The notes beneath the pieces are model-generated. The model searched no databases. It was not told the origin of the DNA and worked only from the letters and a program-made list of their open reading frames with translations. From contig JBGASG010000003.1 of assembly GCA_044229845.1 (NCBI GenBank), forward strand, positions 96,001 through 160,000: a stretch of DNA of 64,000 nucleotides, in the 5' to 3' direction. The stretch is from Candidatus Obscuribacteraceae bacterium (lineage in GTDB: Bacteria > Cyanobacteriota > Vampirovibrionia > Obscuribacterales > Obscuribacteraceae). This document shows positions 1 through 64,000 of the stretch, piece by piece (positions within the stretch are counted from its first letter, which is position 1; the number at the start of each line of letters is the position of its first letter). Position numbers and translations under genes: made by a program.

Positions 1-330
1 ACCAGTCTGGGAGCAGAGGAAAACGTTCGTTGGCAGTATCACTGGAACTCACTGTCCGTTCTCAAGACTCTAAAGCAACATGGAGTTCTGCTCCTCGGTC
101 TTGAGCGCACAGAAGGAAGTCAGCCGCTCAATCAGTTCCGTCTGCAACCAGGACAACGCGTCTGCCTGATTGTCGGCAATGAGGTCAGCGGGTTGTCACA
201 AGAAGCTCTCTCCGTTTGCGATGTCGTTTGCGACCTGCCCATGCATGGAGTAAAAGAATCGTTGAACGTCGCCGTAGCCTTCGGAATTGCTGCCTATTTC
301 CTGAATTGGGAACGCGCACACCCCACCTGA
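1..330 (+). CDS. TrmH/SpoU-family RNA methyltransferase, 3' part (5' end outside window)
   Basis: Frame 1 is open to TGA at 328-330 and reads ...CLIVGNEVSGLS...DLPMHGVKESLNVAVAFGIAAY, the SPOUT GNE and SLNV motifs. Confidence 0.9.
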   Translation, partial: TSLGAEENVRWQYHWNSLSVLKTLKQHGVLLLGLERTEGSQPLNQFRLQPGQRVCLIVGNEVSGLSQEALSVCDVVCDLPMHGVKESLNVAVAFGIAAYFLNWERAHPT

Positions 331-335
331 CAATC

Positions 336-355
336 CTGGAGTGATATCACTCCAG
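336..355. repeat. 20-bp palindrome family copy (perfect: CTGGAGTGATATCACTCCAG)
   Basis: Perfect inverted repeat between two convergent stop codons. Confidence 0.95.
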
Positions 356-380
356 TACTTAAGTAGTGGGGGCGTCGCCG

Positions 381-803
381 CTAGGCGATGGCTTGCGTCC
401 ACCGAACAACTGCGTTTTTCAGTTTCTGAGCCGAAAAAGGTTTCTCAAGAAAGTCGCTGACTCCAGACGACCGCAACCGCATGGTTTCTTCCGCATTGAG
501 ATCGTCCACTAGGGCGATGATCGGTGTGCTGCGCCCAAGACGAGAATCGTTCATGCGAATGGATTTAATGCAGGCCAGGCTCTCAAGATCGGTTCTGACA
601 ATATCGAGAAACAGGAAGGCGTAGGCACTGGTCCCCAGGCAATCGATAGCCTCACGGCAATCGCTGACCTGATTGACGCGAAAGTTGAGACTCTTGGCAA
701 TGCGACTGAAGCGAACCGACCGGTCCGAGCGACCCGAGCATTCTTCCGAGCTGTCTTCAACAAGCAGAATCAGCATCTCGTCTGAAATTCTTCCGAATGA
801 CAT
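381..803 (-). CDS. Single-domain response regulator receiver (atypical)
   Basis: ILLVED...FLFLDI...TPIIAL...DFLEKPF receiver motifs; ATG at 803 chosen, ORF extends to 920. Confidence 0.8.
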   Translation of the reverse strand: MSFGRISDEMLILLVEDSSEECSGRSDRSVRFSRIAKSLNFRVNQVSDCREAIDCLGTSAYAFLFLDIVRTDLESLACIKSIRMNDSRLGRSTPIIALVDDLNAEETMRLRSSGVSDFLEKPFSAQKLKNAVVRWTQAIA

Positions 804-926
804 ATTCACCTGCTCTGCCCCGTGTGGACTGTGGTCTCTATCTGTACTTATGCCCGATTTGACACAGACTTGTGGGTCAGGATACCCGTGCCATAATATG
901 CGGCGATCGCCATAGCTCACCCATGA

Positions 927-1631
927 TTGTGGCCAGCATTTGAAAATGGCTGGGACAGTCGTCGCCCGTTTAAAGGTGTTATGCAGAAACCGAATTTGAT
1001 GCGTTTACTGATTATGGCAACGGCAGCGAATTGGGTAACCTGTGCTGGTCCGTGTTTCTCCCAGCAGGCAATTGCCGATGCGAGTTCTTCGGCTGTCAGC
1101 AGCACAACCAGTAGCCCCTACAAGAATGCTGTTCAAGAACTGCGAGAACTGGGACTGGTCGTACACCACATCCACCAAACCAGCAACGACCTGGCTACCG
1201 AAGCCAGCCAACCAATCGACATGGTCGGCGAAATCGATTTTATCGGCGGGCAGGTGATTCCAATTATGCCGGCGACATCCGAAGGATTCGGACCAACGCA
1301 ATACTTGGCGCCCCGCAGAAAATACCTGGACCTATACATGTCGCATCTTTCCAATCTCTTGCCTTTGCTGAATGATGAGATCAACACCTTGATTGTTCCA
1401 GACTATGCGCAAGCGACGGTATCACCAATGGTGGCAAAGATGAAGACCTGGGCGGCCGATATTCAACAGGACTACACCGCGCTGCAAGCATCAACGGCTG
1501 GTCCTAAGTTCGTCAACAAGGATATTCGCACACAAGCCGACGCCATCACCGAGTCGATCAAAGGCATCGATAAACTGCGCCACGATATCTATAAGCAAAT
1601 GCGCCGCGACGAAAAGTCGGCAGGCGGCTAG
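927..1631 (+). CDS. Hypothetical, probably exported helical protein
   Basis: 234-aa ORF with a hydrophobic signal-like segment; true start may be ATG at 981. Confidence 0.7.
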   Translation: MWPAFENGWDSRRPFKGVMQKPNLMRLLIMATAANWVTCAGPCFSQQAIADASSSAVSSTTSSPYKNAVQELRELGLVVHHIHQTSNDLATEASQPIDMVGEIDFIGGQVIPIMPATSEGFGPTQYLAPRRKYLDLYMSHLSNLLPLLNDEINTLIVPDYAQATVSPMVAKMKTWAADIQQDYTALQASTAGPKFVNKDIRTQADAITESIKGIDKLRHDIYKQMRRDEKSAGG

Positions 1632-1635
1632 CGCG

Positions 1636-1718
1636 CCGGCAAAGGCACCGGCTAAAGCACCGGCAAAGCAGCGGCTAAAGCAGCGGCTAAACCACCGGCA
1701 AAAGCAGCGGTTAGAGCG
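1636..1718 (+). repeat. Degenerate 11-12 bp tandem repeat (about 7 units, SCGGCWAAAGCA)
   Basis: ccggcaaaggca/ccggctaaagca/ccggcaaagca/gcggctaaagca/gcggctaaacca/ccggcaaaagca/gcggttagagcg. Confidence 0.85.
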
Positions 1719-1731
1719 TATTGAGCGCCGG

Positions 1732-2520
1732 TCAGCCTTTGCTTTTCGCCAGTTCTTGCGGGTGTTCGCTGTCCGTAGTGGTGGTGCTGTAGCGGATGGC
1801 GATGATGGTCACGTTGTCCGGCGCGCCACCGGCAATGGTGCGACGCAGAAGTTCGTTGCAAACGGCGTGCGGCTCGTCGAGTTCCTTGACGATTTCGCCA
1901 ATCTGCTCATCGCGTACTACGCCGGTCAGTCCGTCGGTGCACATCATCAATGTGTCGCCAGGGCGCAGTTCGCATGGGCTGTGATCGATTTCGACGTTGT
2001 TGTTGTGACCGACACAGCGCGTCAGATAATTCTTGAAGGGACTGTTCTCGAATTGCTCCTGGGTGAGCTTGCCAGCCAACATCAAGTCCATGACCAGTGA
2101 ATGATCCTGGGTGAGCACGATAGTTTTGCCTTCGCGGATAAGGTAAGCGCGGGAGTCACCGACGTGCGCTACGTGAACATCAGCCGAGGAAGTCTGCATG
2201 GCCACGACGATTGTCGTTCCCATGCGATGCATCTCATCGATGGCAGCTGAAAAGACCGATTCGTTGGCATTGGAAACGGCTTCCACCAGCCAGCGGTGAA
2301 TAGTTTCGCGCTCCTCGTCCTGAGGAGGGCTGGTATTCCACATCTTTTCGATGGCTTCTACGGCCAGTCGACTGGCAGTCGCCCCACCGAACTCACCACC
2401 CATTCCGTCGGCGATCACAAACAAACGGCGATCATCGCTGACAAAAAAATTGTCCTGATTTTCCGTGCGTTTGCAGCCAACGTCAGTGACTGCTGCAAAT
2501 TCCCACTTCAGCATGTTCAT
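1732..2520 (-). CDS. PP2C-family Ser/Thr protein phosphatase (PrpC/Stp1-like)
   Basis: TDVG..R..NQD, VIADGMGG, GTT, HVGDSRAY, TQDHS, CTDGL and DNVT motifs. Confidence 0.95.
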   Translation of the reverse strand: MNMLKWEFAAVTDVGCKRTENQDNFFVSDDRRLFVIADGMGGEFGGATASRLAVEAIEKMWNTSPPQDEERETIHRWLVEAVSNANESVFSAAIDEMHRMGTTIVVAMQTSSADVHVAHVGDSRAYLIREGKTIVLTQDHSLVMDLMLAGKLTQEQFENSPFKNYLTRCVGHNNNVEIDHSPCELRPGDTLMMCTDGLTGVVRDEQIGEIVKELDEPHAVCNELLRRTIAGGAPDNVTIIAIRYSTTTTDSEHPQELAKSKG

Positions 2521-2817
2521 ATGCCCTTCAATCCCGCCGAGCGGCGGCCCTCATATTTTTATGCCACGAGCGGACAATCCTGCACTCCTGACGTCACAAT
2601 TCCGAGTCATTAGAGCTACTTAATCTTAAGACGGGCTTCTGATTCAGTCCGCAATAAGTTACGAAAACTGGCAACAAGACTAAGAATGAAGCGGACCCGC
2701 CCCTTGATGAGATAACATTCAAGGGTTCGTATAAGGCACGACTAATGCCTGCCCCGGCTGATGCAATCATTGCATGGGGCACGGATTTTCCGATTCGCAA
2801 CAGGGAGAACTGGTTTC

Positions 2818-4395
2818 ATGGCTCACACGTTGGAAGAAGCACTGGTTCTGGGCGAAGTGACCCCGGAATTCGCCAAGATCCTAGTACCGGAAGCCTTGCG
2901 CTTCGTGACCACCCTTCAGCGTGAGTTCAATACCCGGCGCGAAGACTTACTGGAAGCCCGTGACGCTCGCCAGCGCGAACTGGATGCCGGAATGAAACCG
3001 GACTTTCTGCCGCAGACGAAGGAAATTCGCGATGGACAGTGGCAGGTAGCCGCAGCGCCAGCCGATCTCGACGACCGCCGTGTCGAAATCACCGGACCTG
3101 TAGAGCGCAAAATGATGATCAATGCGCTCAATTCAGGCGCTCATGTGTTCATGGCCGACTTTGAAGACGCCCTGTCGCCAACCTGGGACAACGTGCTGCA
3201 GGGACAACTCAATTTGATTGAAGCGGTGCGTCGCAAACTGACGTTCACCAGCCCGGAAGGCAAAACCTATAAACTCAACGAAAAGCTGGCCACCCTGGTG
3301 GTGCGCCCGCGGGGCTGGCACCTGCTGGAGAAAAACGTAGAAGTCGACGGCGAGCCAATCTCCGCCAGCTTGTTCGACTTCGGACTTTACTTCTTCCACA
3401 ATGCCAACCGCCTGGTCGAAAAAGGCAGCGGTCCCTACTTCTATCTGCCCAAACTGGAATCGCACCTGGAAGCCAGGCTGTGGAACGATGTTTTCAATTT
3501 CGCTCAGGATGAATTGAAGATTCCGCGTGGCACCATTCGCGCCACCATTTTGATCGAAACGATCACCGCCGCGTTCGAGATGGAAGAAATTCTCTATGAA
3601 CTGCGGGAACACGCTTCCGGATTGAATGCCGGTCGCTGGGACTATATGTTCTCGATGATCAAAAAGTTCCGCAACAACCCACATTTCGTCCTGCCTGATC
3701 GCGCGCAAGTGACGATGGCAGTGCCCTTTATGAAGGCGTACACCGAATTGCTGGTAAAAACCTGCCATGCACACGGCGCACACGCCATGGGCGGGATGGC
3801 GGCCTTTGTACCGAGCCGCAAAGACAACAAAGTCAACGAAACCGCTTTCGCCAAAGTGCGGGAAGACAAAAAGCGGGAAGCCGGCGACGGCTTTGACGGC
3901 ACCTGGGTAGCTCACCCGGATCTGGTGCCGATCGCCAAAGCCGAGTTTGATCAAGTGCTGGGCGAAAAACCCAATCAAAAAGACCGTCAGATCGCGGCAG
4001 AAGTTACTCAGGAACAACTTCTGAACACCAAGATAGACGGTGCCACCATCACCGAACAGGGACTGCGCAACAACATAAATGTAGCGCTGCAATACTTAGA
4101 ATCGTGGGTAAACGGCACCGGCGCAGCCGCCATCCACAATCTTATGGAAGACGCTGCCACCGCCGAAATTGCCCGGGCACAGATCTGGCAATGGATAAAG
4201 AACAAAGCCAAACTTGCGGACGGACGCGTAATTGATCAAGCCCTCTACAAGCAACTGCGCAGCGAAGAGTTGACCAGTTTGGGCGGCATGCAAACAGGTC
4301 GTCTGCGGGCCGCTGTCGAACTGCTCGATGCTTTGATCCTCACAGAAAAATTCGAGGACTTCCTGACCATTCCGGCATACGAATACCTGCTCTAG
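2818..4395 (+). CDS. aceB: Malate synthase A
   Basis: [32 protein letters not shown] and [10 protein letters not shown] motifs. Confidence 0.97.
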
Positions 4396-4497
4396 TCCCT
4401 GCTATGGTCCTGCCATAGAACCAGTTCAAGAATGCCCGCGCCAACTGCGGTAAACTGGCGGCTCAATTGGTTACTGGCGCCGGTTAAGCGCTCCTAA

Positions 4498-6123
4498 ATG
4501 CAGGCTCTTGGACCCAGCGTCGAAAGACGCCAGTCGAACACAGTTACTACGCTGCTTAACAGCCTCTCGCTGCTCGAGAAGTTGCCCATGGCTGTGGCCG
4601 GCGGCGTCGTGCTTGCGCTTGCCAGCCCGGGGCTGGATTTGTGGTGGTGCGCCTGGCTGGGACTGGCACCGCTTTTGATCTTGATTCGCGCCTGCAAAAC
4701 AGTGGGGGAAGCCGGCGTCCTCGGCTTTGTGTTCGGACTGGCGTATCACCTGGTCTCACTGCGCTGGATTTTAGATCTCAAACCGGCAGAAGCCGCAGCC
4801 GGACCGGTATGGACCCTGGGGGTCGGACAGCTGTGGGGCGTGGTGGCGGTTCATCAATCAGTCCTCTACCTGGCTTTTGCCTGCCTGGTGTTCGCGTTGC
4901 CCTTGCGGGCCGGCAATCTGCCTCATTACCATCGCCCATTTTTTCCATACATCTGGAGCGTGCCCATCATCTGGTTGTTCATGATGTGGGTGCTGGCACC
5001 GGCCGACTTCTTCGGCGGACTGCCGCTCGCCCAGCTGGCGTACACACAAGGCCCGCTGTTGCAACTGCTGCAGGTGGCGCGGTTCGGCGGCAGCCAGCTG
5101 ATCGACCTGATCCTCATACTCAGCAACTGCGCGGTGGCACAACTGATCATCGAGGTCACGCACCTTTCGCCGCCTTATGCCAACCGCATCGATTTTTTCC
5201 CGCCCCGCACCGGTGCCGCTTTCGATTTAGCCTGGATACTCGGACTCGCCACTCTCGCCTGCTTCTGGGGCGCCGGCGAGTTGCAGAACAGTTGGCTTTT
5301 GCCCGACGATCAAGTAGCCGGTTACGCAGCGCCACCAATCACGGTGGCAGTGGTGGAACCTGATTATGCTAAAAGCCGTGAGCCGGAGGTCCTGTTCAAG
5401 CCTGCCCAGAATCTCGGCGTCAACATGATCTTTCTGCCGCAGCTGCCTGCCGTGGGCACTCGCGAGTACCGGCGCCTGCTGCGGCAACTGGCGATTAGTG
5501 AGCACAAGGACGTGGTGGCCGGTCTGCGCGAAACCACGGACAACGGCGGCGTCATGCAAACGATTCGCGTCTTCAGCGCGGCCGGCAAAAGCGATGCCAA
5601 CAACTTCACATCTAAGTGCAAGCTGATGCCGTTCTTCGATTTCCCACCCTGGTACGCGCTGTTGGTTTCCGGCGCCGTCCAGAAGGCGCTGGCACCAGAC
5701 CCGGACGAGAGCGCCCGAGCCGAACAACCCAACATTCTGCAGACGACACCGGCGAAAATCGGCGCCCTCTTCTTCAATGAAATCCTCTATCCGGAATTCG
5801 TCGCCCGCCAGGCGGAACGGGGCACGGCACTTTTGGTGCACGTCACCGACCTGACCGCCTTTAAGAGCGACACTCTGGCAAAACAGCTGCTGGCCGCCGG
5901 ACAATTGCGAGCCATCGAAACCGGGCGCTACATTGTCATGTCCGAAGGCGGCGCTACATCGGGCGTCATTGATCCCATGGGTGTGCGCCGCTGCACCGCC
6001 ATCTTTGCACCGGGCAAAGCGGGCTGCCTTGTCGACAGGGTACAATTCACTCCTAAAAAGACTCGCTTCACCAGCTGGTGGTGGATCTGGACACCGTTTT
6101 ACAGGATGCTTTCGAAACGATGA
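4498..6123 (+). CDS. Apolipoprotein N-acyltransferase (Lnt)-like membrane protein with degenerate catalytic triad
   Basis: N-terminal TM region (LASPG..W..AWLGLAPL; LAYTQ; LLQVARFGG) plus a nitrilase-like C-terminus (KLMPF, RAIETGRY, SGVIDPMG). Confidence 0.8.
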   Translation: MQALGPSVERRQSNTVTTLLNSLSLLEKLPMAVAGGVVLALASPGLDLWWCAWLGLAPLLILIRACKTVGEAGVLGFVFGLAYHLVSLRWILDLKPAEAAAGPVWTLGVGQLWGVVAVHQSVLYLAFACLVFALPLRAGNLPHYHRPFFPYIWSVPIIWLFMMWVLAPADFFGGLPLAQLAYTQGPLLQLLQVARFGGSQLIDLILILSNCAVAQLIIEVTHLSPPYANRIDFFPPRTGAAFDLAWILGLATLACFWGAGELQNSWLLPDDQVAGYAAPPITVAVVEPDYAKSREPEVLFKPAQNLGVNMIFLPQLPAVGTREYRRLLRQLAISEHKDVVAGLRETTDNGGVMQTIRVFSAAGKSDANNFTSKCKLMPFFDFPPWYALLVSGAVQKALAPDPDESARAEQPNILQTTPAKIGALFFNEILYPEFVARQAERGTALLVHVTDLTAFKSDTLAKQLLAAGQLRAIETGRYIVMSEGGATSGVIDPMGVRRCTAIFAPGKAGCLVDRVQFTPKKTRFTSWWWIWTPFYRMLSKR

Positions 6124-6713
6124 GACTTTCAACTTGCCTCTCCTGGCTGACATCATCCGCGGTGCTGCTGGCGATGACATCGTATGCAGTGGCAGGCACC
6201 AATTCGGCGGAGGCGACCAGTAAAATGCCCCTGGCCAAACTCGGCAAAAACACCGTCAAACTCGAAGTCGCATCTACCCAGGCAGAGGTGCAGCGTGGTC
6301 TGATGTTTCGCACCAGTATGCCGGAAGATGCCGGCATGGTTTTTATATTTCATCCTGAAAATGCGGTGCAGTTCTGGATGTTTCACACACTCATCCCGCT
6401 CGACATGCTGTTTATCAAGGACGGCAAGATTTTGAAAATTTGCCAGAACGTGCCGCCCTGCAAGTCGGAGAATCCGCGCGGTTGCCCGACTTATCCGACC
6501 GAAGGACCGATCGGCGTCACCGAAGTGCTGGAGCTGAACGGCGGCTACGTTACACGACATGGCATCAAAGAGGGCGATCAGATAACCTTTGAGTTTCTGA
6601 ATGCACCGTCCGGTCCGGCTGCTGCTACTCCGTCCACCACCACTGCACCATCTTCGTCAACGCCGCCACCATCTGCGGCAACGAAGGAAAAGCCGGAAAA
6701 ACCAGAAAAGTAA
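6120..6713 (+). CDS. DUF192-family exported protein
   Basis: LEVA....RGLMFR...AGMVF...FWM.HTLIPLDMLFI...VLELNGG; ATGA overlap with the upstream stop. Confidence 0.9.
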   Translation: MRLSTCLSWLTSSAVLLAMTSYAVAGTNSAEATSKMPLAKLGKNTVKLEVASTQAEVQRGLMFRTSMPEDAGMVFIFHPENAVQFWMFHTLIPLDMLFIKDGKILKICQNVPPCKSENPRGCPTYPTEGPIGVTEVLELNGGYVTRHGIKEGDQITFEFLNAPSGPAAATPSTTTAPSSSTPPPSAATKEKPEKPEK

Positions 6714-6729
6714 CGGAGTTACTCAAGCA

Positions 6730-7500
6730 GTGACTGAACGAGAACAAACCCAGCTCAATGAACGAGAACAGATTCGCCTCACCTTAGATGGCGGCATTGC
6801 ACGGGTTATCCTTAACCGCCCTCAGGTCCATAATGCGATTTCCAAAACCATGTGGCTGGCACTACCTGCGGTGTTAAACAATGCACAGATGAACGGGGCG
6901 CACGCCGTCGTTATCTCAGGCGAAGGCAAATCGTTCGCATCAGGCGCCGACATTGGTGAACTAAAGTCACTGAGCAACGAGGCGGAAGCCCGCGATTACT
7001 GGCTCTCTATCTGGAAAGCCACCAACTTTCTTGCCGAATTCGCTCTGCCCACCATCGCGGCTATTCGCGGCAGTTGTTTTGGTGGCGGCTGCCTGGTGGC
7101 TGCCGCCTGCGACCTGCGATATTCCACAGCGTCTGCCACATTCGGTATCCCGGTCGCTAAGTTCGGGATCAAATTGGACGACGACAACATCGGACGCATC
7201 GTGCGCCTTGTGGGTCCAGCCCTGTCCAAAGAGATACTCTTCTCGGCTCAACCTTTTTCGGCAGCCAGAGCCAAATCCATCGGCTTCATTAACGACATCG
7301 TCGACGACCAACATCTGGAAGAAACTGTACTCGCTACGGTCAAAACATTCTGCGACAACTCCCCGGCCGCGATCGCGCAGATCAAAGCAGCGGTTGCCCG
7401 CATTCTGTCCTGCCCGCAAAAGACCGGATCGCAGGACCAGAAGGAGATGATTCAGAGTTATTTGAGCGTAGACTGTCGGGAGCGACTCGCTCGCGTATAG
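6730..7500 (+). CDS. Enoyl-CoA hydratase/isomerase family protein
   Basis: LNRPQVHNAIS, FASGADIGEL, PTIAAIRG.CFGGG and ACDLR motifs. Confidence 0.9.
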   Translation: MTEREQTQLNEREQIRLTLDGGIARVILNRPQVHNAISKTMWLALPAVLNNAQMNGAHAVVISGEGKSFASGADIGELKSLSNEAEARDYWLSIWKATNFLAEFALPTIAAIRGSCFGGGCLVAAACDLRYSTASATFGIPVAKFGIKLDDDNIGRIVRLVGPALSKEILFSAQPFSAARAKSIGFINDIVDDQHLEETVLATVKTFCDNSPAAIAQIKAAVARILSCPQKTGSQDQKEMIQSYLSVDCRERLARV

Positions 7501-7703
7501 ACAGGAGTGGCGTTCAGGGAAAAAGCTCGCACCACCATATAGATGGCGAAGATGCCGCCGAAAATCAGCTCTAGATATACGGCCGAGCAAGAGGGTCCAA
7601 CCGACTCCAAGACTGCAGGCATTTGCCCCATGAGCCAGAGGATTGCTCCAAACAACAGTGGCAGAACACCACTCATCACTATTTCCATAACCAAACCCGC
7701 CAA
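7458..7703 (-). CDS. Small hypothetical membrane protein
   Basis: 81-aa ORF with two hydrophobic stretches; start uncertain. Confidence 0.4.
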   Translation of the reverse strand: MAGLVMEIVMSGVLPLLFGAILWLMGQMPAVLESVGPSCSAVYLELIFGGIFAIYMVVRAFSLNATPVYTRASRSRQSTLK

Positions 7704-7912
7704 AACAGAATCAACATTCGAGCGAAAAAGAGAAATTCGCGCTTTGCTACTGATTACTTAGTATGGATAGCCCGCCAGAGGCTATTTTCTGTTGCCAAGT
7801 TGAACTAGACCGATTCTAGTGATTATTGCCAACAGATGTCATTAAATCTGTCTCCGAAACACACTCAATCCATCGTAAAACCCGGGGTCTGCGCGCCAGA
7901 TTAGCCCCGAAC

Positions 7913-8000
7913 CCGAAGTGATATCACTCCAGGGCCGGCCCGAATGCCAAAGTGATATCACTCCAATACCAACCAGAATACTGAAGCGATATCACTTCAG
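7913..8000. repeat. Three copies of the 20-bp palindrome at 34-bp period
   Basis: Copies at 7913-7932, 7947-7966 and 7981-8000 with 14-nt spacers. Confidence 0.95.
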
Positions 8001-8054
8001 CACAAATGGGCGACCCAGGGTGGGCGGAATCGCCTACTGGCTGAGAAACAGACT

Positions 8055-8279
8055 TTAGACTTGGACGACGCGCTTGATGGACGGCAGAGCTTCTTTCAAT
8101 GCACGCTCCACACCCATTTTCAGGGTCATTGTCGAGCTGGGGCACATGCCGCAGGCGCCGACGAGGTGAACGAAGACTTCGTCATCTTTGACATCGACCA
8201 GCTCAATGTTGCCGCCGTCGGCCATGAGCATGGGACGCAGTCTATCCAGAACCTCTTCTACCTTATCCTTCACTTCCAT
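8055..8279 (-). CDS. NifU C-terminal/NfuA-like Fe-S scaffold protein
   Basis: LRPMLMADGGNIELV...GACGMCPSSTMTLKMGVE. Confidence 0.93.
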   Translation of the reverse strand: MEVKDKVEEVLDRLRPMLMADGGNIELVDVKDDEVFVHLVGACGMCPSSTMTLKMGVERALKEALPSIKRVVQV

Positions 8280-8527
8280 TTGCTCGATTCCTCGATTTTC
8301 TCGGACGCAACTTATCCAATTATACGGATGACATCCCCCACCCGGGCTGATGAACACTATATCTTTAGACCCCAAGTCCTCCCTGTCGATTTGCCGAGCA
8401 GGTCAAATATTGTTAGAAAAGGTCTTAAGGACTAATAAAGGAAACCTGCCCTTCCCGCTTGGGAGGCTATTCTTTTGAAATTCCAGGTGAATTCCCAGCA
8501 GTTTCAAGGACCGGAGAAGGAGTATCT

Positions 8528-9550
8528 ATGGCAAGAGTAGCAATCAATGGCTTTGGCAGAATCGGCAGAAACGCTCTGCGTGCCTATCTTCAGAACGGCA
8601 GCAAAGATGTCGAAATCGTCGCTATCAACGATCCACTGCAGGACACCGAAACTTCGGCGCACCTTCTCAAGTACGACTCTATTCTTGGCGAATTGAAAAA
8701 CGAAGTCAGCCATACCGCCGACTCGCTGGTCATTGATGGCAAGAAGATTGCTTTCTCTGCTGAAAAAGACCCTTCCACCTGCCCTTGGTCGAAACACAAT
8801 ATCGACATAGTCCTAGAGTGCAGCGGCGTTTTCACCGATGCCGACAAAGCCGGCGGACACATCAAAGCCGGTGCCAAGAAGGTGCTTATCTCCGCGCCTG
8901 CCAAAGGCGAAGATATCACGATCGTGCTTGGCGTCAACGACAAGAACTACGACCCACAGAAACACAACATCATCTCGAATGCCAGCTGCACCACCAACTG
9001 CCTGGGACCGGTAGCCAAAGTGCTGAACGACGTCTTCGGCATCGAAAGCGGCTTGATGACCACCATCCATAGCTACACCCTCGACCAGCGCCTGCTGGAC
9101 ACCTCTCACAAAGACATGCGTCGCGCCCGCGCCGCAGCCCTTTCGATGATTCCTTCCACCACCGGCGCCGCAAAAGCTATCGGTCTGGTGCTGCCCGAGT
9201 TGAAAGGCAAACTGAACGGTTTCGCAATGCGTGTCCCGACCCCGAACGTCAGTGTCGTCGACCTGGTCGTCACCACCAAGAAAGACGTCACCGTCGAGAG
9301 CGTCAACAAGGCACTCAAAGACGCAGCCGCTGGCGAACTGAAGAACATCATGCATGTCACCGACGTGCCGCTGGTTTCTATCGATTTTGCCGGTAACAAG
9401 CTCTCCTCGATCGTCGATGCCGACCTGACCATGGTCGTCGGCGAGCGCATGGTCAAAGTGCTTGCCTGGTACGACAACGAGTGGGGCTACAGCAATCGCT
9501 TGATCGAGCTGTGCACCATGGTCGCCAGCAAATTGATGGCGAAAGTGTAA
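8528..9550 (+). CDS. gap: Glyceraldehyde-3-phosphate dehydrogenase, type I
   Basis: INGFGRIGR, SNASCTTNCL and WYDNEWGYS motifs. Confidence 0.98.
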   Translation: MARVAINGFGRIGRNALRAYLQNGSKDVEIVAINDPLQDTETSAHLLKYDSILGELKNEVSHTADSLVIDGKKIAFSAEKDPSTCPWSKHNIDIVLECSGVFTDADKAGGHIKAGAKKVLISAPAKGEDITIVLGVNDKNYDPQKHNIISNASCTTNCLGPVAKVLNDVFGIESGLMTTIHSYTLDQRLLDTSHKDMRRARAAALSMIPSTTGAAKAIGLVLPELKGKLNGFAMRVPTPNVSVVDLVVTTKKDVTVESVNKALKDAAAGELKNIMHVTDVPLVSIDFAGNKLSSIVDADLTMVVGERMVKVLAWYDNEWGYSNRLIELCTMVASKLMAKV

Positions 9551-9568
9551 TCGTCTACACGATATTCG

Positions 9569-9595
9569 ATGCGCCCGGGAAACCGGGCGCATTTT
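9569..9595 (+). terminator. Hairpin or partial terminator between gap and pgk
   Basis: ATGCGCCCGG-GAAA-CCGGGCGCAT followed by TTT. Confidence 0.7.
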
Positions 9596-9654
9596 GATTA
9601 GCAGCGTATTCGTATTTGATTGGCAGCGCGATTCTCACAGGGAGAACATCACCC

Positions 9655-10887
9655 ATGTCCAAGAAGCACAAGAAAACCATCGCCCAGGCCGGCAAGGATT
9701 TGTTCCGAGGAAAACGCGTGCTGGTGCGGGTTGACTTCAACGTTCCGCAGAACGAGGATGCAACCGTTGCCGACGACTCGCGCATCAGAGCCGCTCTGCC
9801 GACAATCAATTTTTTGAGCGAAGCCGGAGCTAAAGTCATTCTCGTTTCGCATCTGGGCAGGCCGAAAGGTAAATCCGTAAAGCTCAGCTTGAAGCCGATC
9901 GCCGACCACACATCGAGTAAGCTGCACGTCAAGGTTCATCACCTGGAGCACACGATCGGACCGGAAGTTGAGGCTCATATCAACGAAATGAAGGATGGCG
10001 ACATCGTTCTGCTCGAAAACGTGCGCTTCCACGAAGGCGAGGAAAAGAACGACCGCGAGTTCTCCAAACAGCTGGCGAAACTTGCCGACGTCTATGTCAA
10101 CGATGCCTTCGGAACCGCTCACCGCGCTCACTCGAGCACAGCCGGCGTGACAGAATTCGTGAAGCCGGCACTGGCCGGTTTCCTCCTGGACAAAGAAATC
10201 AAAGCGCTATCAGGCGTAGTCGATAATCCCAATCGCCCATTTGCCACTATTATTGGTGGCGCCAAAGTCAGTTCCAAAATCGGCGTTCTGGAAAACTTGA
10301 TTGACCGCGCCGATGTACTGGTCATCGGCGGCGCCATGGCGTTCACGTTCTTGAAGGCACAGGGACTGGAGATCGGCAAGTCGCTGGTGGAGCTAGATCG
10401 CGTCGATTTCTGCAAAGACCTGCTGGCGAAAGCCAAAGCCAAGGGCGTTAAGGTCATCCTCCCGGAAGACCTGGTCTGCGCCCCGGAACTAAAGCCCGGA
10501 CAGACGACGATTACCGTTCCCGCGAATCAGATTCCAGCCGATCAGATGGGGCTGGATGTAGGTCCCCTGACAGTTGCCGCTATCAAGAAGGAACTGGAAA
10601 CCTGCCACACTATTTTGTGGAACGGACCGCTGGGCGCTTTCGAAACGTCCGGCTTCGAAAACGGCACGTATGCACTGATCGATATTCTCGTCGAACTGAC
10701 GAAGGCAGGCGTGAAAACGATTATCGGCGGGGGTGATTCAGTAGCTGCTCTGGAAGAAAAGGGCATCGCCCCGGAAGCGTTCACCCATGTCTCCACCGGT
10801 GGTGGCGCTTCGCTGGAGTTTCTCGAAGGGCTGGAACTGCCTGGCGTCGCCTGCCTCGATCCGGCGGAAGGCGTGCCAGCCGTCTAG
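9655..10887 (+). CDS. pgk: Phosphoglycerate kinase
   Basis: RVDFNVP, SHLGRP, NDAFGTAHRAH and STGGGASLE motifs. Confidence 0.98.
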   Translation: MSKKHKKTIAQAGKDLFRGKRVLVRVDFNVPQNEDATVADDSRIRAALPTINFLSEAGAKVILVSHLGRPKGKSVKLSLKPIADHTSSKLHVKVHHLEHTIGPEVEAHINEMKDGDIVLLENVRFHEGEEKNDREFSKQLAKLADVYVNDAFGTAHRAHSSTAGVTEFVKPALAGFLLDKEIKALSGVVDNPNRPFATIIGGAKVSSKIGVLENLIDRADVLVIGGAMAFTFLKAQGLEIGKSLVELDRVDFCKDLLAKAKAKGVKVILPEDLVCAPELKPGQTTITVPANQIPADQMGLDVGPLTVAAIKKELETCHTILWNGPLGAFETSGFENGTYALIDILVELTKAGVKTIIGGGDSVAALEEKGIAPEAFTHVSTGGGASLEFLEGLELPGVACLDPAEGVPAV

Positions 10888-10897
10888 AATTCAACTC

Positions 10898-12115
10898 ATG
10901 ACGGGAAGCTGCCTATTGATAAATCGATGCCTAGCTGTCGGGCTGGTTCTGTCCTTGGCTCCGTTTGCAGTGTTCTGTTCGCTGGCGTCGCCGGCGTCTG
11001 CACAACTCAGTATCAACGGTAAGAAGGTGACGCCGCAACAGTTTCATGGGGCGGAACTGGCTAACGAAGGCATCGTCCTCCTGCGCCAGAATCGCAACGC
11101 CGAAGCCGCGGAAAAGCTGCGCGAAGCAGTGATGCTCAACCCGAATCTGCCGGAAGCCTTTCACAATCTCGGTCTAGCTCTGGCCAAGTTAGGAGACACC
11201 GCCGGGGCGGTGCAGGCGCTGAATCAAGCGCGTTCGATGAAGGATCTGGACGCCACCTGGTTGACGCTGGGTGGGCTCTATCAGGCAAACGGACAGGTCT
11301 CCGATGCTCTCGCTCTGTACAGAGACTTTACGGTCAAGTTTCCGAACCATCCGATGGTGCAAAGCGGAAAGCTCGAGAGTCTGATACGCGGGCTTGAGCG
11401 CGAGAAAAATGGCGGTGCCGGCGCTCCCTCAGGCACCGGCAGTCCCAGTGCTACCGCAACCGGCGATGATTATCTGGCTCAGGCAACTCGGTCCGGAATT
11501 GTTCGCTGGCCGGCCCAGCGCATGCCCATTCGCATCTTCATCAAAGATGGCAGCCGGGTGCCGGGTTATCAGAGCGACTTCAACGGCATTCTTCGGCAGT
11601 CCTTCGAGGATTGGTCGCGTGCATCAGGTGGTCTGGTTCGCTTTGATACCGCCAGTAGTGCGGACCAGGCCGACATAGTCTGCACGTGGATCGCCGACCC
11701 ACAGCTGCTGGCGAACAAAGCGGAGGCCGGAGAGGCGCACATATACGGAAAACGCGCCAATGCTCCAACCGCAGCAGCAGCCGGCACCACAAACGGTGCC
11801 AGTGCGGCAGGAAACAGTGCGGCAGGAAACACCACGGCAGGAAACACCGCAGATAGCGCGACTGCAGCGGGTTCCGATATAAACCGCGGAACTATTTTGC
11901 TGCTTACGCAACCCTTGTCACCAGGTCTGCCCGTCACTCGCAACAGCATCAGACTTCTTTGCCTGCACGAAATCGGGCATGTGCTGGGGCTCACAGGGCA
12001 CACGATCGTGCCGTCAGACATCATGTTCTACTCAGCAGTGTCTTATAAGGATGAATGGCGTTACCTCAGTCCCCGTGATGCCAAAACCATTACTCGCCTA
12101 TACTCATCTCAATGA
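10898..12115 (+). CDS. Exported TPR + matrixin-like zinc metalloprotease
   Basis: Signal peptide, TPR helices, HEIGHVLGLTGH zinc motif and SDIMF Met-turn. Confidence 0.88.
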   Translation: MTGSCLLINRCLAVGLVLSLAPFAVFCSLASPASAQLSINGKKVTPQQFHGAELANEGIVLLRQNRNAEAAEKLREAVMLNPNLPEAFHNLGLALAKLGDTAGAVQALNQARSMKDLDATWLTLGGLYQANGQVSDALALYRDFTVKFPNHPMVQSGKLESLIRGLEREKNGGAGAPSGTGSPSATATGDDYLAQATRSGIVRWPAQRMPIRIFIKDGSRVPGYQSDFNGILRQSFEDWSRASGGLVRFDTASSADQADIVCTWIADPQLLANKAEAGEAHIYGKRANAPTAAAAGTTNGASAAGNSAAGNTTAGNTADSATAAGSDINRGTILLLTQPLSPGLPVTRNSIRLLCLHEIGHVLGLTGHTIVPSDIMFYSAVSYKDEWRYLSPRDAKTITRLYSSQ

Positions 12116-13011
12116 GTGCGAACGACTGTCACGATCAACCACACGCTCCGGCTCCCCGCCAAGAAAGCAGAAGCCGCCTGACGCTGGTTCTCTCTATGAC
12201 CAGCGTGTTCATGCTGGTAGAGTTAATCGCAGGCTGGTACACACATTCGCTGGCGCTGATGGCGGATGCCGGTCACATGCTCAGCGACGTCGCTTCTATA
12301 TGCCTGGCGCTGTTGGCGATCTGGTTCGCCACCCGTCCTCCGACCTCCGATAAAAGCTACGGCTATTACCGAACAGAGATTCTGGCGAGCTTAATCAACG
12401 GGGTCCTGCTGGTCGTTGTTTCCCTGGGAATCTTCTTCGAAGCCTATCGGCGCATCGGTTCGCCGCCGGAGGTGAGCACGGGTCCCATGCTGGTCGTGGC
12501 TCTAATTGGTCTGGGAATCAACATAGCATCCATAAAACTGCTCCATGAAGTGCAGCACGATTCCGTCAACGTTAAGGCGGCGTACCTCGAGGTGCTCTCC
12601 GACCTGGCTGGATCTGCCGGCGTCCTTGTGGCCGCCATCGTCATCATGTTCACCGGCTGGCAAATAGTCGATCCCATCATCAGTTCAGTAATCGGACTTT
12701 TGATTCTGCCGAGAACCTGGTTATTACTGGCAGAGGCAACCAACGTCCTGATGGAAGGCACACCAGGACACATCGACCTCGATAGCCTGCGGGATAAGTT
12801 CGCATCAGTGGAGGGTGTCGTGGACGTCCACGACATTCACGTCTGGAGCATCACTTCCGGACTCGAAGCCATGTCCGGACATATAGCCATCCGTCCGGGC
12901 GCCAACGCCAAGGACGTGCTCTCAGCCGTCACTCAGATTGCGCGCCAGGACTTCGGAATCCAGCACACAACCATTCAAATAGATGAACAAGACCCCCAGG
13001 ACTCTAAATAG
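12112..13011 (+). CDS. Cation diffusion facilitator (CzcD/ZitB-like)
   Basis: SLALMADAGHMLSD, YGYYRTEIL, HDIHVWSITSG and HTTIQI motifs. Confidence 0.95.
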   Translation: MSANDCHDQPHAPAPRQESRSRLTLVLSMTSVFMLVELIAGWYTHSLALMADAGHMLSDVASICLALLAIWFATRPPTSDKSYGYYRTEILASLINGVLLVVVSLGIFFEAYRRIGSPPEVSTGPMLVVALIGLGINIASIKLLHEVQHDSVNVKAAYLEVLSDLAGSAGVLVAAIVIMFTGWQIVDPIISSVIGLLILPRTWLLLAEATNVLMEGTPGHIDLDSLRDKFASVEGVVDVHDIHVWSITSGLEAMSGHIAIRPGANAKDVLSAVTQIARQDFGIQHTTIQIDEQDPQDSK

Positions 13012-13023
13012 GGTACCTGAGGG

Positions 13024-13081
13024 TTGAAGTGATATCACTCTGGTTCAAGCGGACTGCTGGGCTGAAGTGATATCACTCTGA
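13024..13081. repeat. Two copies of the 20-bp palindrome
   Basis: TGAAGTGATATCACTCTG within 13024-13043 and 13062-13081. Confidence 0.95.
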
Positions 13082-13275
13082 CGTTGGGGGAGAAACGGGA
13101 ACTGGCGGGGCGAAATTGCCGCCTACACACCAGTGGCGATTTTTGGACACATCGAGATGGGAGATTTACGAATGGGTTGGGAAATCTCCCAATTGTTTAT
13201 CAAGGGGCAGATTCTTAAACTGTTCACATTCGAGAAAGCGCCAGTGGCGCAGTTCAAGGTAAGCAGGAGCCAGCA

Positions 13276-13512
13276 ATGAGCATGTTTCAAGATCCTCAAG
13301 ACGAAGAAAAACTCTGCCAAGTACTGAAGGCTTATGTGGAAGAGTGGGGACCTGAAAATGTAGTCGTGTCGGTTCCGATGCACTGGAGAGAATATAGCGG
13401 CAACACTCTCGGCCGCGTCCGTCTGGAGTTCACAACTGAGCGCTCGGTCTGCATTCGCGTCGAATATGAATGCGTGCGCTTGAACTACGACGTCCAGCTA
13501 CAGATGGTGTAG
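13276..13512 (+). CDS. Hypothetical protein
   Basis: 78-aa ORF with an AGGAG Shine-Dalgarno upstream. Confidence 0.65.
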   Translation: MSMFQDPQDEEKLCQVLKAYVEEWGPENVVVSVPMHWREYSGNTLGRVRLEFTTERSVCIRVEYECVRLNYDVQLQMV

Positions 13513-13597
13513 CAAAAGTTTCCTTGCGCCTTCCTCCTGTCAGCAAGTCTCTCCAATCGGGGAGGCTTTCTGGCTTTTTGGCACAGCACTACGAGCA

Positions 13598-14866
13598 TTA
13601 CGGAAGCGGTTGCTCGTGAAGAACCCGTCGGGTGATGGGATCGATCCAGACAAGTTTCCGTTTGAGTTTCGGATATTCGACCTCGAACGCGAAGTAGATC
13701 TGTCGCTGGGAGCCCGGCTCGATGTGGAAAATCGTTTCCGCTCTCTCGTCGCTGTCGGTGACAACCGAGTGGCGCTTACCGTTATCGTCAATCATGAAGA
13801 GATCCATTGAACGCAAATCACGGTCTGTCTCATTCAGGACTACGGCTTTGATTCGCAGTTGGTGCCCATCCAATCCATCCTTCATCAGCTTGCTCTTCAG
13901 GATGTGAATCTCCAGACCTTCGAGTTTGGGTGGCTCTTTCTTGACGGTAGGAGCCGTCGCCGCAGGGATAAGCAAATCGCTGTCAAAGTGCATGTTCAAG
14001 TCGTCGCCCGGCTCCAGAACAGCTTTCTTGCCCTTGGTCCACAGCGCGATTGCGATTCCGACCGCGGCACCAGCCGCGGCGCCGCCTGCAATGTTATATC
14101 CGTGCATGGCAATTGTCTGTTCCAAACCAAAAATCTTGTATGCGACCAACGCCCCAACGATGGCGCCGCCAGCTGCGTGCGCAGCGATTCGACCGGCTCC
14201 GCGTGCTTTGGTTTTCCAGGTGGATTTCTGCTTGCTGTCCGCCGCCACGTGGAACTTGAAAGTACGCCCATCCGGTGTAGTGAACGTATTGAACTCCAGG
14301 GCGTAGGCGCCAGGTCTGCCTACGCGACGGGGCGGGAATACTTGGGAGACTCTGCCTTTGAACACGGTGCCGGCAGGGATTACCTTATTGTCATCAACAT
14401 AGATGTCTTCGGTGACCTTGGCTGTGACAGGCGCATTCATTTTGGCAGGAAGCAAATTGCCTTCCAGGTCTCTGTTCATAAGATTCATTTTGAACAGAGG
14501 CACGGTCGCCAGTTTCATTTTGATCGGCGTGCCCATGGGCACGCAGTAATTCACCTGTCCTTTGAGCATCGGCTGCGGGGGGCGAGCGGCGCCGGTCGGT
14601 TGACCAGCCACTGGCGGCAAAACCGGTTCGGCAATCAGCGTTGGTGGTGTGGCGTCTGGCAAAGCCGTTTCAGCAACGGGCGACTCAGCCTGCAGTTTTC
14701 CTGGTATGGCAGCCATGGGCGTCACGACTTCCACTGATTCCGGCTGGGGGGCGGCCGCTTCTTGCGCAATCACCGCAGGCGCCATGCAACCAAATATGGT
14801 GGCAAGCAACGCCAACATTGCCGCCAGCCGCTGATGCGAAATTCGCCATGTCTGTTTCAGAGCCAC
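13598..14866 (-). CDS. Exported hypothetical protein (TrbI/VirB10-like beta domain, glycine zipper, C-terminal Ig-like region)
   Basis: Signal peptide; VPMGT.I...VIPAGTVFKGRV; GGAAAGAAVG; GTG start after AAGGGGAG. Confidence 0.75.
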   Translation of the reverse strand: MALKQTWRISHQRLAAMLALLATIFGCMAPAVIAQEAAAPQPESVEVVTPMAAIPGKLQAESPVAETALPDATPPTLIAEPVLPPVAGQPTGAARPPQPMLKGQVNYCVPMGTPIKMKLATVPLFKMNLMNRDLEGNLLPAKMNAPVTAKVTEDIYVDDNKVIPAGTVFKGRVSQVFPPRRVGRPGAYALEFNTFTTPDGRTFKFHVAADSKQKSTWKTKARGAGRIAAHAAGGAIVGALVAYKIFGLEQTIAMHGYNIAGGAAAGAAVGIAIALWTKGKKAVLEPGDDLNMHFDSDLLIPAATAPTVKKEPPKLEGLEIHILKSKLMKDGLDGHQLRIKAVVLNETDRDLRSMDLFMIDDNGKRHSVVTDSDERAETIFHIEPGSQRQIYFAFEVEYPKLKRKLVWIDPITRRVLHEQPLP

Positions 14867-15298
14867 AGGTGTCTCCCCTTGCCTTCTTGATGAGTATAGC
14901 GGCACCGCACTTCCCAGGCACCGCGTTCTGTTAATTTCAAAGCTGCCAAGAGCTCATCGCCGCAGCACCGCGGAACATCCCCGCGGAAGCCAACGACATT
15001 CCCTCCGGCGGATGGCAAGCAGGCGCAAAGATCAAATCTCACCTCGAATCACAAATAGTGCACGCAAAGTGAGCATCAAGCATCATGTCAAGCGACACTA
15101 ATCAAGGTCAATTTTTTTCGCACTCCCCTGGCAGACAAACTGAAGTCCTGGCGCGATCGCAAAAATGTGCCCGAGAAGCCAACTAAATTCTGGGACCGTT
15201 ACCTGGGCAAACTGAAGCGCTCCCTCGAATGCCTGGAAACTTCGAATTTCAAGCACTGGTAAGCCATCCGAAGCCACAGCCCGACCGCCCGCCGCGGA

Positions 15299-15368
15299 CT
15301 GAAGCGATATCACTTTAACGCCGAAGCGATATCACTCCAGTGTCGAGGCTGAGGTGATATCGCTTCGG
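15299..15368. repeat. Three copies of the 20-bp palindrome
   Basis: Copies at 15299-15318, 15321-15340 and 15349-15368. Confidence 0.93.
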
Positions 15369-15380
15369 CGTTGGGACGGA

Positions 15381-15770
15381 ATGGACCCATTTTGGAGGAC
15401 AGTTAATTTGCGCGTTGCCAAGAATATATCTATCATATGTCTTGGCATTGACGCATCGGAACAGCTGCTGGCAACACCGCAGTTGTTATCACTTTTGTCG
15501 CTGGTATGGGAAATGACTGAAAATCACGACTCGGCTCGCACGCCGTTTACTTCTAAAATGCGCTCGGTGCGGGAACGATATGAACGCATCGCCAGCGAAG
15601 ATCGCAAATCAGAACAGGTTTTCTGGATGCAGACCACGGGTAAGTTGCGCTGTCAGAATGTCATCAGAGCGCACATCCACTGGTTTCCTCCCGAATCCAA
15701 TTACGCCGCCATGTCAGAACCGAGTGTCATTGATCCGGCGGAACTGGCATGGCTGCTGGTCAAGAGCTAG
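15381..15770 (+). CDS. Hypothetical protein
   Basis: ORF fills the intergenic gap; start uncertain (possibly 15513). Confidence 0.45.
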   Translation: MDPFWRTVNLRVAKNISIICLGIDASEQLLATPQLLSLLSLVWEMTENHDSARTPFTSKMRSVRERYERIASEDRKSEQVFWMQTTGKLRCQNVIRAHIHWFPPESNYAAMSEPSVIDPAELAWLLVKS

Positions 15771-15798
15771 TCACTGCTGATTCAGAGCTAACCAACCT

Positions 15799-17349
15799 TC
15801 ATTTGTTTGAAGTGGATTTGTGCAGAAAACGTGCAGCGAGCTCGTACAGATCAGCGCGCAAATCCTGCACCTGACTGTAGCGTAATTCAAGATCAAGCGC
15901 TGTAGCATGCGCCACCACATTATCGATGTCACCGGATAGTGCATCGTTGAGTTTTTTGGGGTGAGCGGTGGTGATCGGCTCCGGTTCTTCGCCGGTGATC
16001 AGATAGAACAGCGAGGCACCAAGCGCGTAGATGTCGCTCTGGGGACAAGCCTTGCCTCTGAACTGCTCCGGAGGGATGTACGAGTGCTTGCCCACTACAG
16101 TGCGGGTTGCGGTCGAATGCAACTGCTGCGCCACGTTGAAATCGATCAATACCAGTTCACCGGTCGGAGAAAGAATCAAGTTCTCGGGAGTAAAGTCGCG
16201 ATGCACCACTGGTGGTGACTGCATGTGCAAATGTTCCAACATGTCGCACATCTGAATGCCCAGTTCAACGACTCGCTCTTCACTAAACTTGCCGCTCGCT
16301 TGCACCAGTTCTTTGAGAGAGTTTCCCGGCACATGTTGGAGCACCAGATACGCACGCTGATCGTCGACGAAGAGGTCGACCAGGCGCACTATCTGAGGAT
16401 GCTGCAGTTTCCTCAAGAGCTCCGCTTCGCGGTCGATGTTGTCCAGAGCTTTCTTCACTACCGAAAGTCCAGCGTAGTAAGGCAGACAAAACTCCTTCAG
16501 CACGACATCCATTTCAGGACTGTCGATCGCAAATGAACCGGCTCTAGCTCTAGCCAGATATGCGGTTCCCTGCCCACCGGAACCGATACGATCGACGATC
16601 TCGTAGCGGTCATTTCCGATCGAGGCACCAGCGGTGAGAACATCTTCCCGAATGCGTTTACGCCCGCCGGAAAGGACCTCCAGCCAGAGTGTCGTGTAGT
16701 TGTCCACGCGGATCGGATTGAGCGTATCGTGCAGTGCCCAGTCGGCTCGGTCGGCAGGTACGTATTCCTTGAGCACGGTGTGCAGGCGCTTGCGATGCTC
16801 GCCACTGGCAATGCCTTCCAGGTGCAGGTAGAACTCCTTAGATCTGCCACCGTTCCAGTATTTGAAAAAGGTGCGCTTGATCTTCGGGTTCAAGGTCTGG
16901 TCATCGATCTGAAAGCGCAGCTGCGTTTCGGTGGTGGCGAAGTTTCTGCGCCGAACTACTGAGAGGCTTTCGATCTTGTTCCAGGGCAGGTAGAGAGTGC
17001 TTTTGTCACCGAACCACCTTATCCAGTAAAGCCGCAATCCCTTCTCGCTGAACCCCAGATGGGTTGGCTGAATGGCGCTGTAAATCGGCACGGCAGCTGC
17101 CAGCAAACAAGCCAGCATCGGCATGAAGAGAAACCACACCGGCGACCCGGTAACCAGCGCGATGAAAATAGCCAGCACAGACAGACAGCCTTGAAAGAAA
17201 GTGTCGTGCCGCAACACGACCTGCAACCGCCTTTGCAGAGCCTTTTCCGGCTTATATGGAATTACGATTTCATCGAAACGCTGGCCGTCATAGAGGCGAT
17301 ACGCAACAAAGTATTTGTATGCTAGTGAGGTTTCCAGCGGAGCCTTCAT
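15799..17349 (-). CDS. Membrane-anchored Hanks-type Ser/Thr protein kinase
   Basis: GSGGQG, VLKE, HRDFTPEN, IDFN, YIPPEQ and SDIYALG motifs. Confidence 0.93.
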   Translation of the reverse strand: MKAPLETSLAYKYFVAYRLYDGQRFDEIVIPYKPEKALQRRLQVVLRHDTFFQGCLSVLAIFIALVTGSPVWFLFMPMLACLLAAAVPIYSAIQPTHLGFSEKGLRLYWIRWFGDKSTLYLPWNKIESLSVVRRRNFATTETQLRFQIDDQTLNPKIKRTFFKYWNGGRSKEFYLHLEGIASGEHRKRLHTVLKEYVPADRADWALHDTLNPIRVDNYTTLWLEVLSGGRKRIREDVLTAGASIGNDRYEIVDRIGSGGQGTAYLARARAGSFAIDSPEMDVVLKEFCLPYYAGLSVVKKALDNIDREAELLRKLQHPQIVRLVDLFVDDQRAYLVLQHVPGNSLKELVQASGKFSEERVVELGIQMCDMLEHLHMQSPPVVHRDFTPENLILSPTGELVLIDFNVAQQLHSTATRTVVGKHSYIPPEQFRGKACPQSDIYALGASLFYLITGEEPEPITTAHPKKLNDALSGDIDNVVAHATALDLELRYSQVQDLRADLYELAARFLHKSTSNK

Positions 17350-18974
17350 GCGTGTTCTTTCTGCCTCTGCGGCGTCTTGATCGTCTGTCCTTCGTCCGTC
17401 TCCGCATGGGGGAGCTTTTCTATAGTTTCGATCAAAGAGTCGGCGCTGGAAATACGATCGCTAACTTCTGTGCGCGTCAAGGAAGCTATAAAGTCATCGA
17501 GCCAGCCAGGACACTTGCCCGACCAAACCTTTGGATGAGACTCGGACAACGGCTCTGGTTCATCGCCGGTCAGCAGGAAATAGAGCGTTCCGCCCAGACC
17601 ATAAATGTCGCTGGCAGGTCCGGCTTTGCCACGAAACTGTTCTGGCGCAATGTAGCATTGCTTGCCGATCAGGGTTCCGGTTGCCGTACCTACAAACTCG
17701 TTCGCAGCACCGAAGTCAATCAGAAACAGCTTCCCGTCTTCGCGCAAGACGAGGTTGTCGGGGCTGATATCCCGGTGAATAATCGGTGGCGACTGATCGT
17801 GGAGATACTTCAAAATTTTGGCAATCTCTAAGGCCCAGTGCAATACTTGTTCCTGGCTTTGGGGACCGTTCATCGCGACAAGCTGACGCAGACTCTGTCC
17901 GCGAATGTATTCCAGAACCAAATAGTCACGCCCACCTTCTACGAAGTGGTCGGACACCCGAGCTATCCTCGGATGCTCGAGGCGGAGAAGCAACCGAGCT
18001 TCACGCTCGAACATCTCCTTCGCTTTCTCCTTCGCGGTATCATCAGCGGTGACTGGCACCACAGCTTCCTTCAAAACCACGAGGCGCTTATCCGGCATTT
18101 CCGCCAGATAAATTGCTGAGAGCCCGCCAGCCGCCAGTTGCGACAGGACCTTAAACCGTCCATTTTGCAGGGACCGACCTTTGTCGAGCGGCATGAAAGT
18201 AGTGGCAGTGAAGTGCGCCTGCAGGTCCTCTTCCCACAAGGTCGTAAATGACGAATGCTGCTGTTTCTTCGGACCACTGAACAGTTTGCGCTTCAGATCA
18301 ATTAACTCAGGAGCCAGCACGGCTGTGCTTCCCCAGTGCTTGGCGGCTTTGAAGAAATTCTCCAGATCGGACATAGCCAGGTCTTGCAGATTGATGCGAG
18401 CGGTACCGCCACTGGTGAAATAGAAAACCATCTGGCGATCTTCCAGTTCGCGAGTGACGTCCTTGCCACCAATCCTGTGCTTGCCCGAGGTGAACGAAAG
18501 CTGTTCATCAGTCAATCCAACTGCACCGATGTCGTTCCAGGATCGCTGACGACGAAACAATAGCGGCACCCACATGTGGGCAGGAAAGGTCAAACCGGTC
18601 TGCCTCAGACGTATCCGTTTCTCTCTCATGAGTGCAGCCAGCCAACCGAAAGCTCCCGCGGCAACCAGAAAGCATCCCAGGGAGAAACCATGCTGCAGGA
18701 GAAGTTCTTCGTTGGTGACATACGAACGGGTGGCCGCCGGATCGTGTGTAGTGATCCGCCGCTTGGTGAAGATTGAGCCGACATCAAATGGTCTGCCCTG
18801 CTCCTGTTCTGATGAGGCGCTCAAACTGAGCGGGCGGGCGCCTGACAGATGTCCGCCGATGTCATAAGCAAGCATTCCCGAGTAGACAAGACAGCCCAAA
18901 CCAAAGGCCAGCAACCCATTCACCAGCCAACCCGGAGCCCGTTTGTACTGAAGGGAAAACTCCTGTTGTCTCAC
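17346..18974 (-). CDS. Membrane-anchored Hanks-type Ser/Thr protein kinase
   Basis: VLKE, HRDISPDN, IDFG, YIAPEQ and SDIYGLG motifs; stop overlaps the next start. Confidence 0.93.
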   Translation of the reverse strand: MRQQEFSLQYKRAPGWLVNGLLAFGLGCLVYSGMLAYDIGGHLSGARPLSLSASSEQEQGRPFDVGSIFTKRRITTHDPAATRSYVTNEELLLQHGFSLGCFLVAAGAFGWLAALMREKRIRLRQTGLTFPAHMWVPLLFRRQRSWNDIGAVGLTDEQLSFTSGKHRIGGKDVTRELEDRQMVFYFTSGGTARINLQDLAMSDLENFFKAAKHWGSTAVLAPELIDLKRKLFSGPKKQQHSSFTTLWEEDLQAHFTATTFMPLDKGRSLQNGRFKVLSQLAAGGLSAIYLAEMPDKRLVVLKEAVVPVTADDTAKEKAKEMFEREARLLLRLEHPRIARVSDHFVEGGRDYLVLEYIRGQSLRQLVAMNGPQSQEQVLHWALEIAKILKYLHDQSPPIIHRDISPDNLVLREDGKLFLIDFGAANEFVGTATGTLIGKQCYIAPEQFRGKAGPASDIYGLGGTLYFLLTGDEPEPLSESHPKVWSGKCPGWLDDFIASLTRTEVSDRISSADSLIETIEKLPHAETDEGQTIKTPQRQKEHA

Positions 18975-19058
18975 AACGCCCCTACCTGAGCGTAACTGCT
19001 CGGCCAGACCAAGCTATCAGTGAGATACCCAGCCAGAAAGCCTACCTAATCAGTAAAA

Positions 19059-19119
19059 CTGGAGTGATATCGCTTCAACTTATCAGGAGCTTGGCGAAAC
19101 TGAAGTGATATCACTCCAG
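19059..19119. repeat. Inverted pair of 20-bp palindrome copies
   Basis: Copies at 19059-19078 and 19100-19119. Confidence 0.93.
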
Positions 19120-19149
19120 CTTGAGCATGCCCTCAGGTGGCACTGGCGC

Positions 19150-20196
19150 CTAATATCTGGCGTTCGGCGGCCGGTCGGTCCGGTTCTGGGGATCGCCGTC
19201 TGGATTATCAGGGTCGCCGCCGGCATTGGGATCGCCACCGGGGCTGGGATTGCCGTCCTCCGGCGAGCCCGAGTAGTCATATGGATCGGTGTCGGAGCCC
19301 TGTCCAGGTCCTGGACCAGGCTGCGGGTCCGGCTGGTCCGGATTCTCGCGTCCCATACGCTGCCAGAATTTCTTCTCCAGTTCAGCAACTTCGCTGGCGG
19401 CTGGCAAGGTAAAGGTTTGTCCCGCGTAATAGGTCGGGGCAACCAATTCGGTGTGCCCGTCCTTCTCCACGACCTGAGGCGTCATGTTATTCGCTTCGTA
19501 GATAGCCGCCAGTGGCGGATTATCTGTCCCGTACTTTTTGGCAGCCAGGGACCAGAGCGTGTCCCCGTAGATGAGCTTTACTTCGCTTGCGGCATCAGCT
19601 GAGCCGACGCGTTCTTCACTGTTTTTTCCCAGCTCGTTCACGCGGTCGCGATATTGCTGAGTCAGAGCGTCGAGCTGATCTTCAGTAGGCAACACAAACT
19701 CGTCGCCAACGTGATAAATGGGATCGACAAGTTCTTTCTTGCCGTCTTTTTCCACGACCCGCGGCTCCATGTTATTCGCCGCGTAGACAGCTTCTAGAGG
19801 ATATTTGCCGTTGTAATGCTCGCCGATGATACCCCACAACGTTTGACCTTCGCCGACGGTTACTTTGGTGCCGGCAACCTCTGTGTTGCCTTGAGTTCCA
19901 TCTGTCACGGGAGGCTGCCCTGTTCTGGTATCGCCACTGTAGTCATACATATCGCCGGTGCTGTTGGCGGCCGGGTCCACCGCCTGCACGTCTGCTACCT
20001 GGGTACCGTTGCCGGTGCCGTTACCGCGGTCATCGGTGATATTGACGTTTCCTACTAAGTACGACTCGACGTCGGCATTAATGCCATTATAAGTCTGTCC
20101 GTCGCTCTGTCCGTCGCTTACTGAGTTGAGATTGAGTGACTCGCCGGACGGCGTCATGCCCGTCGCACGGTCGCCATCTCCAACATTCTCTGTCAT
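19150..20196 (-). CDS. Protein with two LysM-like domains and acidic Pro/Gly-rich tails
   Basis: VGEGQTLWGII...AVYAANNM and YGDTLWSLA...AIYEANNM repeats. Confidence 0.8.
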   Translation of the reverse strand: MTENVGDGDRATGMTPSGESLNLNSVSDGQSDGQTYNGINADVESYLVGNVNITDDRGNGTGNGTQVADVQAVDPAANSTGDMYDYSGDTRTGQPPVTDGTQGNTEVAGTKVTVGEGQTLWGIIGEHYNGKYPLEAVYAANNMEPRVVEKDGKKELVDPIYHVGDEFVLPTEDQLDALTQQYRDRVNELGKNSEERVGSADAASEVKLIYGDTLWSLAAKKYGTDNPPLAAIYEANNMTPQVVEKDGHTELVAPTYYAGQTFTLPAASEVAELEKKFWQRMGRENPDQPDPQPGPGPGQGSDTDPYDYSGSPEDGNPSPGGDPNAGGDPDNPDGDPQNRTDRPPNARY

Positions 20197-20210
20197 CGCT
20201 CTTACCTGCC

Positions 20211-20615
20211 TTAGGAATCGATGCGCGGCTGCCCCCAAAACGGGGGATCTGTGCGGGGTAGGAGGCTGTTATAACACCCGGCGACAGGGTGAGCTATGGG
20301 GAAAATACGCAGGCAAATGGACCAGGGTCGACCGCTAACGGGGCGCCGCTGAGTCTTAGTAGCGATTTCCTTCCCTGGTGATGCCGTTGTAACCCTTGGT
20401 CTGGTGTAACATCTACCGATTGGAGACTCGTCCTCCGGTGGCGTGCCGACGAAGTATTCCTCGGAGCCTGGTGGAACCTTGTGGCGAGTTGCGTTACTGG
20501 CGATCGCTTGCGCACACCAAGCTGGAACACATAGCAGAAGCCCAACGCAACCGCCTGATCGCCGACGAATTAGGCTACGAAGTTCCAACCGACGAGGGAT
20601 TGGGATCGACGGCAT
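20211..20615 (-). CDS. Possible small exported protein
   Basis: Fills the gap between co-oriented genes; basic N-terminus plus hydrophobic segment. Confidence 0.35.
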   Translation of the reverse strand: MPSIPIPRRLELRSLIRRRSGGCVGLLLCVPAWCAQAIASNATRHKVPPGSEEYFVGTPPEDESPIGRCYTRPRVTTASPGKEIATKTQRRPVSGRPWSICLRIFPIAHPVAGCYNSLLPRTDPPFWGQPRIDS

Positions 20616-20637
20616 ACAGTCCGGCTAAGTAATCAGC

Positions 20638-21450
20638 CTAGCGCCTCCGCCCTTGCGGTCCTTGCGGCACTTGTGCTCTAGGCTGTTGACCGTCCCACTG
20701 GATGGCATTGATGGCCTTCCAGGCGTCGTTGGCATGCGCCTTGTATCCCGCTTTGTTCGATTCGAACCAGACAAGTTCGATGCTGGTCGTCTTCGGATCC
20801 GGATTCGCGAAAATACCGATGGTTGAACGGTCGGCATCCTTGAAGCGCGTTTCCATCATGAGCACGCGCTTGCCATTGATGTCAGTCGTTGCCAACTGCA
20901 ACACGTCGAAGTTGCCGTTATAGCCGTAAAGCGCATTCGGAATCGCCTCGGAAATAGCATCGATTTCAGCTTGACTGAGTTTGTGCGGTGGATTGTTTCG
21001 ACCCGGTGTCAAAAGTTTCTGCAAAGCCGCTGCCGACTCCTCACCAGGGGAATGTGCATCGAGCTTCCAGTAACATAGTTTGGTGTTCGGATCACGATCA
21101 AATCGATAGACGCGATATGAATCCGGCGAATGCACTGACGTGTTGATACCACTGTTTGGGTCGGTCTCGGTTCCTTTGCGGAAGCCTCGGGGAACGTCCA
21201 TCCGGGCTACAGATCCCTGATGCAAGGAAAATTCGTCGGCACCAACGGCACCAGGAGCGCCACCGCGCCCGGGCGGTGGATTCTCACGCGGACGCCATTG
21301 ATTTTCTCTCCGTTCATCGGCTCGCTGGCGAATCTTCCCGAGGAAGTCACCCATGAACGCTCCCCGCGCATCGGAATTGGGATTGGGTCTGCCGTATTCT
21401 CCGTCTCCTTCCTGAACAGCCGGGGTCAGTGTATCGATTGGTTGTGCCAT
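20638..21450 (-). CDS. Hypothetical protein
   Basis: 270-aa ORF co-oriented with its neighbours. Confidence 0.75.
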   Translation of the reverse strand: MAQPIDTLTPAVQEGDGEYGRPNPNSDARGAFMGDFLGKIRQRADERRENQWRPRENPPPGRGGAPGAVGADEFSLHQGSVARMDVPRGFRKGTETDPNSGINTSVHSPDSYRVYRFDRDPNTKLCYWKLDAHSPGEESAAALQKLLTPGRNNPPHKLSQAEIDAISEAIPNALYGYNGNFDVLQLATTDINGKRVLMMETRFKDADRSTIGIFANPDPKTTSIELVWFESNKAGYKAHANDAWKAINAIQWDGQQPRAQVPQGPQGRRR

Positions 21451-21631
21451 TTTCTTATCCTTAATCAACGCCAAAACTAGAATCAGAAATCAGATTGAAT
21501 ATAAAACTGAGGTGCCAAGGTCGACTTAGAGTGCATGGAATGCGTGGAACGAGTGGAGTGATACTGATTTTGATTGTGAGAGAGAGTGAAGTGAAGAGTG
21601 AATTGTGCAGTGTCGTTCTTCGAATTCGTTC

Positions 21632-24600
21632 TTAGAATCGGAAGAGTCGGCCGAGCAGACGTCGCAATAGCGGGCGACGCAGACGTGGCAGGAAGTCCTC
21701 TTCGTCATCATCTCCATCCGGACAGGGTCCCGGTCCAGGGCACGGTCCATCCGTCCAATCGTCATCGTCGTCATCCGGACCGCACGGTCCCCAGGGACTA
21801 TATGGACCATCGGGACCAGGTTGATTGGGTCCCCACGGTGAGTCGTTGCCGCCCCAGTTGTTGCGCCGCACACGTCCACCGCCATTTTCTTTGACCCACT
21901 GACGAATGTCGCGAATGCGGCTGATGACGCGATCGTTTCCTTCGCCGTGTTGATCGTCTTGAATGATCACCCAGCCGTCACCGTCTCGCTTCAGGTGGCG
22001 AGAGCGCATGTGCCCCGGAGCGTAAGTGATATAGGCACCATTGAGCAATAAGGTGTCCCGCTCGCTGCCGTTGACCAGGTGAGAGCTGTCGGACATGATG
22101 TCGCCCGTGATCTTGTAGATGATGTTGCGGCATCCGGAAGAGCCGCCATAGTTACCGCCGTTCGGCTGCCGGCGGTCGCCGATTGCCGAGCAGGTTTCGT
22201 CGAGAATCTTGCCGATCGGGCTGCGCATGCCGTTGTTGAGCGCACTGTTGATGGTCCAACGCTGCTCTTCATATCCCATGGAAAGCATGCGTCGGCTGAA
22301 CTGATAGGTCTGCGGTCCGCCGCCGCGCTCGCCACCGTTGAGAGTTCGGAAGGAACCCCAGGAAGCTTCTTTGACAAGACGCGCCAGCGAATCAGGATGG
22401 TTCATCATGGCGGAAATGTGACCAGCCTGCATCCAACAGGTGCCGTTTGCTCCCTGATCCATGGTGCTGGGATCCTGGGCGTGGAACAAGAAGTTCTCCA
22501 CCAGTTTCACGCGCATGGCTTGATCGTAGTAGGCGCCGGGTTTGTCCGAGACAACAAGAGCAGCCAGATGATCGTAGGTCTGGGAGACAGCGGCTTGCGT
22601 CGCTTCTTCCACCTTGGACTGATCGCGCCCGCCCAGCACCTGCAACATGGCGCGGTCGGCCATGCGCTTTTCGAACTCTGTCATCATTTTTTCCAGTCGC
22701 TGCCGCCGACCTTCGTCCATCTTGTCGGCGACTACTTCCATGAGTCGCGAACGAGCGTCGTCGACCGATTCGGAGAGCCAGCCGTCGGCACCATCGATGG
22801 TGACACCCATCTTGGCGGTCTTCAGCTTGGCGTCGCCGGGAATCTTGTATTCGTATTCGCCGTCGCGACATATGTTGAGATTCTCCCGCACGCGCGGCTT
22901 GCTGCTGCCGGGTGCCGGTGCCGCCAGGAACTGATTGGTCAGCGTACCGTCGGCATTCGCTTGCCTGGTCCAGGCTTCTTTCACTTCACCGGTCGGCTTG
23001 CGATCGACGATTTGGGCCAGTTCTTGCTTGTCGCCGACCGTGACGTATTTGAACTCGCGGCTGGAGCCGTTCGCCGCCCTGGCTAAGAGGGTGTTACCAC
23101 CCTTATCCAGTTCCAGGTGAACGAAATTGGCTCGCTCGATAACAGCACCATTTGTAGTGGCATAACTGAAATCGCCTTCGGAATTGATGTGCAGATTGCT
23201 GGCGTCTTTTTGCACCGCGGCATCGAAGACGACCTTCTCACCCGACTTGCCGTCGGTGTCGACAACCCGCACCACCTGACCGTTCTCTCGTATGAAGGAA
23301 CGATGGTTGTTGCCTTTGGTGATGCCGGTGACTTCGCCGTCCTTGAAGTCGACGCGCACGTTGTCCTTTCCGATCACGGCCAGGGTGCCGTCGGTGCCCT
23401 GCAGATACTTCTTGTCACCGCCCGTGGTGAAACTCAGTTCACCCCTCTCGGTAACGGCAAGATTCAGCCGGTCGCCAGGATAGTTCTTGGAGTCGGAAGA
23501 CCAGCGTCCACCGGCGTTCGTAAAGGTCACCGTCTCGCCGGTATGGTTGTTGAACATGCGGATTTGCGAATCGGTGATCTGATATGTGTCGCCACCCCTG
23601 GTGCGCACAAACGTCAACTTGCCGGCTTCGTCGTAAGTGGCCCGCGAGCCGTCGTCTGATTCTTTGAAGCGCACACGACCACGCGAGTCATAGGCGGTCC
23701 GGTTGCCTTTCTCGTCGATGTCGTCTCGCGTTTCTGTGCCGTCTTGCCAGATTGTCGACCACTTACCGTCGCGCGAACGACCTTGTGAATCGGTATACCG
23801 GCGCGAATAGACACCATTGTCCGAGAGCATCGCCTGCCCGTACCAGCTCTGAGTGCGATAGCCTTCCGGCGTTTTCACGTCCCAGTGCAGCGACTTGGCG
23901 TCGGCGCGTTCATTTATATAAGTAGTGCCGCGCTTTTTGTCCGAGACCGTAATCGACTTGATGTCTTTGCTGTCGCCGAAATACGAGAAGTCGCGAACTT
24001 GATCCAAGCCGGGCCATTCGATGCGCGTAATCCGATTGTGATCGTCGAAGGTGAATTTAGCTTTGCCTTGCCCTTGCTGGCATACACTGCCGTCACCGCC
24101 GATGCGGAAGTTGTCACCCTCCGGCGTGTCGTAAGAAACAACACCGGAAGCATCCAGCTTGAAGTTCTTGCGATGCAGATTGGGGTTTTGTATGCAAACC
24201 CAGTCACCGCCAGCCTGCTGTTTCCACTCGATGCTCTGACCGGTGGCAGATGTTTCTATAATGGTATTAGCGTCGGTTTGAGAGACAAACGATCGATCGC
24301 GGCGACTGATGGTGCCGACTCCGCCGCGGTCGTTCAATGTGACGATGGAGCCGTCGGCATTCTCTTTCTCTTGAGTAACGGTGCCGTCAGCTCTCTCAAG
24401 CTGCCAGAGTCCGGGAGTTCCCAGTTCATATCGAAAGTCGCCGGTCACCCTATCGAAACGAACGCCGCCGTTGCCGGGTAAGGCAAATTCCATACCCTGG
24501 AATTTGGCGAACCACTTTCCATCACGATTCACCAGTGTCGACTTGCCTTCGGCGCTGGTGGTGACGATTTCGAGGGGCTGACCTTTCTCGTCGGCTCGGG

Positions 24601-24874
24601 TGATTTCGCGAGTCTTCTCGCGGCCGGGATAGGTGATTTTTGAAATCAGATTCTGGTCGTCGCGCTCAGTCTTCCTGCCATCATCGATGGTGACTTTCGG
24701 AAGCTCTCGCTCCAGCTGCACCTTGTCTGATGCGGCTAGTTGGGCGACGCGTTCGTTGATCGCACGCAAATAGCTGTCGACATCGATGCTGGCGTCGGCG
24801 ACGGCTGACGTTTCGAAAAGGGGCTCTGGACCAACGAATGTTTGGTCTGGACGGGCAGATATTGGGGTGCTCAT
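21632..24874 (-). CDS. Large beta-repeat (YD/RHS-like) protein with C-terminal papain/calpain-like Cys-peptidase motif
   Basis: Repeated xYD.xGR / DGS / DGT units; DQGANGTCW followed by APGH and IIQDD. Confidence 0.7.
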   Translation of the reverse strand: MSTPISARPDQTFVGPEPLFETSAVADASIDVDSYLRAINERVAQLAASDKVQLERELPKVTIDDGRKTERDDQNLISKITYPGREKTREITRADEKGQPLEIVTTSAEGKSTLVNRDGKWFAKFQGMEFALPGNGGVRFDRVTGDFRYELGTPGLWQLERADGTVTQEKENADGSIVTLNDRGGVGTISRRDRSFVSQTDANTIIETSATGQSIEWKQQAGGDWVCIQNPNLHRKNFKLDASGVVSYDTPEGDNFRIGGDGSVCQQGQGKAKFTFDDHNRITRIEWPGLDQVRDFSYFGDSKDIKSITVSDKKRGTTYINERADAKSLHWDVKTPEGYRTQSWYGQAMLSDNGVYSRRYTDSQGRSRDGKWSTIWQDGTETRDDIDEKGNRTAYDSRGRVRFKESDDGSRATYDEAGKLTFVRTRGGDTYQITDSQIRMFNNHTGETVTFTNAGGRWSSDSKNYPGDRLNLAVTERGELSFTTGGDKKYLQGTDGTLAVIGKDNVRVDFKDGEVTGITKGNNHRSFIRENGQVVRVVDTDGKSGEKVVFDAAVQKDASNLHINSEGDFSYATTNGAVIERANFVHLELDKGGNTLLARAANGSSREFKYVTVGDKQELAQIVDRKPTGEVKEAWTRQANADGTLTNQFLAAPAPGSSKPRVRENLNICRDGEYEYKIPGDAKLKTAKMGVTIDGADGWLSESVDDARSRLMEVVADKMDEGRRQRLEKMMTEFEKRMADRAMLQVLGGRDQSKVEEATQAAVSQTYDHLAALVVSDKPGAYYDQAMRVKLVENFLFHAQDPSTMDQGANGTCWMQAGHISAMMNHPDSLARLVKEASWGSFRTLNGGERGGGPQTYQFSRRMLSMGYEEQRWTINSALNNGMRSPIGKILDETCSAIGDRRQPNGGNYGGSSGCRNIIYKITGDIMSDSSHLVNGSERDTLLLNGAYITYAPGHMRSRHLKRDGDGWVIIQDDQHGEGNDRVISRIRDIRQWVKENGGGRVRRNNWGGNDSPWGPNQPGPDGPYSPWGPCGPDDDDDDWTDGPCPGPGPCPDGDDDEEDFLPRLRRPLLRRLLGRLFRF

Positions 24875-24954
24875 TGTGATTCTTGCCTGCAACTTCGGAG
24901 CAGAAAGAATCAGCGAATGCGACGAATTTCTTAGAACTTAACCCTGATGGATGG

Positions 24955-24985
24955 AGTCTAGCCTCTCCGTCGTGGAATTTTTGTG
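24955..24985 (-). promoter_or_regulatory. CAC-N8-CAC box plus TAGACT -10-like element upstream of the large beta-repeat gene
   Basis: Minus strand CAC aaaaattc CAC-11nt-TAGACT, similar to the three sRNA promoters. Confidence 0.45.
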
Positions 24986-25079
24986 TCACGAAACGTGCAC
25001 GCATGGGGAAAACCGCATGCGACAACCGCCTACAAAATCGACCTGAACGAAACCAAAATGGAAAACCCAAAGGGCTGCC

Positions 25080-25168
25080 AAAAAGGGAGAAAGCCAACCA
25101 TTACTGGTTGACTCCCCTTGTTTCCGGTCCCGCAACCGGTTACAAACTTGTTTCGCTGCCAAGCGAAT
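25080..25168 (-). ncRNA. Putative sRNA copy 1 (unknown family)
   Basis: ATTCGC-loop-GCGAA hairpin; TAACCGGTTGCGGGACCGG core; terminator hairpin plus T5; upstream TACACT -10. Confidence 0.7.
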
Positions 25169-25308
25169 ATCAATAGTGTACTGCCCGAGAGTGCATTTTT
25201 TGTGAAATGCGTAACTCTGTGTAGCTATGAGCTTTCTCACCTTCCTGCATTCTGAAGGGGGAAAACACGCATGAAATCGCCGCTCACCGCGATTTCTAAA
25301 AAGCCTCC

Positions 25309-25391
25309 AAAAAGAAAGAGAGCCACAACTGGCTCTACTCCCTTAATGCCGGTCCCGCAACCGGTTATAAAATCGTTTCGCGAGTGCGAAT
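25309..25391 (-). ncRNA. Putative sRNA copy 2
   Basis: Same architecture; upstream TAAGAT -10; terminator with G-U pairs plus T5. Confidence 0.7.
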
Positions 25392-25475
25392 ATGAGTATC
25401 TTAGGCACAACTGGTGAAAAATTTGTGACACGTAAGGGTCCACCCAAAGCCCCGATAGAGGCGATTTTTCAGCAT

Positions 25476-25565
25476 AAAAGGAAAGGGACCAACCTACGAA
25501 TAGTTGGTCCCTTTCCATTTTTCCGGTCCCGCAACCGGTTACAAAGGTTTTTCGCTGGAGCGAAT
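25476..25565 (-). ncRNA. Putative sRNA copy 3
   Basis: Same architecture; upstream TACTAT -10; terminator with UUCG loop plus T4. Confidence 0.7.
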
Positions 25566-25619
25566 GTACTGATAGTATTGCCACTTCGTGAAAAAAACGT
25601 GGCAAAGGACCCCTTTTTT

Positions 25620-26291
25620 ATGGCCAAAACAATCGAAGACGTACGGGCTCTGATTTTCGATATGGACGGCGTTTTAGTCGACTCAGAACCCCTGCATCTC
25701 CTGGCGTACCAGGAACTGTTTTCGGTGCACTCAATTGAATACACCGAGACGCACAACCAGGAATTTTTGGGCTGCAAGGACATCGCAATGGCACACATCC
25801 TGGTGGAGCGCTGGAGCTTGCCGTTTACGCCGGAGCAGCTGGTCCAGAATAAAGAAACCATTCTCGCTCGCCTGCTCAAGTCGGATGCTCAGATTCGACC
25901 GGGGGTCAAAAAGCTTTTGGAAGAAGCGCGAGCTCTGCAGATTCCATGCGCGGTCGCATCCTCCGCAACGCTGCCAACCATCCAGCTGGTTGTTGATGAG
26001 CTCGGTATTCGCCAGTATTTCCATCATCTGTCCTCCGGAGACGAAGTTGAGCACGGTAAACCGGCGCCGGATGTTTTTCTGCTGGCAGCAAAACGGCTCG
26101 GGGTGGGGCCTGAGCACTGCCTGGTCATCGAGGACACCGCCAACGGCATCAAGGCGGCTAAAGCGGCGGGAATGTTCTGCATCGCCATTCCATGCGACGC
26201 CACCCGCCACCAGGATCACTCACAGGCAGATATGAACCTCACCAGCCTGGAGGAAGTGTCTCTCAAGAGCTTGATTGCGTGCGCTCTCTAG
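25620..26291 (+). CDS. HAD-superfamily phosphatase (beta-phosphoglucomutase-like)
   Basis: IFDMDGVLVDSE, AVASS, GKPAPDVF and VIEDT..G motifs. Confidence 0.95.
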   Translation: MAKTIEDVRALIFDMDGVLVDSEPLHLLAYQELFSVHSIEYTETHNQEFLGCKDIAMAHILVERWSLPFTPEQLVQNKETILARLLKSDAQIRPGVKKLLEEARALQIPCAVASSATLPTIQLVVDELGIRQYFHHLSSGDEVEHGKPAPDVFLLAAKRLGVGPEHCLVIEDTANGIKAAKAAGMFCIAIPCDATRHQDHSQADMNLTSLEEVSLKSLIACAL

Positions 26292-26314
26292 GCGCTGACT
26301 GATCTCTGGTCTTT

Positions 26315-28534
26315 CTAGTTGGGCTGTTGCTCGAGTTCCGGCGCGCCGGGAACGGCAATGCCCATCTTAACCATGGATACTTTTATAGATTGCCAGTCTC
26401 CGCCATTGGAATTGGCGAACAGCTGGTTAAGCGCGTCATTGGTGATTGGACCACCGAGTTGCTTGGAGATGTCTTGAACGACTGTAGCGATCTGGGCTTG
26501 ACCCAGTTGGGCGTTAACCAGTCCTTGAGCTGCTTCCACTTCGGCGATTGCCGAGAAGGCTCCAGCCGCAATCAAAGCACTCTTGATGGCCGACAGTTCC
26601 GAGTAAGCGCCGAGCAGTTCGCTGACGTGACCGAGACTGATTTCCGCCGGCGCCAAGCCGCCCACGCGTCCGGCAATACCGGTGGCGCTGGCCGCCACTG
26701 CGCTTGCATGCGCCGCGACCGGCAGATCATCGCCGTCGGTGCCGGTGGCGAGCTTGAACAAGCCGCTATCGAGTTTGTCGCCGTTCAGGCCAAAGAGGTC
26801 GCCGGTCAATCCGTCAATCTTGAAGCCATCGGCGAAGTCAACGACCATGTCCCGGATATTTATCACCGTATCGTTGATGAACTTGGTGAAGTCGTTGAAG
26901 AAGGTTGTACCGTTCGAAGTTGTTTCGCTGTTGTTCTGAGTATCGATGGTGAACGGCTGTGACTCACCAGAACGCGGATCCATGTGATACACGTACGGAT
27001 TTGAGTCATCCGACTCGAATTGCGGCGTGTCCATCGATCCCGGTTTGCCGATGACGACCTTGGCGGTGTTGCTGTCGACATCGCTTTGCCCGGTTATGGC
27101 TACGCTGGGAGCCAGGTCGGGCAATGTGATCGGCTTGCCGTTCGGATCCAGCTTGCATGCGCCCGGCTGTTCGGGATCGTCGTCGGTTTGATCTTGCTCG
27201 CCGCAAGCACCGGTTTGCACCGAGCTCTTGCCGTCTTCGGTGGCGGTAACAGTGGTGAACGTGCCGCGACCTTGTGAGTTTTTCACAGTGGTCTGGTTGG
27301 AATCGGCGGCGATCACTACGCCTTCCTTGGTAGAGACGACGCCGTTGGGATTGACTGTCGCGCCGGCCATTTGCAGAGTGCCATCAGGCTTGACGGTGAC
27401 ACCGTTCGACGCATCAGCGGCGATGGCATTATTGTCTTTATCGAAGACTTGATAGCTGCCGTCCGGTCTGATCAAGACGCGCTCACCGGTCTTCAGGTGA
27501 ATTTCTTTGCGTCCATCAGCGTGGGCGAAAATTTCGGTTTGATCTTGTGTGGTGACTTTGATGACGCCGTGATCGCGTACATCAATGTCCCCGGCCGGTG
27601 GTTGATCGGCAGCGGCGGTTGGCTTGTTGGCTGGCTGCTCCTCGCCGTCTCCCGGCTTGTCGTCGCCCGGTTTGTCATCACCGTCACGGTGGCGGCGATG
27701 GCGGTGCTGGTGGATGGCGATGCCGCGATCCAGTCGGTTCAGAACTTCTTTGTCAGTGATCTCTTGTTTGCGACCATCATGCCACTCTATCTCAATCTTC
27801 TGAATATGGCCTTCTGCGTCTTTGACGATCCTGGCTTTGTCACCATCTGCAGTGGTGAACATATCGTCGCCTTTGGCGTTCTTTTCAAAATGCCACTGGT
27901 GACCGGGCAGTCCACCGACTTCCCACTGGTGTCCGCCTTTTCCATCGTTGGCGTAACCCTTGGTGCCGTTGTGCGACTCCATCCATCCAGGTCCGGATGT
28001 GAACACAGTGCCATCGGCGTCGGTGTGAGTAACCACGCCGTCTTTTACGGTTGCAGAGCTGCCGTCTTTACCGGCATAAACACGTTCTACAGCATTGAGA
28101 TTAGTGGCAGTTTGCTGGTCGCCCTGGTCGGTTGGAGCCATGTTGTACAGGGCACGAATCTCGTTTTCGCTCTTGTCCGGCAGAAGTGAAACTGCTTCAG
28201 CGAAGCCAAAATGCGAAATTGCATCGACTGCAGCCATGGTGTTTTTCACCCAGCCGGTGGCAGTCGACCACAAACTTTCGCTCGCCAGTCCATGTTGGGC
28301 TGCATCTTTGTCGGTCGTGCTGAAGTAAGCCGCCGCTGCCTCAACTGCCCACGTCGAAGCATTACCAATAGACTTAACCCAGGAATCTTCTTCCGCTGTG
28401 TTGTCCGGATGACCAGCATCCTCTTTCGGATCCTTCGCAGCCGGATCGTCCTTATGCTGACCGTCGGCGCCATCCTGGTTGTTGGCGGCGTCGTCTTGCT
28501 TATCAGGTTTAGTGGTCGGCGCGTCAGTGACCAT
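26315..28534 (-). CDS. Large acidic hypothetical protein with DG-turn beta repeats
   Basis: 739-aa ORF; many DGT/DGS/DGK turns; no clear signal peptide. Confidence 0.8.
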   Translation of the reverse strand: MVTDAPTTKPDKQDDAANNQDGADGQHKDDPAAKDPKEDAGHPDNTAEEDSWVKSIGNASTWAVEAAAAYFSTTDKDAAQHGLASESLWSTATGWVKNTMAAVDAISHFGFAEAVSLLPDKSENEIRALYNMAPTDQGDQQTATNLNAVERVYAGKDGSSATVKDGVVTHTDADGTVFTSGPGWMESHNGTKGYANDGKGGHQWEVGGLPGHQWHFEKNAKGDDMFTTADGDKARIVKDAEGHIQKIEIEWHDGRKQEITDKEVLNRLDRGIAIHQHRHRRHRDGDDKPGDDKPGDGEEQPANKPTAAADQPPAGDIDVRDHGVIKVTTQDQTEIFAHADGRKEIHLKTGERVLIRPDGSYQVFDKDNNAIAADASNGVTVKPDGTLQMAGATVNPNGVVSTKEGVVIAADSNQTTVKNSQGRGTFTTVTATEDGKSSVQTGACGEQDQTDDDPEQPGACKLDPNGKPITLPDLAPSVAITGQSDVDSNTAKVVIGKPGSMDTPQFESDDSNPYVYHMDPRSGESQPFTIDTQNNSETTSNGTTFFNDFTKFINDTVINIRDMVVDFADGFKIDGLTGDLFGLNGDKLDSGLFKLATGTDGDDLPVAAHASAVAASATGIAGRVGGLAPAEISLGHVSELLGAYSELSAIKSALIAAGAFSAIAEVEAAQGLVNAQLGQAQIATVVQDISKQLGGPITNDALNQLFANSNGGDWQSIKVSMVKMGIAVPGAPELEQQPN

Positions 28535-28715
28535 TGGCTAAAACACCCGGGGAGAAACCGGTGTAAACGTGAGGACGGAAAAGCTGGGACACGAACGGAT
28601 AGTAAAGGTTTCCCAATTGTCGACTTTTCCGGTGTTTTGTCAAGTGCCCCATCAACGATCGATATGCCCAAATATCGGCATTTTCGGACGGTTGGCGAAG
28701 CGACCTGAGCCGGTT

Positions 28716-29336
28716 TTAATGATTGCTGTTTTCGAGCCTGGAAAGCACGATTTTGGCGTCCGCCCCACGCCCGCTCTTTTCCAGAGCATTGGCATACTCT
28801 TTTAAAACGGTCTGAGCATCGCTGCTTGACCCATCGCCGTTCTTGTCCATGATCGCCACTGCCTGTTCATAAAATTTTGCCGCATCGGCAAAATTTCCTT
28901 TGTCGGCATTGATTTTGGCCAACATCACCAGTGCAGTGCCGGTCACCGAATTGCCTGCCCCTGCGGTATCCAGAAAAATGCTGACAGCGCGACTGGCCGC
29001 CTTCTCGGCTTCATCGAGTTTCTTCTCGGATTCATAAGCCGCCGCCAGATTTAATAAAGTACCTGCGAGCCGAACGTCGCTTGGTCCGAATTTTTCGGCA
29101 ATGTCGCGAGCCGCTTTCAGGTGCTGCTCTGCTCCAGCGAAGTCACTTTTAGACAGAGCATCGACCCCGGCATGATTCTCTTCCTTCCAGGCCGCGACCT
29201 GCTGAGGATCGTCCACATGAGCGGCACCGGAAGACTCTGTTGAGCCGGTCTGCGGCGGCGGAGACTGACTGCACGCGCCCAGGACACCCAAAACCAACAA
29301 TCCAGCCGACAGCTTGCTGATAGCTTTTCCAACCAC
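28716..29336 (-). CDS. TPR lipoprotein
   Basis: LGAC lipobox; TPR helices. Confidence 0.85.
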   Translation of the reverse strand: MVGKAISKLSAGLLVLGVLGACSQSPPPQTGSTESSGAAHVDDPQQVAAWKEENHAGVDALSKSDFAGAEQHLKAARDIAEKFGPSDVRLAGTLLNLAAAYESEKKLDEAEKAASRAVSIFLDTAGAGNSVTGTALVMLAKINADKGNFADAAKFYEQAVAIMDKNGDGSSSDAQTVLKEYANALEKSGRGADAKIVLSRLENSNH

Positions 29337-29448
29337 TGGTCTTCACCCCGAGGCTCCGCGAGCCCAAATGCCAACTCGGTCACCCGCGTATTATGACGGT
29401 GCAGCGGCAATTTGCGAATTAAGGTTACCCCGATAATCGCCCAGCTAA

Positions 29449-29506
29449 AGCTCAAGTGATATCGCTTCAGCCCTATTGTCCACAGCGAAGCGATATCACC
29501 TGAGCT
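29449..29506. repeat. Inverted pair of 20-bp palindrome copies (34-bp offset)
   Basis: Copies at 29451-29470 and 29485-29504, flanked by AGCTC...GAGCT. Confidence 0.9.
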
Positions 29507-29603
29507 CCGTTTCGGTGTGACAGGAGCCTAAAATTGGGTTCACAGGGGTCGATGAAAATATGGGCAGGAATTCACCACTTGGGATGGGCTACAATCACTC
29601 CTC

Positions 29604-30875
29604 GTGCCGCGAGTTTCCTCATGCATGCTTAGACCGTCAGGGCTTTCAAATTTCCGCTTGCCAGCGTTGCTAGCGGCAGCGGTTTTGTTTGTGTCAGCCG
29701 CTGCTCAGGTACAGGCGGCACCCGGCACCTGGGAAACTCTCAAAAAGACCGGCGACGAAGCGCTCCAGGTCAACAATTACGGCGTTGCTGAACGCAACCT
29801 TCTCGCTGCAGTCAAAGAAGCTGAAAAGTTTGGCGACGGCGATATTCGCCTGGCAACAAGCTTGAAGGACTTGGCCGCTTACTACAAGATTCGTGGATTG
29901 TTCGCCAAAGCTGAGCCTCTTCTGGAGCGCGAGTTGCGTGTGCGCGAAAAATCGCAGGGCGCCGAACATCCAGATGTGGTAGCGAACGTAGCGCGTATGG
30001 TGCAGTTCTATTTGCAGCAAGGCAAGGTCGAGAAAGCCGAACGACTGAGCACCTTGTTGGTCAACTTCGCCGATCGAAAATTGAAAGAGCAGAAAACGCT
30101 GCGCGACCAGATCAACACCCTCAACAACTACTTCGAGAAACACCCCGGCTACAAAGATTCCAGCAAGATCATGAAACAACTGGAGTCCACGACCGGTAAA
30201 ACAGTGGCCAACCAGGATATGGAGTTTGCCACCAGCCTTGATACCGTCGCTATTTTGTTCAAGGGAAGAAACAAATACACGCTCGCCGAACAGCTCTATA
30301 AACGCGCACTCGAACTGCGTCTGCGCAACCTGCCACCGGGACATCTGGCGCTTGCCTTGAGCTACGACAACCTGGGTAGTCTCTTCGCCGCACAAGGACA
30401 AAATGCTCTCGCCGAACAAAACTTCAAAGCATCGTTGCAGGTAACCGAGCACACTCTTGATCTGACGCGACCAGACGTCTACGGACGGCTCGACAGCCTC
30501 GCTAAAGCCCATCTGAATCTGGGTGAGTTGACTGAAGCTGAAGCACTGTACAAGAAAGTGATTGCGCTGGTGCAGAAAGGTCCGCCGGCGAAAGGAGCCG
30601 TCGCTTGCGAATGCAATTACGCCCTCGGCAACATTTACATGAAGCAAGGCAGATATGCCGAGGCTGCCCCGCTCTTCAAGCGGTCGCTGGAATGCGCCGA
30701 ATACATCAACGGTCCCCAGCATGCTCAGGTAGCCACCATGTGTGATGCCTATGCAGCTGCTCTGCAGAATTCAAACCGATCGTCGGACGCCGCCAAGTTT
30801 CGCGAGCGCGCCCGCAGCATCAGAGGTTTCTCGTCAGAGCAGCAGCAAGTTTCATCGAAAGAGACGGACTTTTGA
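29604..30875 (+). CDS. Exported TPR protein
   Basis: Signal peptide; kinesin-light-chain-type TPRs (AEPLLER, AEQLYKRAL). Confidence 0.88.
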   Translation: MPRVSSCMLRPSGLSNFRLPALLAAAVLFVSAAAQVQAAPGTWETLKKTGDEALQVNNYGVAERNLLAAVKEAEKFGDGDIRLATSLKDLAAYYKIRGLFAKAEPLLERELRVREKSQGAEHPDVVANVARMVQFYLQQGKVEKAERLSTLLVNFADRKLKEQKTLRDQINTLNNYFEKHPGYKDSSKIMKQLESTTGKTVANQDMEFATSLDTVAILFKGRNKYTLAEQLYKRALELRLRNLPPGHLALALSYDNLGSLFAAQGQNALAEQNFKASLQVTEHTLDLTRPDVYGRLDSLAKAHLNLGELTEAEALYKKVIALVQKGPPAKGAVACECNYALGNIYMKQGRYAEAAPLFKRSLECAEYINGPQHAQVATMCDAYAAALQNSNRSSDAAKFRERARSIRGFSSEQQQVSSKETDF

Positions 30876-32431
30876 TGCGTAAGTTGCTGCCGGCGCTCCT
30901 GGCCGGACTCGTACTGGGAACCTCACAAGTTTCAGCCGCGGCGCAGAATGTCGTTTCTGCCGCCGGCGAAGAGCCGCAATTGAAGCCGGTCGAGGACATA
31001 GCCGCCGCCTGGCTCAGGCGCCCCGATTTGCAACAATCTTTGATTGGCCTCGAGATTTTGCACGTGCCGACCAACCGGGTACTTTTTTCAGCCAACGGGC
31101 GTCGCCGTTTCGTGCCGGCATCCACCTGTAAGGTGCTGACGACGGCCTGCGCCTTTGATGTCCTGGGTGGTGACTATCGCTACAAAACGCGCTTGCTGGC
31201 TGCCGGTCCGATCGAAAACGGACACTTGCACGGCTCTTTAATCCTGTCTCCCAGTCAAGATCCGTCCCTCAAGTTTACCGACCTGGTCAATCTATTGGGG
31301 GCGCTGAAAGCAGCCAGGATTCAGCAAGTTGACGGCACCGTCGAGATGACCCCGGTCGCGGGAGGCGGCGACAACTTTGCCACCGAGTGGGTGGTGCAGG
31401 ACTGGGGACAGGACTGGATGCCGCCCTCATCCGATCTGGTCGTCGAAAGCAATGTAGTATCGACCGCTCAAGCCGGCCGCGGGTTGATGCCGGTCGTCAA
31501 TGTGGGCGTCGATGCGGACAGCAGTGCCCTCACCAGCACTCTGATGCGTTCAGCTTGGGCTCCGGCCTGGGCGTCATACGATCGCGGCTCAGGCAAAGTG
31601 CGTCTCTATAAAGGCGTGGTCGGCTCAATAGGTTCGGCAGTCGTTGCCAACCCTGAGCAGTTTCATTTAGCCACCATCCGCAATTTGATTCGCGGCTCAG
31701 GAGTGAAACTCGGCGGTCAACAGATTGCCATCGCTCCGGAAGCATCACACATCGGCGAACACTGGTCCAAACCGCTAAGCGACCTGATTCGCCATACTCT
31801 CAAAGAGAGCGACAATCTCTACTCGCAGCAATTTTTGCGCACTCTGGGCGCGCAAGTTACCGTCAGCGGTAAAGGCGAGTCGTTAACTCTGGAAGAACGC
31901 GGATTGATCCGCCTCAATCAATGGATAGCCGGCCTGGGGGTTCCGCCAGGCGAAGCGGTGCTCTGGGACGGTTGCGGATTGTCTCGCAAGAACGGCATCA
32001 GCCCGCATGTATTGAACGCTGCGTTGCGCAAAATGTCCGGTCCGCGCGGCGACGGCGTCTATATATCGCTGCTGCCGCACAGCAGCGAGCCGCTAGAAAC
32101 TCCCGGCAGCTTCCGCTACAAGACAGGAGCGATGGACAGCGTGCGCGGCATCTCGGGTATTCTGCGCACTTCAGCCGGAGAGCCACTGGCGCTGACGGTG
32201 CTGGTCAACGCGCACTCGCCTTCCATACGAGAACTGCGCGGCAGCCTGCAAAACCTCGTCGATAAACTGGAAACGCTCGGTCCGCTCACTTTGCAGGCCG
32301 CGCAAGAAATGAAACTGCGTCCTCCCGCCCCACCGCGGGTCGCACCGGCCGCGGTGCGCAGGGCGCCGGTCAAACGCAACGCCGCCACCGGCAAACGTAG
32401 TTCCGTCCGAGGCGTTCGTCGACATCGCTAG
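30875..32431 (+). CDS. dacB: D-alanyl-D-alanine carboxypeptidase/endopeptidase (peptidase S13, PBP4)
   Basis: PASTCK (SxxK), ESDN, DGCGLSR and YKTG motifs. Confidence 0.9.
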   Translation: MRKLLPALLAGLVLGTSQVSAAAQNVVSAAGEEPQLKPVEDIAAAWLRRPDLQQSLIGLEILHVPTNRVLFSANGRRRFVPASTCKVLTTACAFDVLGGDYRYKTRLLAAGPIENGHLHGSLILSPSQDPSLKFTDLVNLLGALKAARIQQVDGTVEMTPVAGGGDNFATEWVVQDWGQDWMPPSSDLVVESNVVSTAQAGRGLMPVVNVGVDADSSALTSTLMRSAWAPAWASYDRGSGKVRLYKGVVGSIGSAVVANPEQFHLATIRNLIRGSGVKLGGQQIAIAPEASHIGEHWSKPLSDLIRHTLKESDNLYSQQFLRTLGAQVTVSGKGESLTLEERGLIRLNQWIAGLGVPPGEAVLWDGCGLSRKNGISPHVLNAALRKMSGPRGDGVYISLLPHSSEPLETPGSFRYKTGAMDSVRGISGILRTSAGEPLALTVLVNAHSPSIRELRGSLQNLVDKLETLGPLTLQAAQEMKLRPPAPPRVAPAAVRRAPVKRNAATGKRSSVRGVRRHR

Positions 32432-32462
32432 CGCAAAGAACACCAGACTCTGACAACCAGGC

Positions 32463-32510
32463 GCTGAACCTGTTTCAAGAGCTGAACCTGTTTCAAGAGC
32501 CTGAACCTGT
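32463..32510 (+). repeat. 18-bp tandem repeat (about 2.6 units, GCTGAACCTGTTTCAAGA)
   Basis: Directly visible in the sequence. Confidence 0.9.
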
Positions 32511-32513
32511 CAC

Positions 32514-32831
32514 GTGCTTAATCGTGTGTGCCCTTCATGCCAGTTTGTCCCGGGACGTTGTATCATCGGAAGCATACAGAAGCACAAGGAATTACTCTTG
32601 ACCCTCAAAGAACTAAAGCAAGCCATCGCCGACAACAAACTGCTCTGTCCCGAATGCCACAAACCGGTTTCACAGTTTGACAAGTTCAGCGAAGTGGAGG
32701 ACATCTGGGATGGTGCCGGAGATTCTCGCATCGATGCCAGCGGCAGATACAAGGTGACGCTGACGTGCACAACTCCGCCCTGTCAGTGGAAAGAGCGGAC
32801 TGAATACTGGAGAAACTATATTGAGGATTGA
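32514..32831 (+). CDS. Small hypothetical zinc-ribbon-like protein
   Basis: CPEC...CTTPPC; start uncertain. Confidence 0.6.
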   Translation: MLNRVCPSCQFVPGRCIIGSIQKHKELLLTLKELKQAIADNKLLCPECHKPVSQFDKFSEVEDIWDGAGDSRIDASGRYKVTLTCTTPPCQWKERTEYWRNYIED

Positions 32832-34065
32832 CTGGAGAAGCAGACTCAATCTCAAGCAGTGCTCACCAATTGCGGTGTCACTTCTGCTTTTCCTGTCGAC
32901 TGCCGATGCCGGCACGGCTCCTGCTCTGGGGCAGGAACCTCCCTATATGACGCAGGTGCGTGAGCACATCAACAAGGGCAATGGACTGCTCGGTCGCCGG
33001 CTGTTCGCTGAAGCGATAGGCGAATATCAGAAAGCGCTCGACCTCGATGCTTCGAACGTAGCCGCTCGCCACAACATTGCCGAGACCCATAATAACTGGG
33101 GCATCTACTGGTACGGCATGCGGAAATACAATGATGCCATGCGGGAGTGGGAGATCACTCTGGAACTGGAACCCAATCATTTCAATGCCAAACGCAATCT
33201 GGTTCTACTTAAGCAGTTCGCCGCACGTCAGGGCATAAAACTCGGACAACCGGCGCCTGAAAACAGCGCCGGCACTGACGAGCCAGGCAGCAGCGGACCG
33301 GGCGGCGCCGGTAGCAGCGGACCGGGCAGCGCCGGCACCGGCGGCAGTGGCGCCAGCCTGCGCGGCGGCGTCGCGGGCAACAACGCGCCGCCCAGAAGTG
33401 GTATGCAGGGCGGCAAAGAGGACACGACCGAACCATCAGCCGTCATGATTCTGACCCCTAACGTCAAGGTGGGCACTGGTGCATCCAGTTCCAGCGAGGA
33501 TGCCGGCACATCGACATCTACTGCCGGCGCCAATTCGGGCACCGGTGGTGGTGCTACCGGCAGCGGTTCCAGCGGTACAGCGGCAGCGGTCAGCACCACG
33601 TCCGGCCGGTCAGCATCCGCAGTACCGCAGGTCGACCCCAACGGCGGTCCAGACGACTTTGAAGTAGCGCAGCCGCCGGTGCAGGAAGAAGAGAAGCCAC
33701 CACCCAGCAAGTCGAAGAACAAGAAGAAACAGAAAGTGGCAGCGGCCGAAACGAAATCGACCGAGAACACCGGCAACGAGCAAACCAGCGCCAGTCAGCA
33801 GCCGGCCAAAACAGCAATTCCGGCCAATCTGCATTCGTCTTCCGCCTCGAACAAATGGGCCCCGGCGGTCACGAAATCTGCAGGCGGCGAAGAACCGACC
33901 ATCGAAGACGAGCTGAAACTTCTCGAGAATAAGGTTTATGGACAGGTACAGGATCTGCCGGTGCTGAAAAGACTGGAAAAACTCGAGAAAGACACCAGCG
34001 GCAAAGTTTCTTCAGGTCCGATTCGAGAGCGCATTCAGAACCTCAGGCAGCACTACGGAATCTGA
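32821..34065 (+). CDS. Exported TPR protein with Gly/Ser-rich linker
   Basis: Signal peptide, TPRs, low-complexity middle, C-terminal LENKVYG...RLEKLE module. Confidence 0.85.
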   Translation: MRIDWRSRLNLKQCSPIAVSLLLFLSTADAGTAPALGQEPPYMTQVREHINKGNGLLGRRLFAEAIGEYQKALDLDASNVAARHNIAETHNNWGIYWYGMRKYNDAMREWEITLELEPNHFNAKRNLVLLKQFAARQGIKLGQPAPENSAGTDEPGSSGPGGAGSSGPGSAGTGGSGASLRGGVAGNNAPPRSGMQGGKEDTTEPSAVMILTPNVKVGTGASSSSEDAGTSTSTAGANSGTGGGATGSGSSGTAAAVSTTSGRSASAVPQVDPNGGPDDFEVAQPPVQEEEKPPPSKSKNKKKQKVAAAETKSTENTGNEQTSASQQPAKTAIPANLHSSSASNKWAPAVTKSAGGEEPTIEDELKLLENKVYGQVQDLPVLKRLEKLEKDTSGKVSSGPIRERIQNLRQHYGI

Positions 34066-34075
34066 ATTGCGCTCA

Positions 34076-34996
34076 TCAGCTAAGCATCAGCAATCCAGAG
34101 GCTCTGGCAAATAGCGGATTGCCGCTCAGGCTGTAGCTGAGATGGCGTTCGTCCATAGACTCCAGAATGCAGCGCTGCAACAGCGGTCCCAGATCGCCAT
34201 GCAACAACTGCGCCGCCGACTGCGTAGCGAAAACTCCACCGGCGAAAAGGTAGTGAGAAATGGCATAGTCCTGCCGCAGCTTATCGGTGGACAGCAAGCG
34301 CTGCGGCAGTTGCGGCGGACGTTTGTCGTGCAGGAAATGCGCCACAACTTCGCCCAACAGCATCGAGAACAGCTCTAGTTTCTCGGATTCCAATTTCTCC
34401 CCGATAGCAGCCTTTTTCGCCACGCCGTCCAGAAAAGTTTCACCGGAATCTGAGAGGGCCATCACTGTACCGTCCTCAGCGAGGGTCATGAAAGATGCAC
34501 CGATCTCCAGACTGGCGGCATCTATCAGTTGCCCGTGGTGGAAGACCTGCGCGCTTACTGAATGAGCACCAACATCAACATGACAAACCGTTGCCTGCCT
34601 TGACTGCGACAAGCGATCGGCGTGATCGGCAAGCGCCGCTGCTGTTGCGGCAATCGACTCCTCAATGAAGAGGAAACGACCGTCGCTGACCAGACCTTCC
34701 ATCGCCGAAACGATCTGCAAACCGATTTCATCGGTGCATGCAGCCATGGAGAATTGCAGGTCGCTGAGTTGACCAAGAGCATTGCGCACCGCCGCCAGCG
34801 GCGCCTCCAGAAACTGTTCCGACTCGCAGACGTACTTTGTCTGACCGTCTGACTTCTCCACACCTTGCCCGGTCGCTCGCGCCACAAAAAATTTGGTCAG
34901 TCGCCTGCCCACATCGACACCAACACGCCGTCCAGGCTCGATCACTCCGGTCACCAGGTCCTCGTTGCTGCTCGGTCGAGATTGTAGCCTAATCAT
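34076..34996 (-). CDS. EutA-like (actin-fold reactivase) protein, shortened and degenerate
   Basis: VGVDVG; HVDVGA..V..VF..G..IDAASLEIG; FAGGV; GDLGPLL resemble EutA motifs. Confidence 0.65.
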   Translation of the reverse strand: MIRLQSRPSSNEDLVTGVIEPGRRVGVDVGRRLTKFFVARATGQGVEKSDGQTKYVCESEQFLEAPLAAVRNALGQLSDLQFSMAACTDEIGLQIVSAMEGLVSDGRFLFIEESIAATAAALADHADRLSQSRQATVCHVDVGAHSVSAQVFHHGQLIDAASLEIGASFMTLAEDGTVMALSDSGETFLDGVAKKAAIGEKLESEKLELFSMLLGEVVAHFLHDKRPPQLPQRLLSTDKLRQDYAISHYLFAGGVFATQSAAQLLHGDLGPLLQRCILESMDERHLSYSLSGNPLFARASGLLMLS

Positions 34997-35010
34997 TTAG
35001 TCGGCAAGTC

Positions 35011-36186
35011 TTGACCATTAATAAGGAAAAGCGTTTACTGATAGGGACGCTTTACCAGAAGTCACCCAAATCCACCGTGCAACAACAGCCGGCGACAACG
35101 CAATATCAAGAGGCAGCAGAACAGGGCGACCCCACTGCTCAAGCTCACTGGTATCATCGCGCGGCCGAGCAGGGTCATCCAAACGCTCAGTACAACCTCG
35201 CCCTCATGTATCAACAGGGACAGGGAGTGGACGTTAACCTGCCGCTGGCCACAGGCTGGTACCAGAAAGCGGCGGAAAAGGGACACACGAATGCCCAGTT
35301 CAACCTGGGATTAATCCTGCAACAGCGAGAGGATGCCGATAACCTCTCGGAGGCGGCGAGATGGTATCAGATGGCTGCCGACAGGGGACACATGTATGCA
35401 GCATTCAATCTGGCTCTTATGTATCACCAGGGCAAGGGAGTGCCGCTCGATTACGAGAAGGCCGCCGACTATTACAGTCGGGCCGCGCAGCACGGTCACG
35501 CCATCTCGCAATTCAATCTGGCGCTGATGTTTCACCAGGGGCGCGGCGTCGATCGCGACCCCAGCAAGGCGGCTCACCTGTATCGCCTGGCAGCGCAACA
35601 GGGGCATGTCACCTCGCAGTTCAACCTGGGACTGATGCTGCATCACGGTGACGGGGTGCGTCCGGATCTAAATGAGGCAGCGGCGCTCTATAAACAAGTC
35701 GCTGAGCACGGACATGCAACTGCCCAATTTGTGCTGGGCACGATGTTGCAACAGGGTGAAGGTGTTCCTCAAGATCACAAAGCTGCCGCATCCTGGTTTT
35801 TGCGAGCGGCCGAACAAGGTCACATGAAAGCACAATACGCGTACGCTCTGAAATTGAAGAAGGGCGAAGGTGTTGACCAGGATTTGAAAAACGCCATTCG
35901 CTGGTTCAGCAAGGCTGCCGACCAGGGATATCCGAAAGCGCTGTACAATCTGGGTTTCATGCTCCAGCACGGCGAAGGTGTGCCCAAAGATCCAGCCCGC
36001 GCAGCCCGAGCTTATCTGCAGGGAGCCGAACTAAATCACGCGCCGTCCCAGTTCAACCTGGCTCAAATGTACAGCGAAGGCGAAGGGATTCCAAAAGACA
36101 TCGATGAAGCAGCAAGATGGTACGCAAAAGCCGCGCAACAAGGTCACACCACGGCGCTCCAATCGCTCAGCGTCCTACACGAGTGA
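35011..36186 (+). CDS. Sel1-like repeat protein
   Basis: About nine AAEQGH..AQ(Y/F)NL(G/A).MY..G.GV repeats. Confidence 0.95.
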   Translation: MTINKEKRLLIGTLYQKSPKSTVQQQPATTQYQEAAEQGDPTAQAHWYHRAAEQGHPNAQYNLALMYQQGQGVDVNLPLATGWYQKAAEKGHTNAQFNLGLILQQREDADNLSEAARWYQMAADRGHMYAAFNLALMYHQGKGVPLDYEKAADYYSRAAQHGHAISQFNLALMFHQGRGVDRDPSKAAHLYRLAAQQGHVTSQFNLGLMLHHGDGVRPDLNEAAALYKQVAEHGHATAQFVLGTMLQQGEGVPQDHKAAASWFLRAAEQGHMKAQYAYALKLKKGEGVDQDLKNAIRWFSKAADQGYPKALYNLGFMLQHGEGVPKDPARAARAYLQGAELNHAPSQFNLAQMYSEGEGIPKDIDEAARWYAKAAQQGHTTALQSLSVLHE

Positions 36187-36220
36187 TCGCCCGCATCTAG
36201 ATTTTGATGTTCAGGCGGCA

Positions 36221-36862
36221 GTGACGCAGATCGGCAAACGCGATCCCGTTATGAAGAGTCTGATCAGCCAGGTAGGCGACTTCAAACTGGCGCCGACCGC
36301 CTGGCAGTCAACCTTTGAGGCGCTCGCCGAATCGATCGTCTACCAGCAACTCACCGGAAAAGCGGCGGCCACAATTTTCGGTCGGGTGAAGAAACTGTTT
36401 CACGAACAAGACTTTTTCACTCCTCAGGAAATCCTGGCGGCCAGTGAAGAGCAATTGCGGTCAGCGGGACTGTCGCGAGCAAAGACGCTGGCACTCAAAG
36501 ATCTGGCGCTAAAAACCAGTCAAGGTCTTGTGCCTGCCGCCGAAGAATTGCACGTTCTGAACGATGACGAGATTGTAAAAAAGCTGGTGTCGATTCGGGG
36601 AATCGGGAAGTGGACGGTGCAAATGCTTTTGATCTTTCGTCTCGGTAAACCTGACGTGCTGCCGGTCGACGATTATGGAATTCGCAAAGGCTTCGCGCTG
36701 GTCTACGGGCAGGCAGAACTGCCCAAGCCGAAAGAGCTGGAGTCTTTTGGAGAGATCTGGCGCCCCTACCGCACAGTGGCATCATGGTATCTCTGGCGAG
36801 CGCTGGAGCTGCCACCAGATGTAGCAGCAGCCTGCAGCCGCACAAGGCGCCATCGCCGGTAG
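36221..36862 (+). CDS. DNA-3-methyladenine glycosylase (AlkA/HhH-GPD family)
   Basis: SIVYQQLTGKAA, RGIGKWT, DVLPVDDYGIR and WRPYRTVASWYLW motifs; start uncertain. Confidence 0.92.
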   Translation: MTQIGKRDPVMKSLISQVGDFKLAPTAWQSTFEALAESIVYQQLTGKAAATIFGRVKKLFHEQDFFTPQEILAASEEQLRSAGLSRAKTLALKDLALKTSQGLVPAAEELHVLNDDEIVKKLVSIRGIGKWTVQMLLIFRLGKPDVLPVDDYGIRKGFALVYGQAELPKPKELESFGEIWRPYRTVASWYLWRALELPPDVAAACSRTRRHRR

Positions 36863-36864
36863 TA

Positions 36865-38106
36865 TCAGCCTTTGACCACCACCACTTGCCGCAAACGGTG
36901 AACAATCTCCACCAGATCGCTCTGGGCTTCCATTACCGCATCAATCGGCTTGTAGGCGCCGGGAGTTTCATCTATCACTTCAGCATCCTTACGGCATTCG
37001 ATGCCGTCGGTCGCTTTGATGTGATCCTCCAATGAGAATTGTTTTTTGGCTTGTGAGCGCGACATCAACCGTCCCGCTCCATGACTGCAACTCTCAAATG
37101 AATCAGGATTGCCCAGCCCCCGCACGATAAACGACGACGCACCCATGCTTCCCGGAATGATTCCCCACTCCCCGAGTCCGGCTCGCACCGCCCCTTTGCG
37201 AGTCACCAGCACATCGCTGCCGAAATGCTGTTCCTTCTGCACATAGTTGTGGTGGCAGTTGATCACTTTCTCCGTGGCCGAGAAGGACGGCAGGTGAGGT
37301 TCGTTAGCCAGCGCCGTCAACACGGCATCCAGCATCAAGGCGCGATTCGTGGCGGCAAAATCCTGTGCCCAGCCGACTGCCCGCACATAGTCATCGAAAT
37401 GGTCGGCGCCTTCTTTGAAATAAGCCAGATCTTGGTCGGGCAAGTCGGCAAGGTGCTTGCGCATGTCCTTTTTGGCCAGCTCGATGAAATAAGTGCCGAT
37501 GCGATTGCCGACACCGCGGGAACCGCTGTGCAGAAGTACCCATACACAATTGTCTTCATCCAGGCAAACTTCGATGAAATGGTTACCTGTTCCGAGCGTA
37601 CCCAAATGATTGATGTGGTTGACATGCCCGTTATCCAGCTTCGGATGACGCTCTGTGATCTGCTTGTAACCCTGCTGCAGCCGGCTCCAGGCTTTGATCT
37701 GATCCTTGGGTGGGCTGTTCCAGGCGCCGCGATCGGCTTTGCCACCACCAGCGGTGCGACCGTGCGGGACGGCTCTTTCGATGGCCGTTCGTAGAGAACT
37801 GAGATCGTCCGGTAGATCTTCGGCTTTCAATGTCGTCTGGCAGGCCACCATGCCGCACCCGATATCGACACCAACCGCAGCGGGAATAATGGCACTGATA
37901 GTCGGAATGACGCTGCCGACAGTTGCTCCCATGCCCCAGTGCACATCAGGCATGACAGCGATCCACTTGTAAATAATCGGCAGACTGGCAACGTTGTTCA
38001 GCTGCTTTTCCGCTTCCTTCTCCAACGCCACGCCTTTCACCCAGGCCTTGATGGGAACGCGGCCGTGACCGGACAGCTCGATGTAGTTGGAGGTCGATGA
38101 TTTCAT
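36865..38106 (-). CDS. rtcB: RNA-splicing ligase RtcB
   Basis: MPDVH, GVDIGCG, GTGNHFIE, HSGSRG, HHNY, RKGA, PGSMG, HGAGR and DETPGAYK motifs. Confidence 0.97.
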   Translation of the reverse strand: MKSSTSNYIELSGHGRVPIKAWVKGVALEKEAEKQLNNVASLPIIYKWIAVMPDVHWGMGATVGSVIPTISAIIPAAVGVDIGCGMVACQTTLKAEDLPDDLSSLRTAIERAVPHGRTAGGGKADRGAWNSPPKDQIKAWSRLQQGYKQITERHPKLDNGHVNHINHLGTLGTGNHFIEVCLDEDNCVWVLLHSGSRGVGNRIGTYFIELAKKDMRKHLADLPDQDLAYFKEGADHFDDYVRAVGWAQDFAATNRALMLDAVLTALANEPHLPSFSATEKVINCHHNYVQKEQHFGSDVLVTRKGAVRAGLGEWGIIPGSMGASSFIVRGLGNPDSFESCSHGAGRLMSRSQAKKQFSLEDHIKATDGIECRKDAEVIDETPGAYKPIDAVMEAQSDLVEIVHRLRQVVVVKG

Positions 38107-38219
38107 AAATCCCTGCCATAACAGTGGAGTTAATTGTTCCACAAGTTAACTGCGCCACTGCTTGTGGAACAAAGATAGAGCGCCTGGCCTATCCGCATAA
38201 CGTGAAAGTTTCTTGCCAA

Positions 38220-38762
38220 ATGAGCGATTCCGAGCAAGTTTTGGATTTCAGCCCTGAACCACCCGCCCAGCAACGCACTCGCTCTCTAGTGGTCGAGCTA
38301 CTGGTACGGCAAGCTCTGGCCGGCGAAGACTGGCAAACCAAAAGCGCCAACCTCATCCAGACGCATAATATCGACCCCGATGAGGTCGAACGTGAACTGG
38401 CAAAGCGCAAAGACCGGCGCAGCGGGCGCAGCGAACCAGGATCGCAGCGACGCGCTCGTGTCTTGACCGAAGTTCTCAGAGAAATGCCCGCTGACGCCCC
38501 ACGAGAGGAAATCGTAGCGGCATTCAAGACAAGATATAGCCAACCGGATCGGCGGCGCTCCAATGACAAGCCCCAGACGGCGGCCGCCGATGTCCCCACC
38601 ACCCCTGAAACCGCCGTGGAGCCCACTCCACAGCCCCAGGCGGAAAGCTCAAGTGATATCGCTTCAGCAGCGGCACCCTCGGCACCGGACGGTAATCAAG
38701 AAACAAAAGCAGACGAAAACAAGAAGCCGTGGTGGAAACGTGTTATGTTCTGGATAAAATAA
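38220..38762 (+). CDS. Hypothetical protein
   Basis: 180-aa ORF ending in a KKPWWKR tail; contains one palindrome copy in frame. Confidence 0.75.
   Translation: MSDSEQVLDFSPEPPAQQRTRSLVVELLVRQALAGEDWQTKSANLIQTHNIDPDEVERELAKRKDRRSGRSEPGSQRRARVLTEVLREMPADAPREEIVAAFKTRYSQPDRRRSNDKPQTAAADVPTTPETAVEPTPQPQAESSSDIASAAAPSAPDGNQETKADENKKPWWKRVMFWIK
38648..38667. repeat. 20-bp palindrome copy inside a CDS
   Basis: CTCAAGTGATATCGCTTCAG, identical to 29451-29470. Confidence 0.85.
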
Positions 38763-38808
38763 CCAGTACAGTTCGCTACGGTTTGTACGTTTCTGCGGAA
38801 GTGAAAGC

Positions 38809-39090
38809 TTGGAAGTCGCTCTCATATTTTTGGCCATAGTCGTCGGTTTTGGCTTGCTGATCGTCACGCCGGCCATTGTGTTTCGTCCGCTCGTGATTGC
38901 ACTGGCAGACAGGATCGCGGGCAAGAAAGCCGGCAACGCAGATATCAGAGAGCTCAAAGAACGCGTTGCAAGACTGGAAGGCGAACTGATGGAAGTGCGC
39001 TGCACTGTGATCGAAATTGAGAACACGCATGAGTTCACCAAGAAACTCACGGATGAGAATCAGCGGCCGACCACCAGCCGCACCGAATAG
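38809..39090 (+). CDS. Small membrane-anchored coiled-coil protein
   Basis: N-terminal TM helix followed by ELKERVARLE. Confidence 0.7.
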   Translation: MEVALIFLAIVVGFGLLIVTPAIVFRPLVIALADRIAGKKAGNADIRELKERVARLEGELMEVRCTVIEIENTHEFTKKLTDENQRPTTSRTE

Positions 39091-39108
39091 CCGCACCGAA
39101 TCATCGTT

Positions 39109-41271
39109 TCAGTCCAGAATGTTATCCAGCATGCGCTTGAAGAAATTTCTTTTCTTCTTTGGCTTTTCTTTTCGAAAATCCGGTGCCAGCGGCGGCTCGT
39201 CATTGTCGCGGGCTTGCGTGCCTGAGTTCGCATTTTGGTCAGGCGCATTCTCACGCGGCGCATACTCCTGCACTCCAGGACCATGATTCTCGCCGGTGAA
39301 GAACTCGACCACGCGATCGAATATACCGGCTGGATTGGGCAGGAAGTGCAACGGTTCAGGCTCTTCAATCAATGGATGCAGAGGTGCTTCAAAACTGCCT
39401 GAATTCACTTTGTTCGCCTGATAGTAACAGCGCATGTAGTTCTGCCAGATGCCTGCCATGACTGAGCCGCCGGTCACTCCTCTGATTGAGTCATTCTCGT
39501 CATTGCCGCCCCAGACAACGGTTGCCATGTCCGGAGTAAATCCGGCGAACCAGATATCCTTGCCACCATCTGCAGTGCCGGTCTTGCCGGCCACCGGCCG
39601 GTCAAATAGACGGGCATGAGTGCCCGTACCCTTCTCCACCACATCTTGCAAAGCATCCACCAGTTCAGCCACCGGTTCGTTAGCGAAGACGCGCGTTTGC
39701 TGCACTGTCGATTCAAAGACCGTGTGCCCTTTTCTGTCCTCGACTTTGCGAATAAAGTGAGGCTCGATGTAAACGCCTCCGCGCGCCAGCGTTGCATAAG
39801 CGGCTGCCATCTCCAGTGGACTGACGGCACAACTACCCAGCGCCAGGGATAAATTCGGTTGCAGTTCTGTCTTGATGCCGGCTCGATGGGCTGTCTCGAT
39901 CACGGCTTCCGGTCCGACCTGATCGGCTACGTTGACCGCACAGGTGTTGCGCGAAAGCGCAATCGCTTTGCGAATCGTGATCGGTCCCAGATACTGCCCG
40001 TCAAAGTTGCGCGGGCTGTAGGCGGCGCCCATGCCTGTTTTGTAGTATGAATAAGGAGCGTCATCCAGCATGGTGTCCGGCTTGAGAACGCCTTCCGTCA
40101 GCCCCGTCAGATACACGAACGGCTTAAACGCCGAACCGGCCGTGTGTGGCGCCGTAGCCCGATTCCATTGATTTTTGGAGAAATCTTTCGCACCGCCGAC
40201 CATGGCGACGACTCCACCATCTGCCACCGAGATTGATACCAGCGCACCCTGCCGCACGCCGCGCGGGGCTTTGGCAATCCCGTTGTGCAGGTTCATCTCA
40301 GCCAGATGCTGAGCAGAGGGATCGAGATTTGTGAAGACGCTCCAGCCCTTGGTCCAGACGTCTTTGCCGAACTTGGTCTCCAGTTCTTGAGTCACCTCGC
40401 TGACATAGTGCGGATACTTTTCGGCACCGCCCTCGATGGACTTGAATGAAAGCTTCTCCTTTTTGTATTTCTCGGACTGCACCGGTGTCAGATAGCCGGT
40501 CTCCACCATGTCGGTGAGTATGCGTCTTTGCCGCTCTAGTGTGACACTGCGACTGGATGCCTGGCTGAACACCGAAGGAGCCGGAATAATGGCGGCGAGA
40601 AACGCCGCTTCCGCGGCGTCCAGTTTGCGCGCACTCTTGCCGAAATATTTCTGCGAAGCGCGCTCTACACCGTAGACTCCGTGACCGAAATAAACGGTGT
40701 TCAAGTACGACTCGAGCAGTTCGTCCTTCTTGTAAGCGCGTTCCAATTCCATGGCCACGAAAATCTCCGCGACCTTGCGATCGAGTGTGCGAGTCTCTCC
40801 TTCGAAGTAGATATTTTTTGCCAGTTGCTGCGTGAGCGTGCTGCCGCCCTGCACCGGCTTGCCGGCCTTTACGTTGACCATGGCAGCCCGCGCAAAGGCA
40901 ATCAGATTGACACCGCCGTGGTTGTAAAACTCTCTGTCTTCAGCCGTCAACAAAGCTTGCCGCATCACCGGCGCAATCTCACTCAGCTTAACGGGCTGCA
41001 AATCCTTTTCGGCGTATAGAACCGCAATCTCTTTGTCGTGGCGATCGAACACCTTCAGACCTTTGCCGTAGTCGGGAAGCGACGCCAGCCTCAGGAGGGG
41101 CACCGGCTTAAAGACCGACCCGGTGCGTGAGAAGGTGAAGGCAGCAGTGGCGGTGGCCAGAAGAATAATGCCTGCCGCCACCCAGCCGGGACGCTTTAGT
41201 CCCGGCCGGGCATGACGCATCGGCGATTCAGATTTCTGAACTGGCTTTTCTCTTACTTGCATGAAAGACAC
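39109..41271 (-). CDS. Class A penicillin-binding protein (PBP1A family)
   Basis: AEDREF..H.G, GGSTLTQQLAKN, RKVAE, GSAFKPF, SRN and GKTGT motifs. Confidence 0.96.
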   Translation of the reverse strand: MSFMQVREKPVQKSESPMRHARPGLKRPGWVAAGIILLATATAAFTFSRTGSVFKPVPLLRLASLPDYGKGLKVFDRHDKEIAVLYAEKDLQPVKLSEIAPVMRQALLTAEDREFYNHGGVNLIAFARAAMVNVKAGKPVQGGSTLTQQLAKNIYFEGETRTLDRKVAEIFVAMELERAYKKDELLESYLNTVYFGHGVYGVERASQKYFGKSARKLDAAEAAFLAAIIPAPSVFSQASSRSVTLERQRRILTDMVETGYLTPVQSEKYKKEKLSFKSIEGGAEKYPHYVSEVTQELETKFGKDVWTKGWSVFTNLDPSAQHLAEMNLHNGIAKAPRGVRQGALVSISVADGGVVAMVGGAKDFSKNQWNRATAPHTAGSAFKPFVYLTGLTEGVLKPDTMLDDAPYSYYKTGMGAAYSPRNFDGQYLGPITIRKAIALSRNTCAVNVADQVGPEAVIETAHRAGIKTELQPNLSLALGSCAVSPLEMAAAYATLARGGVYIEPHFIRKVEDRKGHTVFESTVQQTRVFANEPVAELVDALQDVVEKGTGTHARLFDRPVAGKTGTADGGKDIWFAGFTPDMATVVWGGNDENDSIRGVTGGSVMAGIWQNYMRCYYQANKVNSGSFEAPLHPLIEEPEPLHFLPNPAGIFDRVVEFFTGENHGPGVQEYAPRENAPDQNANSGTQARDNDEPPLAPDFRKEKPKKKRNFFKRMLDNILD

Positions 41272-41347
41272 TTGGGATTGGCTTTGTGACGCCTGAGCTT
41301 GAAGACGCCAACTTCATCAGTTGGTTTCACGTCATATGGTTCTTCTT

Positions 41348-42340
41348 TTAGATGGAACGCTCGGACTTGCAAACCACGCTGTATTGAAACTCGAATTGCA
41401 CATCCAGTCCTTGTGCCACGCCTTCCGGAAGCGGTGGAAACGGAGCGGCAGCTTGCACGGCTTGTAAAGCAGCTTCGTCAGTGGTGGAATTTTCCGACGA
41501 TCTGTCCAGATGGACCTTAGAAACCTGACCTTGATCATCGATTGTGAAGCCGACTACCACGCGGTCGGTGGCATCAGTGCGGTCGCGATCGAGATTCCAG
41601 TGCGAACTGATTTTGTCCTGCACATCAAACAGGTAGGGCGACAGGTCTTGATACGGACGCATCTTATTGGTGCCGGGCTCGACTTCCCACTCGCTGGCCA
41701 GCAGTTTGTTGCCCAGCTCTTTATCAGAAACCAGACGTAGTTTCGTCACTTTGTGCTTACTAGGATCGCTGTTCGCATCTTCATATGTGGCAACCACGCT
41801 GTCCACCGAGATCACGCCTTTGCGGCTGACTTGCAGCCCTTTTACTTCTTCGAAGTCTTCCAGGCTGTAATCGGCAGCTTGCACCAGTTTGCCTTTCTCC
41901 TGCACAACTACGATCAAATGATTGAACAACTTGCGTCCGCCCATGCTGAACGACAGGTGCAAAGCAGCGTCTTCCTTGCCGTCGCGATTGAGGTCGGCCA
42001 GCACAATGCGCTCGATGGCGATTACTTCGCCATGATCGCGCGCCACACCGTTCTTGAATTGCACGTGGCGATAACCGCAAGAGAAATCGGGCACTTCATA
42101 ATTGCCTTGCTTGAGGCGCCGCACAAGAACGCTCTTGCCGGCAGCACCGGCTGGCTGTGCAGTAGCCGCCTGAGCATTCTGGGCACCACCAATGGTGCCT
42201 GCCTGCGCCGGCCCGGCGGCTAGAGTTACGGAAGCGGCACACCCTAGCACGCCGACAACCAGGGCAGTAATCAGTTTTCGGTTGGCTGAGTGGGTCTTCG
42301 TGGTCATCGTAGTATTCCTCGAGATACAAAGTGACAACAA
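41348..42340 (-). CDS. Exported protein with TonB C-terminal domain
   Basis: Signal peptide; KISSHW...FTIDDQGQV...SS....DEAALQAV..AAPFPPLP. Confidence 0.85.
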   Translation of the reverse strand: MLSLCISRNTTMTTKTHSANRKLITALVVGVLGCAASVTLAAGPAQAGTIGGAQNAQAATAQPAGAAGKSVLVRRLKQGNYEVPDFSCGYRHVQFKNGVARDHGEVIAIERIVLADLNRDGKEDAALHLSFSMGGRKLFNHLIVVVQEKGKLVQAADYSLEDFEEVKGLQVSRKGVISVDSVVATYEDANSDPSKHKVTKLRLVSDKELGNKLLASEWEVEPGTNKMRPYQDLSPYLFDVQDKISSHWNLDRDRTDATDRVVVGFTIDDQGQVSKVHLDRSSENSTTDEAALQAVQAAAPFPPLPEGVAQGLDVQFEFQYSVVCKSERSI

Positions 42341-42457
42341 GCCGCCGGGCCGGATGCAATCTCGGCTTCGACTTCTTTACACTCTCAGAATAAGGCGGCC
42401 ATGTAATGACTGTAAGCAGCGCTGGTTAAACAGCAGTAAACAGCTTGTTCGAATTGT

Positions 42458-43957
42458 TTATTGAGTTTCTTCGATAACACTCACCGATAGCCACGGTCCG
42501 CGGGTTTTGCCGGTTAGAGCAGCCCAGTACCACTCGGAGACATCGGTCCATGACCCGCCTTTGCTGTCGGTTATTCGCTCGCGTACCGCCAGTACACTGC
42601 CCGGCTTGGCGGCTGCAAAACTCGCCCAGCGCTCACCACCGGACCGCAGAGCCAATCCCTGCTCCGAAACAGCGTAACCGGCGCCCCGCAGACAGTCTTT
42701 CAGAGAATGCAGTTGCCTGGTTTCATGTTTGATCCAACGCATCAGTATCTGATCGTTGCCGTCTGAAAACTTGGCGATGCGGCCCGGAAAGTTCTGTGCA
42801 AACTTCAGCTCCCAGTCGGACATAGATAGAGGATAGATGACCTGCCCCTCGAATGTTTTGGGCCAGCCATTGAACTCATCGGCATTAGCAACGGAAAGTT
42901 CCTGCACGAAAACGTTCATGCAACTGATCACAACAGCCAGGCAGACGGCCAGCAGATAAAGCAAAACCTGCCGGTGTCCCGGCAAAGCCGGCAGACGCAC
43001 GAAGCGCGGCTCGGTTTTTTCGGAAATCACAGGTTCCATGGGTGACGAAGGGGCTTTGATGCGCGCCGCAAAAATCAACACAACACCAATCACAATCAAG
43101 AAGCTGCAAACTCCAATCACGTCGTGGAAGTAGGGAAACTCCTTGAACCCGTGGTTTTGCACCACCAGTTGAGCCGGCGCCAGCGAAGCCAGGTAAAAAC
43201 CGTAAACCAGCGAGCCGGCGCGCATGACGTTGCCGACGTAGGAAGCGGCGACGGCGATCATAGAGATCAAAACTGTCTGTCTGTTCGAGTAGCCCTTGAA
43301 GCAACTGACCGCCAGAGCTAGATAAACACTCGTCCAGAGCATGCGTAATCCGGCGCAAGGCGCATCGATCGCTACCAGAGATCCATGATAGAGCAGACCG
43401 GTTCCGTCCACCGTCACTCCGGAGACGCCCACCAGAACTGCCACCGTATGCGCCACCGCGACGCGAAGCGGGTAGCCGAAGAAAAACTGCAACGAAGGCA
43501 AAAGCGGCAACGACAAGATCAACAAGGCGAAGTGGCTGAGACGCATCTTTGAGCCACTGCCCGCCGCCGCCGCCATGAAACAAGCAACAATCGACATGCA
43601 CAGTGCCGCCCGCACCAGCATCGGACAGAAAAACTGCGAAACGGCAAAGGCGACCATCAAAATCGCGGGAATCCGCGAATTGGAGAGCAAGGCGCTGGTC
43701 CATCCGGGCAGTTTCTCACGCCGGCAAATTCCGTACACTGCGATGGTGATCAGTGCCACCAGCCCCCAGGGCTCATCCGATGCATCGAATGTGCGCTGCC
43801 AGAGCCAGGACAGCACCGGCAAGAATGCCACCAGCGTCGCCACCAGCACTGTGAGCGCCAGCGACTTTTCGCTGATTAACGGGTCGCAGTCGAATTGACT
43901 TTTCTTCTTCGCGCAGTCCACAGAAGTGCTCCAGTAGCCAGCATGATCAAAAGCCAT
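42458..43957 (-). CDS. Exosortase (XrtQ/XrtN-like) with C-terminal extracytoplasmic domain
   Basis: Multi-TM; YPLR, DAPCAG (Cys), GNVMR (Arg), FHDVIG (His); start uncertain. Confidence 0.85.
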   Translation of the reverse strand: MAFDHAGYWSTSVDCAKKKSQFDCDPLISEKSLALTVLVATLVAFLPVLSWLWQRTFDASDEPWGLVALITIAVYGICRREKLPGWTSALLSNSRIPAILMVAFAVSQFFCPMLVRAALCMSIVACFMAAAAGSGSKMRLSHFALLILSLPLLPSLQFFFGYPLRVAVAHTVAVLVGVSGVTVDGTGLLYHGSLVAIDAPCAGLRMLWTSVYLALAVSCFKGYSNRQTVLISMIAVAASYVGNVMRAGSLVYGFYLASLAPAQLVVQNHGFKEFPYFHDVIGVCSFLIVIGVVLIFAARIKAPSSPMEPVISEKTEPRFVRLPALPGHRQVLLYLLAVCLAVVISCMNVFVQELSVANADEFNGWPKTFEGQVIYPLSMSDWELKFAQNFPGRIAKFSDGNDQILMRWIKHETRQLHSLKDCLRGAGYAVSEQGLALRSGGERWASFAAAKPGSVLAVRERITDSKGGSWTDVSEWYWAALTGKTRGPWLSVSVIEETQ

Positions 43958-46425
43958 TCGTCCGGTTCCGGGGCGGTCGGCACCATGGCGTTAGTGTCCG
44001 GATTGTTGGGGTCCATTTCGGCGCGCTTGTATTGCTCAGCCGACTCCAGAACCACCGCACCGGACACGGGAGTAACGATGCGAAAATAAGTGGCTAGTTT
44101 GGCGGCTTCGCCGGTTTTTCCGGCGGCAGTCAAACGAGCGCTTTCATCTGCAGCCCAGAGCGCCGAAAGATATGGAGCGGTAACCACTTGACCGTCCTTG
44201 TCTTTAACAGCTTCTCTCAGAGCCAGCGAAGGATCCAACCAAGAATCAGCCACCACTTGCTGGGTGCTATTGGATGTCTGGGCAGGCGTTCTCAGCGGAG
44301 CTCGGACGAATTCGAAATGCGGTTCAGCTCCAGTCCAGGAGGCAAACAGTCGTTTCAGGTCGTCTTGCAACTTAGAGCGCCGCGGCACGCTGATGAAATT
44401 GGTCCTTTGCGATATCACTTCCGCCAGTCGGTCAGGTCCATTGGCAGCTTCGACGTCGTAAATGGTGAGATGACTGCCCTCCTGTCCGCCGGTACTGGCA
44501 TCCAGTTGCTGCTGCAAACGCCAGACATCGTCCGGCAAAACCGGCTGGGGTCCGTGAATCCAGACCACCGTTACATCCTGATGTTGCTTAACCGGCGCCA
44601 TTGCCGCCAGCAATTCTTTGAAATTGTCCGGTCCGCCCTTGCACGGCACACGCGGCAATTCACGAATGGCAAATTCGCGGTTGTGTTCGGAACCGTCGTC
44701 GGAACTGGACGTGAGCGAGGAAATTTCATCCGAAGCCACGCGCACCTCGCTGGTGATGTCGCCGGGCAAGGATTTGAGGGCCTCGGCAATGTCTCCCATA
44801 CTGCTCTCCATCGATCGCCCGCAGTCGACCACGAACGTCACATGCCCGGGCTTTTTGGTCTTCTCCGGCTGCAGCGTCTCGCTGTACGCATAAGGGACGT
44901 CACCCTTGAGTGCATACACTGAACCGGCTCGCACCACATCCGGTGAGCGCTCGGCGATCACCGCAGCACCAGACTGTTCGTACTCGCGACTGTCCACTTC
45001 GCCATGCAACTGATAGAACTTGCCGGGTGGATGGTCCAGTTTCAGTCCCTCGATCGTGGCTTTGCATGCCGTAGGGGATTGGAAAAACACGTTATGCTTG
45101 CCGTCCACGGAAAAGTTGTTTTCCACCAGACGAGGCAGAGGCAGGCGCGCGTGCCCCGCGTCATCGAGCGCGAGCGGGGCGGTGATACCAATGCGGGTGC
45201 GCATCGTACCGCCATGCGCCGGTACCGGGAAGCACTGCAAGAGCACCCGGTCGGGTCCGAGAGTTGTAACCAGAACCGGGTCCCGCTGCCGGTAGACGAC
45301 GGATTTGTAAGCCGACTTTGTTTTCTCTCGCGAGCCGAAAACGGCTTCGTGTGGTTTATCGTTGATCCAGAGGGTCAGGCGGGATACAACTGCCCCCGGC
45401 GGCAATGCGATCTGCGTGCGAGCTTCTTGCTGGGTGTCGGAGTCGTTTTTGAAATTGAAGGTCCACTCTTCATAGCCGACGGCTCCTTGCGGCTCCACAA
45501 CAGCGTTCAAAGAGGAATTATTGAGAGCCAACTTGTTGATCTTGCCCCCGACCTCGTCGCCGCCCACATCCTCATCGCGGGTATTCCAGAGGCGCAAGTC
45601 CCAGCCGAACCCTGTCAGTTCAGGTCGCGGCACAGTATTGAAAGGACGTCCGGTGACCCGGTAGTAGATGCGTCTGGCTTTCTGCTGAGTCGACCAGTCA
45701 TAAGCATTGAGGGCGCCCAGAACTATGTCGGTCATCGTTTTGGGATGGTTGTAGCATTCGTTTAAAAGCCAGGTTTCATTGCCGAAAGCACGCAGCATCC
45801 GGATGCCGCCGCGGCTCATGGCCACATCATCAGAGGCGGACTGCGTCATAGCAATTCGGGTGACGGTGCCCGGCATCTCGGCGAGAGCGAAGCACACCAG
45901 CGCAGCGGTCATACCCATCATCGTGTAACGCGACGGGACCCAAGACCGTGTATGAGTGGCACGACGCTGGACCGCTACGGTCAAGCCGTATGAGCACAGC
46001 AGAGCCAGCAGAGGGCTGAGCGGCAAAAATCCAAGCCCGGCGAGCACGATACACGGCAACGCAATCGGCATGAGCGGGATGAACACAAGTGCATATACAA
46101 GACAGATACCGATCGACACGCCACCGAGCACAGACAATAGGGCAAGGTGGGAAACCTGTTTCCTCCACAAAGTAACGTAGAGCGCCATGTTAGCTATGGG
46201 CACGCTGGCTACGAACACGTAGTGAGGAAACGATGGCAGCGGGTCAAAGAATGCACCACCGCACATGTGGAAAACGGCTTCCACGCCCAACGCGATTGTC
46301 GGCAACACAATTCCGAAGGCCATGACAGCCATATGCATCGCCGTGATTAGAAACTGATTGGCAAGTCCGTCTTTCGGCGGTGCCGCATACTGCACTTTTT
46401 CAACTGGTGGTTCGGTAGAACTCAA
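43876..46425 (-). CDS. Membrane VIT/vWA-like domain protein with PEP-CTERM sorting signal
   Basis: EARTQIALPPGAVVSRLTLWI, RDPVLV, CFPVP; C-terminal APEPDEW + TM + RRRK. Confidence 0.88.
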   Translation of the reverse strand: MSSTEPPVEKVQYAAPPKDGLANQFLITAMHMAVMAFGIVLPTIALGVEAVFHMCGGAFFDPLPSFPHYVFVASVPIANMALYVTLWRKQVSHLALLSVLGGVSIGICLVYALVFIPLMPIALPCIVLAGLGFLPLSPLLALLCSYGLTVAVQRRATHTRSWVPSRYTMMGMTAALVCFALAEMPGTVTRIAMTQSASDDVAMSRGGIRMLRAFGNETWLLNECYNHPKTMTDIVLGALNAYDWSTQQKARRIYYRVTGRPFNTVPRPELTGFGWDLRLWNTRDEDVGGDEVGGKINKLALNNSSLNAVVEPQGAVGYEEWTFNFKNDSDTQQEARTQIALPPGAVVSRLTLWINDKPHEAVFGSREKTKSAYKSVVYRQRDPVLVTTLGPDRVLLQCFPVPAHGGTMRTRIGITAPLALDDAGHARLPLPRLVENNFSVDGKHNVFFQSPTACKATIEGLKLDHPPGKFYQLHGEVDSREYEQSGAAVIAERSPDVVRAGSVYALKGDVPYAYSETLQPEKTKKPGHVTFVVDCGRSMESSMGDIAEALKSLPGDITSEVRVASDEISSLTSSSDDGSEHNREFAIRELPRVPCKGGPDNFKELLAAMAPVKQHQDVTVVWIHGPQPVLPDDVWRLQQQLDASTGGQEGSHLTIYDVEAANGPDRLAEVISQRTNFISVPRRSKLQDDLKRLFASWTGAEPHFEFVRAPLRTPAQTSNSTQQVVADSWLDPSLALREAVKDKDGQVVTAPYLSALWAADESARLTAAGKTGEAAKLATYFRIVTPVSGAVVLESAEQYKRAEMDPNNPDTNAMVPTAPEPDEWLLIMLATGALLWTARRRKVNSTATR

Positions 46426-46550
46426 GCAAACACCCTCATGGGTTTCTACACGTTGCTAAGTTCGATGATATCGACGGACCGTAAACCCAGTTAGGCGCCA
46501 ATGTAAAATGCACGATCTCCCTTCGATCAAAAAGTGGCACCAGAGCGGAA

Positions 46551-46574
46551 CCGGCTGCCCTCACGGACAGCCGG
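46551..46574 (-). terminator. Hairpin downstream of the 46604-47206 gene
   Basis: Minus strand CCGGCTGTCC-GTGA-GGGCAGCCGG; weak U-tract. Confidence 0.5.
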
Positions 46575-46580
46575 CCGATA

Positions 46581-46600
46581 CTGAAGCGATATCACTCTAG
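46581..46600. repeat. 20-bp palindrome copy
   Basis: CTGAAGCGATATCACTCTAG, 3 nt beyond a stop codon. Confidence 0.9.
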
Positions 46601-46603
46601 CTC

Positions 46604-47206
46604 TTACGAGATACGGCGGACCTTGTTCTCAGCGCCCAACTCTTGCGTACGGAACTTCTTGATAGCGCATGGATACTGCTTCTGCAGCGTAGCCTGCGCA
46701 CGCGCGGCCACGTAGCAGTTGTCATCTTGCGATAAGAAGTTCAGCACTTGAATCGGCGTCCGGCTGTTTTCAGCCATGTTGTAGCGGACGTCGACGTGCG
46801 GGTCGGATGCCAACATATATAGAGTCTCGGGTGGCGTTTTGTCGTTCTCAGCGACCGCCGCTCTGACTCTGTGGTCTTCCGAACCGGCCAGTTTCACCAA
46901 CGCCTGCCAGGGCGCCTGCGGATTTTCCGCAATTCTCTCTTTTGTTTTCTCGTCTACAACATCAATCATTTGTTCAAGCACCTCTTCAGGGCTCTCCGGA
47001 CTGACTGCAATCAACCAGTGCAGATAACTCAAATGATTGTCTTGCGCCTGAGCCTGCGGGTCTTCCGCCACTTCCACAAACCAGGTCCAGAGCATACGGC
47101 GCAGGACCGTATCGATGTGCTCCGGCCACTGCCATTGCAGGTAGAAGTCGAACGGAGAAGCACTCTCGTTCAGTATTTCCTCACCCATTGTCTTATTCAA
47201 TTCCAT
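46604..47206 (-). CDS. LRV/HEAT-like repeat protein
   Basis: VR..VAEN..TP...L..LA.D repeats. Confidence 0.85.
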   Translation of the reverse strand: MELNKTMGEEILNESASPFDFYLQWQWPEHIDTVLRRMLWTWFVEVAEDPQAQAQDNHLSYLHWLIAVSPESPEEVLEQMIDVVDEKTKERIAENPQAPWQALVKLAGSEDHRVRAAVAENDKTPPETLYMLASDPHVDVRYNMAENSRTPIQVLNFLSQDDNCYVAARAQATLQKQYPCAIKKFRTQELGAENKVRRIS

Positions 47207-47520
47207 AATTCCTACTTCCTAGAACAAGCCTGCTTAGGCTGCTGCTGTTTATTTACCCGTGACAATCGTCACGCCGTCTGGGGTTTATCCGTATCTTTGC
47301 GGGCAAAATCCCTAGGTCATGCAAAATTTTGTGACACGTTTACCCTGCGACGAAGCGCTGCTGATGCGGTTCCAACGCACATGTTGGACTTTTCCAATTG
47401 CTCTGTTGGAAAACTTTCACCACATGCGGTATCTGCCTCATCCAGCTGAGTCGCTCTGCCAGTGCTGCCGGAACTACAGTTCAGTCATCGCGTCACTGAT
47501 CGCAGCTTACACACACACCG

Positions 47521-48003
47521 GTGATCCTTATGCAAATGCAACCATTTGAATCAAAACCAGAATCCGAAATAGGTTACGTATTTCAGTTCAGTGAAGTGGA
47601 AGAGAAAACGCCGCCCTCGGAAACGGCCTACGAATACGCGCAGCTGTTCGAATGCCAGCTCAAGGCTGCCATTCTTGCTGAAGCAGGGCTCATGAACGAC
47701 ATGAACGAAGGAGACATGCAAGACGGTTTTTGCCTCAGCCATATAGACGACGGCTGGGTGAGCTACAAAGGCATGTCCTGGGGCTTTGTCGTCCACAATG
47801 ATCCGGTGGCGCTGGACATGACTTTTGGTCCCGATTGGCCGTTCGTGGGTCACAGAACTGTCATGCAACCGCAACTCTCCTCGGGCAGAATTATCTGGAC
47901 CGAACGCAATGCCATCGAGCTCGGTACGGTCTGCTGCTCAGCCGAAGACATAGCGCGATTTGGACTGCGCCGGCTCTCTGAGCGTGCAGACAAAGCTGCT
48001 TAG
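47521..48003 (+). CDS. Hypothetical protein
   Basis: 160-aa ORF filling the gap; start uncertain. Confidence 0.65.
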   Translation: MILMQMQPFESKPESEIGYVFQFSEVEEKTPPSETAYEYAQLFECQLKAAILAEAGLMNDMNEGDMQDGFCLSHIDDGWVSYKGMSWGFVVHNDPVALDMTFGPDWPFVGHRTVMQPQLSSGRIIWTERNAIELGTVCCSAEDIARFGLRRLSERADKAA

Positions 48004-48016
48004 ACCACTTCAGGCG

Positions 48017-48793
48017 CTAGGTTTTGGCGGTGGTGCGCACTGCAAACACTATGTATCCGATCACGATTGGAATCGTTATGAAGCCCCAGAATGGCACGAA
48101 TGTGTTTGTGCAACTCATGCCGGTGCTCAGCAGCATGACCGGAGACATAGCGATAATCGCCAGGCGCAACGCCGCGTCGAAGGGCATCGGGCTGCCGGAC
48201 ATCTGTCCAACCACAGCCGCGACGCCGGCGTAGATCAGGGCTTGTAGCGCGTGCAGGCTCCAGAGAAACGGCAGTCCCAAAAGCACAACCAGAATCGGCA
48301 CCCAGATCACGAACATCTTGACCATGCCGTTGATCGTGTCGGAATCGAGCTTACCGTTGCTGCCGATGTCTCCATAGACAGTCCGTTTGCCGTCTTTGGC
48401 CGGAATCATTTCCTTCTTGGTAAAGAGAACTGCTGTTTTGGCATCTTCCGGCGACGAGTATTTGCCGTCCATGTCGAATACAGCCAGCGACATATCTTCG
48501 TCTTTGGAGGTAGGCCAGGGATTGCTGATGGTGTAGGGGGACGGCTTATCGATGCTCATTTCCCCGTCGTGAAAGGTCATCACCGGCAACTGGGCGATAA
48601 TCTTCGTTGCTTCCTTGGAGACAACCATGTTGAGTTGGTACCACCAGCTGACTGCCAGCATGAGCACAATCACGAAGACCAGCCCCAGCAGATAGAGCAG
48701 GTTGGTGCCCTTCCACTGGTAGCGCACTTCGTCGTAAAGACCGGGATCGAAGATAGCAAAAATTGGTGCCTGGACTGCACTGTATTTAGCCAT
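48017..48793 (-). CDS. DUF1189-like membrane protein
   Basis: TM, soluble domain (LP.MTFHDGEMSID), then three TM segments. Confidence 0.75.
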   Translation of the reverse strand: MAKYSAVQAPIFAIFDPGLYDEVRYQWKGTNLLYLLGLVFVIVLMLAVSWWYQLNMVVSKEATKIIAQLPVMTFHDGEMSIDKPSPYTISNPWPTSKDEDMSLAVFDMDGKYSSPEDAKTAVLFTKKEMIPAKDGKRTVYGDIGSNGKLDSDTINGMVKMFVIWVPILVVLLGLPFLWSLHALQALIYAGVAAVVGQMSGSPMPFDAALRLAIIAMSPVMLLSTGMSCTNTFVPFWGFITIPIVIGYIVFAVRTTAKT

Positions 48794-48794
48794 A

Positions 48795-50339
48795 CTAAAC
48801 TCCCTCTGTTTGCTGCACCGTGGGCGGTGGCATTGTCTGTGAGGACGGTGTCTTCGGGGGCATCAGTTTCATTAAAGCGAGATGCGAAATACCCGCCGCC
48901 GCGAAGCCTACGAACCAGCCATAACTATACAGCGGTTTTAAAGGTTCGAAGATCAGTCCGATCCAGGCAAAGAAGCAACCCAGCAAGGTAGCCGCAACCG
49001 CGCGCCAGTTCCAGCCGGCATCGTACGTGTAGGAGCCTTTCAGCAAGTAAAGATCCGGCAGATTCAGTTGCTTGTGCCGCAAGACCCAGTAGTCAACAAT
49101 CATGACTGCGGCAATCGAGCCCAGTCCGCCGGAGTAGCCAACCAACCATCCATCGATATACCGTTCGGGATTTTCGAGCAGTTTCCAGGGCATCATGCCC
49201 ACGCCGATGATGCCGGTGATCAGCCCTCCCGTCCGAAAAGAGATGTAGCGGGGGAAGGCATTGGCGAAGTCATTGGCAGGCGAGACGACATTTGCAGCGA
49301 TGTTCACTGCCAGAGTCGCCACTGCCACCGTAAACATCGCTACAGCTACCAGAATCGGCTGCTCGAAGTGCCCGATCAGTTGCACGGGGTCCCACAGTTG
49401 TTTCATGGGCACGCCCGGGTAAATCACGACGGCAGCAGACGTAATAACGACGCCCAGCGCAGCAAACACCGTCATCGCCGACGGCAGTGCTACCACCTGC
49501 CCGATCGTCTGTTCCCGTTGGCTGCGTCCGAAACGCGTGAAGTCAGGCATGTTGAGGGAAAGCGTAGCCCAAAATCCAATCATCGCCGTCAGGGCCGGCA
49601 CGAACTGGGGCAAGAACTTCCCAAGTGTGTCGAATTTTCCTTGATCCTGAAGCATGTGACCGAGTCCATGAGCTTGATTGACAGCCCATGCGGCCAGCAA
49701 GATGGTCATGATCAGAACAAATGGCGCCGCCAGGCTCTGCACGTATTTGAGCAGACCCATACCCTTATATATGATGAATATCTGCAGCCCCCAGAAGACG
49801 GCGAAGCAAGCCCACTGGGCAACGGAGAATCCGCCCAGCTCAGGCAGCTGGGCAATGGCAGGGCTAATCACTTTCAAAGCCGTATAAATGGCGCTCCCAC
49901 CAATCCATGTCTGGATGCCGAACCAACCGCAAGCAACCAGCGCTCGCATGAGCGCCGGTACATTGGAGCCGATCGTGCCGTAACTGGCGCGCGCAAAGAC
50001 GGGGAAGGGAATACCGTATTTGGTGCCTGGGTGAGAATTCAGCAGGATCGGAATCAATACAATCAGATTGCCGAGCAAAATGGTCAGCAAGGCTTGCCAC
50101 CAGTTCATGCCGCCGGCTATCAACCCCGATGACAGCATATAGGTGGGGATGCAGGCCGACATGCTCATCCACAGCGCGGCATAGTTCCAGGTCGACCAGT
50201 CGCGGCGTGCCACCGGCACTGGTGCAAGGTCATGGTTGTAGAGAGGGCTTCCCGAAATCAGCGACTCGTCTTTGAGATCGACCCGCCCGTCCGTGTGTTG
50301 TACGGTCTGTTCAGTGGAGACCGCCAGCGAATCAGACAT
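48795..50339 (-). CDS. NCS1 nucleobase:cation symporter-1 family permease
   Basis: NHDLAP, GTKYGIPFPVFARASYG, ACGWFGIQTWIGG and LSLNMPDFTRF motifs. Confidence 0.96.
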   Translation of the reverse strand: MSDSLAVSTEQTVQHTDGRVDLKDESLISGSPLYNHDLAPVPVARRDWSTWNYAALWMSMSACIPTYMLSSGLIAGGMNWWQALLTILLGNLIVLIPILLNSHPGTKYGIPFPVFARASYGTIGSNVPALMRALVACGWFGIQTWIGGSAIYTALKVISPAIAQLPELGGFSVAQWACFAVFWGLQIFIIYKGMGLLKYVQSLAAPFVLIMTILLAAWAVNQAHGLGHMLQDQGKFDTLGKFLPQFVPALTAMIGFWATLSLNMPDFTRFGRSQREQTIGQVVALPSAMTVFAALGVVITSAAVVIYPGVPMKQLWDPVQLIGHFEQPILVAVAMFTVAVATLAVNIAANVVSPANDFANAFPRYISFRTGGLITGIIGVGMMPWKLLENPERYIDGWLVGYSGGLGSIAAVMIVDYWVLRHKQLNLPDLYLLKGSYTYDAGWNWRAVAATLLGCFFAWIGLIFEPLKPLYSYGWFVGFAAAGISHLALMKLMPPKTPSSQTMPPPTVQQTEGV

Positions 50340-50355
50340 GTTTGTGCCTCTGCCT

Positions 50356-51852
50356 CTAGAACTTTTGCATGGTCGCCGAGATATCTATGAACGTGCGCAT
50401 CACGTGCTCGAGCGCCAATAAACCCATTTCGCCCTCTGAAAGTTCAGGAGCGACATTGCGCACATCAAGGCTGGCGGAATCAGCCTGCACCGTCAGGCTA
50501 CTGAGAGCCGGAAACTTCTGGGCAGCCTTGGCGAGCGCCTGATTGAGGACGAAACGCACCTCGTTTTTGCTCGTGATCGCCGACAGGTTGAGCATGATCG
50601 AATTGATCGAATTGACCATGGTGACGAAGTTTTTCACCGGTACCGAACTGAGGGCGATCTCGCCCGTCATGCGCGCACCGGTGGCAGTCATTTTGCGCAG
50701 TTCGCTGGTCGCTTTAGCGGCACCGGGCTTGGCAAACCCGCCGGTCATGCGCATAGTGGAGGCCAGCTTCTGGCTTTCACCGGTGGCCTCGCCAATCTTG
50801 CGCAACATGGACAGACCTTCGGCTGCCGTTTGATCGCGCGCCACATAATTTTCTTTGACGGCAAAACTGATGATCGACAACACAGTGTATCGATCGACCG
50901 GCATCTGGTCACAGACTTCTTCCACAGTGCAACCGGCTTCCATGAGCAGCCAGACCTTGCCTGCCCACTGCGCTTCCGACTCCGGCAGGGAGGTCCAAAC
51001 AGGGAGTTTGCCCTTTTGCGTATATATAGTGTCCGGCCAACCGACTTCTTCCATTGTGCGCTTCAATTCATCCTGCCGGCGCGCACCTTCGATCATCAGC
51101 ATGTGTGGAGGTTTCTGACTGAGCGAAGTATTCTCGGGAATAACTCCCACGTCGCGCTGCTCGAAAGTAAAGTCGTAGGGATCGCTGCGCGACATCAACT
51201 CATAGAGTGCGATTTCACCCGCCAACTGATTGTAAGTGGCGTTGATCAACTTGCCTTTTTTGAGAGCCAGGGTGGCCACCGGCTTGGCACCGCGAGCAAA
51301 CAGGGCAATCACACCGTCCTTATTCGAACTGAGCGCCGCCTGGATGACTGTTGCCAGGTCGAAAAATGCCAGATTGCCCTGCAACGCCGCGGGCTTGAAC
51401 GGCAAAACGCCTGCCATACGCTTGTTGATGATGTCGGCAATAGCAGCCGTCACTTCCGGAAACTTTTTAGTCAGCTCCTTGAGTGAATCGTTAGGAAGCC
51501 GCAGCAAGGTAGCCGTCTCCGGCACTCGCACAGTGGCGCTGCGTGCGCTCTCGTGCAAATAGCCCATTTCGCCGAAACATTCGCCGGCGGTCAGGTATGC
51601 CACCACCTGAGATGGCTCGCCATCACTAACAACTTCCACGGCGCCCTCTTCAACGATAAAGATGGCGTCGGCCTTCTCACCTTTCTTGAAGACGACGTGT
51701 CCGGGACCGCAGAGGACGGTTTCGAACAGCTCACTCAAGTTTTGCAGGGTTTGACTTTCAAGGCTCTGGAAGATGGAACTCTCTTTGAGGAAAGCAGCCA
51801 CCTCCTTGCCTGTTTCCTCCAAAATGTTTTCGATTGTGGTGCTGTCAGACAC
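50356..51852 (-). CDS. Cyclic-nucleotide-binding + DUF4388-like protein
   Basis: GECFGEM...RSATV cNMP cassette; LQGNL..FDL..VIQ and MIEGARRQDE. Confidence 0.88.
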   Translation of the reverse strand: MSDSTTIENILEETGKEVAAFLKESSIFQSLESQTLQNLSELFETVLCGPGHVVFKKGEKADAIFIVEEGAVEVVSDGEPSQVVAYLTAGECFGEMGYLHESARSATVRVPETATLLRLPNDSLKELTKKFPEVTAAIADIINKRMAGVLPFKPAALQGNLAFFDLATVIQAALSSNKDGVIALFARGAKPVATLALKKGKLINATYNQLAGEIALYELMSRSDPYDFTFEQRDVGVIPENTSLSQKPPHMLMIEGARRQDELKRTMEEVGWPDTIYTQKGKLPVWTSLPESEAQWAGKVWLLMEAGCTVEEVCDQMPVDRYTVLSIISFAVKENYVARDQTAAEGLSMLRKIGEATGESQKLASTMRMTGGFAKPGAAKATSELRKMTATGARMTGEIALSSVPVKNFVTMVNSINSIMLNLSAITSKNEVRFVLNQALAKAAQKFPALSSLTVQADSASLDVRNVAPELSEGEMGLLALEHVMRTFIDISATMQKF

Positions 51853-51861
51853 GTTGTTTAC

Positions 51862-53862
51862 TTAGTCTCCGCTTTTGGCACTCTCTGCTTTCGGCAGACG
51901 TTTGATGTACTCGGCTCGTTGTTCGTAAGTCTCGGCTTCCTTTATGCGCTTCTGTGCTCGCAAAACACGAGCGAAGTGTACGAGCGACACAGCCACTTCC
52001 GGATGATTTTCGCCGTACGCGGATTCTCTGATTTCCAACGCCAACTCGCATTGCGTTTCAGCGTTCGAGAGATCTCCCTGCGCCACATAGACTTGGGCAA
52101 GACGATCCAGCACCGAAGCTATGTCCTGGTGCATGTCCGAACCGAGAGCGTTCTGCTTCAGTTTTACCAGACGCCGGAAGCACTGCTCCGCTTCCGGATA
52201 CTTTTCCGACATGTGGTAGCAATCGCCAAGGTGCTCCAGAGTCGGAATGATCTTGGCGCTGTCCCGTCCCAGAGCGGCTTCCTGGATAGAAAGGGCCGAC
52301 TTGAAAAAGTTGATCGCCGCTTCGTAGTTCTCTCTGGTTTCATTCAACTCAGCGATCTGGTGCAATGTGAATGCGACATCGACGTGATCTTTTCCCATCG
52401 CCTCCTGGCGAATCTGCAGCACGCGCCAGAGCAGCGGCTCTGCTTCCGCGTCGCGCTTCTGCACCAGATATAGTTGCGCCAGTTTAGACAGCCCGGTGGC
52501 AATCTCGGGGTCCTTGCTGTTGAACTCTTTTTCGAGAATCAATAGCGCTCGCTTGTAGCTGCCTTCAGCATCGGTATAACGCTTCTGCTCAAACTGACAA
52601 TCACCCAGCTTGAGGCTGGTGAGGGCTACACCAGTGTGTGATGAACCGAGCGCGCGCTCGGCGGTGTTCAACTCGTCTGTGAGCACCATGAGTTTGCGCA
52701 GTCCGGCCGTGGTGAGAGAATCCATCTCCCAACCGATACGCTCAACAGCGACGTGGAAGTCGACCTTGTCCTGAGCGCAAACGGCCAGAGCCCGCGTCGC
52801 CAGTTGCAGGGGCAAAACGCCATCGGCGACCAACAATTGAGCCTTCAAAACCTGCCGCAGATCATCTTCTTCGATCATCTGCAGTTTCACCAGCGCCTGA
52901 CCCAGTGGCAACTTTTGCAAGCTGGAGTAGTGCATGGCGTCATTGAACTGTTCTTGCGTCAGCAGCTGCGATTCTAATAAAAGCTCACCCACACGTTTAC
53001 GCTCTTTGGACTTCTTGCCTTTGTCTTTCCAGAAATTGGCCAAGTGACGCAGAGATTGAGTAACCAGAGTGTGTCCTGGTCCCAGCAACTTCTCTCGGAT
53101 GCGCAAAGCCGAAAGGAAAAAGGGCTCGGCCTCGTTGGGACGCATTTGAGCGTCGACAATTTTGCCGATTGTGTGAAGACTCTTCGCGCCTTCCAGGCTG
53201 TCGGCACCATAAGTCGACTGCACGATGTCGTGGTTGCGCCAGGCGAGCGCCTCGGCATCGGTGAAGCGCAGGTCCTGATAGTAAAGATCTATCAGTCGCT
53301 CCAAGATCGGCACAACCTTGACGCTCTTGGCGCCGTAGGCACGTTCGGCGTTTGCAAGCGCCCGCTTGTAGAGATGCTCGCTGCGGGAATGGTCCTTGGT
53401 GTGAGCATGCATGTCCGCAGCTCGTAAGAGATGCGGAATCAGCTCGCGATGATCGCCGCCAGTCTGCTGTTCGGCCTCCGCCAGTTCCATGTCGACAGCT
53501 TGCAATGCGGCGGTGCTGCTTTGTGGTTTCTCCGGCTCTGCCGATTCTTCGAAGGCTGCCAGGGCGTCGGCAACCGGAACACCGTCGAGCGCGGAAATCT
53601 GCAGAACAGCGACCGCCGCGTCCGCATCCACTTCGCCGGCAGCCAGAAGTTCTTGCACTTCCAGCGCCCTCTCCAGATCTTCTGTCGATAGCTGCTTGAG
53701 CAGGACCAGCACATCGCCGATGCGCATGTTGCGAGTGCCCGCCTCGGTCAAGGCGGAAGAAACCTGATCGGGTCGAATAATGCCCGCTTCAACGAGCAGC
53801 TCTCCCAGTTTCTTGGTTGTTGTCGCCGATTTCTTTTGCGGTGTCACCTTAATCAAACCCAT
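51862..53862 (-). CDS. TPR protein with two MshEN-like domains
   Basis: KLGELLVEAGII.../RIGDVLV...LEVQ and RVGELLL.../PLGQALV...LKAQ, plus TPR arrays. Confidence 0.85.
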   Translation of the reverse strand: MGLIKVTPQKKSATTTKKLGELLVEAGIIRPDQVSSALTEAGTRNMRIGDVLVLLKQLSTEDLERALEVQELLAAGEVDADAAVAVLQISALDGVPVADALAAFEESAEPEKPQSSTAALQAVDMELAEAEQQTGGDHRELIPHLLRAADMHAHTKDHSRSEHLYKRALANAERAYGAKSVKVVPILERLIDLYYQDLRFTDAEALAWRNHDIVQSTYGADSLEGAKSLHTIGKIVDAQMRPNEAEPFFLSALRIREKLLGPGHTLVTQSLRHLANFWKDKGKKSKERKRVGELLLESQLLTQEQFNDAMHYSSLQKLPLGQALVKLQMIEEDDLRQVLKAQLLVADGVLPLQLATRALAVCAQDKVDFHVAVERIGWEMDSLTTAGLRKLMVLTDELNTAERALGSSHTGVALTSLKLGDCQFEQKRYTDAEGSYKRALLILEKEFNSKDPEIATGLSKLAQLYLVQKRDAEAEPLLWRVLQIRQEAMGKDHVDVAFTLHQIAELNETRENYEAAINFFKSALSIQEAALGRDSAKIIPTLEHLGDCYHMSEKYPEAEQCFRRLVKLKQNALGSDMHQDIASVLDRLAQVYVAQGDLSNAETQCELALEIRESAYGENHPEVAVSLVHFARVLRAQKRIKEAETYEQRAEYIKRLPKAESAKSGD

Positions 53863-54078
53863 CTCCGCCAAGCCACATGTATATATTACGCGGTACAAGA
53901 CCTCACTGAATACCATACCCAGTCATAGCCTCTTGTTTTCAATCACTTTCAGTACCAGCTGACAGGCGTGATGCAAAAGCCGCAAACCCAACAGCAGTTG
54001 AGGTTTACAGGTTTAGGAGCGGCACCCAAGCACAGTCGACACCTGGTAAAGTAGCCCACTGTTTGCCGGGAGTTGAAG

Positions 54079-55518
54079 ATGCGAATTTCAAAGAGGAAGT
54101 GGATGCGACGCGCGCAGGTAATGCTGGGCGCAGCCATGATCGCCTTCGGTGGCTGCATGCCGGAAGGCGGTTGCGAACCGGCGAAAAGCATCGATTTTGG
54201 CGCCGCCGCCAAAGAAGCCACACAAAATCTGTGCGATTACATCAGTGTCGACACCAGCGTTCCGCCTGGCAACGAACAGAAGGGCGCGGAGTTTCTCGCC
54301 GCCCTGCTGCGCAAAGACGGCATTGAAACGCAGCTTTACGAAACCGCTCCGGGCCGGGCCTGTGCTTACGCTCGATTGAAAGGAAACGGGAAAAAGCGAC
54401 CGATAATCTTGCTCAATCACATCGACGTCGTGCCCGCCAAACGCGAAGACTGGCAACACGATCCGTTCAAGGGCGCCGTCATCAACGGCGAAATCTACGG
54501 ACGCGGCGCACTGGACATGAAAGGCACGGGCATCGCTCAGCTGGAAGCTTTACTTCTCATCAAACGCTCCGGCATAGTCCCGGATCGGGACATCATTTTT
54601 TTGGCTACCCCCGACGAGGAAGTCGGAGGCATATTCGGAGCGGGCTGGTTCACCAAGAATCACCCGGAGTTAATTAAAGACGCAGAATACCTGCTCAATG
54701 AAGGATTTTTTATAGACACCACTGACAGTGGCAAGCACAAGTACTGGGGCATCGACATCTCGGAGAAGTCGCCACTGTGGTTGCGGCTAACAGCCAAGGG
54801 CGATGCCGGTCATGCATCCATGCCGATTCCCAACTCGGCCACCAATAGATTGGCACGAGCGATGGACCGGATTGTTCAGAATCCGCCGGGACCGGTGCTA
54901 CTGCCGGCGGTGCGGACCTTCTTCACCGATATCGCCAAAACCGAAGATGCCGATCTGGCAAAACTCTACACCAACATCGAAACATCTATAAGCAATTCGG
55001 CAGACTACAAACGGCTTCTGGAAGACAAATTAAAGTCAGCCATGCTGCGCAACACGGTGTCGCTGACGGTGATGAAAGCCGGTTACAAAACCAACGTCAT
55101 CCCCGGTGAAGCGGAATGCGAGCTGGACTGTCGGCTGCTGCCGGGAGTCAACAAAGACAAGTTCGTCGCTCAAATCAAGAAAACCATCGACGATCCGTCA
55201 ATTCAAGTCTCTGAGCTGGAGTGGGAGCACACCGACGCCTCCGCCTACGACACAGAACTCTTCCAGGTGATCAAATCGGTGGCCGCCAAAAACGATCCCG
55301 GTGTACCTGTAGTACCGCTGGTAGTACCGTGGTTCACCGACTCGCACTACTTCCGCGAATTCGGCACGATTGCCTACGGTTTCGAGCCGATCGCCATCGA
55401 TCCTACCCACCTGGCCACTATGCATGGCAAAGACGAAAGGGTGCCGGAGAAAGGTTTTGCCGACTGCGTGCGCATGACTTACGACATAATCGCCGGCATC
55501 TGCGGAGTAGCAAAATAG
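54079..55518 (+). CDS. M20/M25/M40 metallohydrolase, probable lipoprotein
   Basis: NHIDVVPA, GRGALDMKG, DEEVGG, GHAS and MHGKDER motifs; FGGC lipobox-like. Confidence 0.93.
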   Translation: MRISKRKWMRRAQVMLGAAMIAFGGCMPEGGCEPAKSIDFGAAAKEATQNLCDYISVDTSVPPGNEQKGAEFLAALLRKDGIETQLYETAPGRACAYARLKGNGKKRPIILLNHIDVVPAKREDWQHDPFKGAVINGEIYGRGALDMKGTGIAQLEALLLIKRSGIVPDRDIIFLATPDEEVGGIFGAGWFTKNHPELIKDAEYLLNEGFFIDTTDSGKHKYWGIDISEKSPLWLRLTAKGDAGHASMPIPNSATNRLARAMDRIVQNPPGPVLLPAVRTFFTDIAKTEDADLAKLYTNIETSISNSADYKRLLEDKLKSAMLRNTVSLTVMKAGYKTNVIPGEAECELDCRLLPGVNKDKFVAQIKKTIDDPSIQVSELEWEHTDASAYDTELFQVIKSVAAKNDPGVPVVPLVVPWFTDSHYFREFGTIAYGFEPIAIDPTHLATMHGKDERVPEKGFADCVRMTYDIIAGICGVAK

Positions 55519-55519
55519 A

Positions 55520-56530
55520 CTAGACGGACTGAATGCGCCGCGATATCAATGCTATCAACTCGGGAAAGTTGCGGCGCAACAAAGCGTCGGTATCCGGATG
55601 GCAGCCATTGCCGCAGGCGATGGCGAAGACCTCGGCAAATGCTTCTTCCTTGCCGGCATCTCCCGCCTGCAAGTAGTACTCCAGCATCCGTCTATCGTAG
55701 TCGGTAGACAGGCGTGCCACACCTTTGTTGTACGCAGCCGCGAACGCGGCGCTGTGCGAGTAGTTTTGCAGCATCTCGTCGACGGCATGCCCACATTCGT
55801 GCTTGAGAATGCCGAGCCGCCGGCGACCGTCATTGAGCGTCACCAGTTGCGGCGCTGCGCCTTCACTTTCGGCATACTCAGCCATGATCACTTGCTTGCT
55901 ACCGCGGTTGAACATGCCGAAAATGTTGTTCCAGGTCGTCGTACGCTGGTAGCCGCGCACCTGCCGCCCGCGTGTCGACGGCACCGCCGACGGTACTGTA
56001 CGGCTGAGCGTCAAGTGATAACCGGAGCGCTGCAGAGCAGCCCGGACGTTGATCGGTATACAAGTGAACTGTTGAGCGATCTCTCGCGCGAAGGCTTCGC
56101 TGACATTAGCGTTTCGTTTCATCAAAGACATGACATAAGGAGCAGTGAGACTGTCGACTACGCGCGGTCTGCCGGCAGCAGCCGGAGGGGGCGTTCGAAC
56201 AGCAGGCGCGAGCGCGGTCGACGCCGGCAGGCCAGGTAATGGTGGTGCCGCCAGCGTCTGCCCCGCAAGTTCCGGAGCTGTCCAGAGACTGTTATGCGTG
56301 AAGGCCGGCCACTGGGCACCCGCCTGCGAGGCGCGCGGCAAGACCGGCGGCTGGGCAGCAACGCCATACTCACGGATGACCGGCACCGGTGCCACCGCTT
56401 CAGTTTCCTGGAATACCGGTGCGCTACAAGCCATTGTCGACTGAACGGGCACCGCTAATAGAAGTCCAACAAGAAGAAACGATTTAAAACGCATGACACC
56501 ACAATCTATGGTGACATTCCGCCACCACAT
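55520..56530 (-). CDS. Exported zinc metallopeptidase, ATLF/PPEP-like domain
   Basis: HECGHAVD...EEAFAEVFA; signal peptide and Pro-rich linker. Confidence 0.75.
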   Translation of the reverse strand: MWWRNVTIDCGVMRFKSFLLVGLLLAVPVQSTMACSAPVFQETEAVAPVPVIREYGVAAQPPVLPRASQAGAQWPAFTHNSLWTAPELAGQTLAAPPLPGLPASTALAPAVRTPPPAAAGRPRVVDSLTAPYVMSLMKRNANVSEAFAREIAQQFTCIPINVRAALQRSGYHLTLSRTVPSAVPSTRGRQVRGYQRTTTWNNIFGMFNRGSKQVIMAEYAESEGAAPQLVTLNDGRRRLGILKHECGHAVDEMLQNYSHSAAFAAAYNKGVARLSTDYDRRMLEYYLQAGDAGKEEAFAEVFAIACGNGCHPDTDALLRRNFPELIALISRRIQSV

Positions 56531-56717
56531 CTCTCCAAATTACGACCAAATATTGCCGGTCAGGTGGCTATCGCCATCCCTGCCAACTTGCACAACTGGC
56601 TGTCTTGACGCGTCGCCTTCTGCTGTAGTTCCGAGCCAAACTAGAGCAAACCCATAACTGTGTTTGGGGTTTTTTGACAACGGTGCCAGGCATGTGATTG
56701 CGTTGCACTGCGAAAGC

Positions 56718-56803
56718 AAAAAATAACGGACCGTTTATTCAACGATCCGTTATTTGGGCTGGCTATCAGGGTTCGGTTTTTTTGTCGTCGGCATATTGCT
56801 GAC
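56718..56803 (-). ncRNA. Putative sRNA (second family), copy A
   Basis: TATTCT -10, 5' hairpin, A/C-rich linker, strong terminator plus T6. Confidence 0.6.
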
Positions 56804-56917
56804 TCTTTTAGAATAGCTTTCCCATGCGGTTTCTCACATGTGGAATCCGACCATTCTCGACTGCACAATTCCACAGTGCACGCTCTGCAATTGATTGCTG
56901 GTATAGGTCGACGATGC

Positions 56918-57003
56918 AAAAAATAACGGACCGTTTATTCAACGGTCCGTTATTTGGGCTGGCTATCAGGGTTCGGTTTTTTTGTCGTCGGCATATTGCT
57001 GAC
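56918..57003 (-). ncRNA. Putative sRNA (second family), copy B
   Basis: As copy A, with a single difference in the terminator stem. Confidence 0.6.
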
Positions 57004-57091
57004 TCTTTTAGAATAGCTCTGCCATGCGGTTTCTCACATGTAGAATCGGACCTTTCCCGACTGCACAATTGTGCAGTCGGCAGAAACAACC

Positions 57092-58588
57092 TCAGCCGGG
57101 CAGGCTGACGTGGGCAAGCCGGCTGATACCCTGTTCGATTTGCTCATCTGAAACTCCGGCATAGTTGAGCAAGAATTCGCCCCGTGGAGAATCACCGAGA
57201 TAAAAGCCGCGCGTAGAAGAGATTCCGACGCCGCGCTCACGACACAGCCGCACGATCTCATCATCTGACCGTGGAGAGTCTATACGAATCAAAACGTTGA
57301 TGCCGGCATTGTCACCCAGGATCGTAACGCGTCCGCCAAACTCCTTTCTCAATACATCCATCACTAAACCGCGCCGATGCTGATAGTGAGTCCGCATGCG
57401 GCGCACGTGGCGCTCCAGATGTCCCTGCTTGATAAAGTCTGTGAGCACCTGCTGCTCGAGCAAAGGCGAGTGGCGATCAACCAGCCACTTGGCGCGGGCG
57501 AAAACATCAATCAAGTTTTCGGGAACGGCGAGATAGCCAAGCCGCAAAGCCGGAAAAAGAACTTTCGAGAACGTGCCGATGTATATCACGGTTTGGTCGG
57601 TGTCGAGCCCGGCCAGGGCGGGAACCGGTCTGCCGACATACCGATATTCACTGTCGTAATCATCTTCGATCACGTATGCCGAATGCTTTTTGGCCCAGGC
57701 AAGCAGTTCGAGACGGCGTGGCAAACTGAGGACGACGCCGGTAGGAAACTGGTGAGATGGGGTGACGTATACAAGTTTCAAATTGGCGCTGGCGGGCACT
57801 TGCGAAACCACCAGTCCGGAAGCGTCAACGCCGAGGGGCACCAAATTCGCGCCCTGGACTTCGAATACTTTTTTGGCACCGATGTATCCGGGATTCTCAA
57901 TGCCGACCGCATCGCCGCGGTCGATCAAGACGCGCGCTACCAAATCTAGTGCTTGCTGAGATCCGTTGACTATGATCACCTGCTCCGGCTTGCACTGAAC
58001 GGCACGCGCTCGGGCCAGATAATCGGCAATCGCTTCACGCAATGGGAGGTAGCCCCGCGACTGGCTCGGGCAGTCGAGCTTCCAGAGTTGATTGGCTTTG
58101 GCACGCTGGTTCAATAATTGCAGCCAGACGCGCATCGGGAAATGCTCCAGATCCGGGCGGCCGAATGTAAATTGAATCTCCGGCTCGTCACCACCATAAT
58201 CGAGCCACTGCTTCTCATATAAGGATGCTCCCAGACGCGAGAGTCGAACCCGCATCGGTTTTCTGGGCAGCTGTTTTTCGGCGGCTTCACCGGCACGCTG
58301 ATCGGGTTTTCCCTTCTGCTGCGGTCGCAGTAGTTCATCAGGGAGCGTCTTGCATACATAGGTACCGGAGCCGGTGGTTGCTTCCAGATAACCTTCGCTG
58401 AGCAAATAATCATAAGAGGCCGTCACGGTCGCCCGAGAGATACCAAGAGAGTCGGCGAGTGCCCGGGTGGACGGCACCCGGGTACGGGGTGCCAGCCGCC
58501 CTGAAAGTATGGCCCGTCTTATCTCTTCGTACAGTTGCCGGTGAAGTGGAACGGCAGATTGGCTATCTAAAGTAACAGCAATTTCCAT
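57092..58588 (-). CDS. MocR/GabR (PdxR-like) PLP-dependent GntR-family regulator
   Basis: PSTRALA..LGISRATV HTH; YVTPSHQFPTG, IEDDYDSEYRY and GTFSKVLFPALRLGY motifs. Confidence 0.96.
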   Translation of the reverse strand: MEIAVTLDSQSAVPLHRQLYEEIRRAILSGRLAPRTRVPSTRALADSLGISRATVTASYDYLLSEGYLEATTGSGTYVCKTLPDELLRPQQKGKPDQRAGEAAEKQLPRKPMRVRLSRLGASLYEKQWLDYGGDEPEIQFTFGRPDLEHFPMRVWLQLLNQRAKANQLWKLDCPSQSRGYLPLREAIADYLARARAVQCKPEQVIIVNGSQQALDLVARVLIDRGDAVGIENPGYIGAKKVFEVQGANLVPLGVDASGLVVSQVPASANLKLVYVTPSHQFPTGVVLSLPRRLELLAWAKKHSAYVIEDDYDSEYRYVGRPVPALAGLDTDQTVIYIGTFSKVLFPALRLGYLAVPENLIDVFARAKWLVDRHSPLLEQQVLTDFIKQGHLERHVRRMRTHYQHRRGLVMDVLRKEFGGRVTILGDNAGINVLIRIDSPRSDDEIVRLCRERGVGISSTRGFYLGDSPRGEFLLNYAGVSDEQIEQGISRLAHVSLPG

Positions 58589-58601
58589 CGTCAAGCGGTC
58601 C

Positions 58602-58652
58602 AAAGTGGACTGGAAGTAAATCACAAAAGTGGCACTTACGCAAGTCCAATTT
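58602..58652. promoter_or_regulatory. Putative MocR/PdxR operator (two direct and one inverted repeat)
   Basis: AAAGTGGACT (58602), AAAGTGGCACT (58626), AGTCCAATTT (58643). Confidence 0.65.
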
Positions 58653-58718
58653 AAGCTGTAACCTGTGTTCTGTCCTGAGGGCATTAAGCCCGCACAAAGA
58701 AAGCGAACGGTGAATCTT

Positions 58719-59054
58719 ATGATGAAGTCAAACAATAAAAAGAGCTTGATAGCGAAGCAAGTGCTCGCAGCTCTCAGTTTGATGATTTTGGCGGCACCGA
58801 ACGCGATGGCAATCATCAATGACCCGTTGATTGCCAGTCAGCTCGTACAAAAGCGCCACACGCTTATTGCTAAAGAACAAAACATTCTTCGCGATGTAGA
58901 TAACCTGCTTCGCGACATCGACGAACTGACGCGCCGGAAAGACCAACAGTCGGCTGCCGAAATCAATGAATTGAGCAAAAAGCTCGATAAGAAAAGCTAC
59001 GACCTGCGTCAAGTCCGCCTGGACCTGCGCGATGTAGATCTGCAGTTGCTATAA
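58719..59054 (+). CDS. Small exported coiled-coil protein
   Basis: Signal peptide ending in AMA; heptad pattern. Confidence 0.75.
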   Translation: MMKSNNKKSLIAKQVLAALSLMILAAPNAMAIINDPLIASQLVQKRHTLIAKEQNILRDVDNLLRDIDELTRRKDQQSAAEINELSKKLDKKSYDLRQVRLDLRDVDLQLL

Positions 59055-59081
59055 GCAACAATCTTCGTCCTTACGGACACA

Positions 59082-59121
59082 AATGAAACGCCGGAAACAA
59101 CTCGGCGTTTCGTTTCTTTTT
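59082..59121 (+). terminator. Intrinsic terminator
   Basis: GAAACGCCG-loop-CGGCGTTTC followed by a T-rich tail. Confidence 0.8.
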
Positions 59122-59315
59122 GTAGGCACCAGCGCGCCGGCAGAGGTGGATGGGGGTGCCTTTCTTCCCTAGCGCGTTACAACACTTTGTTGAAAGCCAA
59201 GAGGCGCGGTCCAAGACGCGCCTGGCATGCGATTCTTGCTCAGAACAAAGAAAAATGGAGCGGTTTCGCCCAACGAAAACCGCTCCAGGGGTACCAGCGA
59301 TGCGCGTTGCTGGTG

Positions 59316-60146
59316 TTAAAAAGCGCCGTATTGATTGGGACTGGACGAAAGAGAGACCGTCATGGGAGCGTCCAGCTGCAGTTGCAGTTGTTCGCCGGAT
59401 GCCATGATTACATTTTTGCCTTTGCGAGCCAGAGTGCTGGCCAATCCGACACCACCGCCGATGGCAGTTCCGGACCAGGCACCGCGTCCGGCACCACGTC
59501 CGCCGTGTCCGGCGATGGCACCGATAGCGGTACCAAGAGCAGCACCCGTACCGGCGCCGATCGCGCCGCGGATTACTCCCTGTCCGACTTTGGTCTTCCA
59601 GGTTTCACCTTTATATGTGTCGCTCATGTCCGAACCGACGTCGTTATATTTGCCGACTTTGCCAACCACGTGCGCGCTCATGGGAGCTTCAACGCCGTTA
59701 GGCATGCGCAAGCGATTGAACTTGATTCCAAGCGTGCCGGCACGGCCGAGCCAACCGCCGGCTTTTGCTTCGACGACGTTGCCGACTACAGTGGCGCCGG
59801 CCGGAATCATGCTGCCGTTCAGATAAATCGGCTGATTGATCGTGGCTTGAATCATATCGCCTGGTCGAGCAGCTTCAGTAGAAATGGATGTTGCCAGTTG
59901 CACCGGAAATGTCATGCCGGCCGGCACGAAGGCAACACGACCTTGCTGATAGCCAGTGGGCTGATATTGCGACTGGTATTGCGGCGGCTGATACTGCGGC
60001 TGTGCTTGCGGGGTGGATGCGGCATTGTAGTTGCCGTAAGAAGAACTGCCGTAGGTATCGTATTGAGCAAATGCCGGAACGGAAAAGGACAAGATGCAGC
60101 TCAAAGCTGAAACAGCGGGGACAACGCCTTTGACTAGACTGGCCAT
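59316..60146 (-). CDS. Exported TrbI/VirB10-like beta-domain protein with glycine zipper
   Basis: Signal peptide; VPAGMTF.V.L.T.IST...PGD; IPAGATVVG; GAGTGAALG. Confidence 0.8.
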   Translation of the reverse strand: MASLVKGVVPAVSALSCILSFSVPAFAQYDTYGSSSYGNYNAASTPQAQPQYQPPQYQSQYQPTGYQQGRVAFVPAGMTFPVQLATSISTEAARPGDMIQATINQPIYLNGSMIPAGATVVGNVVEAKAGGWLGRAGTLGIKFNRLRMPNGVEAPMSAHVVGKVGKYNDVGSDMSDTYKGETWKTKVGQGVIRGAIGAGTGAALGTAIGAIAGHGGRGAGRGAWSGTAIGGGVGLASTLARKGKNVIMASGEQLQLQLDAPMTVSLSSSPNQYGAF

Positions 60147-60404
60147 GATTACTCCTTTGATAGCCTTTGTTCAGTGGCTCAACTGAGGGGCGAATTAACG
60201 CGACAGGGAACCAGCGAGCGTTGTCCAGAACAACCGAACACTCGCGTTCTCACAAGCCGGTAGACGCCCATGCTTGGGTCGTGTTCCTCAACTTTTCAAA
60301 AGTTTTTTGTAATCGCCAGAAATCGGCTCCAGTTGTGGCAATTGCAGGATGTCACAAGCTCAACCATAAAACATTCGCGGTGTCCGGTAATACCGGAATT
60401 GGTG

Positions 60405-62633
60405 CTAGCGTCCCCAATTGTATTCGCTGACACCGCGTCCGCTCTTGACTGGCGAGGCAGAACGAGGGTGTCCGGCCGATGAAGTTCCACTGTTCGAAGT
60501 ATACGAATAGCTTTCTTCCGGATGATATATAACGATCGGCTTCTGCTTTTTGGCCACTTCCTGCTCCTTCGGCATATGCAACGAAAAGTCGCCTCGCAAG
60601 CGGGTGCACGCCGCAAACATCCCGGCCGGTCGCGGATGCTTTATATAGTATTGCCGGTTGTACTCTCTCCAGAGTCGAGCCATCACGGCACCGCCAGTCA
60701 CTTGCGTGCCTGCCACCGGTTTGTTTTCGGAATTGCCCGCCCAGACACTGGTCACCAGATCCGGTGTGAATCCAACAAACCAGATATCTCGTCCTTTGTC
60801 GGCGGTACCGGTCTTGCCGGCAACGGGGCGGTCGGAAAGGCGAGCCGCAACGCCCGTCCCAGATGCCACCACGTCCTGCAGCAGGTCGACAATTTGAGCC
60901 ACTGCCTCGTGATCGAAAACCGGATCTGAATCTTGATGAGAAACCATCAGCACTCGCCCGCCCCTGTCTTCCACCCGGCGGATACAGAGCGCCCGCATGC
61001 GCACTCCGCCACGCGCCAGAGTCGCATAAGCATTGGCCATTTCCATCGGTGAGGCGGCAGAACAGCCAAGCGCCAGGGCCAGTTCGGGCGCCAGGTCCGA
61101 CTCGATGCCCGCCGACTTGGCAGTCGATATCACTTCGCTGATGCCGACGGCTTGCGCCGTACGCAAAGCCGGTATGTTTCTCGAGAAAGCCAGGGCTTCT
61201 TTGACCGTGATGGTGCCCAGAAAGCGCTTATCGAAATTTTGTGGCTTATACTCTTGCCCGTTTCCTTGCTTGATCTGAAATGGCGTGTCATTGATGTAGC
61301 TGTCCGGTGTCAACTGCTTCTCGATGAACGCCGTCAGATAAACAAACGGTTTAAACGCGGAGCCCATGGTATGCGGATTGGTCGCGCAGTTCCACTGGTT
61401 GTCTTCGTAGTTGCCCACGCCGCCGACCAGTGCCACCACCGCTCCGTCGTCGACTCTAATGGAGACGAGCGCTCCCTGATTGATGCCCGCCGGTGCGCTG
61501 CGTATGCCGGCGCCCATCACGCGCTCAGCCGCATCCTGGGCTGCCGGATCGAGATTTGTGTATACCTTTAAGCCGTGGCGTTGCATCTCGGCAGGGCTGA
61601 AACGGTCCTTCACCAGATCCATTACATAACTTATGTAATACGGATACTTGGTGATTTTCTCCACTTTCTCCTTCTCGTCGACGCGCTTGAACACCAGCTC
61701 TTGAGCTTTGGCTTGTTCCCATTGCTGTCCGGTTATGTAGCCGCACTCGTGCATACTGCCGAGCACATCGAGCTGGCGAGCCACCGTTTCGCGCCGGTGC
61801 GCCGCCGAAGGTCCGATGTTCGGATACCGGATGATGCCGGCCAGATAAGCCGCTTCCGCGATCGTCAGTTGCTCGGCACCTTTGCCGAAATATCGGCGCG
61901 CAGCTTGCTCAATGCCGTACGCGCCGTTGCCGAAATAGATCTCGTTCAAATACAGCTCGAGTATTTTCTCCTTGGAGAAACGACTCTCCATCTGCCAGGC
62001 AACAATCGCTTCAGCAAGCTTGAGATCAATGGATCGTTTCTCACCCTCGAAAAACAGATTTTTCACCAGCTGTTGGGTGATCGTCGAACCGCCTTCGACC
62101 ACATGACCGGCAAAGGCGTTGACGGTGGCCGCACGCGCGATGCTCACGAAGTTGATGCCTTTATGTTCGTAAAAATGCCTGTCTTCAGCGGTTAAGACCG
62201 CCCTCTGCAAGAACGGAGACACTTGATTGAGCGGTACGAGCTTGCGTTTCTCGGTGCTCTTCACGGCGCAAATCAGAGCATCGTTGCGATCGAAAAATTG
62301 AATTGCTTCACTGGGCTTGTAATTTTCCAGATATGCCAGGTTGGGCACCTGCGTCAGGCGAAAACCAATCAAAATGGCAAAGAACGCAATCAAGCCGAAT
62401 ACGGCCAATAGTCCGACCTTGAGTCCGGTCGTGACGATGCGGCGCGCAAACTGAGCCGCCACCACAGCATTCTCGTACTGGCGGGTGGCCAGCAGCTTCC
62501 GGCTCCATGAGCCTCGTTTGCGAGGGAATCTGCCTTTGCGCAAAATCTGGCCTAGTCTAGCTGGGAAAGGTTGGTAAGCAATGTTAGGGCTTCTGGATAG
62601 ATTGAAACACGCCGCCGGCGCTCTTGACAACAA
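60405..62633 (-). CDS. Class A penicillin-binding protein (second paralog)
   Basis: AEDRHFYEHKG, GGSTITQQLVKN, GSAFKPF, SRN and GKTGT motifs; start uncertain. Confidence 0.95.
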   Translation of the reverse strand: MLSRAPAACFNLSRSPNIAYQPFPARLGQILRKGRFPRKRGSWSRKLLATRQYENAVVAAQFARRIVTTGLKVGLLAVFGLIAFFAILIGFRLTQVPNLAYLENYKPSEAIQFFDRNDALICAVKSTEKRKLVPLNQVSPFLQRAVLTAEDRHFYEHKGINFVSIARAATVNAFAGHVVEGGSTITQQLVKNLFFEGEKRSIDLKLAEAIVAWQMESRFSKEKILELYLNEIYFGNGAYGIEQAARRYFGKGAEQLTIAEAAYLAGIIRYPNIGPSAAHRRETVARQLDVLGSMHECGYITGQQWEQAKAQELVFKRVDEKEKVEKITKYPYYISYVMDLVKDRFSPAEMQRHGLKVYTNLDPAAQDAAERVMGAGIRSAPAGINQGALVSIRVDDGAVVALVGGVGNYEDNQWNCATNPHTMGSAFKPFVYLTAFIEKQLTPDSYINDTPFQIKQGNGQEYKPQNFDKRFLGTITVKEALAFSRNIPALRTAQAVGISEVISTAKSAGIESDLAPELALALGCSAASPMEMANAYATLARGGVRMRALCIRRVEDRGGRVLMVSHQDSDPVFDHEAVAQIVDLLQDVVASGTGVAARLSDRPVAGKTGTADKGRDIWFVGFTPDLVTSVWAGNSENKPVAGTQVTGGAVMARLWREYNRQYYIKHPRPAGMFAACTRLRGDFSLHMPKEQEVAKKQKPIVIYHPEESYSYTSNSGTSSAGHPRSASPVKSGRGVSEYNWGR

Positions 62634-62722
62634 GTATTCACTGCTAATCCCCGTTTCGAGGATCGCAAATATCTAAGAAGGTGCATAATTAGAGGGGTAA
62701 CAGCTGTTCGGATCGCCTCTCG

Positions 62723-63217
62723 ATGAAGTTTGCCGGTATGCGGTTAGCACATTTCACGCTGTCAGTCCTTTCGACAGCGGTTCTTTCTTTATCGGCGCCG
62801 GGTCGGGCGCAGGATCAGCCCAAGCCCGACGCGGGCAAACCGGCGTTGATACCGGGCATCGCCGCCGGCGGCAAATCCTTCAAGCAACCCTACGGGATGC
62901 ACCTGGAGCCGATTCTCAAAACAATCAAGGCTAATGACGACCAGCGAAAGAAAATCACCGCCATCGTCAACAATTACAAGCCCAAAATTCAGCCACTGCG
63001 TGAGCAATACAACCTGAAGCGCGAGGAGTTCTTGAAGTCGATCTGCGACGGCAAGGAAGACGAGGTGGTCATGTCGCAGCAGGTGGAGTTAGGGCGCCTG
63101 TATTCTGACATCACCTCCCAATACACTTTTATGCGTCTGGAAATTCGCAAGTTTTTGTCGCCGGACCAGATTCTTCTTATGGAAAAGTACCGAAAACAGC
63201 AGGGCTGGTCGCGCTAG
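62723..63217 (+). CDS. Spy/CpxP-like periplasmic protein
   Basis: Signal peptide; DDQRKKI..I and LSPDQ motifs. Confidence 0.7.
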   Translation: MKFAGMRLAHFTLSVLSTAVLSLSAPGRAQDQPKPDAGKPALIPGIAAGGKSFKQPYGMHLEPILKTIKANDDQRKKITAIVNNYKPKIQPLREQYNLKREEFLKSICDGKEDEVVMSQQVELGRLYSDITSQYTFMRLEIRKFLSPDQILLMEKYRKQQGWSR

Positions 63218-63240
63218 AGCCCGTATAATTGACCCCCATT

Positions 63241-64000
63241 ATGAAGTTCGGACTTACGGCACAAATTTTTGTTGGTCTGGTCGCCGGCATCTTGATTGGC
63301 TGGCTGTGGCCGCAGGTCGGTGTGGCAGTGGCACCGGGCGCCGAAGTTTTCTTGCGCCTGATCAAGACCATCATTGCACCGCTCGTATTCGCCACTCTGG
63401 TCGTCGGGATCGCCGGGCACGGCAACCTGTCTTCGGTCGGACGACTGGGTGTCAAGTCGCTGATCTATTTCGAGGTGGTCACCACTTTCGCGCTGGTGAT
63501 CGGTCTCTTCATGGTCAACTGGCTCCAGCCGGGAGCCGGGATCAATCTGTCGGCAGTCACCGATAGTAGTGCCGTCGGCGATCTGGTCTCGAAGCAACCG
63601 GCAGCCGGAGACTTGATCACGCACGTGTTTCCGACCAGCATTGTCGATGCCATGGCCCGCGGCGACGTGCTGCAAATCGTGGTCTTCTCAATCATCTTCG
63701 CTGCTGCTGTATCCGCCACCCGCGCGCAACCGATTCTGGATTTTTGCCAGTCACTTTCCGAAGTGATGTTCAAATATACCGGCTATGTCATGAAGTTCGC
63801 GCCAATCGGTGTTGCTTGCGCCATGGCAGCCACGGTCGGCAAACACGGACTGCTGGTGCTGTTTTCGCTGGGCAAACTGGTCGGCACCCTCTATCTGGCG
63901 CTCTTCGTATTCATCGTAGTGGTACTGGGTACGGTGGCATGGATCGCCCGTGTACCCTTGAAGGAGTTTCTGTCCGCGGTGCGCGAACCGATGCTGCTGG
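63241..64000 (+). CDS. Dicarboxylate/amino acid:cation symporter (DAACS, GltP/DctA-like), 3' truncated
   Basis: Translated by hand: FLRLIKTIIAPLVFATLVVGIAG...VGRLGVKSLIYFEVVTT. Confidence 0.92.
   Translation, partial: MKFGLTAQIFVGLVAGILIGWLWPQVGVAVAPGAEVFLRLIKTIIAPLVFATLVVGIAGHGNLSSVGRLGVKSLIYFEVVTTFALVIGLFMVNWLQPGAGINLSAVTDSSAVGDLVSKQPAAGDLITHVFPTSIVDAMARGDVLQIVVFSIIFAAAVSATRAQPILDFCQSLSEVMFKYTGYVMKFAPIGVACAMAATVGKHGLLVLFSLGKLVGTLYLALFVFIVVVLGTVAWIARVPLKEFLSAVREPMLL

Follow-up and report, generated by a model that had tools for sequence, protein, structure and literature searches.

Tandem copies of a conserved, apparently undescribed small-RNA-like gene sharing a direct-repeat promoter box in Obscuribacterales

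Three tandem units on the minus strand of a 64,000-nt stretch of a Candidatus Obscuribacteraceae genome (hereafter the window) appear, from sequence comparison, to be copies of one conserved, apparently undescribed small-RNA-like gene. Our leading reading of their function, which is tentative (probability of about 0.42), is that they represent dosage-amplified sibling sRNAs under a response regulator, which would titrate an RNA-binding protein through an invariant core hairpin.

The 19-nt core motif is present in three exact copies in the window (minus strand; 25124–25142, 25349–25367, and 25523–25541). None of 100 window shuffles contained three matches to this 19-mer with 3 mismatches allowed, and no further copy with ≤2 mismatches was found in the 5.16-Mb, 88%-complete genome that is the source of the window (G000). 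Unit 1 (25476–25565, minus strand, 90 nt) comprises a 5′ hairpin, an 11-nt linker, the core hairpin (25523–25539), and a terminator; unit 2 (25309–25391, 83 nt, core at 25349–25365) and unit 3 (25080–25168, 89 nt, core at 25124–25140) lie on the same strand, and every unit folds into a 5′ hairpin, a core hairpin, and a terminator. These lengths run from the predicted +1 to the U run. Each unit is preceded by a predicted minus-strand promoter (25572–25604, 25398–25430, and 25175–25207 for units 1, 2, and 3, respectively); that of unit 1 consists of YCACR occurring twice as a direct repeat with an 11-nt period, a 9-nt spacer, and a −10 element, and box and spacing are as in unit 1 for the other two. 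A previous sequence-only reading had proposed three tandem units of 83–90 nt with an invariant 19-nt core, independently transcribed and each with a terminator; the former proposal is borne out by exact matches, shuffles, and folds, and the latter is in line with the predicted promoters and terminators. The DNA between the units, which had been described as diverged, is not simply so, given the conserved promoter before each unit. Unit 3 is nearest to the single-copy form found in other genera and retains a UUUGU/ACAA extension of the core stem. A small peptide is an unlikely product, as the 5′ part varies in length without regard to frame and no start is conserved.

Fold z-scores on the minus strand (−6.0, −3.9, and −3.2) were nearly equaled by those on the plus strand (−4.3 to −4.5); because the plus strand folds nearly as well, the strand call rests on U tails, G-U pairs, and promoters. 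In a terminator scan, stems with U tails were found on the minus strand only. Of the terminator features previously said to work only on the minus strand, the G-U pairs hold, and the UUCG loop is confined to unit 1.

Homologues gathered by pattern and HAD-gene searches yielded an alignment of 20 units, which is the basis of the covariance model R1; anatomy was assessed on 18 HAD-adjacent units, omitting the three near-identical copies of genome G001 and a 3′-UTR form. A 17-nt core is identical in 19 of the 20 aligned units and is flanked by variable sequence. The single change in the core, in G075, converts a U-A pair to U-G, and no compensatory change was found in the core stem. The conserved loop is 4–6 nt long (UGCGGG), and the core hairpin has a pairing probability of >0.9 in 16 of 18 full-length folds; being closed in nearly all folds, it therefore leaves little open seed. 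The predicted +1 is an A in 16/18 units, and the 5′ hairpin starts at +2, with variable length and sequence, 83/90 cells paired (21–40 in slid controls), and pair exchanges of the types U-A/C-G and C-G/A-U. The linker from the 5′ hairpin to the core is 11 nt long and A/U-rich, and in 11/18 units it carries the run GAAACAAGG, which is missing in units 1 and 2; the base 3′ of the core is a purine in 17/18 units. In the terminator, 6 of 11 pairs present two-sided changes, a figure that kinship among the sequences can inflate. With covarying 5′ hairpin and terminator around an invariant core, the outer hairpins are therefore kept as structure and the core as sequence. Selection on RNA structure, as initially proposed for the units, is thus shown for the two outer hairpins and not for the core stem, with its zero compensatory changes. 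The distance from core to 5′ hairpin is fixed at 11 nt and the distance from core to −10 element ranges from 30 to 63 nt; a core spaced to an RNA hairpin and not to the promoter argues for a role at the RNA level, as the sequence-only reading had supposed in preferring an RNA to a DNA operator.

Transcription of the units is weakly supported. Eleven RNA runs contain a small share of the region, and RNA-library contigs cover 25095–25373, including most of unit 3, in three of the four runs examined (three studies); these contigs run through the terminator of unit 2 and end close to that of unit 3. They are assembled contigs of depth 3–6 from runs chosen for holding the region, in which DNA is a possible source and transcript ends and strand are invisible. 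None of the four runs gave an RNA contig for unit 1, which is uninformative for an RNA so short. Contigs crossing a terminator are compatible with read-through of the kind described for PrrH in the available part of PMC4211561.

All 18 units of the anatomy set present YCACR twice with an 11-nt period, followed by exactly 9 nt and then TANNNT, a pattern with 35 matches genome-wide. A weight matrix built from these 18 unit promoters and scanned over G000 found 53 sites at ≥14 bits, compared to 12 in the control (one shuffled genome), and 18 compared to 0 at 20 bits; three of the latter 18 are the RNA promoters, and 43 of the 53 sites are intergenic. Among the genes 3′ of a box, 14 of 34 encode proteins of ≥600 aa, compared to 12% genome-wide (own gene calls). 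Sixteen of 20 downstream proteins scanned belong to no Pfam family, the rest being an OmpR-type regulator and LysM, RHS, and FHA proteins. The box marks about 40 further promoters, enriched for very long proteins, and it is also present in genera without the RNA. OmpR/PhoB-type activators typically use direct repeats of this period located just 5′ of a −10 element, and G000 encodes 26 OmpR-type candidates, suggesting that the RNA units are likely under response-regulator control (candidate OmpR/PhoB-type). The half-site of the box also has what we take to be a resemblance to a DnaA box.

In G000, this putative regulon (with sites at, for example, C13:199415, C18:29497, C19:119468, and C15:177040) includes an OmpR-type regulator gene, which lies approximately 400 nt 3′ of a triple box and may thus be autoregulated, as well as a 64-aa ORF and a site from which transcription would proceed antisense to a neighbouring gene. 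The same direct-repeat promoter precedes an unrelated, multi-copy small-RNA-like gene of approximately 75 nt in two genera lacking the RNA studied here (L338 and L354 in G077; L357 and L361 in G024). This gene folds as one long hairpin with a U run at its end; it had no Rfam match (L338 and L357) and no homologue in G000. Near-identical boxed promoters followed by a short hairpin were also observed in G047 (L333) and G005 (L336), where they are divergent from Fe-S assembly-like genes (named by eye) and lie 5′ of toxin-antitoxin-like small genes.

A covariance-model search of relatives with R1, a check suggested along with the original observation, placed the RNA, with strong matches (63–112 bits), in 16 of 104 family genomes and 6 of 37 genera, most units being those of the training set. 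G000 and G001 each carry three copies, G075 and G080 carry two, and the remaining 12 RNA-bearing genomes have a single copy; named carriers are all Obscuribacterales. Weak R1 matches in G060, G062, and at a second G013 site were rejected, as the core is missing. Outside the family, 2 of 120 class genomes (G157 and G162) gave weak R1 matches only (26–31 bits), and 140 other genomes sampled from the phylum gave none. A GTDB-wide pattern scan returned 114 stretches; full-length R1 matches were present in 10 of the 80 examined, with the other 70 scoring <25 bits, and these 10 loci are titled Obscuribacterales, Obscuribacteraceae, Obscuribacter, or Melainabacteria. Sequence scans of class, phylum, and GTDB therefore gave no convincing hit outside the family. 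Phage and plasmid collections contained no match to the RNA, and none of 22 exact 16-mer matches in IMG/VR scored above the bare core. The metagenome scan found three contigs only; because this single scan used a strict pattern, environmental breadth is under-sampled. The best Rfam 15 match in window positions 24000–27000 had an E-value of 0.45, far below the gathering threshold, and 11 homologous or related loci gave nothing at E ≤ 1. No small regulatory RNA of Obscuribacterales or Melainabacteria appeared in the portions of the literature searched, where supplementary motif tables of RNA screens could hold one.

In 15 of the 16 RNA-bearing genomes, the RNA and one and the same HAD gene point away from each other, and one genome has a different neighbour. 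In the window, this gene (25620–26291, plus strand) encodes a HAD hydrolase of the beta-phosphoglucomutase family (TIGR02009, above cut-off). Seventeen of the best 30 HAD loci examined lack the RNA, and no boxed small gene was found next to these 17; in a tree of the HAD proteins, the two RNA-bearing groups do not resolve at the base. On the other side of the array, a minus-strand gene (21632–24892) encodes a 1086-aa protein that belongs to no Pfam or NCBIfam family; its nearest Atlas cluster (Melainabacteria with RHS repeats, score of 0.90) is a lead only. This gene is preceded by a direct-repeat box of its own (24956–24988, minus strand, 10-nt spacer to the −10 element) that would place it in the same regulon. 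A homologue of the 1086-aa protein is located 3′ of the RNA in 12 of 14 other genomes examined and is missing there in two, and many genomes have a separate boxed promoter in front of this gene. The suggestion that the RNA is a specific partner of the HAD enzyme or of the large protein thus finds no support, considering the 17 RNA-free HAD loci and the genome with another neighbour in the former case, and the two genomes without the homologue and its own boxed promoter in the latter.

The unit 1 box begins 16 nt from the HAD start codon, on the opposite strand (window positions 25572–25620). With the box so near, an overlap with the HAD promoter is probable, and activation of the RNA may repress the latter. 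The window also contains two tandem membrane-linked Ser/Thr-kinase-like genes (15799–18974, minus strand; kinase motifs judged by eye), and in G075 and G088 an N-terminus similar to these genes is found directly 3′ of the RNA.

As related copies, each with a predicted promoter and terminator, these units resemble in their layout the sibling sRNAs under two-component control, which include LhrC1-5 of Listeria (regulated by LisRK), the csRNAs of Streptococcus (CiaRH), the tandem OmrA/B, and PrrF1/2, as far as covered in the accessible parts of PMC4132741 and PMC4211561. Like LhrC and the csRNAs, the units are near-identical copies, some in tandem, with their own promoters sharing an element, and with a hairpin, a conserved middle, and a terminator; LhrC also acts without Hfq, a further likeness according to the same partial sources. 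Unlike the present closed, G-rich hairpin, LhrC is described there as using open, C-rich UCCC motifs against ribosome-binding sites. Rfam gave no match that would indicate sequence kinship to known sibling sRNAs, and no mRNA target was found.

The units also resemble the cyanobacterial Yfr2 family, to which their linkers had been loosely compared, in belonging to the same phylum, in their length (approximately 80–95 nt), in occurring as several copies, and in the GAAACAAGG run of the linkers, which is similar to the Yfr2 loop; these comparisons draw on the available portions of PMC2662882, PMC1242208, and PMC6778093, with the loop sequence taken from primers in a paper. In those accounts, Yfr2 has an unpaired, conserved 5′ end (8–13 nt) that pairs with Yfr1, a conserved 12-nt loop of the GGAAACA type carried by a long stem that is bulged at −4, scattered loci, and a presence across photosynthetic cyanobacteria, whereas here a variable 5′ hairpin is paired in 83/90 cells, the loop is 4–6 nt with the GAAACA run in the linker, and the locus is syntenic, with 0/140 matches in other genomes of the phylum. 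All three features tested (5′ end, loop, and phylum spread) thus speak against Yfr2 membership. Together with the Rfam result, this supports the original view of an undescribed sibling small-RNA family.

T-box antiterminators pair with tRNA, and CsrB and RsmX/Y/Z are protein-titrating RNAs. The units are like the latter in their proposed action, i.e., copies under a response regulator that would titrate a protein via hairpin loops, and unlike them in having one invariant hairpin with a single CGGGA loop instead of repeated ANGGA motifs, and in that CsrA was not found. Other RNAs that pair with tRNA include the bipartite primer-binding sites of Ty1 and Ty3 for initiator tRNA (PMC5371799, in part) and the tRNA-spacer sponge 3′ETS-leuZ (PMC13501541, in part). 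According to the former source, Ty3 pairs with the acceptor stem and other arms of initiator tRNA, aided by a zinc-finger chaperone; the present core could pair with the acceptor end and D-loop. Unlike Ty3, T-box leaders, and 3′ETS-leuZ, it would be part of a free small RNA, neither leader nor tRNA spacer. A primer-binding site of a tRNA-primed retroelement was rejected, as the terminal A of the tRNA faces a C and no reverse transcriptase is linked (none is found beside the RNA in the window; three are encoded on other G000 contigs).

In our leading reading, an OmpR/PhoB-type activator would bind the direct repeat and induce the RNAs along with the approximately 40 other promoters, and each unit would be transcribed from its own predicted promoter into an 83–90 nt RNA. 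The 5′ hairpin at +2 may shield the 5′ end and display the core 11 nt downstream, where the closed GC-rich hairpin would be read by sequence, i.e., on both strands and in the loop; such reading would explain why compensatory change is not tolerated. The RNA would then be a decoy whose invariant central hairpin titrates an RNA-binding protein, and copies may have been gained from one to two to three, giving the higher dose that titration requires. A decoy for a fixed partner would agree with the invariant closed hairpin, the fixed spacing, the tandem gain of copies, and the lack of a conserved mRNA target. Neither CsrA (PF02599) nor Hfq was found in the 88%-complete G000; three RRM proteins are present, with nothing tying them to the RNA, and RNase E is present. 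The core motif and its k-mers showed no enrichment in predicted 5′ regions that would suggest a mimic. A match to initiator tRNA accounts for the invariance of the core just as well as a protein partner, and a mixed case is possible, in which the RNA is a decoy for a protein that reads initiator tRNA, the 5′ arm of the core being tRNA D-loop sequence and the core loop the 5′ strand of that tRNA.

That the core itself captures initiator tRNA is a doubtful alternative; here, the RNA would titrate the tRNA, its precursor, or fragments and, with the regulon active, dampen initiation. The last bases of the tRNA before its terminal A would be paired by nine bases of the core (GGUUGCGGG), and the D-loop by the next six (ACCGGA/G); the C1-A72 mismatch leaves the tail open, and from there the core would displace the acceptor stem. 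When unit 3 is co-folded with the G079 initiator tRNA, the minimum-energy dimer has this form (9 bp with the 3′ end as far as C75, and 6 bp in the D-loop) and involves 14 of the 17 bases of the core and the purine after it; the 9-bp helix recurs in 14 of 20 dimers (own reading), and the full two-site form in six. By contiguous pairs, the initiator is the best of 67 tRNAs (15, compared to 12 for the next), and 15 pairs were reached by 2 of 1500 control hairpins (0.13%) when anchored at the 3′ end and by 0.7–1.1% anywhere, with 1.7–2.7% of control hairpins giving a 9-bp 3′-end run. The D-loop CCGGU is present in all 14 RNA-bearing genomes in which the tRNA was located, the purine after the core in 17/18 units fits D-loop pairing, in the sole core variant (G075) the hairpin is preserved and the helix with the tRNA becomes longer, and one metagenomic copy (L069) repeats the exact 9-mer 5′ of the core. 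The tRNA 3′ end is matched in 13 of 16 RNA-bearing genomes, with a search pattern that itself favours this sequence. Against these points, the match emerged post hoc, mRNAs, 16S rRNA, and a riboswitch having been considered as partners before; the net gain is just −1.4 to −7.8 kcal/mol with tRNA tertiary structure ignored, and four other tRNAs are better by net energy. The pairing bases are buried in stems on both partners with no open toehold, the terminal A of the tRNA is mismatched, and the D-loop match follows partly from hairpin symmetry and the common GGU; the same D-loop occurs in 35 of 74 genomes without the RNA (own count), and neither partner varies. Unrelated 78-nt stretches also give 8–12 nt matches to some tRNA or to 16S rRNA, and the initiator tRNA of G000 itself is cut by a contig end (its first 51 nt are identical to those of G079). 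The recurrence of the core motif in tRNA, 16S rRNA, and a riboswitch-like leader is a warning in this regard. The fuller proposal of a chromosomal, signal-induced anti-tRNA small RNA, with two-site capture, a global decrease in initiation, and tandem copies matching tRNA abundance, is unlikely.

Sibling sRNAs under two-component control most commonly act by base pairing, according to the available text of PMC4211561 and PMC4132741, and the RNA might regulate a single mRNA or a few of them independently of Hfq, or might soak up a C-rich small RNA in the way that Yfr2 does with Yfr1, the G-rich loop starting a kissing contact that unzips one arm; we regard this, too, as doubtful. In genera g13 and g20, the end of a CxxC small-protein gene forms a stem whose C-rich loop has at least 8 bases pairable with the core (control fraction of 0.025–0.085 in six loops), and in G076 and three metagenomic contigs the core itself sits in the 3′ UTR of this gene family, where linker, core, and terminator follow right after the stop codon of the CxxC gene (106 aa) without a boxed promoter. 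RNWUU is the RNase E consensus, and a motif of this kind is present in 15 of 18 linkers. However, the C-rich loop is missing in the CxxC orthologue of G000, the Yfr1 motif was not found, and seven RNA-bearing genomes contain no 11-nt perfect loop-centred complement besides the RNA gene. Duplexes with start regions in G000 are no better than those of 25 shuffled cores, and among 956 gene pairs of G000 and G079 (own gene calls, covering 1.86 of 3.3 Mb of this one relative) none ranked in the top 2% in both genomes, compared to at least one in 14 of 20 shuffles, and no 7-mer seed was shared. The strongest-looking target, a 16-bp site at uvrA, is not conserved in any of five relatives, and a 13-nt complement before a gene on contig C8 was rejected, its 11-nt form being missing from the seven RNA-bearing genomes. 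These partial tests, which gave no conserved target, weaken the earlier idea of seed pairing to mRNAs. Pairing of ten loop-centred bases with 16S rRNA, or with a cobalamin riboswitch carrying the same motif, is highly improbable: a 10-nt perfect complement lies at approximately position 1044 of the G000 16S rRNA (0.8% of control hairpins reach 10 nt) and a riboswitch-like leader in G079, presumably a cobalamin riboswitch, carries the motif, yet the 16S duplex energy is ordinary (equaled by 53% of shuffles), the site presumably falls in structured rRNA, and no cobalamin riboswitch was found in G000. A role of the core at the DNA level, as an operator or roadblock, or of the units in cis, as leaders or attenuators for the large gene 3′ of them, is very improbable. 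A core that begins within an 8-bp palindrome and does not covary, the large-protein homologue 3′ of the RNA in 12/14 genomes, and RNA-library contigs crossing the unit 2 terminator would agree with such a role; the variable distance of the core to the −10 element next to its fixed distance to the hairpin, the absence of the core elsewhere in G000, a covarying terminator at the end of every unit with no obvious alternative structure, and the separate boxed promoter of the downstream gene in many genomes do not. Readings other than a protein partner, initiator tRNA, and mRNA or sRNA pairing are together improbable.

The CxxC family (C7:8491–8760 in G000, i.e., L112; orthologues L102–L131, L069, and L070) encodes basic proteins of approximately 105–130 aa with a C-x3-H...C-x2-C pattern and is present in 61 of 104 genomes, often as several paralogues; the small protein could not be assigned with Pfam, NCBIfam, or Atlas. 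Upstream of close orthologues lies a direct repeat of another kind (TGCCAA-type, 11-nt period). At the g13 and g20 loci (L103, L106, L107, L109–L111, L114, and L115), its 3′ UTR carries a conserved stem with a 16–20 nt C-rich loop followed by a terminator, possibly a 3′-UTR-derived RNA or a regulatory site; the g20 loop contains an anti-Shine-Dalgarno-like run. Regarding initiator tRNA genes, position 1 is T or A instead of C in genera g21 (14/14 matched genomes) and g22 (2/2 matched); provided that the 3′ side is the same as elsewhere, U1 and A72 would form a pair, which is unusual for a bacterial initiator tRNA.

Judged by its sequence, the conserved sibling small-RNA family with its own regulon is real, and its mechanism is a candidate only. 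With a defined box and a regulon of approximately 40 promoters enriched for very long proteins that mostly belong to no assigned family, it may provide a first handle on gene control in Obscuribacterales, an uncultured sister group of the cyanobacteria. The invariant closed hairpin points to an unchanging partner. If this partner is initiator tRNA, the RNA would represent a mode of translation control without a match in the accessible parts of the literature searched, including a 2026 review; if it is a protein, as in our leading reading, it would reveal a new post-transcriptional regulator.
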